Source of the DNA: Macrostomum hystrix
Lineage: Eukaryota; Animalia; Platyhelminthes
Length of the DNA: 64,000 bases
Assembly (NCBI GenBank): GCA_950097015.1
Contig: CATNEN010000025.1
Coordinates: forward strand, 9,176,001 to 9,240,000
Direction of reading: 5' to 3'
Shown one piece after another: positions 1-64,000 of this stretch; the stretch's first letter is position 1; each line of letters starts with the position of its first letter. A program made the translations under genes and the position numbers. The notes under the pieces were generated by a model. That model was given only the letters and a program-made list of their open reading frames with translations. It did not search any database and was not told where the DNA came from.

Positions 1-178
1 AATAATTAACGTCTGCTGGGACACTGCTTGCCAGAGGATCTTATGAGAGCACCCGTAAAACTGATGGCGCAGGTGGACTAGTGCTGGAGCAGCAGACAGT
101 TCTGCATTACCTTAATATTTGGCATATGTCGGAAAAATTATGAGAGTCATCGAAATTCCTCTTCGCTTTCTCGGAATC

Positions 179-3100
179 CACAGTATTCTATGGGAACTGT
201 ACTACTCACTCAAAATGCACCTATTATTCTATGGGAACTGTACTACTCACTCAAAATGAACCACGTATTCTATGGGAACTGTACTACTCACTCAAAATGC
301 ACCACGTATTCTATGGGAACTGTACTACTCACTCAAAATGCACCAATTATTCTATGGGAACTGTACTACTCACTCAAAATGCACCACGTATTCTATGGGA
401 ACTGTACTACTCACTCAAAAAGCACCACGTATTCTATGGGAACTGTACTACTCACTCAAAAAGCACCACGTATTCTATGGGAACTGTACTACTCACTCAA
501 AATGCACCAATTATTCTATGGGAACTGTACTACTCACTCAAAATGCACCACGTATTCTATGGGAACTGTACTACTCACTCAAAATGCACCACGTATTCTA
601 TGGGAACTGTACTACTCACTCAAAATGCACCAATTATTCTATGGGAACTGTACTACTCACTCAAAATGCACCACAGTATTCTATGGGAACTGTACTACTC
701 ACTCAAAAAGCACCACGTATTCTATGGGAACTGTACTACTCACTCAAAATGCACCAATTATTCTATGGGAACTGTACTACTCACTCAAAATGCACCACGT
801 ATTCTATGGGAACTGTACTACTCACTCAAAATGCACCACGTATTCTATGGGAACTGTACTACTCACTCAAAATGCACCACGTATTCTATGGGAACTGTAC
901 TACTCACTCAAAATGCACCAATTATTCTATGGGAACTGTACTACTCACTCAAAATGCACCACGTATTCTATGGGAACTGTACTACTCACTCAAAATGCAC
1001 CACAGTATTCCATGGGAACTGTACTACTCACTCAAAATGCACCACGTATTCTATGGGAACTGTACTACTCACTCAAAATGCACCAATTATTCTATGGGAA
1101 CTGTACTACTCACTCAAAATGCACCACGTATTCTATGGGAACTGTACTACTCACTCAAAAAGCACCACGTATTCTATGGGAACTGTACTACTCACTCAAA
1201 ATGCACCAATTATTCTATGGGAACTGTACTACTCACTCAAAATGCACCACGTATTCTATGGGAACTGTACTACTCACTTAAAATGCACCAATTATTCTAT
1301 GGGAACTGTACTACTCACTCAAAATGCACCACGTATTCTATGGGAACTGTACTACTCACTCAAAATGCACCACGTATTCTATGGGAACTGTACTACTCAC
1401 TCAAAAAGCACCACGTATTCTATGGGAACTGTACTACTCACTCAAAAAGCACCACGTATTCTATGGGAACTGTACTACTCACTCAAAAAGCACCACGTAT
1501 TCTATGGGAACTGTACTACTCACTCAAAATGCACCTATTATTCTATGGGAACTGTACTACTCACTCAAAATGCACCACAGTATTCTATGGGAACTGTACT
1601 ACTCACTCAAAATGCACCACGTATTCTATGGGAACTGTACTACTCACTCAAAATGCACCACGTATTCTATGGGAACTGTACTACTCACTCAAAAAGCACC
1701 ACGTATTCTATGGGAACTGTACTACTCACTCAAAAAGCACCACGTATTCTATGGGAACTGTACTACTCACTCAAAATGCACCACAGTATTCTATGGGAAC
1801 TGTACTACTCACTCAAAATGCACCAATTATTCTATGGGAACTGTACTACTCACTCAAAATGCACCACGTATTCTATGGGAACTGTACTACTCACTCAAAA
1901 TGCACCACGTATTCCATGGGAACTGTACTACTCACTCAAAAAAGCACCACGTATTCTATGGGAACTGTACTACTCACTCAAAATGCACCAATTATTCTAT
2001 GGGAACTGTACTACTCACTCAAAAGGCACCACGTATTCTATGGGAACTGTACTACTCACTCAAAATGCACCACGTATTCTATGGGAACTGTACTACTCAC
2101 TCAAAATGCACCACGTATTCTATGGGAACTGTACTACTCACTCAAAATGCACCAATTATTCTATGGGAACTGTACTACTCACTCAAAATGCACCACGTAT
2201 TCTATGGGAACTGTACTACTCACTCAAAATGCACCAATTATTCTATGGGAACTGTACTACTCACTCAAAATGCACCACGTATTCTTTGGGAACTGTACTA
2301 CTCACTCAAAATGCACCAATTATTCTATGGGAACTGTACTACTCACTCAAAATGCACCACGTATTCTATGGGAACTGTACTACTCACTCAAAATGCACCA
2401 CGTATTCTATGGGAACTGTACTACTCACTCAAAATGCACCAATTATTCTATGGGAACTGTACTACTCACTCAAAATACACCACGTATTCTATCGGAACTG
2501 TACTACTCACTCAAAATGCACCAATTATTCTATAGGAACTGTACTACTCACTCAAAATGCACCACGTATTCTATGAGAACTGTACTACTCACTCAAAATG
2601 CACCACGTATTCCATGGGAACTGTACTACTCACTCAAAATGCACCAATTATTCTATGGGAACTGTACTACTCACTCAAAAGGCACCACGTATTCTATGGG
2701 AACTGTACTACTCACTCAAAATGCACCACGTATTCTATGGGAACTGTACTACTCACTCAAAATGCACCTATTATTCTATGGGAACTGTACTACTCACCAA
2801 AATGCACCACGTATTCCATGGGAACTGTACTACTCACTCAAAATGCACCTATTATTCTATGGGAACTGTACTACTCACTCAAAATGCACCACGTATTCTA
2901 TGGGAACTGTACTACTCACTCAAAATGCACCTATTATTCTATGGGAACTGTACTACTCACTCAAAAGGCACCACGTATTCTATGGGAACTGTACTACTCA
3001 CTCAAAATGCACCACGTATTCTATGGGAACTGTACTACTCACTCAAAATGCACCAATTATTCTATGGGAACTGTACTACTCACTCAAAAGGCACCACGTA

Positions 3101-6100
3101 TTCTATGGGAACTGTACTACTCACTCAAAATGCACCACGTTTCTATGGGAACTGTACTACTCACTCAAAATGCACCTATTATTCTATGGGAACTGTACTA
3201 CTCACTCAAAATGCACCACGTATTCCATGGGAACTGTACTACTCACTCAAAATGCACCTATTATTCTATGGGAACTGTACTACTCACTCAAAATGCACCA
3301 CGTATTCTATGGGAACTGTACTACTCACTCAAAATGCACCACGTATTCTATGGGAACTGTACTACTCACTCAAAATGCACCTATTATTCTATGGGAACTG
3401 TACTACTCACTCAAAAGGCACCACGTATTCTATGGGAACTGTACTACTCACTCAAAATGCACCACGTATTCCATGGGAACTGTACTACTCACTCAAAATG
3501 CACCTATTATTCTATGGGAACTGTACTACTCACTCAAAATGCACCACGTATTCTATGGGAACTGTACTACTCACTCAAAATGCACCTATTATTCTATGGG
3601 AACTGTACTACTCACTCAAAAGGCACCACGTATTCCATGGGAACTGTACTACTCACTCAAAAGGCACCACGTATTCTATGGGAACTGTACTACTCACTCA
3701 AAATGCACCTATTATTCTATGGGAACTGTACTACTCACTCAAAATGCACCACGTATTCCATGGGAACTGTACTACTCACTCAAAATGCACCTATTATTCT
3801 ATGGGAACTGTACTACTCACTCAAAATGCACCACGTATTCTATGGGAACTGTACTACTCACTCAAAATGCACCTATTATTCTATGGGAACTGTACTACTC
3901 ACTCAAAAGGCAGCACGTATTCTATGGGAACTGTACTACTCACTCAAAATGCACCACGTATTCCATGGGAACTGTACTACTCACTCAAAATGCACCTATT
4001 ATTCTATGGGAACTGTACTACTCACTCAAAATGCACCACGTATTCTATGGGAACTGTACTACTCACTCAAAATGCACCACGTATTCCATGGGAACTGTAC
4101 TACTCACTCAAAAAGCACCACGTATTCTATGGGAACTGTACTACTCACTCAAAATGCACCAATTATTCTATGGGAACTGTACTACTCACTCAAAAGGCAC
4201 CACGTATTCTATGGGAACTGTACTACTCACTCAAAATGCACCACGTATTCTATGGGAACTGTACTACTCACTCAAAATGCACCTATTATTCTATGGGAAC
4301 TGTACTACTCACTCAAATGCACCACGTATTCTATGGGAACTGTACTACTCACTCAAAATGCACCTATTATTCTATGGGAACTGTACTACTCACTCAAAAT
4401 GCACCACGTATTCTATGGGAACTGTACTACTCACTCAAAAAGCACCACGTATTCCATGGGAACTGTACTACTCACTCAAAATGCACCTATTATTCTATGG
4501 GAACTGTACTACTCACTCAAAATGCACCACGTATTCTATGGGAACTGTACTACTCACTCAAAATGCACCTATTATTCTATGGGAACTGTACTACTCACTC
4601 AAAATGCACCACGTATTCTATGGGAACTGTACTACTCACTCAAAATGCACCACGTATTCCATGGGAACTGTACTACTCACTCAAAATGCACCACGTATTC
4701 TATGGGAACTGTACTACTCACTCAAAATGCACCAATTATTCTATGGGAACTGTACTACTCACTCAAAAGGCACCACGTATTCTATGGGAACTGTACTACT
4801 CACTCAAAATGCACCACGTATTCTATGGGAACTGTACTACTCACTCAAAATGCACCTATTATTCTATGGGAACTGTACTACTCACTCAAAATGCACCACG
4901 TATTCCATGGGAACTGTACTACTCACTCAAAATGCACCTATTATTCTATGGGAACTGTACTACTCACTCAAAATGCACCACGTATTCTATGGGAACTGTA
5001 CTACTCACTCAAAATGCACCTATTATTCTATGGGAACTGTACTACTCACTCAAAATGCACCACGTATTCTATGGGAACTGTACTACTCACTCAAAATGCA
5101 CCTATTATTCTATGGGAACTGTACTACTCACTCAAAATGCACCACGTATTCTATGGGAACTGTACTACTCACTCAAAATGCACCTATTATTCTATGGGAA
5201 CTGTACTACTCACTCAAAATGCACCACGTATTCTATGGGAACTGTACTACTCACTCAAAATGCACCTATTATTCTATGGGAACTGTACTACTCACTCAAA
5301 ATGCACCACGTATTCTATGGGAACTGTACTACTCACTCAAAATGCACCACGTATTCTATGGGAACTGTACTACTCACTCAAAATGCACCACGTATTCCAT
5401 GGGAACTGTACTACTCACTCAAAAAGCACCACGTATTCTATGGGAACTGTACTACTCACTCAAAATGCACCAATTATTCTATGGGAACTGTACTACTCAC
5501 TCAAAAGGCACCACGTATTCTATGGGAACTGTACTACTCACTCAAAATGCACCACGTATTCTATGGGAACTGTACTACTCACTCAAAATGCACCTATTAT
5601 TCTATGGGAACTGTACTACTCACTCAAAATGCACCACGTATTCCATGGGAACTGTACTACTCACTCAAAATGCACCTATTATTCTATGGGAACTGTACTA
5701 CTCACTCAAAATGCACCACGTATTCTATGGGAACTGTACTACTCACTCAAAATGCACCTATTATTCTATGGGAACTGTACTACTCACTCAAAATGCACCA
5801 CGTATTCCATGGGAACTGTACTACTCACTCAAAATGCACCTATTATTCTATGGGAACTGTACTACTCACTCAAAAAGCACCACGTATTCTATGGGAACTG
5901 TACTACTCACTCAAAAAGCACCACGTATTCTATGGGAACTGTACTACTCACTCAAAATGCACCAATTATTCTATGGGAACTGTACTACTCACTCAAAATG
6001 CACCACGTATTCTATGGGAACTGTACTACTCACTCAAAATGCACCACGTATTCTATGGGAACTGTACTACTCACTCAAAATGCACCAATTATTCTATGGG

Positions 6101-7165
6101 AACTGTACTACTCACTCAAAAGGCACCACGTATTCTATGGGAACTGTACTACTCACTCAAAATGCACCACGTATTCTATGGGAACTGTACTACTCACTCA
6201 AAATGCACCTATTATTCTATGGGAACTGTACTACTCACTCAAAATGCACCACGTATTCCATGGGAACTGTACTACTCACTCAAAATGCACCTATTATTCT
6301 ATGGGAACTGTACTACTCACTCAAAATGCACCACGTATTCTATGGGAACTGTACTACTCACTCAAAATGCACCTATTATTCTATGGGAACTGTACTACTC
6401 ACTCAAAAGGCACCACGTATTCTATGGGAACTGTACTACTCACTCAAAATGCACCACGTATTCCATGGGAACTGTACTACTCACTCAAAATGCACCTATT
6501 ATTCTATGGGAACTGTACTACTCACTCAAAATGCACCACGTATTCTATGGGAACTGTACTACTCACTCAAAAAGCACCACGTATTCTATGGGAACTGTAC
6601 TACTCACTCAAAATGCACCACGTATTCTATGGGAACTGTACTACTCACTCAAAATGCACCACGTATTCTATGGGAACTGTACTACTCACTCAAAATGCAC
6701 CTATTATTCTATGGGAACTGTACTACTCACTCAAAATGCACCACGTATTCTATGGGAACTGTACTACTCACTCAAAATGCACCTATTATTCTATGGGAAC
6801 TGTACTACTCACTCAAAAGGCACCACGTATTCTATGGGAACTGTACTACTCACTCAAAATGCACCACGTATTCTATGGGAACTGTACTACTCACTCAAAA
6901 TGCACCACGTATTCTATGGGAACTGTACTACTCACTCAAAATGCACCTATTATTCTATGGGAACTGTACTACTCACTCAAAAGGCACCACGTATTCTATG
7001 GGAACTGTACTACTCACTCAAAATGCACCACGTATTCTATGGGAACTGTACTACTCACTCAAAATGCACCTATTATTCTATGGGAACTGTACTACTCACT
7101 CAAAATGCACCAATTATTCTATGGGAACTGTACTACTCACTCAAAATGCACCACGTATTCTTTGG
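179..7165. repeat. 41-bp minisatellite, about 170 copies (ATGGGAACTGTACTACTCACTCAAAATGCACCACGTATTCT)
   Basis: Direct periodicity: ORF starts at 190/231/272 are 41 bp apart. Unit variants are CCACGT/CCAATT/CCTATT and AAAATG/AAAAAG/AAAAGG. Confidence 0.98.
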
Positions 7166-7230
7166 AATTAAACTTGTCTAGTTTGCTTCTTACACGCATA
7201 AACCAGGTGACCTATAATAATACTCGTAAC

Positions 7231-7562
7231 TGCAGGAGGGCTGCGGGCAATGCCACATCATTTGGTGACACTATATTTGCAGCCAGCGAGGAGGCAATTC
7301 TGCCCATTTCGCTGACTCCTGAGCACACAGGCACACAGATACTGCATGCAGGCACACGCTCACACAGGTGTGTACATCTGCCCTGACTTTCTCATCGTCA
7401 GGCAGTGTACACTCTCACAATGCCTTGGCGGTTGGCCTTCGAGGGCATCAATTGCTCCCAAGCTTTCTTTCCGCGGCTCAAAACGAATATGGCCTCGCCG
7501 CGGAATCGAGCTCAGGGACGTTGGTGCGAGAGGCAAACGCGTTAACCGTTCTGCCACTACCT
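7231..7562 (-). mobile_element. tRNA-derived SINE family 1, near full-length copy
   Basis: Minus-strand head GTAGTGGCAGAACGGTTAACGCGTTTGCCTCTCGCACCAACGTCCCTGAGCTCGATTCC has Pol III A- and B-box-like motifs. Body is shared with 9 other copies or fragments in the window. Confidence 0.85.
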
Positions 7563-8371
7563 CGACGTAACTGTTTCGCAGTGATCTTTGTGTTATTGAC
7601 AAATATCTTTGTCACTATTATATTACATTATTTAACTTCCAATTTACTAAAATACTCGTAAATGTTTTATACCCGCCACTGACAAATTGTTGTTAGAAGG
7701 GCAGCAGCTTGACTTACTCTGAAATACATGCACTCAATGCGCTGGGCTGGTGGGGTAAGTCATTGACTGTGAGCTGCCACACTCACAAAGCACAGACAAG
7801 TGGCAGCCAATTTGGGGCATAGATGCTTGCAGACGCAATGCATAAATAATCATAATTCTCGCAGTCAGAGAGAGAATCCTAAAACTGGTTCCCCTAAATC
7901 CACCCCATCACAATCTGGCCATCCGACCAAAAATGCAGTTTTTTTATTCCCGATGCCACACAGAAGGTCGGATGCCGACCGCCCCCCACAGGCTTGAACT
8001 ATTGGAAGGAGAGCCTGGCCTGGCTAGCGGAGTGGGAGAGGTTGGGGCGGATAAGAGAGGGAGAGAATCCCCTAGAGTACGGGCTTAGACTAGCAATCCC
8101 GCCAATGAGGTACTTGAGCAGCTGCGGCAGCCACCCCGAGCCGCTACCCTCAGATCCTCACCTTAGCGCAGGCCAGGGGCTGAGGGTGCTGCGGCCAGGC
8201 AAAATGAAGCAAAACGGAGGGGGGCGGGGCATTGTGGCTGAATTTAAATATCTGGCTACTGAAATAATTGCAATTCTTCGAATTCTCGGAAGCCGCCAAT
8301 AATCTTCTTAGAGTCGGCACATCCCGGCACATCCCGGCACTGACTGACAGTGATTAGTTAAACAGAAAGAC

Positions 8372-11300
8372 ATGTCAGCTACTCAGGCAGCGTTTGCAGG
8401 TGTGCTGATCTGCCTTTCCAGTGTCATCCGTGGAGTGCTGCCTGTCAGCGTCACCCTCAACGATGCCGAGTGAGTACACAGTGAGAGCCATGAGCTGACT
8501 AATTAATCTGAAGCATACTCTGCGCTAACAATCTGGAACTCAAGCTTGCCTTGAGAGGCGAGACAATTCTGCTCATTCCGCTGACTCCTGAGCACACACG
8601 CACACAGATGTGTACATCTGCCTTCTCCTTGACTTCTCCTTGTCAGGCCGTGTACATTTTCACAGTGCCTTAGGGTTTGGCCCTCAAGGGCATAAATTGC
8701 ACGACATGCCACCAAGCCTTCATTCAGCGGCTGAACCCCAAATGAATGTGGTCTCGCCACAGAATTGAGCTCAGGGACCTTGGTGCGAGAGAAAACGCGT
8801 TAACGGTTCTGCCACTCACCCCAGAATCTTGGCTAGAGCCGTAGCTAGAATCGAAGCAGGAGCCGTAGCTAGAATCGAAGCAGGAGCCGTAGCAAGAATC
8901 GAAGCTGGAGCCGTAGCTAGAATCGAAGCAGGAGCCGTAGCTAGAATCTAGAGCCATAGCTAGAATCACAGCTAGAGCCATAGCTAGAATCTAGAGCCAT
9001 AGCTAGAATCACAGCTAGAGCCGTAGCTAGAATCTAGAGCCATAGCTAGAATCACAGCTAGAGCCATAGCTAGAATCACAGCTATAGCCTTAGCTAGAAT
9101 CGCAGCTAGAGCCGTAGCTAGAATCGCAACTAGAATCGCAGCTAGAGACCATAGCTAGAATCGCAGCTAGAGACAATAGCTAGAATCGCAGCTAGAGACC
9201 ATAGCTAGAATCGCAGCTAGAGCCATAGCTAGAATCGCAGCAGAAGCCGTAGCTAGAACCGCAGCTGGAGCCGTAGCTAGAACCGCAGCAGGAGCCGTAG
9301 CAAGAATCGCAGCTAGAACCATAGCAAGAATCGCAGCTAGAGACCATAGCTAGAATCGCAGCTAGAGCCATAGATAGAATCGCAGCAGAAGCCGTAGCTA
9401 GAATCGCAGCTAGAGCCATAGCTAGAATCGCAGCTAGAATCGCAGCTAGAGACCATAGCTAGAATCGCAGCTAGAGCCATAGCTAGAATCGCAGCTAGAG
9501 CCATAGCTAGAATCGCAGCTAGAGCCATAGCTAGAATCGCAGCTAGAGCCATAGCTAGAATCGCAGCTAGAGCCATAGCTAGAATCGCAGGAGGAGCCTT
9601 AGCTAGAATCGCAGCTAGAGCCATAGCTAGAATCGCAGCTAGAGCCATAGCTAGAATCGCAGCTAGAGCCATAGCTAGAATCGCAGCTAGAGCCATAGCT
9701 AGAATCGCAGGAGGAGCCTTAGCTAGAATCGCAGCTAGAGCCATAGCTTGAAACGCAGCTAGAGCCATAGCTAGAATCGCAGCTAGAGCCATAGCTAGAA
9801 CCGCAGCTAGAGCCATAGCTAGAATCGCAGCTAGAGCCGTAGCTAGAATCGCAGCTAGAGACCATAGCTAAAATCGCAGCTAAAGCCGGAGCTAGAATCG
9901 AAGCTAGAATTGCAGCTAGAGACCATAGCAAGAATCGTAGCTAGAGACCATAGCTAGAATCGTAGCTAGAGACCATAGCTAGAATCGCAGCTAGAATCGT
10001 AGCTAGAGACCATAGCTAGAATCGCAGCTAGAATCGCAGCTAGAGACCAAAGCTAAAATCGCAGCTAGAGCCATAGCTAGAACCGCAGCAGGAGCCATAG
10101 CTAGAAACGCAGCTAGAGCCATAGCTAGAATCGCAGCTAGAGCCGTAGCTAGAATCGCAGCTAGAATCGCAGCTGGAGTTTTCCTAATTACTCGCAATGC
10201 ACTTTACCTAGCTGAATTTGTAACCATAAAGGCGCTAAAAACATTTCAGTATTGACCTGTGGGTGAGCCAGCTCTCAACGGATCTGACTAAATTTCGAAC
10301 TAGTCTTGGAGCTAAGCAAGTTGAAGATGTAAGTGTGAACTATGATTTATTTATCATTTATCGATGATAAACAGAAACTTTTAGTTTCCCTTTTCGGCTG
10401 AGAATCGAACTAACGACCTGTCGATCGAGGGCGAAAAGTTTCCTTTTATTTACTGGAACCCAAAAAGCATCTAAATAGAGAATCAACACAGCGGATGCAG
10501 CTGCGGTGTTGCTTGAAGGCTTCTAGTGGTAAAAATAAATTTCTTTTTTGGTCCAACTATAGGAGGACAACAACGCCGGATAGAGCGTGTATTGAAGAGC
10601 GCGTTAGAGAAGCCATCGATTGCAGGAAATGCGAACGCAGCCTCGCCCCTCTGCCTCACTCCCTCGTCATTTTAGTTTAGTCCCGGCTCGGGGTTAAGCA
10701 TTCCGCGAGAGCACCCTATAATTTCTGAACTCGCCGCGCCGCAATCAATCGATTTTCGAGGCCTCGCATCGCCCTCCCCCCTCCCCTGAGGCTGGGCCTT
10801 CCGCTCCTTCACCCTCTCTTAACCCTCAGTCTCTCCCTCATTGCTACACAATAACCCAAACCGCCAGATCTCATTTTATTATTGATAATGAGGCCGTGTG
10901 ATTGGCTTTGCGTAAAAGTGTCTTGTGTAATTTAGCAACAGTGGCGACTTACTAAATTAGTTCTTTCAGCTTATCAACTCGCGTTTTCTGTCTATCTTGT
11001 TATCTCTATCTGTCTATCCAGTCTTATATCTATCTACCAATCCTGTTTTCTCTATCTGTCTATCCTGTGTTATCTCTGTCTGTCTATCCAGTGTTATCTC
11101 TGTCTGTCTATCCAGTGTTATCTCTGTCTGTCTATCCAGTGCTATCTCTGTCTGTCTATCCAGTGTTATCTCTGTCTGTCTATCCAGTGTTATCTCTGTC
11201 TGTCTATCCTGTGTTATCTCTGTCTGTCTATCCTGTGTTATCTCTGTCTGTCTATCCAGTGTTATCTCTATCTGTCTATCCAGTGTTATCTCTGTCTGTC

Positions 11301-14300
11301 TATCCTGTGTTATCTCTGTCTGTCTATCCTGTGTTATCTCCGTCTGTCTATCCTGTGTTATCTAACGAAAGCTATCCTGTGTTATCTCTGTCTGTCTATC
11401 CTGTGTTATACAACTTACGAGATACTCGTATTTTAGAAGACTCCAAGTGGATCTACAATTTAGAATGGGGCAAATGAAATCTAGCTTAAAGTGCCGTGAT
11501 TTTAAGTAATTCTACTTATCTAATCCAAACTCAACTTCCACTTTTAAATAATTAAAACGCTTTCTGGCTGTCAAACTAAATGAAATTCAGGCATTTCAAT
11601 CTAACGGCTTAGCGCCCAGCGGCCTAGCGGAAGGCGAGGCCAGCGAGTTGTTGCAAACGGTGCGAGCTCGCCTGCAGAACCTGCTGTGGAAGAGCGAGAA
11701 CAATGTCAAGGTGAGACTGCGTGACCGAATTGCGGTTCGGGATGGCCTGATTGCAGGACCAAACTGCAGTTGGGAATGGCCTGATTGCAGGACCAAACTG
11801 CAGTTGGGAATGGCCTGATTGAAGGACCAAACTGCAGTTGGGAATGGCCTGATTGCAGGACCAAACTGCAGTTGGGAATGGCCTGATTGCAGGACCAAAC
11901 TGCAGTTGGGATTGGCTTGATTGCAGGACCAAACTGCAGTTGGGAATGGCTTGACTGCAGGACCAAACTGCAGTTGGGATTGGCTTGATTGCAGGACCAA
12001 ACTGCAGTTGGGAATGGCCTGATTGCAGGACCAAACTGCAGTTGGGAATGGCTTGATTGCAGGACCAAACTGCAGTTGGGAATGGCCTGATTGCAGGACC
12101 AAACTGCAGTTGGGATTGGCTTGATTGCAGGACCAAACTGCAGTTGGGAATGGCTTGACTGCAGGACCAAACTGCAGTTGGGATTGGCTTGATTGCAGGA
12201 CCAAACTGCAGTTGGGAATGGCCTGATTGCAGGACCAAACTGCAGTTGGGAATGGCTTGACTGCAGGACCAAACTGCAGTTGGGATTGGCTTGATTGCAG
12301 GACCAAACTGCAGTTGGGAATGGCCGGATTGCAGGACCAAACTGCAGTTGGGAATGGCCTGATTGCAGGACCAAACTGCAGTTGGGAATGGCCGGATTGC
12401 AGGACCAAACTGCAGTTGGGATTGGCTTGATTGCAGGACCAAACTGCAGTTGGGAATGGCCTGATTGCAGGACCAAACTGCAGTTTGGAATGGCCTGATT
12501 GCAGGACCAAACTGCAGTTGGGAATGGACTGATTGCAGGACCAAACTGCAGTTGGGAATGGCCTGATTGCAGGACCAAACTGCAGTTGGGAATGGCCTGA
12601 TTGCAGGACCAAACTGCAGTTGGGAATGGCCTGATTGCAGGACCAAACTGCAGTTGGGAATGGCCTGATTGAAGGACCAAACTGCAGTTGGGAATGGCCT
12701 GATTGCAGGTCCAAACTGCAGTTGGGAATGGCCTGATGCAGGACTAAACTGCAGTTCGGAATGGCCTGATTGCAGGACCAAACTGCAGTTGGGAATGGCC
12801 TGATTGAAGGACCAAACTGCAGTTGGGAATGGCCTGATTGCAGGACCATAACATACCTAGATTTTACCATAAAACTTGAAGCCATAATTGGGATTGGGAA
12901 TTGCAGAATATTCGCATCCAGGCGGAGAAGTCGTTCGCGAGCTACTCGCCACAGAATTATTCGGTGAGTTGCTGCTTTCGTATTTAACTTCTTTCTGGCG
13001 TTTTGCTTTGCCTTCTTGATTCAGTTACCTTGTTGCAACCGTATTTGCCATTTGACCGTAATGCCTAAAAATATCGAATGTCAAAAGAGTAATGAGCAAG
13101 CTATGAATGACCATATAGGGAAAGATCGATCAACGTATGATCAGAAGGGTAATGATCGATCTATGTGTGACTAGACTGGTAATGATCGATCTATGCATGA
13201 CTAGAGTGGTAATGATCGATCTATGCATGACTAGAGTGGTAATGATCGATCTATGCATGACTAGAGTGGTAATGATCGATCTATGGATGACTAGAGTGGT
13301 AATGATCGATCTATGGATGACTAGAGTGGTAATGATCGATCTATGCATGACTAGAGTGGTAATGATCGATCTATGCATGACTAGAGTGGTAATGATCGAT
13401 CTATGGATGACTAGAGTGGTAATGATCGATCTATGGATGACTAGAGTCGTAATGCTCGATCTATGGATGACTAGAGTGGTAATGCTCGATCTATGGATGA
13501 CTAGAGTGGTAATGATCGATCTATGCATGACTAGAGTGGTAATGATCGATCTATGCATGACTAGAGTGGTAATGATCGATCTATGCATGACTAGAGTGGT
13601 AATGATCGATCTATGCATGACTAGAGTGGTAATGATCGATCTATGCATGACTAGAGTGGTAATGATCGATCTATGCATGACTAGAGTGGTAATGATCGAT
13701 CTATGGATGACTAGAGTGGTAATGATCGATCTATGGATGACTAGAGTGGTAATGATCGATCTATGGATGACTAGAGTGGTAATGATCGATCTGCATATGA
13801 TCAAAACGTTCAAAACGTAAAGTTTATTTTTACATAGGTAATGATCTTAATCTTAATGACCAGAAGTACAATGGTCGAACTATGAATGAATAGAAGGGTT
13901 TTGATGTATATTTGGCATGACCAGAGCAGTGTACCGTATTTTTCTGTTTTGCTACAGAATTTAGAAGGCTGGTTGATTTTTCTGAAAATTTCCGAACCGG
14001 CAAAAGTTTATGTAGCAGTTCGGTGGCTATTAAAAGTTCACTGAAGATCAATAACACAAAATGATTTATGTAAGCCTTTGACTTTGAAGTAGGCTCAAGT
14101 GATTGATGAATTGGCAATTCGATTGATGCCTTAAACTAACATTGAGAAATGATTACAATGTCTAGAGGATTACGGATATAATTTTGAGGAAGCAATGCGT
14201 CACTAAAACATTCAGAGCACATAGAAAACATAAGCGAAACCAAAAATACGAGCTTTCTAAAGGCTTACCAAAATCCAACGCTTCAAAAGGCTGTGTACAA

Positions 14301-17300
14301 CTGTTCAGTCCATGGACTGGCAAGGTACCCATTTTACAACAACAACAACAACACAACAAAGTACGCTGTCAGGTGGAAAAGGCAGCGTTACAGTGCACGC
14401 TTCAGAGCCTGGGCGCAAACAAAGGCCGCACCGCCGGCAGTGTCCGGGGCGCCAGCATCGGCCAGCAGGCAGTCGACGAAACGCCGAGTTCGGGCCTGGC
14501 CGCGCCGGTAGGGTGCCTGCAGCGTTAGCAGCAGCACCTCCTGCACCGGCTGCGGGCAGTAGGACTCGGCGCGGATGATGTGGCCTGCAAGCTGGAGTCG
14601 CCGAAGTCGCAGCAGTTCACTCGGACGGGCCAGGCCGGCGCGACGATAGAGTGCCGCGTTAGTGATCCGCTCGTCGCTGATCTTAAAGGCGGCACGCAGC
14701 AGGCCAGCGTGCGCCACGTTGACTTGCTGTTCTAGCGAATCAGTCAGCGTCCACGTCTCGGCGTTGTACAACAGGACGGTCTCGACCACCGCCTGGAATA
14801 GCGCCGCCCTCTGGCGATCAGGTAGGGCCTCGGACTGCAGGACCGCCCTCACAGAACGAAAGGCAGCCCAAGCGTACCGGCGGCGACGCCGCAGATCTTC
14901 GCGGACGTCAGGTACCAGACCGCCGAGGTAGACGAACTGCTGACAGCGCGGAAGCTCCGTTACCTGCCCGTCAGCGCTTCGGCAGAAAATTGCGGCCTCG
15001 ATGTCGCCCGGCACGCAGAGCACAACGGTCTTCTTCGTGTTGACCAACAGGCCGACGCTCGCTGCAGCGCTAATCAGCTTATCCAGCTGGCGCTGGGCGT
15101 CCTCTACGGTCGAGGACAGCAGGGCGAGGTCATCGGCGTAGCCAAGCACGCTGAGCCGCTTCTCCGGTTGACGTCGACCCACGCGTCGCCGCAGTAGGAA
15201 GCCGTCTTCATCGGTAGGAAGAGCAGTTCGTAGCACCCAGTCAAGCACCAGGACGAACAGGAACGGCGCTAGAGTGTCCCCCTGGAGCACCCCGGAGGAT
15301 GTCTCGAAGGGGTCCGACAGGCCGTCCGGCGTCATCACAGCTGCTCTCGTAGCACAGTACAACGCCATGATGGCGGAGATCAGCTGTTCTGGCACATGAT
15401 ACGCGCGGAGCACATGTGGGAGCGCAGCCCTCGCAACCGAGTCGAAAGCCTTCATGAAGTCAATGAAGACAACGATCAGGTCCAGCTGGCGCGTGCGCGC
15501 CTCCTCGATGATTCGGCGAAGAGCTAGGATCTGCGTCACTGCGCCACGGTGGGGCCGAAACCCGTTCTGCTCAGGTCGCAGGTAGGGATCCAGCACGGGT
15601 TGCAACCGCGATAGCAGCATCCGGTTGAACAACTTCGCAGCACAGGATTGCAGGCAGATGCCTCGGTGCTCGTCTAGCCGCGTAGTGCCCGGCTTCTTTG
15701 GAATGGCGATGATGTGCGCCATGGTCCACTCAGTGGGTGCCACCTCACCGGAGAGCACGCGGTTCATCACACGGGCGACCTCACTGGCCACACAGTGGAT
15801 GCGCAGCGCCTCGATGGGCACCTCGTCCGGACCCAGCGCCTTGCCGCCCGGCGTCTTCTGGGCGAGCATTAAGACTTCAGCCATGGTGACTGGTGCAACG
15901 TTAAAACTGTCCTCTGACGGCAACGGCGTCTCTGGCGGCAGCGTCAGGATGTTGGGCAGCGGGGGTGGCGGCGCGTTGACTATGGCGGCGAAGAACTCGC
16001 GTAGCTCGTTTCTGCGCTCATCTGCAGTGTCGCCTGCCAGATTCAGTTGGATGCGCCGCTTCCGCCCTGTCAGAGCATTAATGGCGGACCAGGCCACGCG
16101 CCCTCTGGCGTCGGGCCCAGCGGCAGAGACGGCCCTGACAACTTCATCAACTGCGGCTTGCTGCCGCTGCAGATAGACAGACGCCAGAGCCTCCTCCGCC
16201 TCGCGAGTAGGTCGCCTGCTCAGACGGAGCTCTTCCAGATCTTCCCTCGCTTGCTGAATCGCGGGGTCGTCTTGCCAGACCGGCTGCCCACGCTGGGCCG
16301 GTTGCATCAACGGGACCGCTTGTTCCGCGGCGGCTCGTACTGCGGCGCTCACATCCGCGTACTCGGCACCTCCACGCTTGCCGCCGAGCGCAGTGATGAA
16401 GGCGCTAGCGAAGTGGCAGTGCGTTCCGGCGTCTTTGAGAGCGCGGTAGTAGCGCCGCGGTGGCCGCTTTGGCGGACGGTAGAGCGGATCGCGTAGCTCG
16501 AGGTCGCAGATGAGTAGCCGATGATCGGATCGCAGAGCCAGCGGCGTAATAGTGCGGCAGTTGATAGCGCGGCGGCGCTCACGGGAGCGCAGAAGCACGT
16601 GATCGATCAGTGCTAGCCTCCGTGTAGCGAACCGGCCACGCGCGTTCCGCCGCCTCCGTTTGCAGCCCACGAAAGTCGCGAGCCTGCTTGGTGGCTTGCG
16701 GAAGCGGGTGTTGGCCGACACCATATCCTGCCTCTCCAGGAAGTCCTCCAGCGCCTGGGTGTTGCCGTTCTCGCGGGGCGTCACAAACAGCGACCGCTCG
16801 GACCTACGCGGAACCGCGTTTAGGTCTCCGAGTACGATCACCGTGTCGCGCTGCGAAGTCTCCTCCACGCGCGCAGAGAGCTGCTCGAAGAAGTCCTGAG
16901 CCTCATCTGGGCGGGTGGCAGGTGGCGCGTACACGCAGAACAGGCGAGCATTCCGGCCGCGAAGCCGGACGTCTACCCGAAGCATCCGGGGGGACAGGGA
17001 AGAGCAGCGATAGCTCTGCTGCAGTCTCGGGCCGATCAGTGCTCCAACTCCTCCACGGCCTCGTTGATCCGCTGAGGTGTACCAGAGTGTCCAACCGGAG
17101 CCCAGGTCCTCACAGTGAAGTCCAGGCTCGGCTCTGATAGACACCTCCTGAAGTGCGATGACATCACAGCTGAGGTCGAGCGCTAGCTTCGCCAGCAACC
17201 CTCTCCGCCAGGCGGCCTTGAGAGTGCGGCAGTTCAGCGTCCCGACTCGAAGTGTGCCCTGTGGTACAGCTGGGGCTCGGTAGTGTTGAGCCTCATGGTC

Positions 17301-20300
17301 TCCGGCGCCGCACAGAAGACCCAGATGGACTCGCATGGCAGCAGCTCGGCGCGCGGCGCCACGTTGCCGGCCTCGCCGGTTTCGCTCGCGTCGGCGCTCA
17401 ACTCGCCGGTGCGCGCTCCGCTGCCCCCGCTTTGTCCTGCCGCTGTTGGCCGCCGCAGCAGTTAAGCGCGGCTCACCGTCTTGACCACGAGGAGGTCGCG
17501 GCATTTATCTGCACCGATGTGCAAATAAGTTAAGACTGCAAATAAGTTAAGACTGCAAATAAGTTAAGACAAATTTGCATTTTACAACATAGTGAACTGA
17601 AGCGACATCGCAGCCACCTCCAAACTCACCTGTTCCAGTGCCCGGATTTCACAACTTTCCCCTACCTTCGAGCCGCCGCCATCGACAAGAAGGAGACGAC
17701 GGCGCACGGCGACGCCGCTTCGTCGATTCCCGCCCCCTCTGGGCAGCCGCCGTTGTACACAACTAGTTCAACAACCGCTCCGCCAGTTCCCACCGGCCCA
17801 GTGGACTACTGTGTTCAGCAGGCCACCCTTGAGTTGACGCCAGACCCAAGACTGTACGATGTTGAAACTAATCGACGGAATTCCACTTCGCATGTGCCGC
17901 CAAATATCTACGATTCTTGTGAGTACGGATGCTTGTGAGTACGGGTGCTTGTGAGTACGGATGCTTGTGAGTACGGATGCTTGTGAGTACGGATGCTTGT
18001 GAGTACGGATGCTTGTGAGTACGGGTGCTTGTGAGTACGGATGCTTGTGAGTACGGATGCTTGTGAGTACGGATGCTTGTGAGTACGGATGCTTGTGAGT
18101 ACGGAGAGTGTACGAATGTGGAGTGTGGACTCGCCAAAGAATCGAACTCGGGACCTTGGCATAATGTCAATTTAAAAAAATTAGAAGTGCTTGTCGAGTG
18201 CAATCACCTGATTTCTTGTCAGCCAACGAGATTTTAAACGTTGCAAACTGGACCAGCAGTCTGGACGATGTGTTCATCGCCAATGCGCAGTCTGACTCCA
18301 CGCTGAAGTGGCAGTACTTCGGCACCACCGAGGGTATGTTCAAGATCTACCCCGGCATCCAGTGGTATGTTCAGACTAAATTCTACACTAGAAAGGATGT
18401 GGACATGCCGATAGACATGTTTGATTGCAGGACCCAGTACTGGTGAGTTGTATGATCAATTCTGCTTCATTCGAATATGAACTAAAATTTAGGATGCAAT
18501 CACAACGATAGCGAAACCCCATCCAGGTATCTGCTAGCGGCCACCTACCCTAAAGACATGGTGATTCTGATTGATAATAGCGGATCCATGAAGGGCAGAG
18601 GATCGATAATGGCTAACAAGACTCTGACTGAGATTCTGCACACTCTCAATGTTAACGACTTCTTCAATGTTGTCATGGTGAGTTGGCTTAGTTCAGCTTT
18701 GAGCACAACTCAAAGGTGCTGCATGTTTGGTGAATGACAAATCAATGATAAAAGTGAAGGACTTGTATTAGACTAAATCGTGTGATTTCGCTGACTCCTG
18801 TGCACACACTCACACAGGTGTGTACATCTGCCCTGACTTTCTGATCGTCAGGCAGGGTACATTTTCACAGTGCCTTGGAGATTGGCCCTCAGGGCTTAAA
18901 TTGCTCGACAAGCCGCCTTAAGTATTCTCTCCGCGGCTGCGCCCCAGATGAACTTGGCCTAGCTGAGGAATCGAGCTCAGGGACCTTACCCCCGAGTGGA
19001 ATGACTTAGTAGGTCATCCTAAATTCGTATTACAGTTCATGAACATGTCCGTCAAGTACATCTCGGAAGCCTTCAATCGCACCATGCTGCAAGCAACGGA
19101 GATGAACAAAAATGTGAGTTATTGATGCTTATTTAATATTTATAATAAGAAACTAGCATTTTTACTATAAGTAGTATAATCAAGAACTTAGTTATAACTT
19201 TACAGAAAGTGATGGAGCTGATCAGCCAGGACGAGGAGAAGAACCCGGCCGTGCGGCAGTTCTCACCGCAGGGCGTGTCAGATTTTCACCTGGCTCTGGT
19301 TGAAGCCTTCGAGCTGCTGCGCCTGGCTAAAAACCAATCAGCTAGTGGCTCGTCCGGTGGAGTGCAGACTATCATGCTCATCACGGACAGTGCGCCGGAG
19401 GAGTTTGTTGACGTCTTTCAGAAGTACAATCCGGATGTAAGCCGGAGATGCTTAACGTTGTGATTAGGTTGGTAGGGTTTGGGGTGGTGGGTTAGGGGTT
19501 GGTGGGTTAGGGAGTGGGTTAGGGAGTGGTGGGTTAGGGGATGGTGGGTTAGGGAGTGGTGGGTTAGGGGATGGTGGGTTTGGTAATGTGGGTTTGGGGG
19601 TGGGTTAGGGGGTGGGTTAGGGGGTGGGTTAGGGGATGGTGGGTCAGGGGATGGTGGGTTTGGGAATGTGGTTTAGGGGGTGGTGGGTTTGGTAATGTGG
19701 GTTATGGGGTGGTTTAGGGGGTGGTGGGTTTGGTAATTTGGGTTAGGGGGTGGTTTAGGGGGTGGGTTAGGGGATGGTGGGTCAGGGGATGGTGGGTCAG
19801 GGGATGGTGGGTCAGGGGATGGTGGGTTTGGGAATGTGGGTTAGGGGGTGGTGGGTTTAGAGGGTAGTCGGTTTGGGGTTGGTGGGAATGTGTCGCTCAC
19901 CCCGAATAGCCGGGGAACCTGGGCCAATCCGGTGCGAGGGAGTTAAAAGAAACAGCTTTCCCACTAAAACATTGAGGATTTAAATTTTCTATCCCCACCC
20001 CTGAAACCGCTAACTATCTGAAACAGCGTCAGATCCGTCTGTTCACCTTTCTGATTGGGCAAGAGGCCACAGATGAGGACACGGTGAAGGCCATGTCCTG
20101 CAACAATCGGGGCTACTTTGTACAAATTGCCACCCTGGCCGACGTCAAGGAGAACGTCCAGGTAAGAAGGCATCAATTTCATGAAAAACTGAGACTAAAC
20201 TACTACTAGTAGATTGCATCGGATGTGTGCTTTTGCCACACTGATAATTTAGTAAATTTAAACTGCTATGACAAATTTTTCGATGCGTGAACCATTGTGT

Positions 20301-23300
20301 GTCTATTGATCCATGTCACGTTTCATGTCACATGATGTACTTTGATAGAGTGGATGGTAAATTGCTGGTAAAAGTCTGGTGCCATTTCACTGAACAAGCA
20401 TAATTATAATTCAAACTCTCTAGCGGTACATACCGGTGATGGCGAGAACGAATGCGCTTCAACGCGACTACTTTTTTGTATGGACCGGGGTGCATCAGAA
20501 TCAAATTAAAACTCAGGTAAGAATGGCAACCTGACACTTTTTGCATTTTACTAGAAGTCTTATCACTCATGTGTTGTACAATAGCTTATTCTATAGTAAA
20601 CACTGGACCCGCAGACAGGGAGGAGGCAATTCTCCCCATTTCGCTGGCTGACTCCTGAGCACACAGATACTGTACGCAGGCATACGCTCACACGCACAGG
20701 TGTGTACGTCTGCCCTGACTTTCTCATCGTCAGGCAGTGTGCACTTCACTGTACATTGGAGGTTGGCCCTCAAGGGCGTAAATTGCATGACAAACCAACC
20801 AAGTCTTCTCTCCGCGGCTGCGCCCCAATCGAATGTGGCCTCGCCGCGGAATCGAGCTCAGGGACCTTGGTGCGAGAGGCAAACGCGTTTGACACCTATG
20901 CCACTAACCCCTCAAGGGCGAATTAAGTAACTTTAAATTAATTGGTCGTGAAGGTTTTAGTTGCTGCTATTTTTAGAAAATCGTATTCAGGAAGCCCCTT
21001 CTTAGCCACCGCACGCCAAAACACGTGACTGACTTAAGCCAATGAAAATTTAAAGACCGATTTTTATCAAATTCGATTCATTTCACTTCAAGTTTGCTGT
21101 TGAAGTGAGTCACTGATAACCCACAAATAATTTCTTAAAGGTGACAGTTTACTTTACCAAAAGATAGATATATTATTGTTAGCCGTATAACTGTACGGTT
21201 CTTAAGAATATGAAATTATGAGGGTTTGATTGCCACTCGACCTGCCAATTGAAATCGAACCTCTGTACAATGTCACGCCGCTCCCACACGCACCGCACGA
21301 CAATCCGTGTGGAACCCCGAGGCACCGCAAATCCACGTGGCTCCAGCTACGCTGCAGGATTCACACACTGGCGGCTTCACCACCTTCCCTCCCATGACTG
21401 CCAGCACGGCCTCTTCAATCCTGAATGCGACCCAGGCGCCGCCGACAACCCAGACTGCCACCAAATCGCAGCAGCAGCAGCAGCAGGCTCGTTTAAAGAG
21501 CGAACTTCAGCAGCATCAGAGAAAAGAGGAGGATCCAAGAGTGGTAATTAGGGAGCGATGTAATCTAGGATCTATAAAACATTTGTTTGCTATAGGTCTA
21601 ACTTCAGTTTAACACCACTCGTTTCTTACTATCATCCAAACAGCATTAATCATCGGTTCTAATCACCCACAAAATTAGTGCTCTTACTCGTACTTTTCAA
21701 ACAGGATGTACATCGTTAAAAATGTGTTGTCTTTTTTTAGTCTAGTTGACTTAAACTTTACAGCAGGGTTTTGGTAACGTCACATACCTTGGGTGCAAAT
21801 GAGAGTTGTGAAACAATCGTTTTGAGATGAGATACGGGAGAGATGAGACACGGGAGAGATGAGACACGGGAGACATGAGACACGGGAGACATGAGACACG
21901 GGAGACATGAGACACGGGAGACATGAGATACGGGAGAGATGAGACAGGGGAGAGATGAGACACGGGAAGAGATGAGACACGGGAGAGATGAGACACGGGA
22001 GAGATGAGACACGGGGAGATGAGACACGGGAGAGATGAGACACGGGAGAGATGAGACACGGGAGAGATGAGACACGGGAGAGATGAGACACGGGAGAGAT
22101 GAGACACGGGAGAGATGAGACACGGGAGAGATGAGACACGGGAGAGATGAGACACGGGAGAGATGAGACACGGGAGAGATGAGACACGGGAGAGATGAGA
22201 CACGGGAGAGATGAGACACGGGAGAGATGAGACACGGGAGAGATGAGACACGGGAGAGATGAGACACGGGAGAGAGCAGATGCGACAATAGAGAGATAAG
22301 ACAGAGTTGAGGTGTGTGAAGGGGCCAGTGTGCGGGACTCAAGAGCATTGCAGAGCTGTAAGTCGCCAATGTCAAAGAGCTTACAGACCTCGAGCTTCAG
22401 AGTTCTACCAGTAAATTTCCTTAATAAATCTAACAGCCCTCCAGCATGATGCTAATAAACTGTATTTTAAACCGCAAACTAAAACGCGCTGAATAATTTA
22501 TTATGGCAGTATGAGTTTCCTTATCCTTATTGCGCTTGTGAAAATCTAGTAAAATGTGCTTAAATTTGTTTGTTTTTTAAGTTTAATTAAACTTGACCTC
22601 TAGCATAGAAAATGCAACCAAACGAATTTACGTTGTTCTTAATCGCTTAAAATCGTTAATTCGCAATATTCGTAGATTTAGCACTGACTTATAATTCAGC
22701 TGAAAAATACTTTCTCTTTTATAGGCACTCTCAGATAGACCGGTAAGTTCAGAAAAAAATTGTCGCCAGCTAAAATACGAGTATTTTCCTTCGAAAATGT
22801 CTTTACTAGAAGTTCCTTACAATTTTTTATACGCACACATGTGAAAACTGAGTGTGGTTGAGCATGCCTGGCTGTCCCGAAATAAGAAAGCTTTATGAAT
22901 TCTCTACATTTTAGCTGACGCTTTTGAGAGATGGGTGAAATGGGGGTTTTACGGGGACTTACCGGGATCTCCACGGGATGATTGAGTCATCGTCAGAGCA
23001 CTGCACCAGTGATGTGGCACGTGTTTTTGCATTCAATTAATATTTGTTTGTTTTGCTATCGCAGCAAGTATTGTTATACTATGCCTGAGCCACTAGCAAA
23101 GTTTTGAAAATCATTTCTGAAATAACTTAATTTCATTTGAACTTTGTTGCAGAAGAACAAGTTATTTGCGTCAGTGGCACAGGCTGCCTACGATATCCGT
23201 GTTAATCAATCCGTGAGTTTCTGTCTGTGCTATGGATTCTATCATTCTGATTCGTTCATTGATTAATTGATTGAAATTCGACTGGATTAAGGCTCGACAT

Positions 23301-26300
23301 ACCGTCGGGAACCTCATCGGAGTGGCCGGCCTTGACATCCCGGTGGACCAGTTCGAACGACTGGCCCCCGCCTGGGAGCTGGGCGTGTTGGGCTACATCT
23401 TCATGGCTACAAACAATGGCTTCATTCTGTTTCATCCGGAGTTCCGGCCCGTTAATGTAAGACGGCGAGATAGTGGGTATTAGAAGTTGGGGTGTTTGGG
23501 GTGGTTGGTGTTTGGGGTGGTGGGTGTTTGGGCTGGTGGGTGTTTGGAGTGGTGGCTGTTTGGGGTGGTGGGTGTTTGGGGTGGTGGGTGTTTGGGGTGG
23601 TGGCTATTTGGGGTGGTGGCTGTTTGGGCTGGTGTGTGTTTGGAGTGGTGGCTGTTTGGGGTGGTGGGTGTTTGGGCTGGTGAGTGTTTGGAGTGGTTGG
23701 TGTTTGGGATGGTGGCTGTTTGGGGTGGTGGGCGTTTGGAGTGGTGGCTGTTTGGGGTGGTGCGTGTTTAGGGTGGTGGGTGTTTGGGGTGGTGGATATT
23801 TGGAGTGGTGGCTGTTTGGGCTGGTGGCTGTTTGGGGTGGTGGCTGTTTGGGGTGGTGGCTGTTTGGGGTGGTGGCTGTTTGGGGTGGTGGCTGTTTGGG
23901 GTGGTGGCTGTTTGGGGTGGTGGCTGTTTGGGGTGGTGGCTGTTTGGAGTGGTGGCTGTTTGGGGTGGTTGGTGTTTGGGGTGGTTGGTGTTTGGGGTGG
24001 TTGGTGTTTGGGGTGGTTGGTGTTTGGGGTGGTTGGTGTTTGGGGTGGTTGGTGTTTGGGGTGGTGGGTGTTTGGGGTGGTGGCTGTTTGGGGTGGTGGC
24101 TGTTTGGGGTGGTGGCTGTTTGGGGTGGTGGCTTTTTGGGCTGGTGGCTGTTTGGGGTGGTGGCTGTTTGGGGTGGTGGCTGTTTGGGGTGGTGGCTGTT
24201 TGGGGTGGTGGCTGTTTGGGGTGTGTAGAGGCTTTGGTTAGTAGTCGAAAGCTTGCTCAACTGAGCGCTGCCCAGTTGCTTGCTCAACTGAGCGCTAGCC
24301 AGCGGGCGACAATATATATATTTGGTTCTCAACTTCTATTTCAAACTAAGTAACTTCTATTTCGCCGGCGGCTCTCCGGCTGGCGTTAGTAACTTCAATT
24401 TCGTCCGCGAGACCGGCCTGCCCAAGTTAGGGTAAATCAATCTCACAAAAAGTAACTTCTATTTCGTCTCTTCAGCACAGCGATTTGTGTTTGCGTCCGC
24501 TCTGTGAAATACGGACTTTGTCCTTGCCTTTGATCTTCGCCGACGCCGCCACCGACTCCGCCGCAGTGGAATTTTAATAATTTTTTCCGAGTGTCGAGAG
24601 ATTTATGGCCCTGTGAATATATGACCATATAGCACAGAATCACAATAAATTCAGCTAATTGGATAGCGCCGACACTTTCACATCCAGCCGCTCTTGAAGC
24701 TCCAATCTTATTATAATATATTTAATAATATTAATATATATATTGGGAACGAGATCTCTCTCTCAATCATGTCACACAACTTTGTTCAAGTCACAGAAAT
24801 GCCTCGCGGAAATTACGGAAAGGTGTCTCAAACAGACCGCCAGCGCCTGATCTCTGCATTTGAAGAAAATGCTGACTGGCTGCAGCTTGCTGTCCAGTTG
24901 GGGATCAACAAGCAAACGGCTCGATCCATCATTACGCGTTTCCGTCGCACTGGACTGCGGGATCCAGCTCGACTGGTTTTGCACGCGCGCGGCAGGGGGC
25001 ACCTCGAGACGTTCGGCGGCGATGCACGGCCTCCCGCCGTCCGTGCCTGCGCCTGGGGTGGCGCCGGTAGCAGCGCTGTATGTGCCTCTGGTGGCGCTGC
25101 TGGTGCCGCTGCCGCTGGTGGCTCCACTGGTGGCGTTGACCCGGCTGGTGGCGGTGGCGTCGGTGGCTGGTCGATTGCGGGCAGGTGCTTGAGGTCCGTG
25201 ATGTGGCGCATGCAGGTCTGGCGCCCTCTGCTCAGCACCAGGGAATCGCCCTTTACCTCGTCGATGGTCCAGGGCTCCGGATCGAAGGGTGTCTTTGTCT
25301 TGGCCGCTGGTCGCCGCCTGTGTAGCACCGAGTCGCCGGCTCTAATGTCGTGGCTTGTGGCCCTTCGGCGGTCGTCGGCGTACCGGGCCATCCGCTGCTT
25401 GGCCTCGTCGCGGGCCCTTGATGCACGCCAGGTTGCGCGGCTGCTGGCGTCGCTGTTGCACGCTGGGGATGACGTCATGGACCTGCCGCTGGAACGAAGT
25501 CCCAGCCTTGGTCTCTGCATCACGGCTGGCGTCGACCCCGTGCTCGAATGTGGGGTGTTGAGGTAGGCTTCTAGCCAGTCCTCCAGAGCCTCCCGCCAGT
25601 CTGTTGACTCGATGTTGGCAATCCTGACGGTCTTGTTGATTGATCGGTTGACGCGTTCCGTGACGCCGTTTGCCTCTGGGTGGTACGATGTGACGAGACG
25701 CTGCTGGATGCCGTTGCTGCCGAGGTAGTCGCGGAACGCTTGCGAACTGAACGGCGGCCCGTTGTCGGACACGAGCTGGGTCGGCCTGCCGAACGTGGCG
25801 AAAAGTTTTCGCAGCTGCTTGGTGACGTAGCCGTCATGGACGACATGCTGATGACGATTGGGTACCGGGAGAAGTGGTCCACAATGACCAGCAGGTGACG
25901 GTTTTGCACCGGTCCGGTGAAGTCGATGCCCAGAGTGTGTCAGGCGTACGGCGGCAGCGGCGTGGCCTGCAGCGGAGCCGCCGGGACTGCCGCTCGATGG
26001 CTCGCTGCTTGGCACGGCAGGCAGGCGTCGCACATGCGCCGCGCTTCTCCAACCATGCCTGCCACCAGACCTTCGCGGACAGTCTGGCCTGTGTCTTCTT
26101 GTCTCCCTGGTGTCCTTGGTGCGCTAGGCGCAGCACTGCTTGTCGTAGAGCCTCGTGGACGACAATCCGGTGTCCTCGTAGCAGGACCCCGTCGGATGCG
26201 GACAGCTCCTGCTTCAGCGCATGCAGGGACCGCAGCGTTTCGTCGCGAAGGTCCCAGTCACCTCCGCGAAGGGCCGCGATGGCTGCCCGCAGCGCTTCGT

Positions 26301-29300
26301 CTCTTGCCGTCGCCTCCTTGATCTGCTGCAGCGAGAGTCCCTTCGGGGTGGCGGCTTCGGCGATGCTGTTAATGAAGTTAGTGTCCCTGGACTAACACGA
26401 ACTGCAGCGACTGCTGAGGGCCCGCTTGGTTGCCGGCTCAGGACATCGCTGGGGTTGGACGGGCCTGGCCTGTATGTTGTCTCGAACACCAGGTCCTGGA
26501 TGATCAGTGCCACCCGGGAACTGGGCTTGAAGAGGTGCACCAGCGGCTTGTGATCGGTGACGACTCGGAAGCCGGGTGAGCCGCTGAGTTAGTGGCGGAA
26601 GCGGAGGCAGCCGAATTTAACCGTGAGAGCCTCCCGCTCAGTCTGCGAGTAGCGCGCCTCTACGGCCGTCAGAGCGCGGCTGGCGTAGGCGATTGGTCTC
26701 AGGCTGCCGTCTGGCTGTTGCTGGCTGAGGATTGTCCCGAGGCCGGTCGGGCTGGCGTACACGATCACTTCTGTCGGCTTCCGCTTGTTGAAGAACGTTA
26801 ACGTGTTGCTGGCATCGATGGAGCTCTTGACGGCGTTAAAGGCAGCGTCTTCCGCCGCTTTCGAGGTCCAGGCGGCCTCCCTTCTGGTCAGGTTTCTGAG
26901 AGGCTTTGCAATGTCTGCGAGCTGTGGGTTTTTGGGGTGGTGGGAGTTTGGGGTGGTGGCTGTTTGGGGTGGTGGGTGTTTGAGGTGGTGGCTGTTTGGG
27001 GTGGTGGGAGTTTGGGGTGGTGGCTGTTTGGGGTGGTGGGTGTTTGAGGTTCTGGGTGTTTGGGGTGACGAGTATTTGGGTGGCGGGTATTTGTGGTGGT
27101 GGGTGGTGGATGTTAGAGGTGTTGGATATTTGGGGTTGGTGGTGTTTGGCATGGTGCGTATTTATACGGAGGTGGTTGTTAGGCGTGGTGAGTATTAGGG
27201 GCTGTGTGTATTTGGGATGACGGCTATTTGGGGAGGTGGGTTTTTGCTGTGGCTGCGGTTGGTTGGCTTTTGGGGTATCAATTGGATTTCCTAAAGTCAG
27301 AAAATCAATTTAAAAGCAGTAGGCTGTTAGATTATGTTCATTCGAAGATCGATTAGAATTCTAAAATTAATTTTTTAGGAGAACGGCGATATGCAGATGT
27401 TCTACAACAATCAGGACATTGCGGACATTGAATTCCCAGCTGACGACACTCCAATCAACGGCAAGCCGAACTACGATCTTCCTCTGCGAGTCGCCATGAT
27501 CAAGCGTCAGACAGGCGCCATCAATATGGTCAGGGTCAAGACATTCGACCATATGGTGAGTAGAAGTCGGGCAGAATGTCCGGGTAGAAGTCACAGCTCA
27601 GGACCAATATAAGACACCTGTAAATTTTTTGCAACAAAAGCAAAGTCCATCCCGTCCGCCTCCAGAGTCGCGGCATGTTACAGCAGTTCCGCTACTTTTA
27701 CGCTCCGCTGAACTCCACCGCGCCAGCTGGTGTCGCCAGCGAAACCCGAGCGACGCCTTTCTCTCTCGGCCTCGTCCTGCCCTGGCGCTCCGACAAGCAG
27801 TGGCCGCCCGTGGCTGCCTACAAAAACCCGCCATCAACTCCAGTCCACAGCCTGAAGCTGGATTACCTGGCTGACTTGCTCTCCCGGCGTCTGGCAAACG
27901 CAACTTGCGACGCGGCATCGCCTGCTTCGTACAAAACAGGCCTGGCCGACTATGAGTTCTGCGACTTCCCCAGCGAACTGCTGTCTCAGTACAGCGTCAA
28001 CCCGCTGTGCGCGCTGGCTTCAGTGCTGCAGATGCCGGAGGCCAAGCAGAGGTCAATGAGCTGCTCAGCTGAGTACCTGAGTCGAGTGCTGATTGACGCG
28101 GGCAGCACAAGCGAGGTGGCGAAGGACTGGCCGACAAGCATGAACTCCGTGGCGCGGGCCCAGCTGGGCGCCGGCCTGGTGTTCCTGTGGACAGCAGCCG
28201 GACTGGCTCGGTGGCAGCAGCCGCCGGCGGGCGACCCACAGGCCGTCATCGACGCCAGTTTTGCCGCGGCTCGACGCAACGGCTCTCGGGATGGTGTGTA
28301 CGAGCGCACTGCCCTGCTGGCAGCCGCCGCATCGGAAGCGTCGCTACCGCTGACGGTGTTGTCGGCGCCATCAGGTGATTCAGTGTCCGCTAGGATCAAG
28401 GCCAACACCAGTGTGCCGATCTACCTGACCTCCGCGCTGCGAGTCGGCGCCAGCGTAGTCGGCGTCATCGGCGCCGAGCTCAACTACGATCGGCTTGCTG
28501 AGTACTTCACGGCCGCCACACGGACTTGCGCCGGTGGCGGCTCTGGGTGCCCCACCTGCGCCCAGACCAATGTGCGCTGCTACCTGCTGGACGGTAGCGG
28601 CGCCGTCGTTGTGTCAGAGAGTCCTGCCGATGTTGGAAAAACTTTCGACATTGTGAACTGCCCTGCTATGCGGCTCATGATGAATCGCAGCATATTTGTC
28701 AGGTGACTATTTTTAATTCAGCCGAAGGTATCTTTGGCTTTGGGGCTTGATTTGAACCATGAAATCTGCATTGACAGTGACTCCAGAAATTCAAAATGTA
28801 AAATTGCCCATATTTTCTAAAATATCCTCAAAGGTGTTATCTAGACAACTTTGCTGACATCCAGTAACAAAATCATCTTACTTTGGCTTTATATTTCCAG
28901 CATGAGAGCCTACGACTTTCAAGCTGTATGCCTCAATAAAACACCTGTTGATAGCTCCGCTTCTACATTGTTGAATGTGAGTTCGAATTGTCTAATAATT
29001 TTGCGAAGTACGCTCGTATAACAAAACAATTGAAGTCTAAAAAAACATATATTTCTTTTTTTATAGCCCATCAGAGCCGTGATACGTCTCATTTCGTGGG
29101 TTGTGGTCGAAGGATTCTTGTGAGAACAGATCGATCAGTATTTAATTTGTACATTAGAATGTTGTTAAATAAACGTTTGTGACATGATGCCTTGAGACAA
29201 TTTTCCAGACTGCTATCAGATGCGACTATGTCAACATTTCAAGCCATCAAAACTGCGGCTCAAGGTGATTTGCTGCTTAATTAAGCTCGTAGATGGTTAA

Positions 29301-32300
29301 CTTTGCCCGTGCCTCGCAGGTTGCATATGAACAAATTTGGAAGTTCAAGTTTTCCTTCTCTCGCAGATTTTGGCATGGTTTTGACCGGTGACGCCGAGAA
29401 GTGCCACCGCATCGATGCTTCCCGACCCGACAGCATTCGGAAAGTCTACGAGCGAGTCGACACACTCGTAGCCGAAACCGCCAACTCTTTCGACAAGTCT
29501 ACGGATGCGGCTACGAAGCTGCAGGAGATTCGGCGTCGCCTCATGCAGCCGCTGTGCATAGGACGCACCGGAGACGATCGAGATGAGGAGGCCGCCTGCG
29601 AGTACCTGTGCAAACTGCTGCCAGAGCAGTTTGGCATCGGCTTTGTCGCTGACCTACTGGCCAGCTGTACACAGTTCACTGAGGCCCAGGTCGACTGCAC
29701 CATCCAGAGGACTCTACTGCGCAGGGAGCAGCAGCAGCCGCTGCCAGCGACGGGGGCCATGCGACTCCGGTGTCCGGCGCTAGGACAATGTGACTCCTGC
29801 CAGACTGGAGCCAACGGTTCCTCGCTATTGTAGGTTTCGTCGCAATGAGTGCACCAGACTTGTCCCAAACGCTGTACATAAAATAAGAGTAGGATCGCGA
29901 AGACCTGTACAGTATTTGGTATAACAATGACAAAGCTCTTCCATGTTGTCTATTGGCCACGGAACAAATCTGTAATAAGATAGTCAAGCTCGCACCAAAG
30001 TGCATTGTGTTTACGCGAGCTTGTATGCATGAGAATACCGATTACGCTCCTACGTTTACTTGAAGCCTTGTTTTGGAAGGTTTGAGCAACTTTGAGTAAA
30101 AATGTAATTATCAGGGCCAATCCCAAGTAACAGTGAATGTGAATTGTGAGCTCTGTCTGACGTTTGGAAAGTCGGGTCCTCGGGTGTATTAGAGCGTATC
30201 CATGTGCTGCGCGCCTTCTAAATCTTAGTCGCCAAACTTCAGTGCTCTCAATGTTTGCCACTTCCGAACAATACAGTTTACCAGCCTCAAACAGCGATAG
30301 ATTATATTTTAACTGTTCGAAACCATCTTTACAGAATTACCTAACATACCCCCTCTGCAGCGACGTGTATGTCCGGCAGGTGGCGGGCACCAATTTGATC
30401 TTTGTGGCTGTCGCCGGCGACCCGAACTGCGACTGCACCGGCTGTCCGTTGGCTGTGGTCAGCGAAAAACTCGACGTCGTTCGCAATGTCACCGCCCAGC
30501 AGCGCTACAGGGAGAGGCCGCCATGGAGTAGGCCGAATATTGTGCTTACGGTAGGCTACTCAATGAGTTCAGTGTGTTCTCTGACAGCCTTAGCAACCCA
30601 ACACTCAATGAGTTCAGTGTGTTCTCTGACAGCCTTATCAACCCAACACTCAATGAGTTCAGTGTGTCCTCTGACAGCCTTATCAACCCAACACTCAATG
30701 AGTTCAGTGTGTCCTCTGACAACCTTAGCAACCCAACACTCAATGAGTTCAGTGTGTCCTCTGACAGCCTTAGCAACCCAACACTCAATGAGTTCAGTGT
30801 GTTCTCTGACAGCCTTAGCAACCCAACACTCAATGAGTTCAGTGTGTCCTCTGACAGCCTTAGCAACCCAACACTCAATGAGTTCAGTGTGTTCTCTGAC
30901 AGCCTTAGCAACCCAACACTCAATGAGCTCAGTGTGTTCTCTGACAGCCTTAGCAACCCAACACTCAATGAGTTCAGTGTGTTCTCTGACAACCTTAGCA
31001 ACCCAACACTCAATGAGTTCAGTGTGTTCTCTGACAGCCTTAGCAACCCAACACTCAATGAGCTCAGTGTGTTCTCTGACAGCCTTAGCAACCCAACACT
31101 CAATGAGCTCAGTGTGTTCTCTGACAGCCTTAGCAACCCAACACTCAATGAGTTCAGTGTGTTCTCGGACAGCCTTAGCAACCCAAAACTCAATGAGTTC
31201 AGTGTGTTCTCTGACAGCCTTATCAACCCAACACTCAATGAGTTCAGTGTGTTCTCTGACAGCCTTAGCAACCCAACACTCAATGAGTTCAGTGTGTTCT
31301 CTGACAGCCTTAGCAACCCAACACTCAATGAGTTCAGTGTGTTCTCTGACAGCCTTAGCAACCCAACACTCAATGAGTTCAGTGTGTTCTCTGACAGCCT
31401 TATCAACCCAACACTCAATGAGTTCAGTGTGTTCTCTGACAACCTTAGCAACCCAACACTCAATGAGTTCAGTGTGTTCTCTGACAGCCTTAGCAACCCA
31501 ACACTCAAGGAGTTCAGTGTGTTCTCTGACAACCTTAGCAACCCAACACTCAATGAGTTCAGTGTGTTCTCTGACAGCCTTAGCAACCCAACACTCAATG
31601 AGTTCAGTGTGTTCTCTGACAGCCTTAGCAACCCAACACTCAATGAGTTCAGTGTGTTCTCTGACAGCCTTAGCAACCCAACACTCAAGGAGTTCAGTGT
31701 GTTCTCTGACAACCTTAGCAACCCAACACTCAATGAGTTCAGTGTGTTCTCTGACAGCCTTAGCAACCCAACACTCAATGAGTTCAGTGTGTTCTCTGAC
31801 AGCCTTAGCAACCCAACACTCAATGAGCTCAGTGTGTTCTCTGACAGCCTTAGCAACCCAACACTCAATGAGTTCAGTGTGTTCTCTGACAGCCTTAGCA
31901 ACCCAACACTCAATGAGTTCAGTGTGTTCTCTGACAGCCTTAGCAACCCAACACTCAATGAGTTCAGTGTGTTCTCTGACAGCCTTAGCAACCCAACACT
32001 CAATGAGTTCAGTGTGTTCTCTGACAGCCTTAGCAACCCAACACTCAATGAGCTCAGTGTGTTCTCTGACAGCCTTAGCAACCCAACACTCAATGAGTTC
32101 AGTGTGTTCTCTGACAGCCTTAGCAACCCAACACTCAATGATTTCAGTGTGTTCTCTGACAACCTTAGCAACCCAACACTCAATGAGTTCAGTGTGTTCT
32201 CTGACAGCCTTAGCAACCCAACACTCAATGAGCTCAGTGTGTTCTCTGACAGCCTTAGCAACCCAACACTCAATGAGTTCAGTGTGTTCTCTGACAGCCT

Positions 32301-33047
32301 TAGCAACCCAACACTCAATGAGTTCAGTGTGTTCTCTGACAACCTTAGCAACCCAACACTCAATGAGTTCAGTGTGTTCTCTGACAGCCTTAGCAACCCA
32401 ACACTCAATGAGTTCAGTGTGTTCTCTGACAGCCTTAGCAACCCAACACTCAAGGAGTTCAGTGTGTTCTCTGACAACCTTAGCAACCCAACACTCAATG
32501 AGTTCAGTGTGTTCTCTGACAGCCTTAGCAACCCAACACTCAATGAGTTCAGTGTGTTCTCTGACAGCCTTAGCAACCCAACACTCAATGAGCTCAGTGT
32601 GTTCTCTGACAGCCTTAGCAACCCAACACTCAATGAGTTCAGTGTGTTCTCTGACAGCCTTAGCAACCCAACACTCAATGAGTTCAGTGTGTTCTCTGAC
32701 AGCCTTAGCAACCCAACACTCAATGAGTTCAGTGTGTTCTCTGACAACCTTAGCAACCCAACACTCAATGAGTTCAGTGTGTTCTCTGACAGCCTTAGCA
32801 ACCCAACACTCAATGAGCTCAGTGTGTTCTCTGACAGCCTTAGCAACCCAGCACACAGCTAGTTCTCTGTGTTTTGTGCCAACCGGCTCTATTTTTGCAT
32901 TTAATTTCTATTTTTCCACAGGATAACGCCACTGTGTGCAGCAAGGCAGCAGTACCATCAGCTGTCAGTCAAGCTCAGCTGTTGCCAGTGGTTCTCATGG
33001 CTTTCGTGAGCTCCTGCTTTCAGCATCAATGGTCTCTCGGCGCTTGA
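8372..33047 (+). CDS. CACNA2D: Voltage-gated calcium channel auxiliary subunit alpha2delta (CACNA2D/unc-36-like), 21 exons, about 1314 aa
   Basis: Exons (all GT-AG, phases consistent, total 3945 nt): 8372-8469, 10250-10328, 11591-11710, 12907-12963, 17639-17918, 18223-18442, 18527-18677, 19036-19113, 19206-19436, 20027-20161, 20424-20516, 23153-23212, 23292-23456, 27379-27555, 27666-28702, 28901-28976, 29067-29119, 29209-29264, 29367-29829 (donor least certain), 30361-30550, 32922-33047. Motifs: signal peptide MSATQAAFAGVLICLSSVIRG; VWA_N NWTSSLDDVF and WQYFGTTEG; VWA MIDAS PKDMVILIDNSGS and IMLITD; Cache NNGFILFHP; YDFQAVC; delta TNLIFVAV and CDC; C-terminal hydrophobic GPI-type signal. Paralog assignment not possible. 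Confidence 0.93.
8555..8820 (-). mobile_element. SINE family 1 copy in alpha2delta intron 1
   Basis: Same head (GAATTGAGCTCAGGGACCTTGGTGCGAGA on +) and body as the 7231-7562 copy. Confidence 0.8.
8823..10175. repeat. 24-bp minisatellite made of two related 12-mers (AGCCATAGCTAG/AATCGCAGCTAG), with 12- and 26-bp variants
   Basis: Direct periodicity; begins immediately after the SINE head. Confidence 0.95.
10990..11408. repeat. 24-bp minisatellite (TCTCTGTCTGTCTATCCAGTGTTA)
   Basis: Direct periodicity, 8-aa period in the ORF track. Confidence 0.95.
11742..12848. repeat. 34-bp minisatellite, about 32 copies (TGATTGCAGGACCAAACTGCAGTTGGGAATGGCC), with internal near-palindrome
   Basis: Direct periodicity; fills almost all of alpha2delta intron 3. 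Confidence 0.97.
13135..13800. repeat. 30-bp minisatellite (GACTAGAGTGGTAATGATCGATCTATGCAT), about 22 copies
   Basis: Direct periodicity; two main alleles, TATGCATG and TATGGATG. Confidence 0.97.
14388..17504 (-). CDS. Endonuclease-reverse transcriptase ORF of the RTE element (1038 aa, uninterrupted)
   Basis: APE motifs VGTLNCRTL, IALQE, LGDLNA, IDHVL, SDH. RT motifs GPDEVP, QNGFRP, FIDFMKAFDSV, GVLQGDTLAPFLF, YADD, VNTKKT, YLG. True start may be the downstream ATG at 17336. Confidence 0.95.
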   Translation of the reverse strand: MPRPPRGQDGEPRLTAAAANSGRTKRGQRSAHRRVERRRERNRRGRQRGAARRAAAMRVHLGLLCGAGDHEAQHYRAPAVPQGTLRVGTLNCRTLKAAWRRGLLAKLALDLSCDVIALQEVSIRAEPGLHCEDLGSGWTLWYTSADQRGRGGVGALIGPRLQQSYRCSSLSPRMLRVDVRLRGRNARLFCVYAPPATRPDEAQDFFEQLSARVEETSQRDTVIVLGDLNAVPRRSERSLFVTPRENGNTQALEDFLERQDMVSANTRFRKPPSRLATFVGCKRRRRNARGRFATRRLALIDHVLLRSRERRRAINCRTITPLALRSDHRLLICDLELRDPLYRPPKRPPRRYYRALKDAGTHCHFASAFITALGGKRGGAEYADVSAAVRAAAEQAVPLMQPAQRGQPVWQDDPAIQQAREDLEELRLSRRPTREAEEALASVYLQRQQAAVDEVVRAVSAAGPDARGRVAWSAINALTGRKRRIQLNLAGDTADERRNELREFFAAIVNAPPPPLPNILTLPPETPLPSEDSFNVAPVTMAEVLMLAQKTPGGKALGPDEVPIEALRIHCVASEVARVMNRVLSGEVAPTEWTMAHIIAIPKKPGTTRLDEHRGICLQSCAAKLFNRMLLSRLQPVLDPYLRPEQNGFRPHRGAVTQILALRRIIEEARTRQLDLIVVFIDFMKAFDSVARAALPHVLRAYHVPEQLISAIMALYCATRAAVMTPDGLSDPFETSSGVLQGDTLAPFLFVLVLDWVLRTALPTDEDGFLLRRRVGRRQPEKRLSVLGYADDLALLSSTVEDAQRQLDKLISAAASVGLLVNTKKTVVLCVPGDIEAAIFCRSADGQVTELPRCQQFVYLGGLVPDVREDLRRRRRYAWAAFRSVRAVLQSEALPDRQRAALFQAVVETVLLYNAETWTLTDSLEQQVNVAHAGLLRAAFKISDERITNAALYRRAGLARPSELLRLRRLQLAGHIIRAESYCPQPVQEVLLLTLQAPYRRGQARTRRFVDCLLADAGAPDTAGGAAFVCAQALKRAL
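17438..17536 (-). ncRNA. HDV-like self-cleaving ribozyme at the RTE 5' end (predicted)
   Basis: Minus strand folds as: P1 GTCTT(A)/(C)AAGAC; J1/2 hairpin TTATTTGCAC-ATCG-GTGCAGATAA; P2 TGCCGCG/C(A)GCGGCA; P3 ACC/GGT; L3 TCCTCGT; P1.1 CC/GG; P4 GCCGC...GCGGC; J4/2 GCCAA. Confidence 0.78.
17916..18104. repeat. 16-bp tandem repeat, 12 copies (CTTGTGAGTACGGATG); first unit contains the exon 5 donor
   Basis: GTGAGT at 17919 and every 16 nt to 18095. Confidence 0.95.
18112..18162 (-). mobile_element. SINE family 1 head fragment
   Basis: GGACTCGCCAAAGAATCGAACTCGGGACCTTGG resembles the family head region. Confidence 0.55.
18786..18988 (-). mobile_element. SINE family 1 copy (truncated)
   Basis: Body and partial head match the other copies. 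Confidence 0.8.
19465..19890. repeat. Degenerate G/T-rich repeat with about 15 TTAGGG hexamers
   Basis: Direct inspection; recurrent GGTGGGTTAGGGG units. Confidence 0.85.
20601..20911 (-). mobile_element. SINE family 1 copy
   Basis: Head and body match the other copies. Confidence 0.85.
21824..22273. repeat. 16-bp minisatellite (GAGACACGGGAGAGAT)
   Basis: Direct periodicity. Confidence 0.95.
23465..24222. repeat. 16-bp G-rich minisatellite (GGGGTGGTGGCTGTTT), left part
   Basis: Direct periodicity; the same unit resumes at 26926. Confidence 0.93.
24799..24965 (+). pseudogene. Tc1/IS630-like transposase N-terminal HTH fragment
   Basis: MPRGNYGKVSQTDRQRLISAFEENADWLQLAVQLGINKQTARSIITRFRRTG has the paired-like HTH pattern. 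Upstream AGTAACTTCWATTTCG repeats at about 24340-24470 resemble subterminal sites. Truncated by the Gypsy fragment. Confidence 0.6.
24966..26925 (-). mobile_element. Degenerate Ty3/Gypsy pol fragment (RT connection, RNase H, integrase), no LTRs
   Basis: Motifs across frameshifts and stops: IAYASRAL..E.RYSQTEREAL; VTDHKPL; YRPG..N..D.LSR; HQGHQG zinc finger; LVIVDHFSRY; VSDNGPPF; YHPEANG.TER; TPHSSTG.TPA. Confidence 0.9.
26926..27270. repeat. 16-bp G-rich minisatellite, right (more degenerate) part
   Basis: Same unit family as 23465-24222. Confidence 0.85.
30557..32850. repeat. 45-bp minisatellite, about 51 copies (CTCAATGAGTTCAGTGTGTTCTCTGACAGCCTTAGCAACCCAACA)
   Basis: Direct periodicity, 15-aa period; fills the last alpha2delta intron. 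Confidence 0.98.
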
Positions 33048-33771
33048 AGAAGTAAAGAAAATATCTTTTTACATAGCGAGTAATTAAAGCTTGCAACCAA
33101 ACTTCAGTATTCTGTATCTCTACTGGACATTTGCTGAGCTCTTGGTCAGGGTAGATGTTTGCGTTGGAAGATGTCAGGGAAGTTTTTAGGGTAGATGTCA
33201 GCGTATAAGTAGATGTCAAGGTAGATGTCAGGACAGATGTCATGGTTGGTATATTTTTGGGTATATGTCAGGGTAGATGTCTGCGGAAAACTTCCAGAAT
33301 ATTTCCAGCATTTTGTAGATATTTTTCTCGCAGTTTTTAAAAAGAATGAAAAGAATTTACAACTGCTCCTTAATAACGAATATTCTCATATTTACAGCTG
33401 CTTGTTACTACTAAAAATAGCTAAATTCTTACAAAAAGCGATATAAGTTTTCTATGCAACCTGTGTGAGCAAAATTAATATTACAGATATTTACTTATAG
33501 TTCTGCGGTGGCATGAAATTTTATCTTTCAAATGTTATCATGCATGTTGATATGTTCTGCTTTTCATTTACATAAAAATTTGCCAATATTGTTCGCTATG
33601 AATGAATGCAATAAATTCCAACCGTCACAAAATTGATTAAAGATAACTTTTCGACAACAGAAAAAATATTTCACCGGTTTTTTATGTCTAGTTGAATTGA
33701 CTCATTGTATAAATTTAAGCTTTTTACTTAGTCTTGTAACTTCTGTAGATTAATAGTTCACGCCAAGGCCA

Positions 33772-36527
33772 AACCCACTGTCCTATTTATTACATCAGTC
33801 ACAAACCCACTGTCTTATTACACCAGTCACAAACCCACTGTCCCATTTATTACATCAGTCACAGACCCACTGTCCCATTTATTACATCAGTCACAAACCC
33901 ACTGTCCCATTTATTACATCAGTCACAGACCCACTGTCCCATTTATTACACCAGTCACAAACCCACTGTCCCATTTATTACATCAGTCACAAACCCACTG
34001 TCCCATTTATTACATCAGTCACAAACCCACTGTCTTATTACATCAGTCACAAACCCACTGTCTTATTACATCAGTCACAAACCCACTGTCTTATTACATC
34101 AGTCACAAACCCACTGTCCTATTACATCAGTCACAGACCCACTGTCTTATTACATCAGTCACAGACCCACTGTCTTATTACATCAGTCACAAACCCACTG
34201 TCTTATTACATCAGTCACAAACCCACTGTCTTATTACATCAGTCACAAACCCACTGTCTTATTACATCAGTCACAAGCCCACTGTCTTATTACATCAGTC
34301 ACAAACCCACTGTCCCATTTATTACATCAGTCACAAACCCACTGTCTTATTACATCAGTCACAAACCCACTGTCTTATTACATCAGTCACAAACCCACTG
34401 TCCCATTTATTACATCAGTCACAAACCCACTGTCTTATTACATCAGTCACAAAGCCACTGTCTTATTACATCAGTCACAGACCCACTGTCTTATTACATC
34501 AGTCACAAACCCACTGTCTTATTACATCAGTCACAAACCCACTGTCTTATTACATCAGTCACAAGCCCACTGTCTTACTACATCAGTCACAAACCCACTG
34601 TCTTATTACATAAGTCACAGACCCACTGTCTTATTACATCAGTCACAGACCCACTGTCTTATTACATCAGTCACAGACCCACTGTCTTATAACATCAGTC
34701 ACAAACCCACTGTCTTATTACATCAGTCACAAACCCACTGTCTTATTACATCAGTCACAAACCCACTGTCTTATTACATCAGTCACAGACCCACTGTCTT
34801 ATAACATCAGTCACAAACCCACTGTCTTATTACATCAGTCACAAACCCACTGTCTTATTACATCAGTCACAAGCCCACTGTCTTATTACATCAGTCACAA
34901 GCCCACTGTCTTATTACATCAGTCACAAGCCCACTGTCTTATTACATCAGTCACAAGCCCACTGTCTTATTACATCAGTCACAAACCCACTGTCCCATTT
35001 ATTGCATCAGTCACAGACCCACTGTCCCATTTATTACATCAGTCACAAACCCACTGTCTTATTACATCAGTCACAAGCCCACTGTCTTATTACATCAGTC
35101 ACAAGCCCACTGTCTTATTACATCAGTCACAAGCCCACTGTCTTATTACATCAGTCACAAACCCACTGTCTTATTACATCAGTCAAAAACCCACTGTCCC
35201 ATTTATTGCATCAGTCACAGACCCACTGTCCCATTTATTACATCAGTCAGAGACCCACTGTCCCATTTATTACATCAGTCGGAGACCCACTGTCCCATTT
35301 ATTACATCAGTCGCAAACCCACTGTCTTATTACATCAGTCAGAGACCCACTGTCCCATTTATTACATCAGTCGCAAACCCACTGTCTTATTACATCAGTC
35401 ACAAACCCACTGTCTTATTACATCAGTCACAAGCCCACTGTCTTATTACATCAGTCACAAACCCACTGTCTTATTACATCAGTCACAAGCCCACTGTCTT
35501 ATTACATCAGTCACAAGCCCACTGTCTTATTACATCAGTCACAGACCCACTGTCTTATTACATCAGTCACAAACCCACTGTCTTATTACATCAGTCACAA
35601 ACCCACTGTCCTATTACATCAGTCACAAACCCACTGTCTTATTACATCAGTCACAAACCCACTGTCTTATTACATCAGTCACAAACCCACTGTCTTATTA
35701 CATCAGTCACAAACCCACTGTCTTATTACATCAGTCACAAACCCACTGTCTTATTACATCAGTCACAGACCCACTGTCTTATAACATCAGTCACAAACCC
35801 ACTGTCTTATTACATCAGTCACAAACCCACTGTCCTATTACATCAGTCACAAACCCACTGTCTTATTACATCAGTCACAAACCCACTGTCTTATTACATC
35901 AGTCACAAGCCCACTGTCTTATTACATCAGTCACAAACCCACTGTCCTATTACATCAGTCACAAACCCACTGTCTTATTACATCAGTCACAGACCCACTG
36001 TCTTATTACATCAGTCAGAAACCCACTGTCTTATTACATCAGTCACAAACCTACTGTCTTATTACATCAGTCAAAAACCCACTGTCCCATTTATTGCATC
36101 AGTCACAGACCCACTGTCCCATTTATTACATCAGTCAGAGACCCACTGTCCCATTTTTTACATCAGTCGGAGACCCACTGTCCCATTTATTACATCAGTC
36201 AGAGACCCACTGTCCCATTTATTACATCAGTCACAAACCCACTGTCCCATTTATTACATCAGTCACAAACCCACTGTCCCATTTATTGCATCAGTCACAA
36301 ACCCACTGTCCCATTTATTGCATCAGTCACAGACCCACTGTCCCATTTATTACATCAGTCACAGACCCACTGTCCCATTTATTGCATCAGTCACAGACCC
36401 ACTGTCCCATTTATTGCATCAGTCACAGACCCACTGTCCCATTTATTACATCAGTCACAGACCCACTGTCCCATTTATTACATCAGTCAGAGACCCACTG
36501 TCCCATTTATTGCATCAGTCACAAACC
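33772..36527. repeat. Mosaic 28/32-bp minisatellite (AAACCCACTGTC[TT|CCATTT]ATTACATCAGTCAC)
   Basis: Direct periodicity; 32-bp units are enriched at both ends and in internal blocks. Confidence 0.97.
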
Positions 36528-37084
36528 AACTCCCTTAAATTTTTTTTTCGATTAAACATTATCACTGTACATTTCAGTTTGTTATCACGTGTAACAGTCC
36601 TGTCAGTCCAATAAACTGTCATAAAGTGTAGGTACTCATATTGATGATTTTATCAAGTAGTAGTCAAGAGAGGTGGGAGGACACCAGGACCATAGCATCA
36701 ATACTTGTAACACAGTAATATGATTCAATTATAATATAAAACAGCAGGTTGGAAAATTGCGCACTCAATTTACCTAACGATCAATCGATTCGGTCTGCTT
36801 TTGTTTTGGACTGTCGATTAGTGCAATGAATTGTCAGGTAAAATATAGGCGCAGATAATGGATTGGATTCCAAGTCTGCAACAGAAGACTTGTACTAATA
36901 AAGAAGAAATTCATTTACAAGAGATCGTAATTTTACACGAACTTCAAGCTTACTCGACAATAAAAGGAGAGTGTAAAAGATAAAATGAAAAATTCTAGAT
37001 TAAGATATCAATATTCTAGACAGTTCGCTAGTAATAGACATTGGTTGCATTTTATTTAAATTTTTACATACACAAGACCTAGTG

Positions 37085-38520
37085 AGGCATCAGTTGTATC
37101 AGTTGCGTCAGATGTCAATTGTGTCAGGTGTCAGTTGTGTCAGGTGTCAGTTGTGTCAGATGTCAGTTGTGTCAGATGTCAATTGTGTCAGGTGTCAGTT
37201 GTGTCAGGTGTCAGTTGTGTCAGATGTCAGTTGTGTCAGATGTCAGTTGTGTCAGGTGTCAGTTGTGTCAGGTTCAGTTGTGTCAGGTGTCAGTTGTGTT
37301 AGGTTAAGCTTTGGCAGGTGTCAGTTGTGTCAGATGTCAGTTGTGTCAGATGTCAGTTGTGTCAGGTGTCAGTTGTGTCAGATGTCAGTTGTGTCAGATG
37401 TCAGTTGTGTCAGATGTCAGTTGTGTTAGGTTAAGCTTTGGCAGGTGTCAGTTGTGTCAGGTTCAGTTGTGTCAGGTTCAGTTGTGTCAGGTGTCAGTTG
37501 TGTTAGGTTAAGCTTTGGCAGCTGTCAGTTGTGTCAGATGTCAGTTGTGTCAGATGTCAGTTGTGTCAGATGTCAGTTGTGTCAGGTGTCAGTTGTGTCA
37601 GATGTCAGTTGTGTCAGATGTCAGTTGTATCAGATGTCATTTGTGTCAGGTGTCAGTTGTGTTAGGTTCAGTTGTGTCAGGTGTCAGTTGTGTTAGGTTA
37701 AGCTTTGGCAGGTGTCAGTTGTGTTAGGTTCAGTTGTGTCAGGTGTCAGTTGTGTTAGGTTAAACTTTGGCAGGTGTCAGTTGTGTTAGGTTCAGTTGTG
37801 TCAGGTGTCAGTTGTGTTAGGTTAAGCTTTGGCAGCTGTCAGTTGTGTCAGATGTCAGTTGTGTCAGATGTCAGTTGTGTCAGATGTCAGTTGTGTCAGG
37901 TGTCAGTTGTGTCAGATGTCAGTTGTGTCAGATGTCAGTTGTGTCAGATGTCAGTTGTGTCAGGTGTCAGTTGTGTTAGGTTCAGTTGTGTCAGGTGTCA
38001 GTTGTGTTAGGTTAAGCTTTGGCAGGTGTCAGTTGTGTTAGGTTCAGTTGTGTCAGTTGTCAGTTGTGTCAGGTGTCAGTTGTGTCAGGTGTCAGTAGTG
38101 TCAGGTGTCAGTTGTGTCAGGTGTCAGTTGTGTCAGGTGTCAGTTGTGTCAGGTGTCAGTTGTGCCAGGTGTCATTTGCTTCAGGTGTCAGTTGTGTCAG
38201 ATGTCAGTTGTGTCAGATGTCAGTTGTGTCAGATGTCAGTTGTGTCAGGTGTCAGTTGTGTCAGATGTCAGTTGTGTCAGATGTCAGTTGTGTCAGATGT
38301 CAGTTGTGTCAGGTGTCAGTTGTGTTAGGTTCAGTTGTGTCAGGTGTCAGTTGTGTTAGGTTAAGCTTTGGCAGGTGTCAGTTGTGTTAGGTTCAGTTGT
38401 GTCATGTGTCAGTTGTGTCAGGTGTCAGTTGTGTCAGATGTCAGTTGTGTCAGGTGTCAGTTGTGTCAGGTGTCAGTTGTGTCAGGTGTCAGTTTGTTCA
38501 GGTTAAGCTTTGGCAGGTGT
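37085..38520. repeat. 16-bp minisatellite (TGTCAGTTGTGTCAGR) with recurrent GTTAGGTTAAGCTTTGGCAG spacer units
   Basis: Direct periodicity. Confidence 0.95.
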
Positions 38521-38978
38521 CAGGTAATTTGCTCAAAGATTCACTGAAATATTTTCAATTACGTTCCGGCTTATCAAAAATACTTTGGTCTAGAAACGTA
38601 TAGACACCTACATGAAGATCATCATGGCTAGTCCATATTTTAACAAATTTTCATCCGTTTATTCATTGGCTATTTTATATATAATTATTTTAGTAAGGGT
38701 TACTATAATGGGAAACTTTTAATTGACGCCTGATATAAGATTTGAGGATTTAGGAATGCGCAAAAACAGGAAAGGGAGGACAAAGATTGAGGCTATCAAT
38801 CGAATATAGTGAAGGCTAAAGCTTTTAGTGGGATAATCGTGTGGTTTGTGCCGTAAGGTGTGTACTGCCACCGATTCAAAATATCCTTCTCATCTTCAAA
38901 GTCTAGAGTTTAAACGATTCCAAATAAATAAATCAGACAGAGAGACGAAGGCTAGAGCGCCCCAGTGTAATCAGACTC

Positions 38979-40938
38979 TCATTCAGTCTCTTGATCGCGA
39001 GCGTTGTCATTGTTGTTTTTGTTGACAACAGGGGCCAGACTGACTCCTGTGGTGTAGCTTGTGCTGCGGCTGGAGCCTCCGCTGCCGACCGGGCGTCCGA
39101 GGCATCGTCGAAGCGGACGCAGCATCGGAGCGCGAACAAAGGCAACGTCCTTGGCGTAGATGATCCAGTTGAATCCGTAGAAGACGGCGTAGAGGACGTT
39201 GAACAGCAGGCCCAGACCACTGGTGAAGAGCACATTCAGATAGAACTCGACGGGATTGGCTCGCGAGTTGGCTGCGATTGAATAGACGGTGCCAACCCCC
39301 AGCACAGCGGCTGCTGGTGCCAGCGTGGCCATGTAGAACAAGCTCAGGCTGAAGATCAGCAGTGTCACCCTGGCGGCCTTTCGATCCTCCTTGGCATTCT
39401 GCTGCTGCTGCTGCTGCGTCTTCTGGCTGCTGGCCCGGATCTGGCGGATCCTGCAGGCCAGGAAGGCGTTAAAGGCCAGTATGATGAGAGACACGACCCC
39501 GCCGCGCTGGAGCAGGAACAGGTAGACGGTGAGCACACTGCGCTGGTCGGGCAGCTCGGATGGTACAAAACAGATCGTGGACAGCACGGCCACGTCGGCG
39601 AAGGCTAGCATCTGGCTGACTCGGAATAGGCCAATGACGGGTGTGGCACACGCGATGGAGATCAGGCCTGTGGGAAACATAATGATCGTAATTGATACAC
39701 CTGGCCCAATCGGGCCAGATGTATAACAAACAGCGCTGCCGCAGCTATTGCGTGGCGAATCTGAAGGCTGCGTACGGCTGTTCAGTCCATGGACTGGGGG
39801 TGTCACACCTAACGGTGACACAGTCAAATTTGTTCCGATGGAGTCAAGAATCGAAACCCCAACCTTCAAGTCGTGAGACGACGCTCTAACAACCAGGCTA
39901 CAACCCCGGCACAAATAACAGGTAACATAGACCGAGTATGAGCAAACAATAAACTCATAGGTGCCAAGACGCACCAATGAATGCGGCGGCCATCTTGCTG
40001 AGCTTGAGTCCATAGCTGCGGTAGCTAAACGGCAGGGTCAGCGCGTGCAGCCGGTCGACCACCAGCGCCACCATCAGCAGCATGGCGAAGCCGTTCGCAG
40101 TGTTCATGACGAACTCCCAAAAGGGGCAGAACCAGTCGGCGGAATACATCGGGAATTTGAATGAGCCTCTGGTGAAACTGAAGCTCGCTCGGTTCACCTG
40201 CAGATTGTCATTTACGCATTCGTAAGTCTGAGTCTATAATCACCATCGTGATCTGCATATTTGACGATAGCGCATCATTTGGTGACAGTGGATCCGCTGT
40301 CAGCGAGGAGGCCATTCTGCTCATTTCGCAGACTCCTGAGCACACAAGCACACAGATACCGACTTTCTCATCGTGAGGCAGTGAGCACTCTTCTCACTGT
40401 GCTTTGGGGGTTGGCCCTCAAGGGAGTAAATTGCACGACAAGCCCCCAAGCGTTCTCTCCGCGGCTGTGCCCCAGATGAATGTGGCCACGCTGCGGAATC
40501 GAGCTCAGGACCTTGGTGTGAGAGGCACGAACCACCTCAGTTGGACGGTGAACGCCAATGGAGTGCTGCGTCTCCACGAACCCCACCTGCTCAGGAATTT
40601 ACCGTCTGCGAGAAGAACTGATGCGTGACGATCAGCGCATTGGTTGGCAGCAGGCAGGTGATGTAGACATGCGGTTTCGACCAACGCGACCTCGAGCGAA
40701 GCATCAGGCAGAACGCCGTGAGGTTGCCGAATAGACCAACCACGAAGCAGACGGGCACAACGATGAAGGCCACCCAGCTGTTGAGTCGCTCCAGTGTCAA
40801 CACGCGGTCGTAGAGTTCGCGCAGCCCGGCGTCGCGACGCAGTGCCGACTGGAGGAGCATGAAGAACAGTGCGTAGCGGTTCGGGATTTCGCCTCCCCCG
40901 CTGCTGCTGTTGACAGCTGGATCGCTGTTGTTGCTCAT
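38979..40938 (-). CDS. Class A (rhodopsin-like) GPCR, peptide-receptor type, 3 exons, about 415 aa
   Basis: Exons 40938-40603, 40197-39975, 39667-38979 (GT-AG, phases 0 and 1). TM1 VGLFGN; TM3 C...VVDRLHALTLPF; TM6 RKAARVTLLIF; TM7 YGFNWIIYA; seven hydrophobic segments. Confidence 0.85.
39722..39907 (-). mobile_element. SINE family 2 copy (internally deleted) in GPCR intron 2
   Basis: tRNA-like head GGGGTTGTAGCCTGGTTGTTAGAGCG...GGTTTCGATTC and 3' body CAGTCCATGGACTGAACAGCCGTACGCAGCCTTCAG shared with 41195-41447. Confidence 0.7.
40272..40530 (-). mobile_element. SINE family 1 copy in GPCR intron 1
   Basis: Matches family body and head. Confidence 0.8.
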
Positions 40939-41194
40939 GACTCTTATAGCGGTTGATTTGCCTGAGACTGTGCAACAACAAGTTTTATAAATTGGAGAGC
41001 AAAAAATAAGTTTAGCAACTTACCCTTACGGACCGTTGAAACCAATGTTTTCGACGAATTTCACGTTTTTGGGGATGAATTTATAGCCAATAAATTCCCA
41101 TTTGACTGGCAATGCAGCCAGTTCCACCAATCAGTGCAGGGGCCTCTATCCGTAATTGGTCAAGCCCTTCCAACCAAGCTAGCTTTTAATTACA

Positions 41195-41447
41195 ATAATG
41201 ATAATAACGACGGCACAGCCGCAGCTTGCGCGGCGCATCTGAAGGCTGCGTACGGCTGTTCAGTCTATGGACTGGGGAGGACACACACTTTTTATTATCC
41301 CATTTAACAGTTGATTAAACCGAAGCATTGCAGACTTAAGTGTCTTCTCTTACTTGGGAAAAAATCGTTCCAGTGGTGTCGGGAATCGAACCCCTGTCGT
41401 TCCTTCCAGTCGTGAATTCGACGCCCAAACCACTAATCTACAAGCTC
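41195..41447 (-). mobile_element. SINE family 2, CORE-type SINE
   Basis: tRNA head with GGTTCGATTCCC B-box; central ACTTAAGTCTGCAATGCTTCGGTTTAATCAACTGTTAAATGGGATAATAA resembling the MIR CORE domain; AT-rich (TTA)-like tail. Confidence 0.7.
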
Positions 41448-41688
41448 TATAGACGTACTCGTATGTAAGCGTCTACTACAAAAAATAATTAATTTTCTGT
41501 ACTTTGCAGGCCTAGCTGTAAACGGACTAGCACACAAAACCCCATAGCATACTAATGCATACTTCAGTTTTTGAGATCAGATCAGTCAGATCGAAGCCTA
41601 AGCTTTGTTGTTGTCTAGTTTTCAAAGTGCCAGTTAAGAATTCCAGTTAGGTTTTCTTCCAATCTTAACAATAATAAAGACATAGGTT

Positions 41689-42001
41689 GTGAGTGGTCTA
41701 ACGCGTTTGCCTCTCGCACCAAGGTCCCTGAGCTCGATTTCGCGGTGAGGCCACAGCTGCAGCTTGTGTGGTGTGGCTTGTCATGCAATTTACCTTTTGA
41801 GGGCCAACCTCCAAGGCATAGTGAGCTTTTACACTGCCTGACGATGAGAAAGTCAGTCACCCCTGTGTGATCGTCTGCCTGCGTACAGTATCAGTGTGCG
41901 TGTGTACTCAGGAGTCAGCGAAATGGGCAGAATTGCCTTTTCGCTGACTGCGGGTCTAGTGTCACCAAATAATGTGCCATTGCCCACAACCCTTCAGCAA
42001 T
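41689..42001 (+). mobile_element. SINE family 1 copy
   Basis: Plus-strand head ACGCGTTTGCCTCTCGCACCAAGGTCCCTGAGCTCGATT, body and tail. Confidence 0.85.
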
Positions 42002-43562
42002 TATTTTTGTTCCTATCTGAAGTGCATACACCCAATCAGTGAATGTAAATAAAGCTAAGTCAGTGTTTCCAAATCCATAAGTCAATTAATCTTCCATTAA
42101 TTTGAAGTGGGCCATGAAAATTGCCTAAGACTTTGATTTCGTCGTGAGAAAACTTTACCGACAAACATGCCTATGGCTCGCCATCGTTCACCATCGGTCA
42201 TGTGGCGGACCATTTTGAAAATAACGAGTAATACTGGTTACTCGCTAGCTGCATTTTGAACTTCGCGATAACCCTTTACCCACCCCACTCTCCCACGGTA
42301 GCTATCCTTGCAGTCAGGTGCACATTACGTAATTTGCAGCAGTGAGTTGAGATCAACCGTTCCCCTCGCTCTAGGGTGGCGGTTTTTAATGTTGCTGAGT
42401 AAACATGGGAGTTGTCTCATTTACAGTTGGAGCAAATGTAATTGAGCTGTCATAATTTCATCTCTCTTTGGTTACGTGTTGTAGGTAAATAGGGTGTGGC
42501 CGAAGTCAACAAATAAAATGAAACAAAGAAAGTTTTTCGCTATTTCATCACAGTTGAGCAGTCAAACACGACCGGGTGAAGGCAGTTTTTTGCACGAAAT
42601 ATTTCGTGATGTATTAAGTTTAGATAACAAAAATGTGAATTATTTACTCCTCTTTGCTTTAACAGATTCTGATTGTTAAAATGAAAACATTTTCTTTGAT
42701 GAAAACGTTAGCCGAATCAGATGGACCTCTGAATGATGTGCAAAACAGACTACTGGCGGCGACGAGAAGTCCTATAGGGTAGACGCTTATTAAAATAATA
42801 AAATTTCGTTGAAAAGCATGTACAAAGCCTAGAAAACGGTACAAGTAATTGAAGAACTTAGGGATTAAATGTCTTACATCGGACGGTAGAAGCAACAGCT
42901 GTACATGTGTCCCAACTGGACTCGATATCATTTCTCTCTCTCTTCTCTGACCATCTCTCGTCTCTAAACATTCTTATCTACAATGCTACCAACACCAGTC
43001 AGCCGAAATTCAGGCCGGATGAAGCAAGCGAGATTTTCGGAGGATCCAAACTAGCTTTCAGAATTCCTCTGCCTCTGTCGCTTTCGAAAGCGAAAAGAAG
43101 AGGATGAAAAACGTGGGCGGCCGCCAAGCCCCTACCGAACCGCCCACCCCAGCCACCCCAGCCTCCGCTCGGGAATTTATCGAGCGAAACTTCGGCAAGC
43201 CGGGGTCGCGAAAGCTGGGATGAAGGGGAATGGGGGAAGGGCCAGCTTCCAGACACCAGTTGCCGCATTAGTCAGCAGCAGCAGGGCTTCAGCTAGTCGA
43301 CCTGGAGGACCCATGGCCCAAGGTCTTTTCAAGGTCTCGTTGGAAAAAGCTTCGTATTTATAAGATAGACCGCAGCTTTCCTGTTCGCTGTCTAGTCACA
43401 ACTAACTCCAGGAACTATCAAATAGACCTTCTGATTTGTGGCAAATAGACCTTCTCTGCGATTAAAATGGACGCCTCTAATGTTAGCAGCAAGTCGGTAA
43501 GATTTTGTACATTGCGTAGAAATTTCATAAATCTTGGATTCGTTAGGTACGAAAAAGTTTTA

Positions 43563-44897
43563 GAGAGTCTTGGATAGTCTTGGGTAGTCTTGGACAGTCT
43601 TCAATAGTCTTGGGTAGTCTTGGGTAGTCTTGGGTAGTCTTGGACAGTCTTCAATAGTATTGGGTAGTCTTGGGTAGTCTTGGGTAGTCTTGGACAGTCT
43701 GGGATAGTCTGGAATAGTCTGGGATAGTCTTGGGTAGTCTTGGGTAGTCTTGGGTAGTCTGGGATAGTCTGGGATAGTCTTGGGTAGTCTTGGGTAGTCT
43801 TGGGTAGTATTGGGTAGTCTTGGGTAGTCTTGGGTAGTCTTGGGTAGTCTTGGGTAGTATTGGGTAGTCTTGGACAGTCTTCAAAAGTCTTGGGTAGTCC
43901 TGGGTAGTCTTGGGTAGTCTTGGACAGTCTGGGATAGTCTGGAATAGTCTGGGATAGTCTTGGGTAGTCTTGGGTAGTCTTGGGTAGTCTTGGGTAGTCT
44001 TGGGTAGTCTTGGACAGTCTTCAATAGTCTTGGGTAGTCTTGGGTAGTCTTGGACAGTCTGGGATAGTCTGGAATAGTCTGGGATAGTCTTGGGTAGTCT
44101 TGGGTAGTCTTGGGTAGTCTTGGGTAGTATTGGGTAGTCTTGGACAGTCTTCAATAGTCTTGGGTAGTCCTGGGTAGTCTTGGGTAGTCTTGGACAGTCT
44201 GGGATAGTCTGGAATAGTCTGGGATAGTCTTGGGTAGTCTTGGGTAGTCTTGGGTAGTCTTGGGTAGTCTTGGGTAGTCTGGGATAGTCTGGGATAGTCT
44301 GGGATAGTCTTGGATAGTCTTGGGTAGTCTTGGGAAGTCTTGGGTAGTCTGGGATAGTCTGGGATAGTCTTGGGTAGTCTTGGGTAGTCTTGGGTAGTCT
44401 TGGGTAGTCTTGGGTAGTCTTGGACAGTCTTCAATAGTCTTGGGTAGTCTGGGCTAGTCTTGGGTAGTCTGGGCTAGTCTTGGGTAGTCTTGGGTAGTCT
44501 TGGGTAGTCTTGGGTAGTCTTGGGTAGTCTTGGGTAGTCTTGGGTAGTCTTGGGTAGTCTTGGGTAGTCTTGGGTAGTCTGGGCTAGTCTTGGGTAGTCT
44601 TGGGTAGTCTTGGGTAGTCTTGGGATAGTCTTGGGTAGTCTTGGGTAGTCTTGGGTAGTCTTGGGTAGTCTTGGGTAGTCTGGGCTAGTCTTGGGTAGTC
44701 TTGGGTAGTCTTGGGTAGTCTTGGGATAGTCTTGGGTAGTCTTGGGTAGTCTGGGATGGTCTGGGATAGTCTTGGGTAGTCTGGGCTAGTCTTGGGTAGT
44801 CTTGGGTAGTCTTGGGTAGTCTTGGGATAGTCTTGGGTAGTCTTGGGTAGTCTTGGGTAGTCTGGGATGGTCTGGGATAGTCTTGGGTAGTCTTGGT
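43563..44897. repeat. 10-bp minisatellite (TAGTCTTGGG) with higher-order variant blocks
   Basis: Direct periodicity. Confidence 0.96.
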
Positions 44898-45183
44898 TAG
44901 TTCGCAAGGAGGTAGTGTTTGGCTTTGTTTCCGGCCTGGGGTCCGCACTCCACCCCAAGCCAAGTAATTATTTTTTAAGCTTTTGCTGTCTCTAAGCCTC
45001 AAATGATCTGCGTTCGGCCAATTTGTAATGGCCCATGCGGGCTTTTGTGCAAAGGTGAAAAATGAAGACTTACCCGTCGCTTTCTTGTTTCGTCGAATTT
45101 CCCTAGTTCGTAGAATTTTCTTTGTTCATTGAATTTTTCAGTTCGTCGTATTTTGAGACCATCGTTGACTTTCATAATTTCAG

Positions 45184-45689
45184 CAAAGTCAGCAGTCCCC
45201 GCAACAACAGCAGCAGCAGCAGCAGCAGCAGCTTTCTGGAGAAATCGGTGGACCCAAACGGCTGCACATCAGTAATATACCGTTTAAGTTCAGGGAGACG
45301 GACCTGCGTGAGCTGCTTGGCGTGAGTTTTAGAGGCTTTTGAGTTTTAGAACTGGATCGGGCATTAACATCATAGCAATAATCAATACCAAATTCCGCTT
45401 TCAGCCGTTTGGTGAAATTCTGGACGTAGAGATCATATTTAACGAGCGCGGTTCCAAGGTAACAAAGTTTTAATTAACTTCAACAAGATTTCTGCAGCCA
45501 ATTGATTCAATCCGCCATAATTGCTGTCTCTTCGAAAACTAAGTGTCTCTTAACGATGAACTACGCGAAAATCCAAATCTTGTCTAATGAACGACATGAC
45601 TTAATAACTATTAATTGCAGCAGGGCTGTGGGCAATCACGCATCATTTGGCGACACTAGACCCCCAGCCAGCAAGACCCCCAGACAGAC

Positions 45690-45738
<49 letters not shown>

Positions 45739-45739
45739 C

Positions 45740-45774
<35 letters not shown>

Positions 45775-45775
45775 C

Positions 45776-45824
<49 letters not shown>

Positions 45825-47719
45825 GACGGTGAGAACCGGACAGAGTGCTTACTTATTCCAAACTCATCTGTTTCCAAGGCCATCGGATTCAACCATAGCG
45901 TGACGCCGGGCAGCAAGTTTGCAGGTTGTTCCAACAAAATCAAGCATAAGAATTACTGCCTTGTTGAGAGTAGTCCGATGCTTTGATTTTAATAAATTTT
46001 CGATCGATCGACTTGTTGACTTGCGAGCTCTGCTGGACAGTTTGCTGTACTTTTGTTATTAATATTTTACCAATTTATTCTATTACTATTTTCTACTCTG
46101 GGGCCACGTCAAATGCCTGAAAAAAATTATTTTACTGAATTTGAGTTTTTAAGAATGAGTTTGCTGGCTTTTGTAACACGAGACATTGGATCACTGGTTC
46201 AACAGGTTATACTCAAATCTGACAGGTTATACTCAAATCTGACAGGTTAGACTCAAATCTGACAGGTTAATACTCAAATCTGACAGGTTAGACTCAAATC
46301 TGACAGGTTAGACTCAAATCTGACAGGTATTTACTCAAATCTGACAGGTTAGACTCAAATCTGACAGGTTAGACTCAAATCGGACAGGTTAGACTCAAAT
46401 CTGACAGGTTAGACTCAAATCTGACAGGTTAATACTCAAATCTGACAGGTTAGACTCAAATCTGACAGGTTAGACTCAAATCTGACAGGTTATACTCAAA
46501 TCTGACAGGTTAGACTCAAATCTGACAAGTTAATACTCAAATCTGACAGGTTAGGCTCAAATCTGACAGGTTAATACTCAAATCCGACAGGTTAGACTCT
46601 AATCTAACTGGTTAGACTCGTGTATAGAATAATGGGCAGTAGCAACGGAATGTGTCTGAGTCACTCAGTCTGTTAGCAGTTTATTGGTCTTGTAGGCATG
46701 AAATACTGGGCATGAAATGTCATGCTGAATTATTTTCGTCAGCTCATGCTAAGCTCATATCTGTTTTCGTCCAGCCTGCCAGTCTGTTGTTGTTTTTTGC
46801 CGGAAATTAAAAACTTTTCAAATGAAAATTTGAGTACGATGCTTTTCCAACGCTACAGGGCTTCGGTTTCGTGACCTTCGCTGAGTCCGCCGACGCCGAC
46901 GAGGCGCGCGAGAAGCTCAACGGAACCCTGGTTGAGGGGCGCAAGATTGAGGTGAGGGAGGACTGAGGGAGGACTGAGGGAGGACTGAAGATGGACTGAG
47001 GTAAGACTGTGGAGAATTTTTTATTGGAAATTTTTTAACACAGTTTCTGATCCACACAAACTGCAGGTGAACAATGCCACAGCTCGAGTGATGACAAAGA
47101 AGAAGGACGCTTCACCGAACCAGCTCAGAGGTATAGCCGGTTTTTCAATAGTTGTGTATGAACAGAACCTTACCAAAGGTGCGCCTTCTATCTCAAACCT
47201 CCGCTCGAAATCTGCCTGCAATCTCCAGCCCTGCCGACCCTCCGCAATCGACCGCTGGTGCTGCCGCCAGCTTTCCAGGCCCTGGCGGCTGCCGCGGCGG
47301 CTGCGGCGGCCGCTGGCGGCGGCGGTGTCGGCGCACTCGGCGCTCCATTCGGCGGGGTCGCCCTGCCACCTCATCTGCTGTACCCGCTTGCGTCCGTCTT
47401 CGATCCGACGTTGGCATTCGCCGATCCGGCAGCTCTGGCCAGCCATCACCTGCAGCAGCATCAGTCGCTGCCGCCGATGCCGCAGCTTGCCTCGTTGGCC
47501 ACCGGCTTCCCGACTGCGGCTGATCAGTTCGCCGCTGCCGGCATTGCCGCGGCAGCCGCCGCCGCCGCCAGAGAAGCCTCCGCGGCGGCTGCTGCGGCCA
47601 CAGCGGCCGGTTTGAACTCCGCCTACGTCAACGCCAGCCCGACTGTGTACCGCGGTTCGCAGGGCACTCTGCAGCATCATCATCATCAGAGATTCGCTCC
47701 CTACTCCAGGCCCTACTAA
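45184..47719 (+). CDS. RBFOX: RNA-binding Fox-1 homolog (RRM splicing regulator); start codon/upstream exon not resolved
   Basis: Exons 45184-45321, 45405-45458, 46859-46951, 47067-47130, 47229-47719. RRM reads [48 protein letters not shown]...[15 protein letters not shown]. Conserved 54- and 93-nt exon sizes; Ala-rich tail ending RFAPYSRPY. Confidence 0.95.
45612..45672 (-). mobile_element. SINE family 1 3'-tail fragment
   Basis: TGCAGCAGGGCTGTGGGCAAT...CATCATTTGGCGACACT matches the family tail. Confidence 0.6.
45682..45826. repeat. (CAGA)n microsatellite
   Basis: Direct inspection. Confidence 0.97.
46205..46617. repeat. 20/21-bp minisatellite (TGACAGGTTAGACTCAAATC)
   Basis: Direct periodicity. 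Confidence 0.95.
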
Positions 47720-49009
47720 GTGAGGCTGAGAATATACGAGTTTAAATTCGCGCCGAAATTGAAACAAATGAATTAGGAATTTTCATCCCCCAACTAAGCT
47801 CGTATGTAAATTAGTAACATTTTACATTTTACTCAAACTTCATAAATACAGTACCCACCTGTAATATGCCTTATTGCTACAAATTGCTTTTAGATTTGTT
47901 TAAATTTTCGGCGCGAATTCAAATCCTGATTAGAATACACATGGCTTCTGCAGTGCCTCAATAAAAATGACTAGTCAAAAAACATTAACAAAGTGAAAAT
48001 AATTATTCATAAATTTTCATTAATTTTAAGCGAAATTGATCATCTGAATCTGGGATATATATATTTGTATATTTTTTCAAAAAAATGTTACATGCATTAC
48101 CTTCTCACAAGGAAGTCCATCGGTAGGTACTTGTAACCATGTTTTTTCGTCATTATAGAAAAGAAAATGCGCAAGTTTTTTGTAATTCTATCGTTTTTTC
48201 CTATCGTTGCAATTTTACTGTTACAAAACCTCATTTATTGTTATGACAAACATTTCTAATGCTCGCTTTATTTATTTATCTTTTAAACAAAAAAGGTCTA
48301 CATAATTTTATTGCGTCATTGTGGCACGATCTCGTCACTTCTAATTAACGCTCTTATTAATGATGTCAATCAAACAATTTTATGATTGCCTTAATATAAA
48401 GACATAAGAAAGTTTTGAAAAATTGTAATATTATGACATCTTGTTTTATACCTACTCGTGAGTAGTAAGCAATATTATAGTAAGCTGAAATTGCCAGAAC
48501 AGGCAGTGCACAATGGGCAAATGCTGGACTTAAGCTAGTCTAGCTGTCCTCAACAGTCACTTTTCGGAGGTCACTACTCAAAACCAGATCCCACGCCTAA
48601 ATTCTCCAATCGATATAGAATTCCCATTCTCTCGCTTATAACAAAAAAGGCTGGCTGGAGAGACTCAACCAGTTGAGTTGGTGAGTGATTCGCTGGTCCC
48701 CGCTCAATTGAAAGGCCAAGCAGCCTATCTGTAGCTGCAAACTGAACACTGTTTCTGGATCTGTAGCTTATAGAGAGCAAGGCATATAACTTCGTTTAAA
48801 AACCTAGGACAAATGCAGCAGCAGCAGCAGCAGCAGCAGCACTCCACAGCAGGATGGTGGCACACTGGCAGTGGTGGCGAACCAGGTTTCTGCGATAGGT
48901 AAGATTGTTTTTTAACTTTCAATACTTGAAGCAACACTGACAGAATTTCGCTGGACACATAAAGAATTTTAGACATGTCTGATAGTCGAAAGAATTATAT
49001 TTCCTAACA

Positions 49010-49745
49010 CCTGTGTGATAGATAAGCCACCTGTTAGACAGATAAGCCACCTGTTAAGACAGATATATCACCTGTTAGACAGATAAACCACCTGTTAGAC
49101 AGATACATCACCTGTTAGACAGATAAACCACCTGTTAGACAGATATATCACCTGTTAGACAGAAAACTAACCTTATAGATAGGTGTATCACCTGTTTGAC
49201 AGATAAACCACCTGTTAGACAGATCAACCACCTGTTAGACAGATCAACCACCTGTTAGACAGATCAACCACCTGTTAGACAGATAAACCACCTGTTAGAC
49301 AGATCAACCACCTGTTAGACAGACAAACCACCTGTTAGACAGATAAACCACCTGTTTGACAGATCAACCACCTGTTTGACAGATCAACCACCTGTTAGAC
49401 AGATAAACCACCTGTTAGACAGATAAATCACCTGTTTGACAGATATACACTTGTTAGACAGATAAACCACCTGTTTGACAGATCAACCACCTGTTTGACA
49501 GATCAATCACCTGTTTGACAGATCAACCACCTGTTAGACAGATCAACCACCTGTTAGACAGATAAACCACCTGTTAGACAGATATATCACCTGTTTGACA
49601 GATCAACCACCTGTTAGACAGATAAACCACCTGTTAGACAGATATATCACCTGTTTGACAGATCAATCACCTGTTTGACAGATCAACCACCTGTTAGACA
49701 GATAAACCACCTGTTAGACAGATATACACTTGTTAGACCTGTTAG
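49010..49745. repeat. 20-bp minisatellite (GATAAACCACCTGTTAGACA)
   Basis: Direct periodicity. Confidence 0.95.
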
Positions 49746-50454
49746 ACCCGTCTGTTTGAATCCGACCATTTTCCACAGATGCAGCCAGGTGTTCAGCGAG
49801 CTGTACCAGGCCCTACTAGACCAGCTGTGCTTCACCCTGACACGACGAAGGCAGCGAAGTCCAAGACAGCGAAGGTACAGCTGCAACTATCAGGCTGACG
49901 ACACAACGGAGGACTATAGGGCATAGTATTCACCTACTATTCTCAATTTACGCTAATAATCATATTGCAGGAGTCTTTCAAATGGTGGCTGCTATATCAC
50001 TGTTACTCATTGCCAGAAACAACAAAAATTATGCTTAAACATTTTTAGCACATTAAAATTCGAATAGAGATTGCAGTGCCTGATAAATGTAGTTAACTTT
50101 AGTTAATTTTAGTGATTTTCAATAAAAATTGCACTGATTTCTTTTGTTTCATCGTGTGAAATATTACTTGTGGAATCTACCTTCTACTATGAGTAGTTTG
50201 TCTTTTTTGACTTGGCAATACTTTCCTTAGTTGTGAGTTCATGTCTTTACAAAATCGACAATGGTGCCATTAAAAAGGAAGATTACTGTTTTTGCTTGCA
50301 GCCGATGTCAATCAAAATTGAGCCTAAATGTTATGTGCTAACATGCAACTTTATCCAGACTAATTATTTGCATACCATGCTTCACCAAGGCCATAAATCA
50401 ATCCAATTACGTGCAAGTGTTATAATTAGCCAACTTGAGTCTTTGGGCAGTTGA

Positions 50455-51258
50455 ATACAATACAGGTGACAGACTCTGTAGCCTGTGCCCGATATACAGG
50501 TGACAGACTCTGTAGCCTGTGCCCGATATACAGGTGACAGACTCTGTAGCCTGTGCCCTAAATACAGGTGACAGACTCTGTAGCCTGTGCCCGATATACA
50601 GGTGACAGACTCTGTAGCCTGTGCCCGATATACAGGTGACAGACTCTGTAGCCTGTGCCCGATATACAGGTGACAGACTCTGTAGCCTGTGCCCGATATA
50701 CAGGTGACAGACTCTGTAGCCTGTGCCCGATATACAGGTGACAGACTCTGTAGCCTGTGCCCGATATACAGGTGACAGACTCTGTAGCCTGTGCCCGATA
50801 TACAGGTGACAGACTCTGTAGCCTGTGCCCGATATACAGGTGACAGACTCTGTAGCCTGTGCCCGATATACAGGTGACAGACTCTGTAGCCTGTGCCCGA
50901 TATACAGGTGACAGACTCTGTAGCCTGTGCCCGATATACAGGTGACAGACTCTGTAGCCTGTGCCCGATATACAGGTGACAGACTCTGTAGCCTGCGCCC
51001 GATATACAGGTGACAGACTCTGTAGCCTGCGCCCGATATACAGGTGACAGACTCTGTAGCCTGCGCCCGATATACAGGTGACAGACTCTGTAGCCTGTGC
51101 CCGATATACAGGTGACAGACTCTGTAGCCTGTGCCCGATATACAGGTGACAGACTCTGTAGCCTGCGCCCGATATACAGGTGACAGACTCTGTAGCCTGT
51201 GCCCGATATACAGGTGACAGACTCTAGCCTGTGCCCGATATACAGGTGACAGACTGTC
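50455..51258. repeat. 34-bp minisatellite (ATACAGGTGACAGACTCTGTAGCCTGTGCCCGAT)
   Basis: Direct periodicity; unrelated to the 34-mer at 11742. Confidence 0.97.
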
Positions 51259-51946
51259 ACTAAAAGGCTTCATTTGATATTAGGATCTCGAATTTTTCCA
51301 GACTCATACTTGAATGAGACAAATTGCATCCTGCAGTGGGCATTGGGCCAAATTGGAAAACGAAAAAAAGCGGAATAGGGGAGTTAACTCGGTCCCAATT
51401 CCTATTGGATGCAGCCAAATGCGCGGCGCACTTTTGAGCACTGCCTTGGCGGCAGTTGGACCCGTTTGAGCAAATTCATTGGGCCAGACATTCCCAGCAT
51501 CTCAACAGGCTTCTGAAAAGCCTGTGCCTCAAGGCAACAGTTGCTTAAAAAGTAAATAACTGTGCGCGTAGCATACGCCCTGCTTAGGACAAGCAGTCAA
51601 GACTATTGTCAAAGTTGCAATAGAATACGAATAGACATTGTTGAATAACTTCTGGATATTAGTCAGGTAAGTCAGGACTTCAATTGCCTCTATTGGCTTC
51701 CTTCATTTTTCATTTTTAGTACTTTTTTTCAGTGATGTAGATTTACTGATAGATAAATGAATTGATAAACTGACCGTTTAATAGCTTAATTAGTTTGTAG
51801 ATAACTGGTTTTATTTAATAAATGTTTTCTTGTTCAAAATAATAGTAGATTGATAAGTAATTGCGTTTATAGGCTGATAGATAAATTAGGCTGATAATAG
51901 ATGGCTTGCCATTAGATAACCAGGTATACACTCTAATTGATAGATA

Positions 51947-52190
51947 ATTTGGTGACACTGGACCCGCAGCCAGCGAGGAGGCAATTCTGCCCATTTCGCT
52001 GACTCCTGAGCACACACTCGCACACTGTGTACATCTGCACAGAATTTCCCGTTGTCAGGCAGCGTACAGGTGACAACCACTGTGCCTTGGAGATTGGCCC
52101 TTAAGGGATAAATTGCATAAAAAGACCAAATGAATGTGGCCTCGCCACGGAATCGAGCTTGGGACCTTGGCGCGAGAGCCAAACGTTTTA
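51947..52190 (-). mobile_element. SINE family 1 copy (diverged)
   Basis: Matches family tail, body and head. Confidence 0.8.
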
Positions 52191-53959
52191 GACTCTTTAG
52201 ACTCTCTGCCTCTCACCTTGGGTTGATCGATTGATGGGTTGATATGGTGACAAACTCCATATATTAAAAGCCTGCAAAAAGTTTGTTACACTATCCTATT
52301 TAGTTGGACAGTTAAGAGATCTAGCCTAGAACTAATTTCTCAAATACATTTTCAGCTCCTCTCAAAAGCTCCACCACTTTTCCAACTTTATTATTCCACA
52401 AAAACTGACCATTTTAAAATCCCAATTAATCTTAAGTTGTCGCGGCAACTGAACTTTCCCGTAGTTTTTATCGCAGCTAGACGACAATCTGGCCAAAAAC
52501 TGCGGTTGGTGCGGAAAACCTGAACTCTAGCCTACGTTACTGAGTCTGACAAAACCGCATACATTATTTAGGGGCCTTCAGCTCCCCCTAGAAGCGAGCG
52601 GTGGTTTGTTTGGCTGCCAGAGAAGTAGCTTTCCTTTTTCCTTCCTTCTCTCTCTAAAAACGTTACCAACTCAAGAGGTAGGTTGGAAGAAGGAAGTCTG
52701 TGTGGCTGGGCCATAGCTGCTGCTGCTGCTGCTGCCGTCGCCGCAGCCTGCAGATGGCGCGGCTCTCATGGCTTCAGGTGCAGCCTCCCTGCTACCCACC
52801 TTGCTACCAAATGTCGATGGAGAACGGGAGCTGGCATGAGGCTGCTTTCACTCCATAATCCGAGCTGCTTCATAATTTGGTCGATTTCCCATCCGCCCCT
52901 GGCTGGAAAATCCTCCAATTCTCCCGGCATCTGTCTTGGGCTCTGGTCCCAGCTGGTCACTTGGTCTTCTCTTCGCTAAAAACCTAAGCAATAACTCTAC
53001 AGAAAAGAGCAGGCAATTTTGAAATCTGAATACTCAAAAGATGCAGGCTAGTTTATTTAAAGTTAATCCCCTCAATTGTACAAAGAAGCTACCTGAAACC
53101 CGTTTCAAAAGGAATCTTATAGACTTGTCATCTTGGAGGTGCTGCTCTTACCGTTTTTGCGCTCCTGAGCATGGGTCAGCAAACCAGCAATGCAGGCAGC
53201 CTCTCAACCCAACCCAACCGTCTTTTCTCCCATTATTTTTCTCCCCTCAGGTGGTAAGGGAGGGGACGGTGGAGGGACAGGGCGGGAGCTACAAAAGCAG
53301 AAAAAACACGGCTACAGGTATTCTTTAGGCAAACCCTCTCCACGCACCCACCCCGCCTTCTTTCTAGTTCCCAATTCTTGCTCTCGGATCTCAGCAGATC
53401 CCAGCTCCCCAGCAGCCCATCATAATAGGGCCTATTGATTTGCCAACTTGCGTTTCCACCTGCAGGCATCCGCCTGACACTCAAGTACTTTGTCGTCCGT
53501 CCCAGAGGCTCCTTAGCACCTGTCCGCCCCTATAACCGCCGCTCCAAGCCTTCCTTCCTTCCTCCGACACCAGCAACTCAAACTGATGCCCCAATTGTGG
53601 ATCCTTTGAGGAAGGGGATGAGACTAAGGCTGCGCTTGGAGGGCCGAAGTCAAGGAAAGTAGTAGACAGGTAGAAAGAGTCTTTAGACATCGGCCGGGTT
53701 TCACAGACCTGAGCTGAGCTGTGGGCGGAGTCCGATGCTATGAACAGCTTCCAACAGCTTCCAATTAACAGCTTCCAATTAACCAACACAAGGCAGATAC
53801 TGCAATGAGATTGGACTAATTTAAGAACAGATTTTTCAATTGAATGTTTTGTTTTAGTTTTGTGTATTTCCATTGTCACAGGAGGACATCCAAGAAGGAC
53901 ATCGACAGGAGCGCCAACACAGGGAGTCAAGAGGAAAGCCGAATCATAGCCCAGTCACA

Positions 53960-55624
53960 ATGTGGGCCTACCTGCAGTCGGTGATCGAGGAGCCGCAGTC
54001 GCAGCGCAAGCTGGTGCTGATCATCGTCTGTATCGCGCTGCTGTTGGACAACATGCTCTACATGGTCATTGTGCCAATCATCCCGCACTACCTCACCAAT
54101 GTCACTAACGAGCTGCGCAATCGGCAGGGCTACAATGAGACGACCACCAAGAACTACACGGTGATGAACAATCACACGCTCATTCACCACGTCAACCACA
54201 CCAGTGAGCTGAAGTTTCGTTGGCTGAGGTCGGAGAATGCCGATCCGAAAATTGGCTACCTGTTCGCAAGCAAGGCGGCAGTCCAGCTGCTCATCAACCC
54301 CATCAGCGGCACCATCATTGACCGCATGGGCTACGACAGGCCAATGATGTTCGGCCTGTCCATCATCTGCCTGTCCACCACTGTGTTCGCATTCGGCAAG
54401 TCCTACAATGTCATGTTCCTGGCGCGCAGCCTGCAGGGCCTTGGCTCCGCCTTCGCCGACACCTCCGGTCTGGCGATGATCGCCGACCGGTTTACGCAGG
54501 AAGCCGAGCGCACGAAATCTCTGGGCATTGCGCTGGCCTTCATCTCCTTTGGCTCGCTGGTGGCGCCGCCTTTCGGAGGGATTCTCTATCAGTACTTTGG
54601 CAAGGAGCTGCCCTTCATGGTGCTGGCGCTGATTGCCCTCATCGACGGCCTTCTGATGCTGATTGTCATGCGGCCAGTTCGAGTCGAGCGTCGCACACAG
54701 AAGGCCATCGGAGAGCTGCCCAAAGGGACGCCGTTTTATAAACTGATCCGCGACCCCTACATCGCCACCTGTGCCGGGGCTCTGGCCATGGCCAACGTGT
54801 CTCTGGCCTTCCTAGAGCCCACCATCTCCATCTGGATGCAGAAGCGCCTGAATTCCAGCAACTCGGAGCAGGGCCTAGTCTGGCTGCCGTCATTCTTTCC
54901 GCACGTCCTCGGTGTGTACAGCACCGTCTACCTGGCCCGCCGTTATCCAAAGTACCAGTGGCTCATGGCAGCCATAGGTTTAGCCATGGAGGGCATCTCC
55001 TGCCTGTTCGTGCCCTTCTGCACCGACTTCGTCTCGCTGATGATTCCAATCTGCCTGCTGTGCTACGGCATCGCCCTGATTGACACGGCCCTACTGCCCA
55101 CTCTGGCCTACGTTGTGGACCATCGCTATGTATCCGTGTACGGCTCCGTGTACGCCATTGCGGACCTCTCCTACAGCTTGGCCTATGCTGTGGGGCCCGT
55201 TGTGGCAGGTCAGCTGGTCACCGCCATCGGCTTCACCGGCATGAACATTGTCATCTTCCTGTCAAACATCCTGTACGCGCCTGTGCTCATGGTGCTCAGG
55301 AATGTCTACAAATACGAAGGATTCGAGCCGCCAAAGGACGGCCCCGAGGCTTTCATCGATGGCGGAGGCAATGGCGGTGACGTCGGCATCCAGGCGGCGC
55401 CGACGCCGCAGTACCGGACCTACATGCTGAACGGCGGTGAGAGCGGTGCGGCCAAGCCGCTCGACAGCAAGTCGGCGCTGCCGCCCGACGTGACCGACGG
55501 CGGAGGCGGCGACGGCTTCGTTGCCGACTTTCCTGACCTGCAGCAGCAGGCGCCGCCGCCGCCACCACTGCCGCCACGACCGCAGCAGCAGCTGGGCTGG
55601 ACGAATCGCGGTCCGTTGGATTGA
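53960..55624 (+). CDS. SLC18A3: Vesicular acetylcholine transporter (intronless, 554 aa)
   Basis: RKLVLIIVCIALLLDNMLYMVIVPIIP (VAChT-type LYMVIVP), GYLFASKA, ARSLQGLGSAFADTSGLAMIADRF, FLEPTI, SVYGSVYAIAD. Splice acceptor at 53881 precedes the ATG at 53960. Confidence 0.96.
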   Translation: MWAYLQSVIEEPQSQRKLVLIIVCIALLLDNMLYMVIVPIIPHYLTNVTNELRNRQGYNETTTKNYTVMNNHTLIHHVNHTSELKFRWLRSENADPKIGYLFASKAAVQLLINPISGTIIDRMGYDRPMMFGLSIICLSTTVFAFGKSYNVMFLARSLQGLGSAFADTSGLAMIADRFTQEAERTKSLGIALAFISFGSLVAPPFGGILYQYFGKELPFMVLALIALIDGLLMLIVMRPVRVERRTQKAIGELPKGTPFYKLIRDPYIATCAGALAMANVSLAFLEPTISIWMQKRLNSSNSEQGLVWLPSFFPHVLGVYSTVYLARRYPKYQWLMAAIGLAMEGISCLFVPFCTDFVSLMIPICLLCYGIALIDTALLPTLAYVVDHRYVSVYGSVYAIADLSYSLAYAVGPVVAGQLVTAIGFTGMNIVIFLSNILYAPVLMVLRNVYKYEGFEPPKDGPEAFIDGGGNGGDVGIQAAPTPQYRTYMLNGGESGAAKPLDSKSALPPDVTDGGGGDGFVADFPDLQQQAPPPPPLPPRPQQQLGWTNRGPLD

Positions 55625-57794
55625 GGCATTGTCCATGATTCTATTCTACACTAGGACCTGAGCATACTGATTGGGATGACAGAATGCCTTCAACTAGGAC
55701 GCAACGAGTGTGACCATGGGTAAAGAAATGAAGGATGGATTTTGCCAAAAAAAGCACACCAACGGAAGGGGCATTGGTTAATTCCTACTAGAAAAGTCAC
55801 AGAAATTTGAAAAGACTACTTACACTCGTACGAACAATTGCTAGCACTAATTATTTTCATCTTTTTCTAAGGCACGAGTAGAAAGATTCACCAAAATTAA
55901 CCGTGTAGTTTCTTTAATAATCTGTTCCATCAGTCTTGTCACAGATTTGTTCAAAAGCTTTTTTTAATGTCAAGTTTCTATCTTAATTTTTCTATCTTCA
56001 CTGCATGATGCGTGCTGGTTCAAAGTGTTTCAAATTGTCTTAGATGTGAAAAAAGACTCATTTTATTCTTGCAATGCTTAGCTTCTGTCTTCTGCTGTTT
56101 ATTGATGCGAATAATTCTTTTGTGAACAGCATAATAAGTTTGTAAGCTGTTTGTTTATCCTATTATCTTTCTACTGAACCATGGTTATGCTACTGATAGC
56201 AACTGAACTTTTATTTGCTTTTTAATACAAGGAATGATGTTCTCATTTCTGGAGAGTTCTCCAAAGAATTTGTTCAAGTTTAGCGTACCCTTTTTAGCTG
56301 TTCCTGCAGTTCGTGCAGAATTTTTTTAGTCCCTCATTGCATGAAAATGGTTGTTAAAAATAGCATATGCTTACCAATAATTTCTACTTTGCCTGTCTCT
56401 GCTTTCCTCCTAAATATTTGTTTTCAATAATTGCTTAGCAACAATCGATTACGTAATCTGTCATGAAAAAAATGTTACTGTTGTTAAATTGTTACGGACT
56501 CACTTTGTCCTGGCAAATCATTTGTCTAAGACTATTAGTCTGTTGTTCCCACTAGTCACTTACCGGAGGTCTGCCATAAGGCAGCTCGGCTGTAAGAAAC
56601 GCCAGTTGTGAAACTTTTATCTACGAAAACTTGATGCCGTGTCACTATGTTAATGTTAAGCTAATCCGAGTAGTTTTGTAATTTATCTTGCTACTTCCTT
56701 TTTTTCGCTTTACAATTCTGACTCTTGGACAAGCTAATGATTTCGACTATACAAAGATGCGGTCCTGCGCAATGCGGAGTACCCTGTCCTTCCCCAATGC
56801 TATTTCCCCATTTTAATTTATCGTTACCTAAAGAAACTTAAAGCAGTCGCACATACAGGTAAGTTAATTCTATTTAAATAGGACTTGGCTGTAGGGCAGC
56901 AATTTTTTATACTTGGTACCTTATCAATGGAGTTTGACGTTCTTATATTTTACTCGTCTAGCTCTGGTTTTCTCCTATTGTTCAATGGCTTAGTAGGCTT
57001 GACAATGACAAACTATTCAGTGGAACGATCTGGATCTAAATCAGTTTTGGTTTATCAAAAGAGATCGATAGGAGTACACATGCGATGCGTGAATATGCCA
57101 TTATCGTCTCTATTTTAAAGTACTGATCTAGAGCCGTTAGTCTTTGTGCTTAATCAATTTCGCCTTGTTTTGCTTGCAATGTACTTTGCCAGGGAATTGC
57201 TTCCGACCAGAAAGAGGCTAGGTGGCGCCCGGTCTCGGGTCAGATAAGAAGGCTGGGGAAAGGAGAGAACGGTGGCCAATTTTCTGTTGCCGCCGGCCTT
57301 CTCTTGGGATTATTATTGGGTCAATTTTCGCGCCAAAGTTACCAGAGAAGTTTATTTTCCCCCAAATAAGCTCGACGCTCCTTCCTAGACTGCGGCGGAG
57401 CAACTGAAATCTGACTGCGGAGGAAGATGTAGAAGCGAGTAGAGCTCATGGGATCACTAGGGAGGACGTCACTGCGGATATCCGGTGTCTATTGGAGTTG
57501 CTCTGTTAGCCATAGTTGCTCAGTGCCTTGTCGGCGTTGGCTTCCATTGGGAACCTACAGGATATCCCGCTATTATCAGCTAGGATTTGGCACACGTGTC
57601 TTTAACATATCTGCGCACCAATGACCATGACATTGACACTAACTATGCGATTACCAAAACCGAACCTTTTTTCAGCAAAAACGACGAAGCAGCAGCGAGG
57701 AAACGAAAAAAAAATCGGCAATTTTAGCGGCAGCGTCAGCGGCTGAAAGTTTCAAAGTTCCGTCTATCGCCGATCGTTTGATTAAAACAAGAAA

Positions 57795-60700
57795 ATGCCA
57801 GTCGACCAGGTCAGAGATTTTGTGCGACGCATGTCGACCAAAGACTCCGACGAATACCCCAATTGGGACCCGGCAGTGAGTCCGAATCTCAATGTTCTCT
57901 TACTAGTGATATTATTGTCGCTGGCGAACACTAGTACTAGAGCTGCTATTATTATGCTACTAGAAACAAATATTTAACATGTGATTTACATTAAATCAAA
58001 TGTGTTACTAGTTAAATGTGAAACGAAAGTCACCCATTTTACCTGCCATACAATCCCTTGATAGAAACCATTGCCGAGGCTACCTGTGCCTGAGCTGCAT
58101 AGCACCCTGGCGATGTACCTGAAGCTGGTTGAGCCGGTCGTGTCTGAGGACCGTTTGGCCAATACCAAGCGCATTGTGCACGAGTTTTTGCAACCTGGAG
58201 GCATTGGCGAGAAGCTACAGAAGCATCTTATTGAGACTGCAAAGACGAAAGATAATTGGGTAAAAGATGAGTAATTGATGAATGAGGAGCAAAGAAACGT
58301 TTAAAACAACTTGAGAAGAGAGCTCGTTAGTAAACCTTGATCACTAGACCATTGTGCAGCGAGGCAGTCAGTGAACACTGATCACTAGACCATTGTGCAG
58401 CGAGGGAGTCAGTGAAAATTGATCACTAGACCCATGTTTGCAGCGAGGGAGTCAGTGAACACTGATCACTAGACCATTGTGCAGCGAGGGAGTCAGTGAA
58501 CACTGATCACTAGACCATGTTTGCAGCGAGGGAGTCAGTGAACACTGATCACTAGACCATTGTGCAGCGAGGGAGTCAGTGAACACTGATCACTAGACCA
58601 TGTTTGCAGCGAGGGAGTCAGTGAACACTGATCACTAGACCATGTTTGCAGCGAGGGAGTCAGTGAACACTGATCACTAGATCATTGTGCAGCGAGACAG
58701 TCAGTGAACACTGATCACTAGACCATTGTGCAGCGAGGGAGTCAGTGAAAATTGATCACTAGATCATTGTGCAGCGAGGGAGTCAGTGAAAATTGATCAC
58801 TAGATCATTGTGCAGCGAGGGAGTCAGTGAACACTGATCACTAGACCATTGTGCAGCGAGGGAGTCAGTGAAAATTGATCACTAGACCATTGTGCAGCGA
58901 GGGAGTCAGTGAAAACTGATCACTAGACCATTGTGCAGCGAGGGAGTCAGTGAACACTGATCACTAGACCATTGTGCAGCGAGGGAGTCAGTGAAAACTG
59001 ATCACTAGACCATTGTGCAGCGAGGGAGTCAGTGAAAATTGATCACTAGACCATTGTGCAGCGAGGGAGTCAGTGAAAACTGATCACTAGATCATTGTCC
59101 AGCGAGGGAGTCAGTGAAAATGGATCGTAACTGTGAAGCGAGTGCGTAGAAACGTTGCACATAACAACTCTTCTATACGTAACGTGTGACCATTTTCATT
59201 GAATTTGACACTATGAATAACAAGCTCGCAAACTTCTCGGCTGGAGCAGGTCAGCGACTGGTGGCTAGACGATATGTATCTGCTCAACCAGCTGCCTCTG
59301 CCGGTCAATTCAAATCCGGGGCTCGTATTTCCTCGGACATCGTTCGAAAGCGACAGAGAGCATCTCAGGTATGAAAACAGGGAGTGGGGTAGGGAGAGAG
59401 GTTTCAAACAGCTTCATAATGTTTTTGAAGTTATGTGCGGCATATCGAGTTCTCTTGTCCAAAAAATACTGATCCGAACAAGCGCCTGTCTAATGCGCGT
59501 ATCGGATTTCTTTTCCAATTCACGAGCAAGTTTCTGTGCGTGCTTCTCTGCGGACAATCTGTTTGCGATTTCGGTTAGCAGAACCTGCTAATGAGGGCAG
59601 CTGGGTTTTGAGATGAGAGACAATCAGAGACAGACAGCGGAGGACTGACAGATGGGGAGCGGCAGTTCTCGGTGATGGTAACTGCGGCTAGGCACGATCG
59701 AAGCTTTGAGCAGCAGGCAACAGTACATGGACGAGTGAGCGATGGAGACCGCGTGCAAAGCTGCAGCACTGCTAATAGCTGACAGTGATTGACGAGCTGG
59801 TTGTCGGAGCAGCTGAAGCTCCTGCGCTTTTTACTACTTTCTGCATCATTCTCGCGCCAAGTTTTGTCTATTTTTAATTGACTATTCATAGCTGAGTAGC
59901 TCAGACTAAATCCAGAGGGCGATGGCGATACTCAGTAGGCCTGAGTTGTCTGAGTCAGCTTCGGGAGCCTCCACTCTCCAGGAGCCGCCGGTTTTGCACT
60001 GCTAAAATAGGTGGAATGCTCAGGTCAAAGGATTGCCCCGTAAGTCAATAGCCTAGCAAAAGGATGAGGAGGGTTCTAGGCGCTAGCAACAGCGACAGAG
60101 AGACGCAGAAATGGAGATGGGAGCGACTTGAAGCTTTTTCCCGTCGGATTGCGTGCTAGCAGGGGCTGGGGAGGCAGCAGCCGGAGCAGACGGCACGTGG
60201 GTTCTAACCTGAGTCTAACCTGAGCTGCTCTTCTCGCCCCCCTTTCCAAGGCCCCTTAAAAGTTTTCTTTCTCTCGACTGCGCCCGGCCGGGTTCCCGCC
60301 CCCCCGGACTCGCATCGATACAGCGCAATCGATGCATGCAAATGAGGGGCGCGCTCGTTTAGCCAGCCCGCTTGTCCTTCACCTCTGCAACGCCTGCAGT
60401 TCCCAAGGAGATGAGAGGGGACAGGGCGGAGAGGCGGGTGGATCCGAGGGGGCGGAGGCGGACCAAAAGAGGCCGAGATCTGGGCGGAGTCATATGTCTC
60501 TTTTGTCTACTTCTGCTGCCGCATAGCGACTGTGCAATCTTCGGTGCTCCATTGTCAAGCTGGATCATGGATAAACTGATGATATGGAGTGTTGAGTATG
60601 AGAGTTAAACTGCAATCCATAGATGCTCCCTTTCCGTTTATTAAGCTGACAAAGACCATACGATTGGAACTGTTTGGCGTGTACAATGCGTTGTTATAGT

Positions 60701-63113
60701 ACACTGTTAGTGTGCATTGGGAGTGGGACTGGACACTGATGTACATGTGAAGTTTTCGTCGATGCGCGACACTTGCATAGAAGATAAACACCCTGGCAGC
60801 AATCGCGTCAATGTAAATAGGATATGAACACTGAGGGAGTTGGGTCTATGTACTCGTAACATACATAGGCAATAAGAAAAATATGATTGGGTATCTTGAA
60901 AGCCTGTACGAAAGTCTTGAAAGTTGGGAATAATATAATTTGTAACTCACATCCACGACGTAATTGCTTTAAAATAGCGAGAAACACACAGACAGTGAAG
61001 GGGCAGGCAATAGGACAGGTGTTTGTTAATTGTGCAGCCCGGACCTGATGATAAGGAGCTGATGATAAGGATAATAACAGGTCTCTAGTTATGCGACCCA
61101 GGAGTAAACAATAAGCTCACATGTAAAATGCAAGTTTCACATTAATGGAAAACTTTAGGCCAATCTGGCACGCTGAAGCAAGTCTTTGTTTCATTAACAA
61201 AAACTGTAAAGAAAAACTAGTTTGCATTTGCACTATATAGTTCAAGATGGCTTCAAACTGCAGCGCAGGCAGATAACAGGAAGATAAGCCCCGGAGGCTG
61301 TATTTTACGCTGTGTAAGTGAATTAGTGCGGCCGGTTGGGTGTTAAAAAGGAAAGCGTGGGAAGACCAATGAGTCGGAGACTTAAGAAGGCCGAGGTAGC
61401 TAGAGTTCGGGTGCGTCGCACTGCACTGCACAGGGCAGCCAGAATTAAATGCAAATGAAGTGGAACACAGGCCGGGCTCAATAATTGACTCGGAGCTGGC
61501 CGAAGACGGCAATGGGGCAAGACTGGTCCAGAATGAAGGAGGAGATGAGGCGGCAACAGAGCAACTTCAGAGTTAAGGTTTGCAAATTTCTCCCAAGCTA
61601 TATCTGCCATAGCTTTCTACGTATTTGTTACATTTTTTCGCTTTTTCTGCCACGGAGTTTTTTCATAGTAACTTTGGGGGAAACATCTCATTGGTTTTTA
61701 TAGCCGATATGTTTAGAAAAAATCTAGAGCAAAGTCGACCTACTGGTAGAGCTGCGTCCAGATTATAGATTTTAAGATAGAAAATAAATTAAAATAGTTT
61801 AAACCGGTATAAATTAGGGCAGAAAAGTACAAACGCAATCCTACTCTACTCAATCAAACTTCGCTGGCCCAGTGTATAAAGCAGTTAGTTTCATTGTTAA
61901 TAAAGTTGAAACCGAAAGCAAATTAGCTGGGATCTCAATCCTCCAGATCCCCTGAGTAAGATTGAGACGGGTGCAGGAGAAACCAGAAGCACATAGTGGC
62001 ATGATAACGCGATCCCTTTTCAGATTTACCCAGACGCGCAGCATCCCAGATGAGCTCACAAGCTGTGGCAGGAGCGGGCAAAGATTAAAAATGGCTCAAG
62101 TTGGTCGGTTTGAGCGGGCCCACGGCGCTCGGGGATCAAATTTCAAAAAGTAGCCGCCGTCCAGCAGGCAGTGGCAGTGGCAGTGTGCGTTCTCGACCGC
62201 GCGTGCTGCATTATGCATGCTAAACTGAAAGAGATCGCAGCGCTGTGAGACTGGGCCAACTGAGATAGATGGAGGCCCACAAATAGATACTGGGATTGCA
62301 GTGGCGAGAAAGATAAATAGCAGAGAGACGGGATGAGCTCTTCAACATAAGAGGAATCGATAACAAACACATGCCACGGGCTTCAAGGGTGCATTGACAC
62401 CTTACTTGTCACAGTGACGAAGCAGGTAATGAGGGCGAAAGCTGAAGTACATTTAAATTATCGGCCCCTCTTCATAGAAAGTGAAAAAATGAAGCTTCGT
62501 AAATTTAGACTTGTTGGAAGGAACGGGCTATCAAAAAAGTTAAGTTATGGACCATTGCCATAAAGTGAGTGAAAGAGGATTTAACATTTTTACCTCTCGC
62601 ACCAAGGTCCCTGAGCTCGATTCCGCGGCGAGGTCCCATTCATTTGGGGCGCAGCCGCGGAGAGAAGGCTTGGTGTGGAATTTACGCCTTTGAGGGCCAA
62701 CTTCTAAGAGGACAGATGTACACACAGAAAGTCATGGCAGATGTACACACCTGTGTGAGTGTGTACCTGTGTATAGTATCTGTGTGAGTGTGTAATCAGG
62801 AGTCAGCGAAATGGATAGAACTGCCTCCTCGCTGGCTGCAGGTGTCACCAAATGATGTGCCAGAGACCACAGCCCGCCTAAAAATACGAGAATTTTTTTT
62901 AATAATTTTTATGGCCCATTGTTACTATTTTGTTTAGTTATTCTCCTAACTAGTCCTTTTTCAACAGAAGATTTGCCGCACACAATTGCAATGACTTATC
63001 GATTTATCGATCGGAATCAAATACTCGAATATAAATCACAAGTGCAAATTTTGTTTCAGATTCGCTGCGCAACTTATTGTAGGCATATTCGACTACAAAA
63101 CCATTCTCGATGA
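57795..63113 (+). CDS. CHAT: Choline acetyltransferase, N-terminal coding exons; gene continues beyond the window
   Basis: Exons 57795-57875, 58065-58259, 59250-59368, 63060-63113 (phases 0, 0, 2, 2). LPRLPVPEL..TL..YL; KDNW-VSDWWLDDMYL..LPLPVNSNP; RFAAQLIVGIFDYK. Position directly 3' of VAChT supports ChAT over other carnitine/choline acyltransferases. Confidence 0.92.
58335..59120. repeat. 41/42-bp minisatellite (GATCACTAGACCATTGTGCAGCGAGGGAGTCAGTGAACACT)
   Basis: Direct periodicity; in a ChAT intron. Confidence 0.95.
62593..62875 (+). mobile_element. SINE family 1 copy in a ChAT intron
   Basis: CTCTCGCACCAAGGTCCCTGAGCTCGATTCCGCGGCGAGG head, body and tail. Confidence 0.85.
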
Positions 63114-63339
63114 GTAAGTGCACGATTGCCTAAGAATGCAAAAAACTGCTTCCTATTTGCTTGCTTGACTAGAAATACAGCAAAGTGGTCCACTTCAAAA
63201 GCGAGGGTTGGCTTCACAAATTTTGCATTGGGAAATCTTTTGATTTGCTAGGAGTGCCGAATTTTTTATGCTCCCGAAGGACAATAGCGATCTGTAGATT
63301 CAGACCCTAACGACTGATACTTACGAGTAATAACTATGA

Positions 63340-64000
63340 TCCCTAGTAACTGTGATCCCTAATAACTGTGATCCCTAATAACTGTGATCCCTAATAACTG
63401 TGATCCCTAATAACTGTGATCCCTAATAACTGTGATCCCTAATAACTGTGATCCCTAATAACTGTGATCCCTAATAACTGTGATCCCTAATAACTGTGAT
63501 CCCTAATAACTATGATCCCTAATAACTGTGATCCCTAATAACTGTGATCCCTAATAACTGTGATCCCTAATAACTGTGATCCCTAATAACTGTGATCCCT
63601 AATAACTGTGATCCTAATAACTGTGATCCCTAATAACTGTGATCCTAATAACTGTGATCCCTAATAACTGTGATCCCTAATAACTGTGATCCCTAATAAC
63701 TGTGATCCCTAATAACTGTGATCCCTAATAACTGTGATCCCTAATAACTGTGATCCCTAGTAACTGTGATCCCTAATTACTGTGAGCCCAAATTACTGAA
63801 ATCCCAAATTACTGAAATTCCTAATTACTGAAATCCCTAATAACTGTGATCCCTAATAACTGTGATCCCTAGTAACTGTGATCCCTAATAACTGTGATCC
63901 CTAATAACTGTGATCCCTAATAACTGTGATCCCTAATAACTGTGATCCCTAATAACTGTGATCCCTAATAACTGTGATCCCTAATAACTGTGATCCCTAA
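63340..64000. repeat. 16-bp minisatellite (CCCTAATAACTGTGAT), runs off the window
   Basis: Direct periodicity; each unit contains CCCTAA. Confidence 0.97.

Follow-up and report, generated by a model that had tools for sequence, protein, structure and literature searches.

A predicted HDV-like self-cleaving ribozyme with tandemly repeated cut-site units at the 5' end of a flatworm RTE-type retrotransposon

RTE elements are already known to carry HDV-like ribozymes, a close described example being the mosquito drz-Agam-2 family (Ruminski et al. 2011; Webb et al. 2009; as covered in PMC6765202 and PMC4908430). The way in which promoterless LINEs set their 5' ends and protect them is as yet understood only in part. 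Here we describe a flatworm locus within a 64-kb window, by which we mean the whole 64,000-nucleotide stretch of DNA that was analyzed. Judging from its sequence, the minus strand from 17536 to 17438 probably forms an HDV-like self-cleaving ribozyme that constitutes the 5' end of an RTE-type element. Four parts of this reading are directly supported: the structure, the covariation within it, conservation of the core nucleotides, and the phasing of element 5' ends with the first G of P1 (G1).

The host element and the fold at its 5' end

By sequence, the host element is an intact RTE-type non-LTR retrotransposon (LINE) of a Macrostomum-like flatworm. It has the traits of the RTE clade, namely, its size, a single open reading frame (ORF) with an N-terminal AP endonuclease followed by a reverse transcriptase (Pfam Exo_endo_phos, 4.5e-11; RVT_1, 1.3e-29), a very short 3' untranslated region (UTR) with tandem repeats, target-site duplications, and 5' truncation, with one full-length genomic copy at 99% identity and many 5'-truncated ones. 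Among named proteins, the nearest are Macrostomum lignano entries without classification. Seven extra bases, CAAATTT (17577-17571), separate the 5' target-site duplication from the first of three tandem units (Table 1).

The AUG at 17504 is likely the start codon: it is in frame in families A to E of the sister copies, and the basic peptide encoded by 17436-17337 is conserved in relatives from other assemblies. Both observations disfavor the downstream start at 17336 that an earlier note on this DNA had put forward, and we dropped it. With the ORF beginning at this P2-overlapping AUG, the ribozyme would double as the first 22 codons.

Read directly from the sequence, the motif is a nested double pseudoknot in which all helices are present in the HDV-like order P1-J1/2-P2-P3-L3-P3'-P1'-P1.1-P4-J4/2-P2', an order kept in all ten lineages that we compared. 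The fold is as complete as the earlier note had claimed, including the bulged A in P2: every helix could be read, and a pseudoknot-free minimum free energy (MFE) fold recovers the nested ones (the J1/2 hairpin, P2, P3, and P4; z = -3.2), the proposed 10-bp J1/2 hairpin among them. As expected of an HDV-like ribozyme, L3 is about 7 nt long and contains U, C, and C, with a G close to the 3' end, two C-G pairs (P1.1) join L3 to the two bases after P1', and J4/2 presents an unpaired C (the C75 equivalent) followed by N-A-A, here C17449-C-A-A. P1 departs from the norm, having 5 bp, mostly A-U, where 6 to 7 bp (PMC4908430) or about 7 nt (PMC3774820) is usual, and loss of in vitro activity has been linked to mismatched or weak P1 stems (PMC4908430, PMC3774820).

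Three further pairings were considered and dropped. The earlier note had extended P1 by an A-C pair; the 5 bp stand, but the sixth pair is absent from the sister families, with A opposite G in family B and, in most lineages, A opposite C, G, or A. A6 is thus usually unpaired, and only families F and H offer it a U. A fourth P3 pair, G17497-C17483, is likewise absent from the sister families, family B having G opposite G. An 8-nt P1 (GUCUUAAC with GUCAAGAC) would cost the motif P3 and is absent in family B.

Table 1. Coordinates of the element and of the motif at its 5' end, in the numbering of the window (all on the minus strand)
Feature	Position	Description
5' target-site duplication	17588-17578	GTTGTAAAATG; 7-11 bp
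Element	17570-14337	~3.2 kb
Three 17-nt units	17570-17554, 17553-17537, 17536-17520	TRF period 17, 3.0 copies, 100% matches
P1 5' strand	17536-17532	GUCUU of the proximal unit; pairs with AAGAC 17482-17478
J1/2 hairpin	17528-17505	10 bp, 17528-17519 with 17514-17505; loop AUCG
ORF start codon	A17504-U17503-G17502	Overlaps the P2 5' strand UGCCGCG 17503-17497
Single ORF	17504-14388	1038 aa; AP-type endonuclease and reverse transcriptase; no ORF1
P2	17503-17498 with 17443-17438	UGCCGC with GCGGCA
Extra P2 pair	G17497-C17445	Spans bulged A17444
P3	17496-17494 with 17486-17484	ACC with GGU; 3 bp
L3	17493-17487	UCCUCGU; enclosed by P3
P1.1	17492-17491 with 17477-17476	CC with GG
Strand 17483-17476	17483-17476	C17483 unpaired; P1 3' strand AAGAC 17482-17478; P1.1 GG
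P4 hairpin	17472-17452	GCCGCG 17472-17467 with UGCGGC 17457-17452; 9-nt loop
J4/2	17451-17444	GG, C17449 (candidate catalytic C), C-A-A, C17445, bulged A17444
3' UTR	14387-14337	~30 nt, then (UUG/UGU)n microsatellite tail
3' copy of target-site duplication	14340-14330	Overlaps the end of the microsatellite tail

Covariation and conservation among sister copies

We compared ten lineages, eight from the same genome and two from other assemblies, with the helices of the sister families read by script. A model-fitted alignment (A2) was excluded for P1 because in it families E, F, and G are out of register at their 5' ends. Across the ten lineages P1, P2, P3, and the J1/2 hairpin are kept through matched base changes, which is the outcome that the earlier note's proposed check of genomic copies would call for. 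P1 is paired at 47 of 50 positions, non-cognate strands reach 2.8 of 5, and none of 20,000 permutations equaled the observed pairing. Family G has a P1 of 4 bp. Two or three Watson-Crick pair types occur at each of P1 pairs 2 to 5, and P1 covaries at four of its five pairs. The pattern recurs at closer range: among sixteen copies of families A and B, 94.7% of cells are paired (at most 52% with the partners slid), and both-sided changes occur at five pairs, with P1 pair 2 split between U-A (8 copies) and A-U (7 copies).

The J1/2 hairpin shows both-sided changes at three pairs within families A and B, has a wholly different stem sequence in family G, and carries the loop UUCG in most sister copies compared with AUCG here. 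P3 varies as ACC/GGU, GCC/GGC, and GUC/GAC across lineages, and P2 covaries too. P4 keeps its stem sequence, with loop length differing between families and no both-sided change; its conservation is ambiguous because P4 also lies within coding sequence.

The core is constant. U-C-C...G of L3 and the CC/GG of P1.1 are unchanged in all lineages, and since P1.1 is invariant, covariation speaks neither for nor against it. In all nine lineages that the parser placed in the correct register, a C directly follows (N)G in J4/2; in lineage L082 the automatic parse was one base off, and the C was recovered by re-reading by hand. L3 reads UCCNNGU in families A and B, while in sister families C to I a covarying helix follows UCC(N) inside L3. 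A 5-mer complementary to P1' lies 32 to 35 nt upstream of P2 and recurs at each further-upstream unit.

Searches of the genome and of Rfam bear on the same question. A covariance model built without P1 identified 59 sites in the genome; all those inspected lie at the 5' edge of tandem arrays with a 17- to 18-nt period, and a long ORF follows wherever enough sequence is available downstream (families A to E). A descriptor, which was written after the fact, found a single site in the 64-kb window, both strands included, and none in 200 dinucleotide shuffles. Rfam at gathering thresholds gave no match in the window (the cutoff for drz-agam-1, RF01787, is 37 bits). In E-value mode drz-agam-1 scored 27.9 bits (E = 0.0012) over 17513-17440, and its best score among the sister families was 22.9 bits, against a family B copy. 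The search with HDV-like descriptors that the earlier note had suggested finds the motif with this descriptor and stays below threshold in Rfam. In the Rfam alignment P3 and L3 agree with the consensus and C17449 falls on the consensus C, whereas the P1 strand of the model finds no match. The earlier note's choice of C17449 as the catalytic candidate, and its broader view that an intact RTE-type element here begins with an HDV-like ribozyme, are supported by the covariation in ten lineages and by element 5' ends that fall on the first nucleotide of P1.

Tandem units, candidate cut sites, and alternative readings

Every 17-nt unit carries the P1 5' strand GUCUU(A) plus the 5' arm of the J1/2 hairpin. 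The sister families share the period and phase of the units, of which there are three here and 1 to 31 in other copies, and in about 22 of 24 informative arrays the first base is a unit's G. GUCUUA recurs at 17553 and 17570 because it lies within the repeat, and with the P1 strand and the hairpin arm repeated together, any of three Gs (17536, 17553, 17570) can serve as a candidate cut site. Cleavage 5' of G17536, as the earlier note had it, thus survives as one candidate but not as the only one, the other two being equivalent and this copy starting at 17570. Since the 5' end of the copy lies at 17570, its parent RNA retained all three units. Among the short Logan contigs of public runs, presumed to be RNA, none spans the 5' end.

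In the ribozyme reading, the element would be transcribed, possibly within a longer host transcript, and its RNA would fold into the nested double pseudoknot, with P1 stacking on P1.1 and P4, P2 stacking on P3, and the J1/2 hairpin keeping P1 beside P2. C17449 and an L3-bound Mg2+ ion would then cut the backbone 5' of the first G of P1, the candidate scissile bond being 5' of G17536 with equivalents 5' of G17553 and G17570, and the element RNA would then begin with a 5'-OH G. Self-cutting, the site at which it would occur, transcription by read-through, and any aid to translation are inferred; release from read-through transcripts would follow by analogy with known families.

The helices could in principle reflect chance or a constraint on the N-terminal coding sequence, with no functional RNA structure at all. 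The 3' two thirds of the motif is translated, and peptide pieces (GEP, AAA, and SG) are found again in relatives; however, P1 and the J1/2 hairpin covary though they lie upstream of the start codon, and the compensatory changes in P2 and P3 alter amino acids. With the shuffled windows and the P1 permutations both giving zero, as described above, we regard this explanation as extremely improbable. A real fold whose main job is something other than cleavage, such as cap-independent translation start or recognition by an element protein, is a stronger competitor, although still improbable. Transcription would in that case begin within the units and fix the RNA 5' end there; the tandem units would act as an internal promoter, with initiator-like CA|G at their junctions. 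Unit junctions do read ..GCA|G.. in families A to D and F and ..ACA|G.. in E, CA precedes 5 of about 22 in-phase arrays, and P1 is short and weak. There is also precedent, in that the first 77 nt of L1Tc are described as both an internal promoter and an HDV-like ribozyme (PMC3383444, in its available part), and IRES-like action has been proposed for HDV-like ribozymes (PMC6765202). Against a purely non-cleaving role, the junction in family G is AAA|G rather than CA|G, while P1' tracks the new first bases, and neither the candidate catalytic C nor the L3 core varies. Four of five P1 pairs covary, and to our knowledge presenting the cut site is the sole role of P1. Cleavage and promoter activity are, moreover, compatible with each other.

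Which unit is cut is a closer question. Most cleavage might take place not at 17536 but at a distal unit (17570 or 17553), with the upstream units pairing with the single J1/2 3' arm or merely lengthening J1/2. This three-unit copy starts exactly at G17570, arrays of 1 to 31 units are in phase at their start, and each unit brings both the P1 strand and the hairpin 5' arm. Multi-unit copies would also be lost if cutting at the proximal unit were efficient, which counts against the ribozyme reading in its main form. On the other hand, a long unstructured J1/2 slows HDV-like ribozymes and a stable J1/2 helix beside P1 speeds them (PMC4908430), so the proximal unit should be kinetically favored; it is this unit that makes the hairpin in the MFE fold of the three-unit RNA, and arrays could grow after cleavage through slippage of reverse transcriptase or of DNA replication. 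We therefore consider mainly distal cutting possible but rather unlikely.

A more speculative extension of the ribozyme reading, which we offer tentatively and would not favor over its negation, treats the array as a repeated substrate module that gives one core several interchangeable cut sites. Such an array would make 5' truncation less harmful to the element, because an intact P1 would remain further in after loss of the first bases, and the array could regrow by slip-back of reverse transcriptase on the repeated 5' end. The 17- to 18-nt period, which ten diverged lineages retain, would then be under selection. In families C to I the core also accommodates the covarying helix in L3. Literature searches on HDV-like ribozymes with tandem repeats, on Macrostomum ribozymes, and on L3 insertions returned nothing relevant, and we found no published description of a repeated unit carrying the cut-site strand or of a helix inserted in L3, an active-site variant.

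Significance and comparison with described ribozymes

The predicted motif extends the HDV-like ribozymes of RTE elements to free-living flatworms, and the whole group is missed by standard Rfam annotation, as it has no match at the gathering score. The ten naturally covarying lineages differ in three respects, the 5-bp P1, repetition of the cut-site unit, and the L3 helix, and form a test set that can inform minimal P1 length, cut-site choice among identical candidates, and the tolerance of the L3 active site. The putative start codon in P2 would offer a compact case for the translation of an uncapped, ribozyme-ended LINE RNA.

As far as the available descriptions of the drz-Agam-2 family go, the two have in common a position at the 5' end of an RTE-type element without a recognized promoter, a double pseudoknot, a stable J1/2 helix (P1.2; in drz-Agam-2-1 it keeps P1 and P2 together and thereby makes cleavage faster), and a proposed freeing of element RNA from co-transcripts. 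By the same descriptions P1 is 5 bp here versus 6 to 7 and P2 about 7 bp versus 12, and the host is a flatworm rather than a mosquito. Here, in addition, the P1 strand and P1.2 5' arm are tandemly repeated and the start codon lies within P2, either of which the primary papers may describe likewise.

R2 ribozymes share the position at the element 5' end and the P3/L3/P1.1 core; their cut site is fixed by whichever upstream segment pairs with P1', and some R2 5' junctions carry tandem duplications whose length equals the distance to the cut site (PMC3774820). Unlike the present element, R2 is site specific, with a P1 strand often taken from the 28S gene, a P1 of about 7 nt, and duplications that stem from target homology (PMC3774820), and it falls in another LINE clade, one whose endonuclease is restriction-like. 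In L1Tc of Trypanosoma cruzi (Pr77/L1TcRz), the first tens of nucleotides of a LINE similarly serve both as an HDV-like ribozyme and in a second function, which the accessible parts of PMC3185411 and PMC3383444 give as an internal promoter. Here the second function would be the start of the coding sequence, a promoter role being speculation, and the tandem units are absent in L1Tc as described in those parts.

The drz-agam-1 model (RF01787) aligns with the motif in P3 ACC/GGU, L3 UCCUCGU, the P1.1 GG, P2, P4, and the position of the J4/2 C. Its P1 strand abuts a 5-nt J1/2, whereas P1 here lies 27 nt further upstream, past the hairpin. The motif reaches 27.9 bits where the gathering score is 37 and is, on its sequence, not filed as a drz-agam-1 member. 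The antigenomic HDV ribozyme shares P3 ACC/GGU and C-N-A-A in J4/2, and its L3, UCCUCGC, is one base off the L3 here. It differs in serving the rolling-circle processing of a viral circular RNA and in its GC-rich P1 of 7 bp and its short J1/2, and it is not known to overlap coding sequence in the way seen here. An alternative register of its bottom P2 pair, as reported in the available part of PMC2175327, resembles the bulged pair of our motif. Set beside the known use of HDV-like ribozymes in RTE elements, what stands out at this locus, as read from the DNA, is the tandem repetition of the piece that would set the cut site and the placement of the probable start codon inside the ribozyme.

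An RTE-type element and the fold at its 5' end

The putative ribozyme heads a 3.2-kb minus-strand element whose single ORF (17504-14388, 1038 aa) encodes an AP-type endonuclease and a reverse transcriptase and is followed by a 3' UTR of ~30 nt ending in a (TGT)n tail. This architecture, on which we base the assignment, is RTE-type; the closest named proteins, Macrostomum lignano entries at ~65% identity, make a macrostomid flatworm the probable host. Among the genomic copies, one is full length with 99% identity, a few have 93 to 95%, and many are 5' truncated, a pattern typical of a recently active LINE. Seven extra bases, CAAATTT (17571-17577, minus strand), lie between the 5' target-site duplication and the first G of the element (17570); together with the preceding TG, they are the reverse complement of the end (ATTTGCA) of a tandem unit within the element. 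There are also repeats outside it: a 16-nt repeat of 12 copies (97% matches) at 17912-18105, ~340 bp upstream of the 5' end, and a 30-nt repeat of 21.5 copies (98% matches) at 13148-13792, ~550 bp beyond the 3' end, in which mirror-image 227-aa ORFs on both strands are an artefact of the repeat.

All helices of the HDV-like double pseudoknot proposed in the earlier note, on the minus strand at 17536-17438, are present in order, and P1, P2, and P3 covary in sister lineages. A fold blind to pseudoknots recovered the J1/2 hairpin, P2, P3, and P4 (-43.1 kcal/mol, z = -3.2). A descriptor composed with the site already known matched this site alone on the two strands of the window and nothing in 200 dinucleotide shuffles, which shows the rarity of such a combination and nothing more. 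The hairpin loop at 17518 carries a change private to the window copy; almost all other copies of its family, A, have the stable UUCG tetraloop.

Features of the window copy, with helices as read from the sequence, and sister copies carrying a helix in L3
Feature	Sequence or arrangement	Position	Strand
P1, 5' strand	GUCUU, then A	starts G17536	minus
J1/2, 27 nt	10-bp hairpin, loop AUCG	17528-17519 with 17514-17505	minus
P2, 5' strand	UGCCGCG, directly 3' of J1/2		minus
P3, L3, P3'	ACC, UCCUCGU, GGU		minus
P1'	C, then AAGAC, 3' of P3'		minus
P1.1	GG 3' of P1', pairing with both L3 Cs		minus
P4	UGA, then GCCGCG / 9-nt loop / UGCGGC		minus
J4/2	GG, then C-C-A-A-C-A	first C of CCAACA, C17449	minus
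P2'	GCGGCA	ends A17438	minus
Target-site duplication	GTTGTAAAATG, 7-11 bp	17588-17578 and 14340-14330	
Ribozyme cores with L3 helix, sister copies		L048:1501-1628, L056:1501-1638, L063:151-291, L064:151-282, L069:151-286, L081:14-160, L082:127-260	

Comparative evidence from sister lineages

Twenty-odd copies of the 5' end fell into two subfamilies, A and B, which differ in P1. Among 16 of these copies, 94.7% of cells were standard pairs, versus 31 to 52% with the 3' partners slid by 1 to 3 columns; changes on both sides occurred at five pairs, and P1 pair 2 was A-U in seven copies and U-A in eight. A covariance model lacking P1 and P1.1 identified 59 sites in the genome, more distant families included. 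All inspected sites sit on the 5' edge of a tandem array with 17- to 18-nt units, and those with enough downstream sequence (families A to E) lead into a long ORF. Two other assemblies show the same arrangement on contigs coding for related proteins.

P1 strands by lineage
Lineage	P1 / P1'	Remark
A	GUCUU / AAGAC	
B	GACUU / AAGUC	
C	GUGUU / AACAC	
D	GUUCU / UGAAC	one U-U mismatch
D variant	UUUCU / AGAAA	
E and F	GAGCC / GGCUC	
G	GUUGC / UCAAC	4 bp
H	GUGCC / GGCAC	
I	GUCUU / UGGAC	4 bp, one of them a G-U wobble

Across the ten lineages, 47 of 50 positions are paired in the cognate P1, against a mean of 2.8 of 5 in non-cognate combinations, and none of 20,000 permutations reached the observed total. 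P1 pairs 2 to 5 each show two or three Watson-Crick pair types. P2 covaries as well (UGCUGA/UCAGCA in E, UGUCGA/UCGGCA in F, GUUGGC/GCCAAC in I), as does P3 (ACC/GGU, GCC/GGC, GUC/GAC), so that the covariation across genomic copies for which the earlier note had called is found in all three helices. Its reading of P2 with one bulged A is supported by the seventh pair, which swaps between G-C and C-G across the conserved bulged base. The J1/2 hairpin of family G has a wholly different stem sequence. Unchanged in all lineages are L3 U-C-C...G, P1.1 CC/GG, the P4 stem sequence, and the C after P4.

P1 had been described as 5 bp plus an A-C pair. The five pairs stand; because the sixth is not kept in sister lineages, the predicted P1 has 5 bp, or 6 in families F and H, and after it comes an A that is conserved and usually unpaired. 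A fourth P3 pair was also rejected, not being kept across lineages. Families C to I add to the same core a covarying helix of 21 to 49 nt, which follows UCC(N) in L3 without a gap, opens with GG../..CC, and is separated from P3' by 1 to 2 nt; its stem sequence differs from family to family. Family G (L066-L079, e.g., L069:151-286) has a P1 of only GUUG/CAAC, yet many near-identical copies. Its unit retains the motif UUGCAGUCU, which makes the unit junction in family A, a hint that the motif may serve a second function.

At gathering thresholds, Rfam returned no match. In E-value mode, 17513-17440 aligned to drz-agam-1 with 27.9 bits (gathering threshold, 37; E = 0.0012); P3 and L3 agree with the consensus and C17449 aligns to the consensus J4/2 C. 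The drz-agam-1 P1 strand is unmatched because P1 here lies upstream of the J1/2 hairpin. The site thus has the topology and core nucleotides of the class, with a P1 of less than the usual length and a score below the drz-agam-1 threshold. We class it on these features as a predicted HDV-like ribozyme outside that Rfam family, which would act like known LINE 5'-end ribozymes.

Repeated unit, cut sites, and start codon

A 17-nt unit, GUCUUAACUUAUUUGCA, contains the P1 strand and occurs in three copies of 100% identity at 17570-17520. Each unit begins with the predicted cleavage-site G, ends with the final base of the 5' hairpin arm before the loop-closing C17519, and therefore contains both 5' ribozyme elements. 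Cleavage 5' of G17536, as previously proposed, keeps its place as a candidate and loses its uniqueness: the repeat provides three equivalent sites, of which 17536 is one. Unit sequences are lineage-specific, with a period of 17 nt (18 in E) and first five bases that always track the P1' of the same lineage; copies carry 1 to 31 units.

About 22 of 24 informative arrays start at the unit's G, with 0 to 3 chance-match bases before it (random phase, about a quarter), and two arrays start with a clear partial unit of 8 to 9 nt. Such in-phase starts are what one would see for a retrotransposed RNA whose first base is the unit's G, as in the predicted cleavage product. Since the window copy starts at G17570, its parent RNA would have retained three units. 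The 99%-identical sister (G000:C38:808324-808615; L002, L025-L030, L032) has 18, and unit number therefore changes quickly; our guess is that arrays grow when the reverse transcriptase slips on the repeated 5' end, or else by slippage in the DNA. CA precedes the first unit in five other copies (L037, L039, L040, L048, L052), which is above chance.

Translation had been suggested to start downstream, at 17336. We instead find 17504 the most likely ORF start from sequence comparison, because an AUG in frame with the long ORF occupies that position in families A to E and because related proteins encoded in other assemblies (P0003, P0005, P0018, P0021) retain the basic peptide that follows the ribozyme (17436-17337) and do not retain the methionine at 17336. 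The U and G of A17504-U-G are also the opening bases of P2, and an in-frame UAA precedes the codon. Given this start, the ribozyme is most likely also the first 22 codons of the ORF, and predicted cleavage at the proximal unit would leave a 5' leader of only 32 nt. F and G lack an AUG there; read by eye, their L3 insertion holds an in-frame start codon instead.

Proposed mechanism and known systems

It is established that RTE, baggins, R2, and L1Tc elements carry HDV-like ribozymes at their 5' ends, with a proposed role in freeing co-transcribed RNA and promoting translation (PMC6765202; PMC3774820; PMC3185411). In the present element, a working HDV-like ribozyme probably trims the RNA to a unit's G. 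The main weakness of this cleavage reading is a P1 that is short and A-U-rich: P1 is usually 6 to 7 bp in HDV-like ribozymes (PMC4908430), and P1 mismatches have been linked to loss of activity in vitro (PMC3774820). One alternative is that the fold is conserved mainly for a role other than catalysis, the 5' ends then coming from initiation at the CA/G junctions between units; with P1 covarying and core nucleotides unchanged throughout, we consider this unlikely. Chance or coding constraint is a very improbable source for a fold whose helices covary across ten lineages. Within the cleavage reading, and not in competition with it, cutting could fall mainly at a distal rather than the proximal unit, which we regard as possible and somewhat doubtful. 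The earlier interpretation was right in kind, with corrections to the P1 and P3 lengths, the number of equivalent cut sites, and the start codon.

The searchable literature yielded no description of a tandem unit of P1 strand and hairpin arm, a conserved 17-nt period, a start codon within P2, or an L3 helix in HDV-like ribozymes, each a weak negative. The nearest precedent found for the repeated unit is in R2, for which Eickbush et al. describe tandem duplications at 5' junctions that are as long as the stretch up to the ribozyme's cut site (PMC3774820). The J1/2 hairpin has its counterpart in P1.2 of drz-Agam-2-1, a ribozyme from mosquito, and may take the role known for it: there, a stable J1/2 helix speeds cleavage up to ~thousand-fold, bringing P1 and P2 together (PMC4908430).
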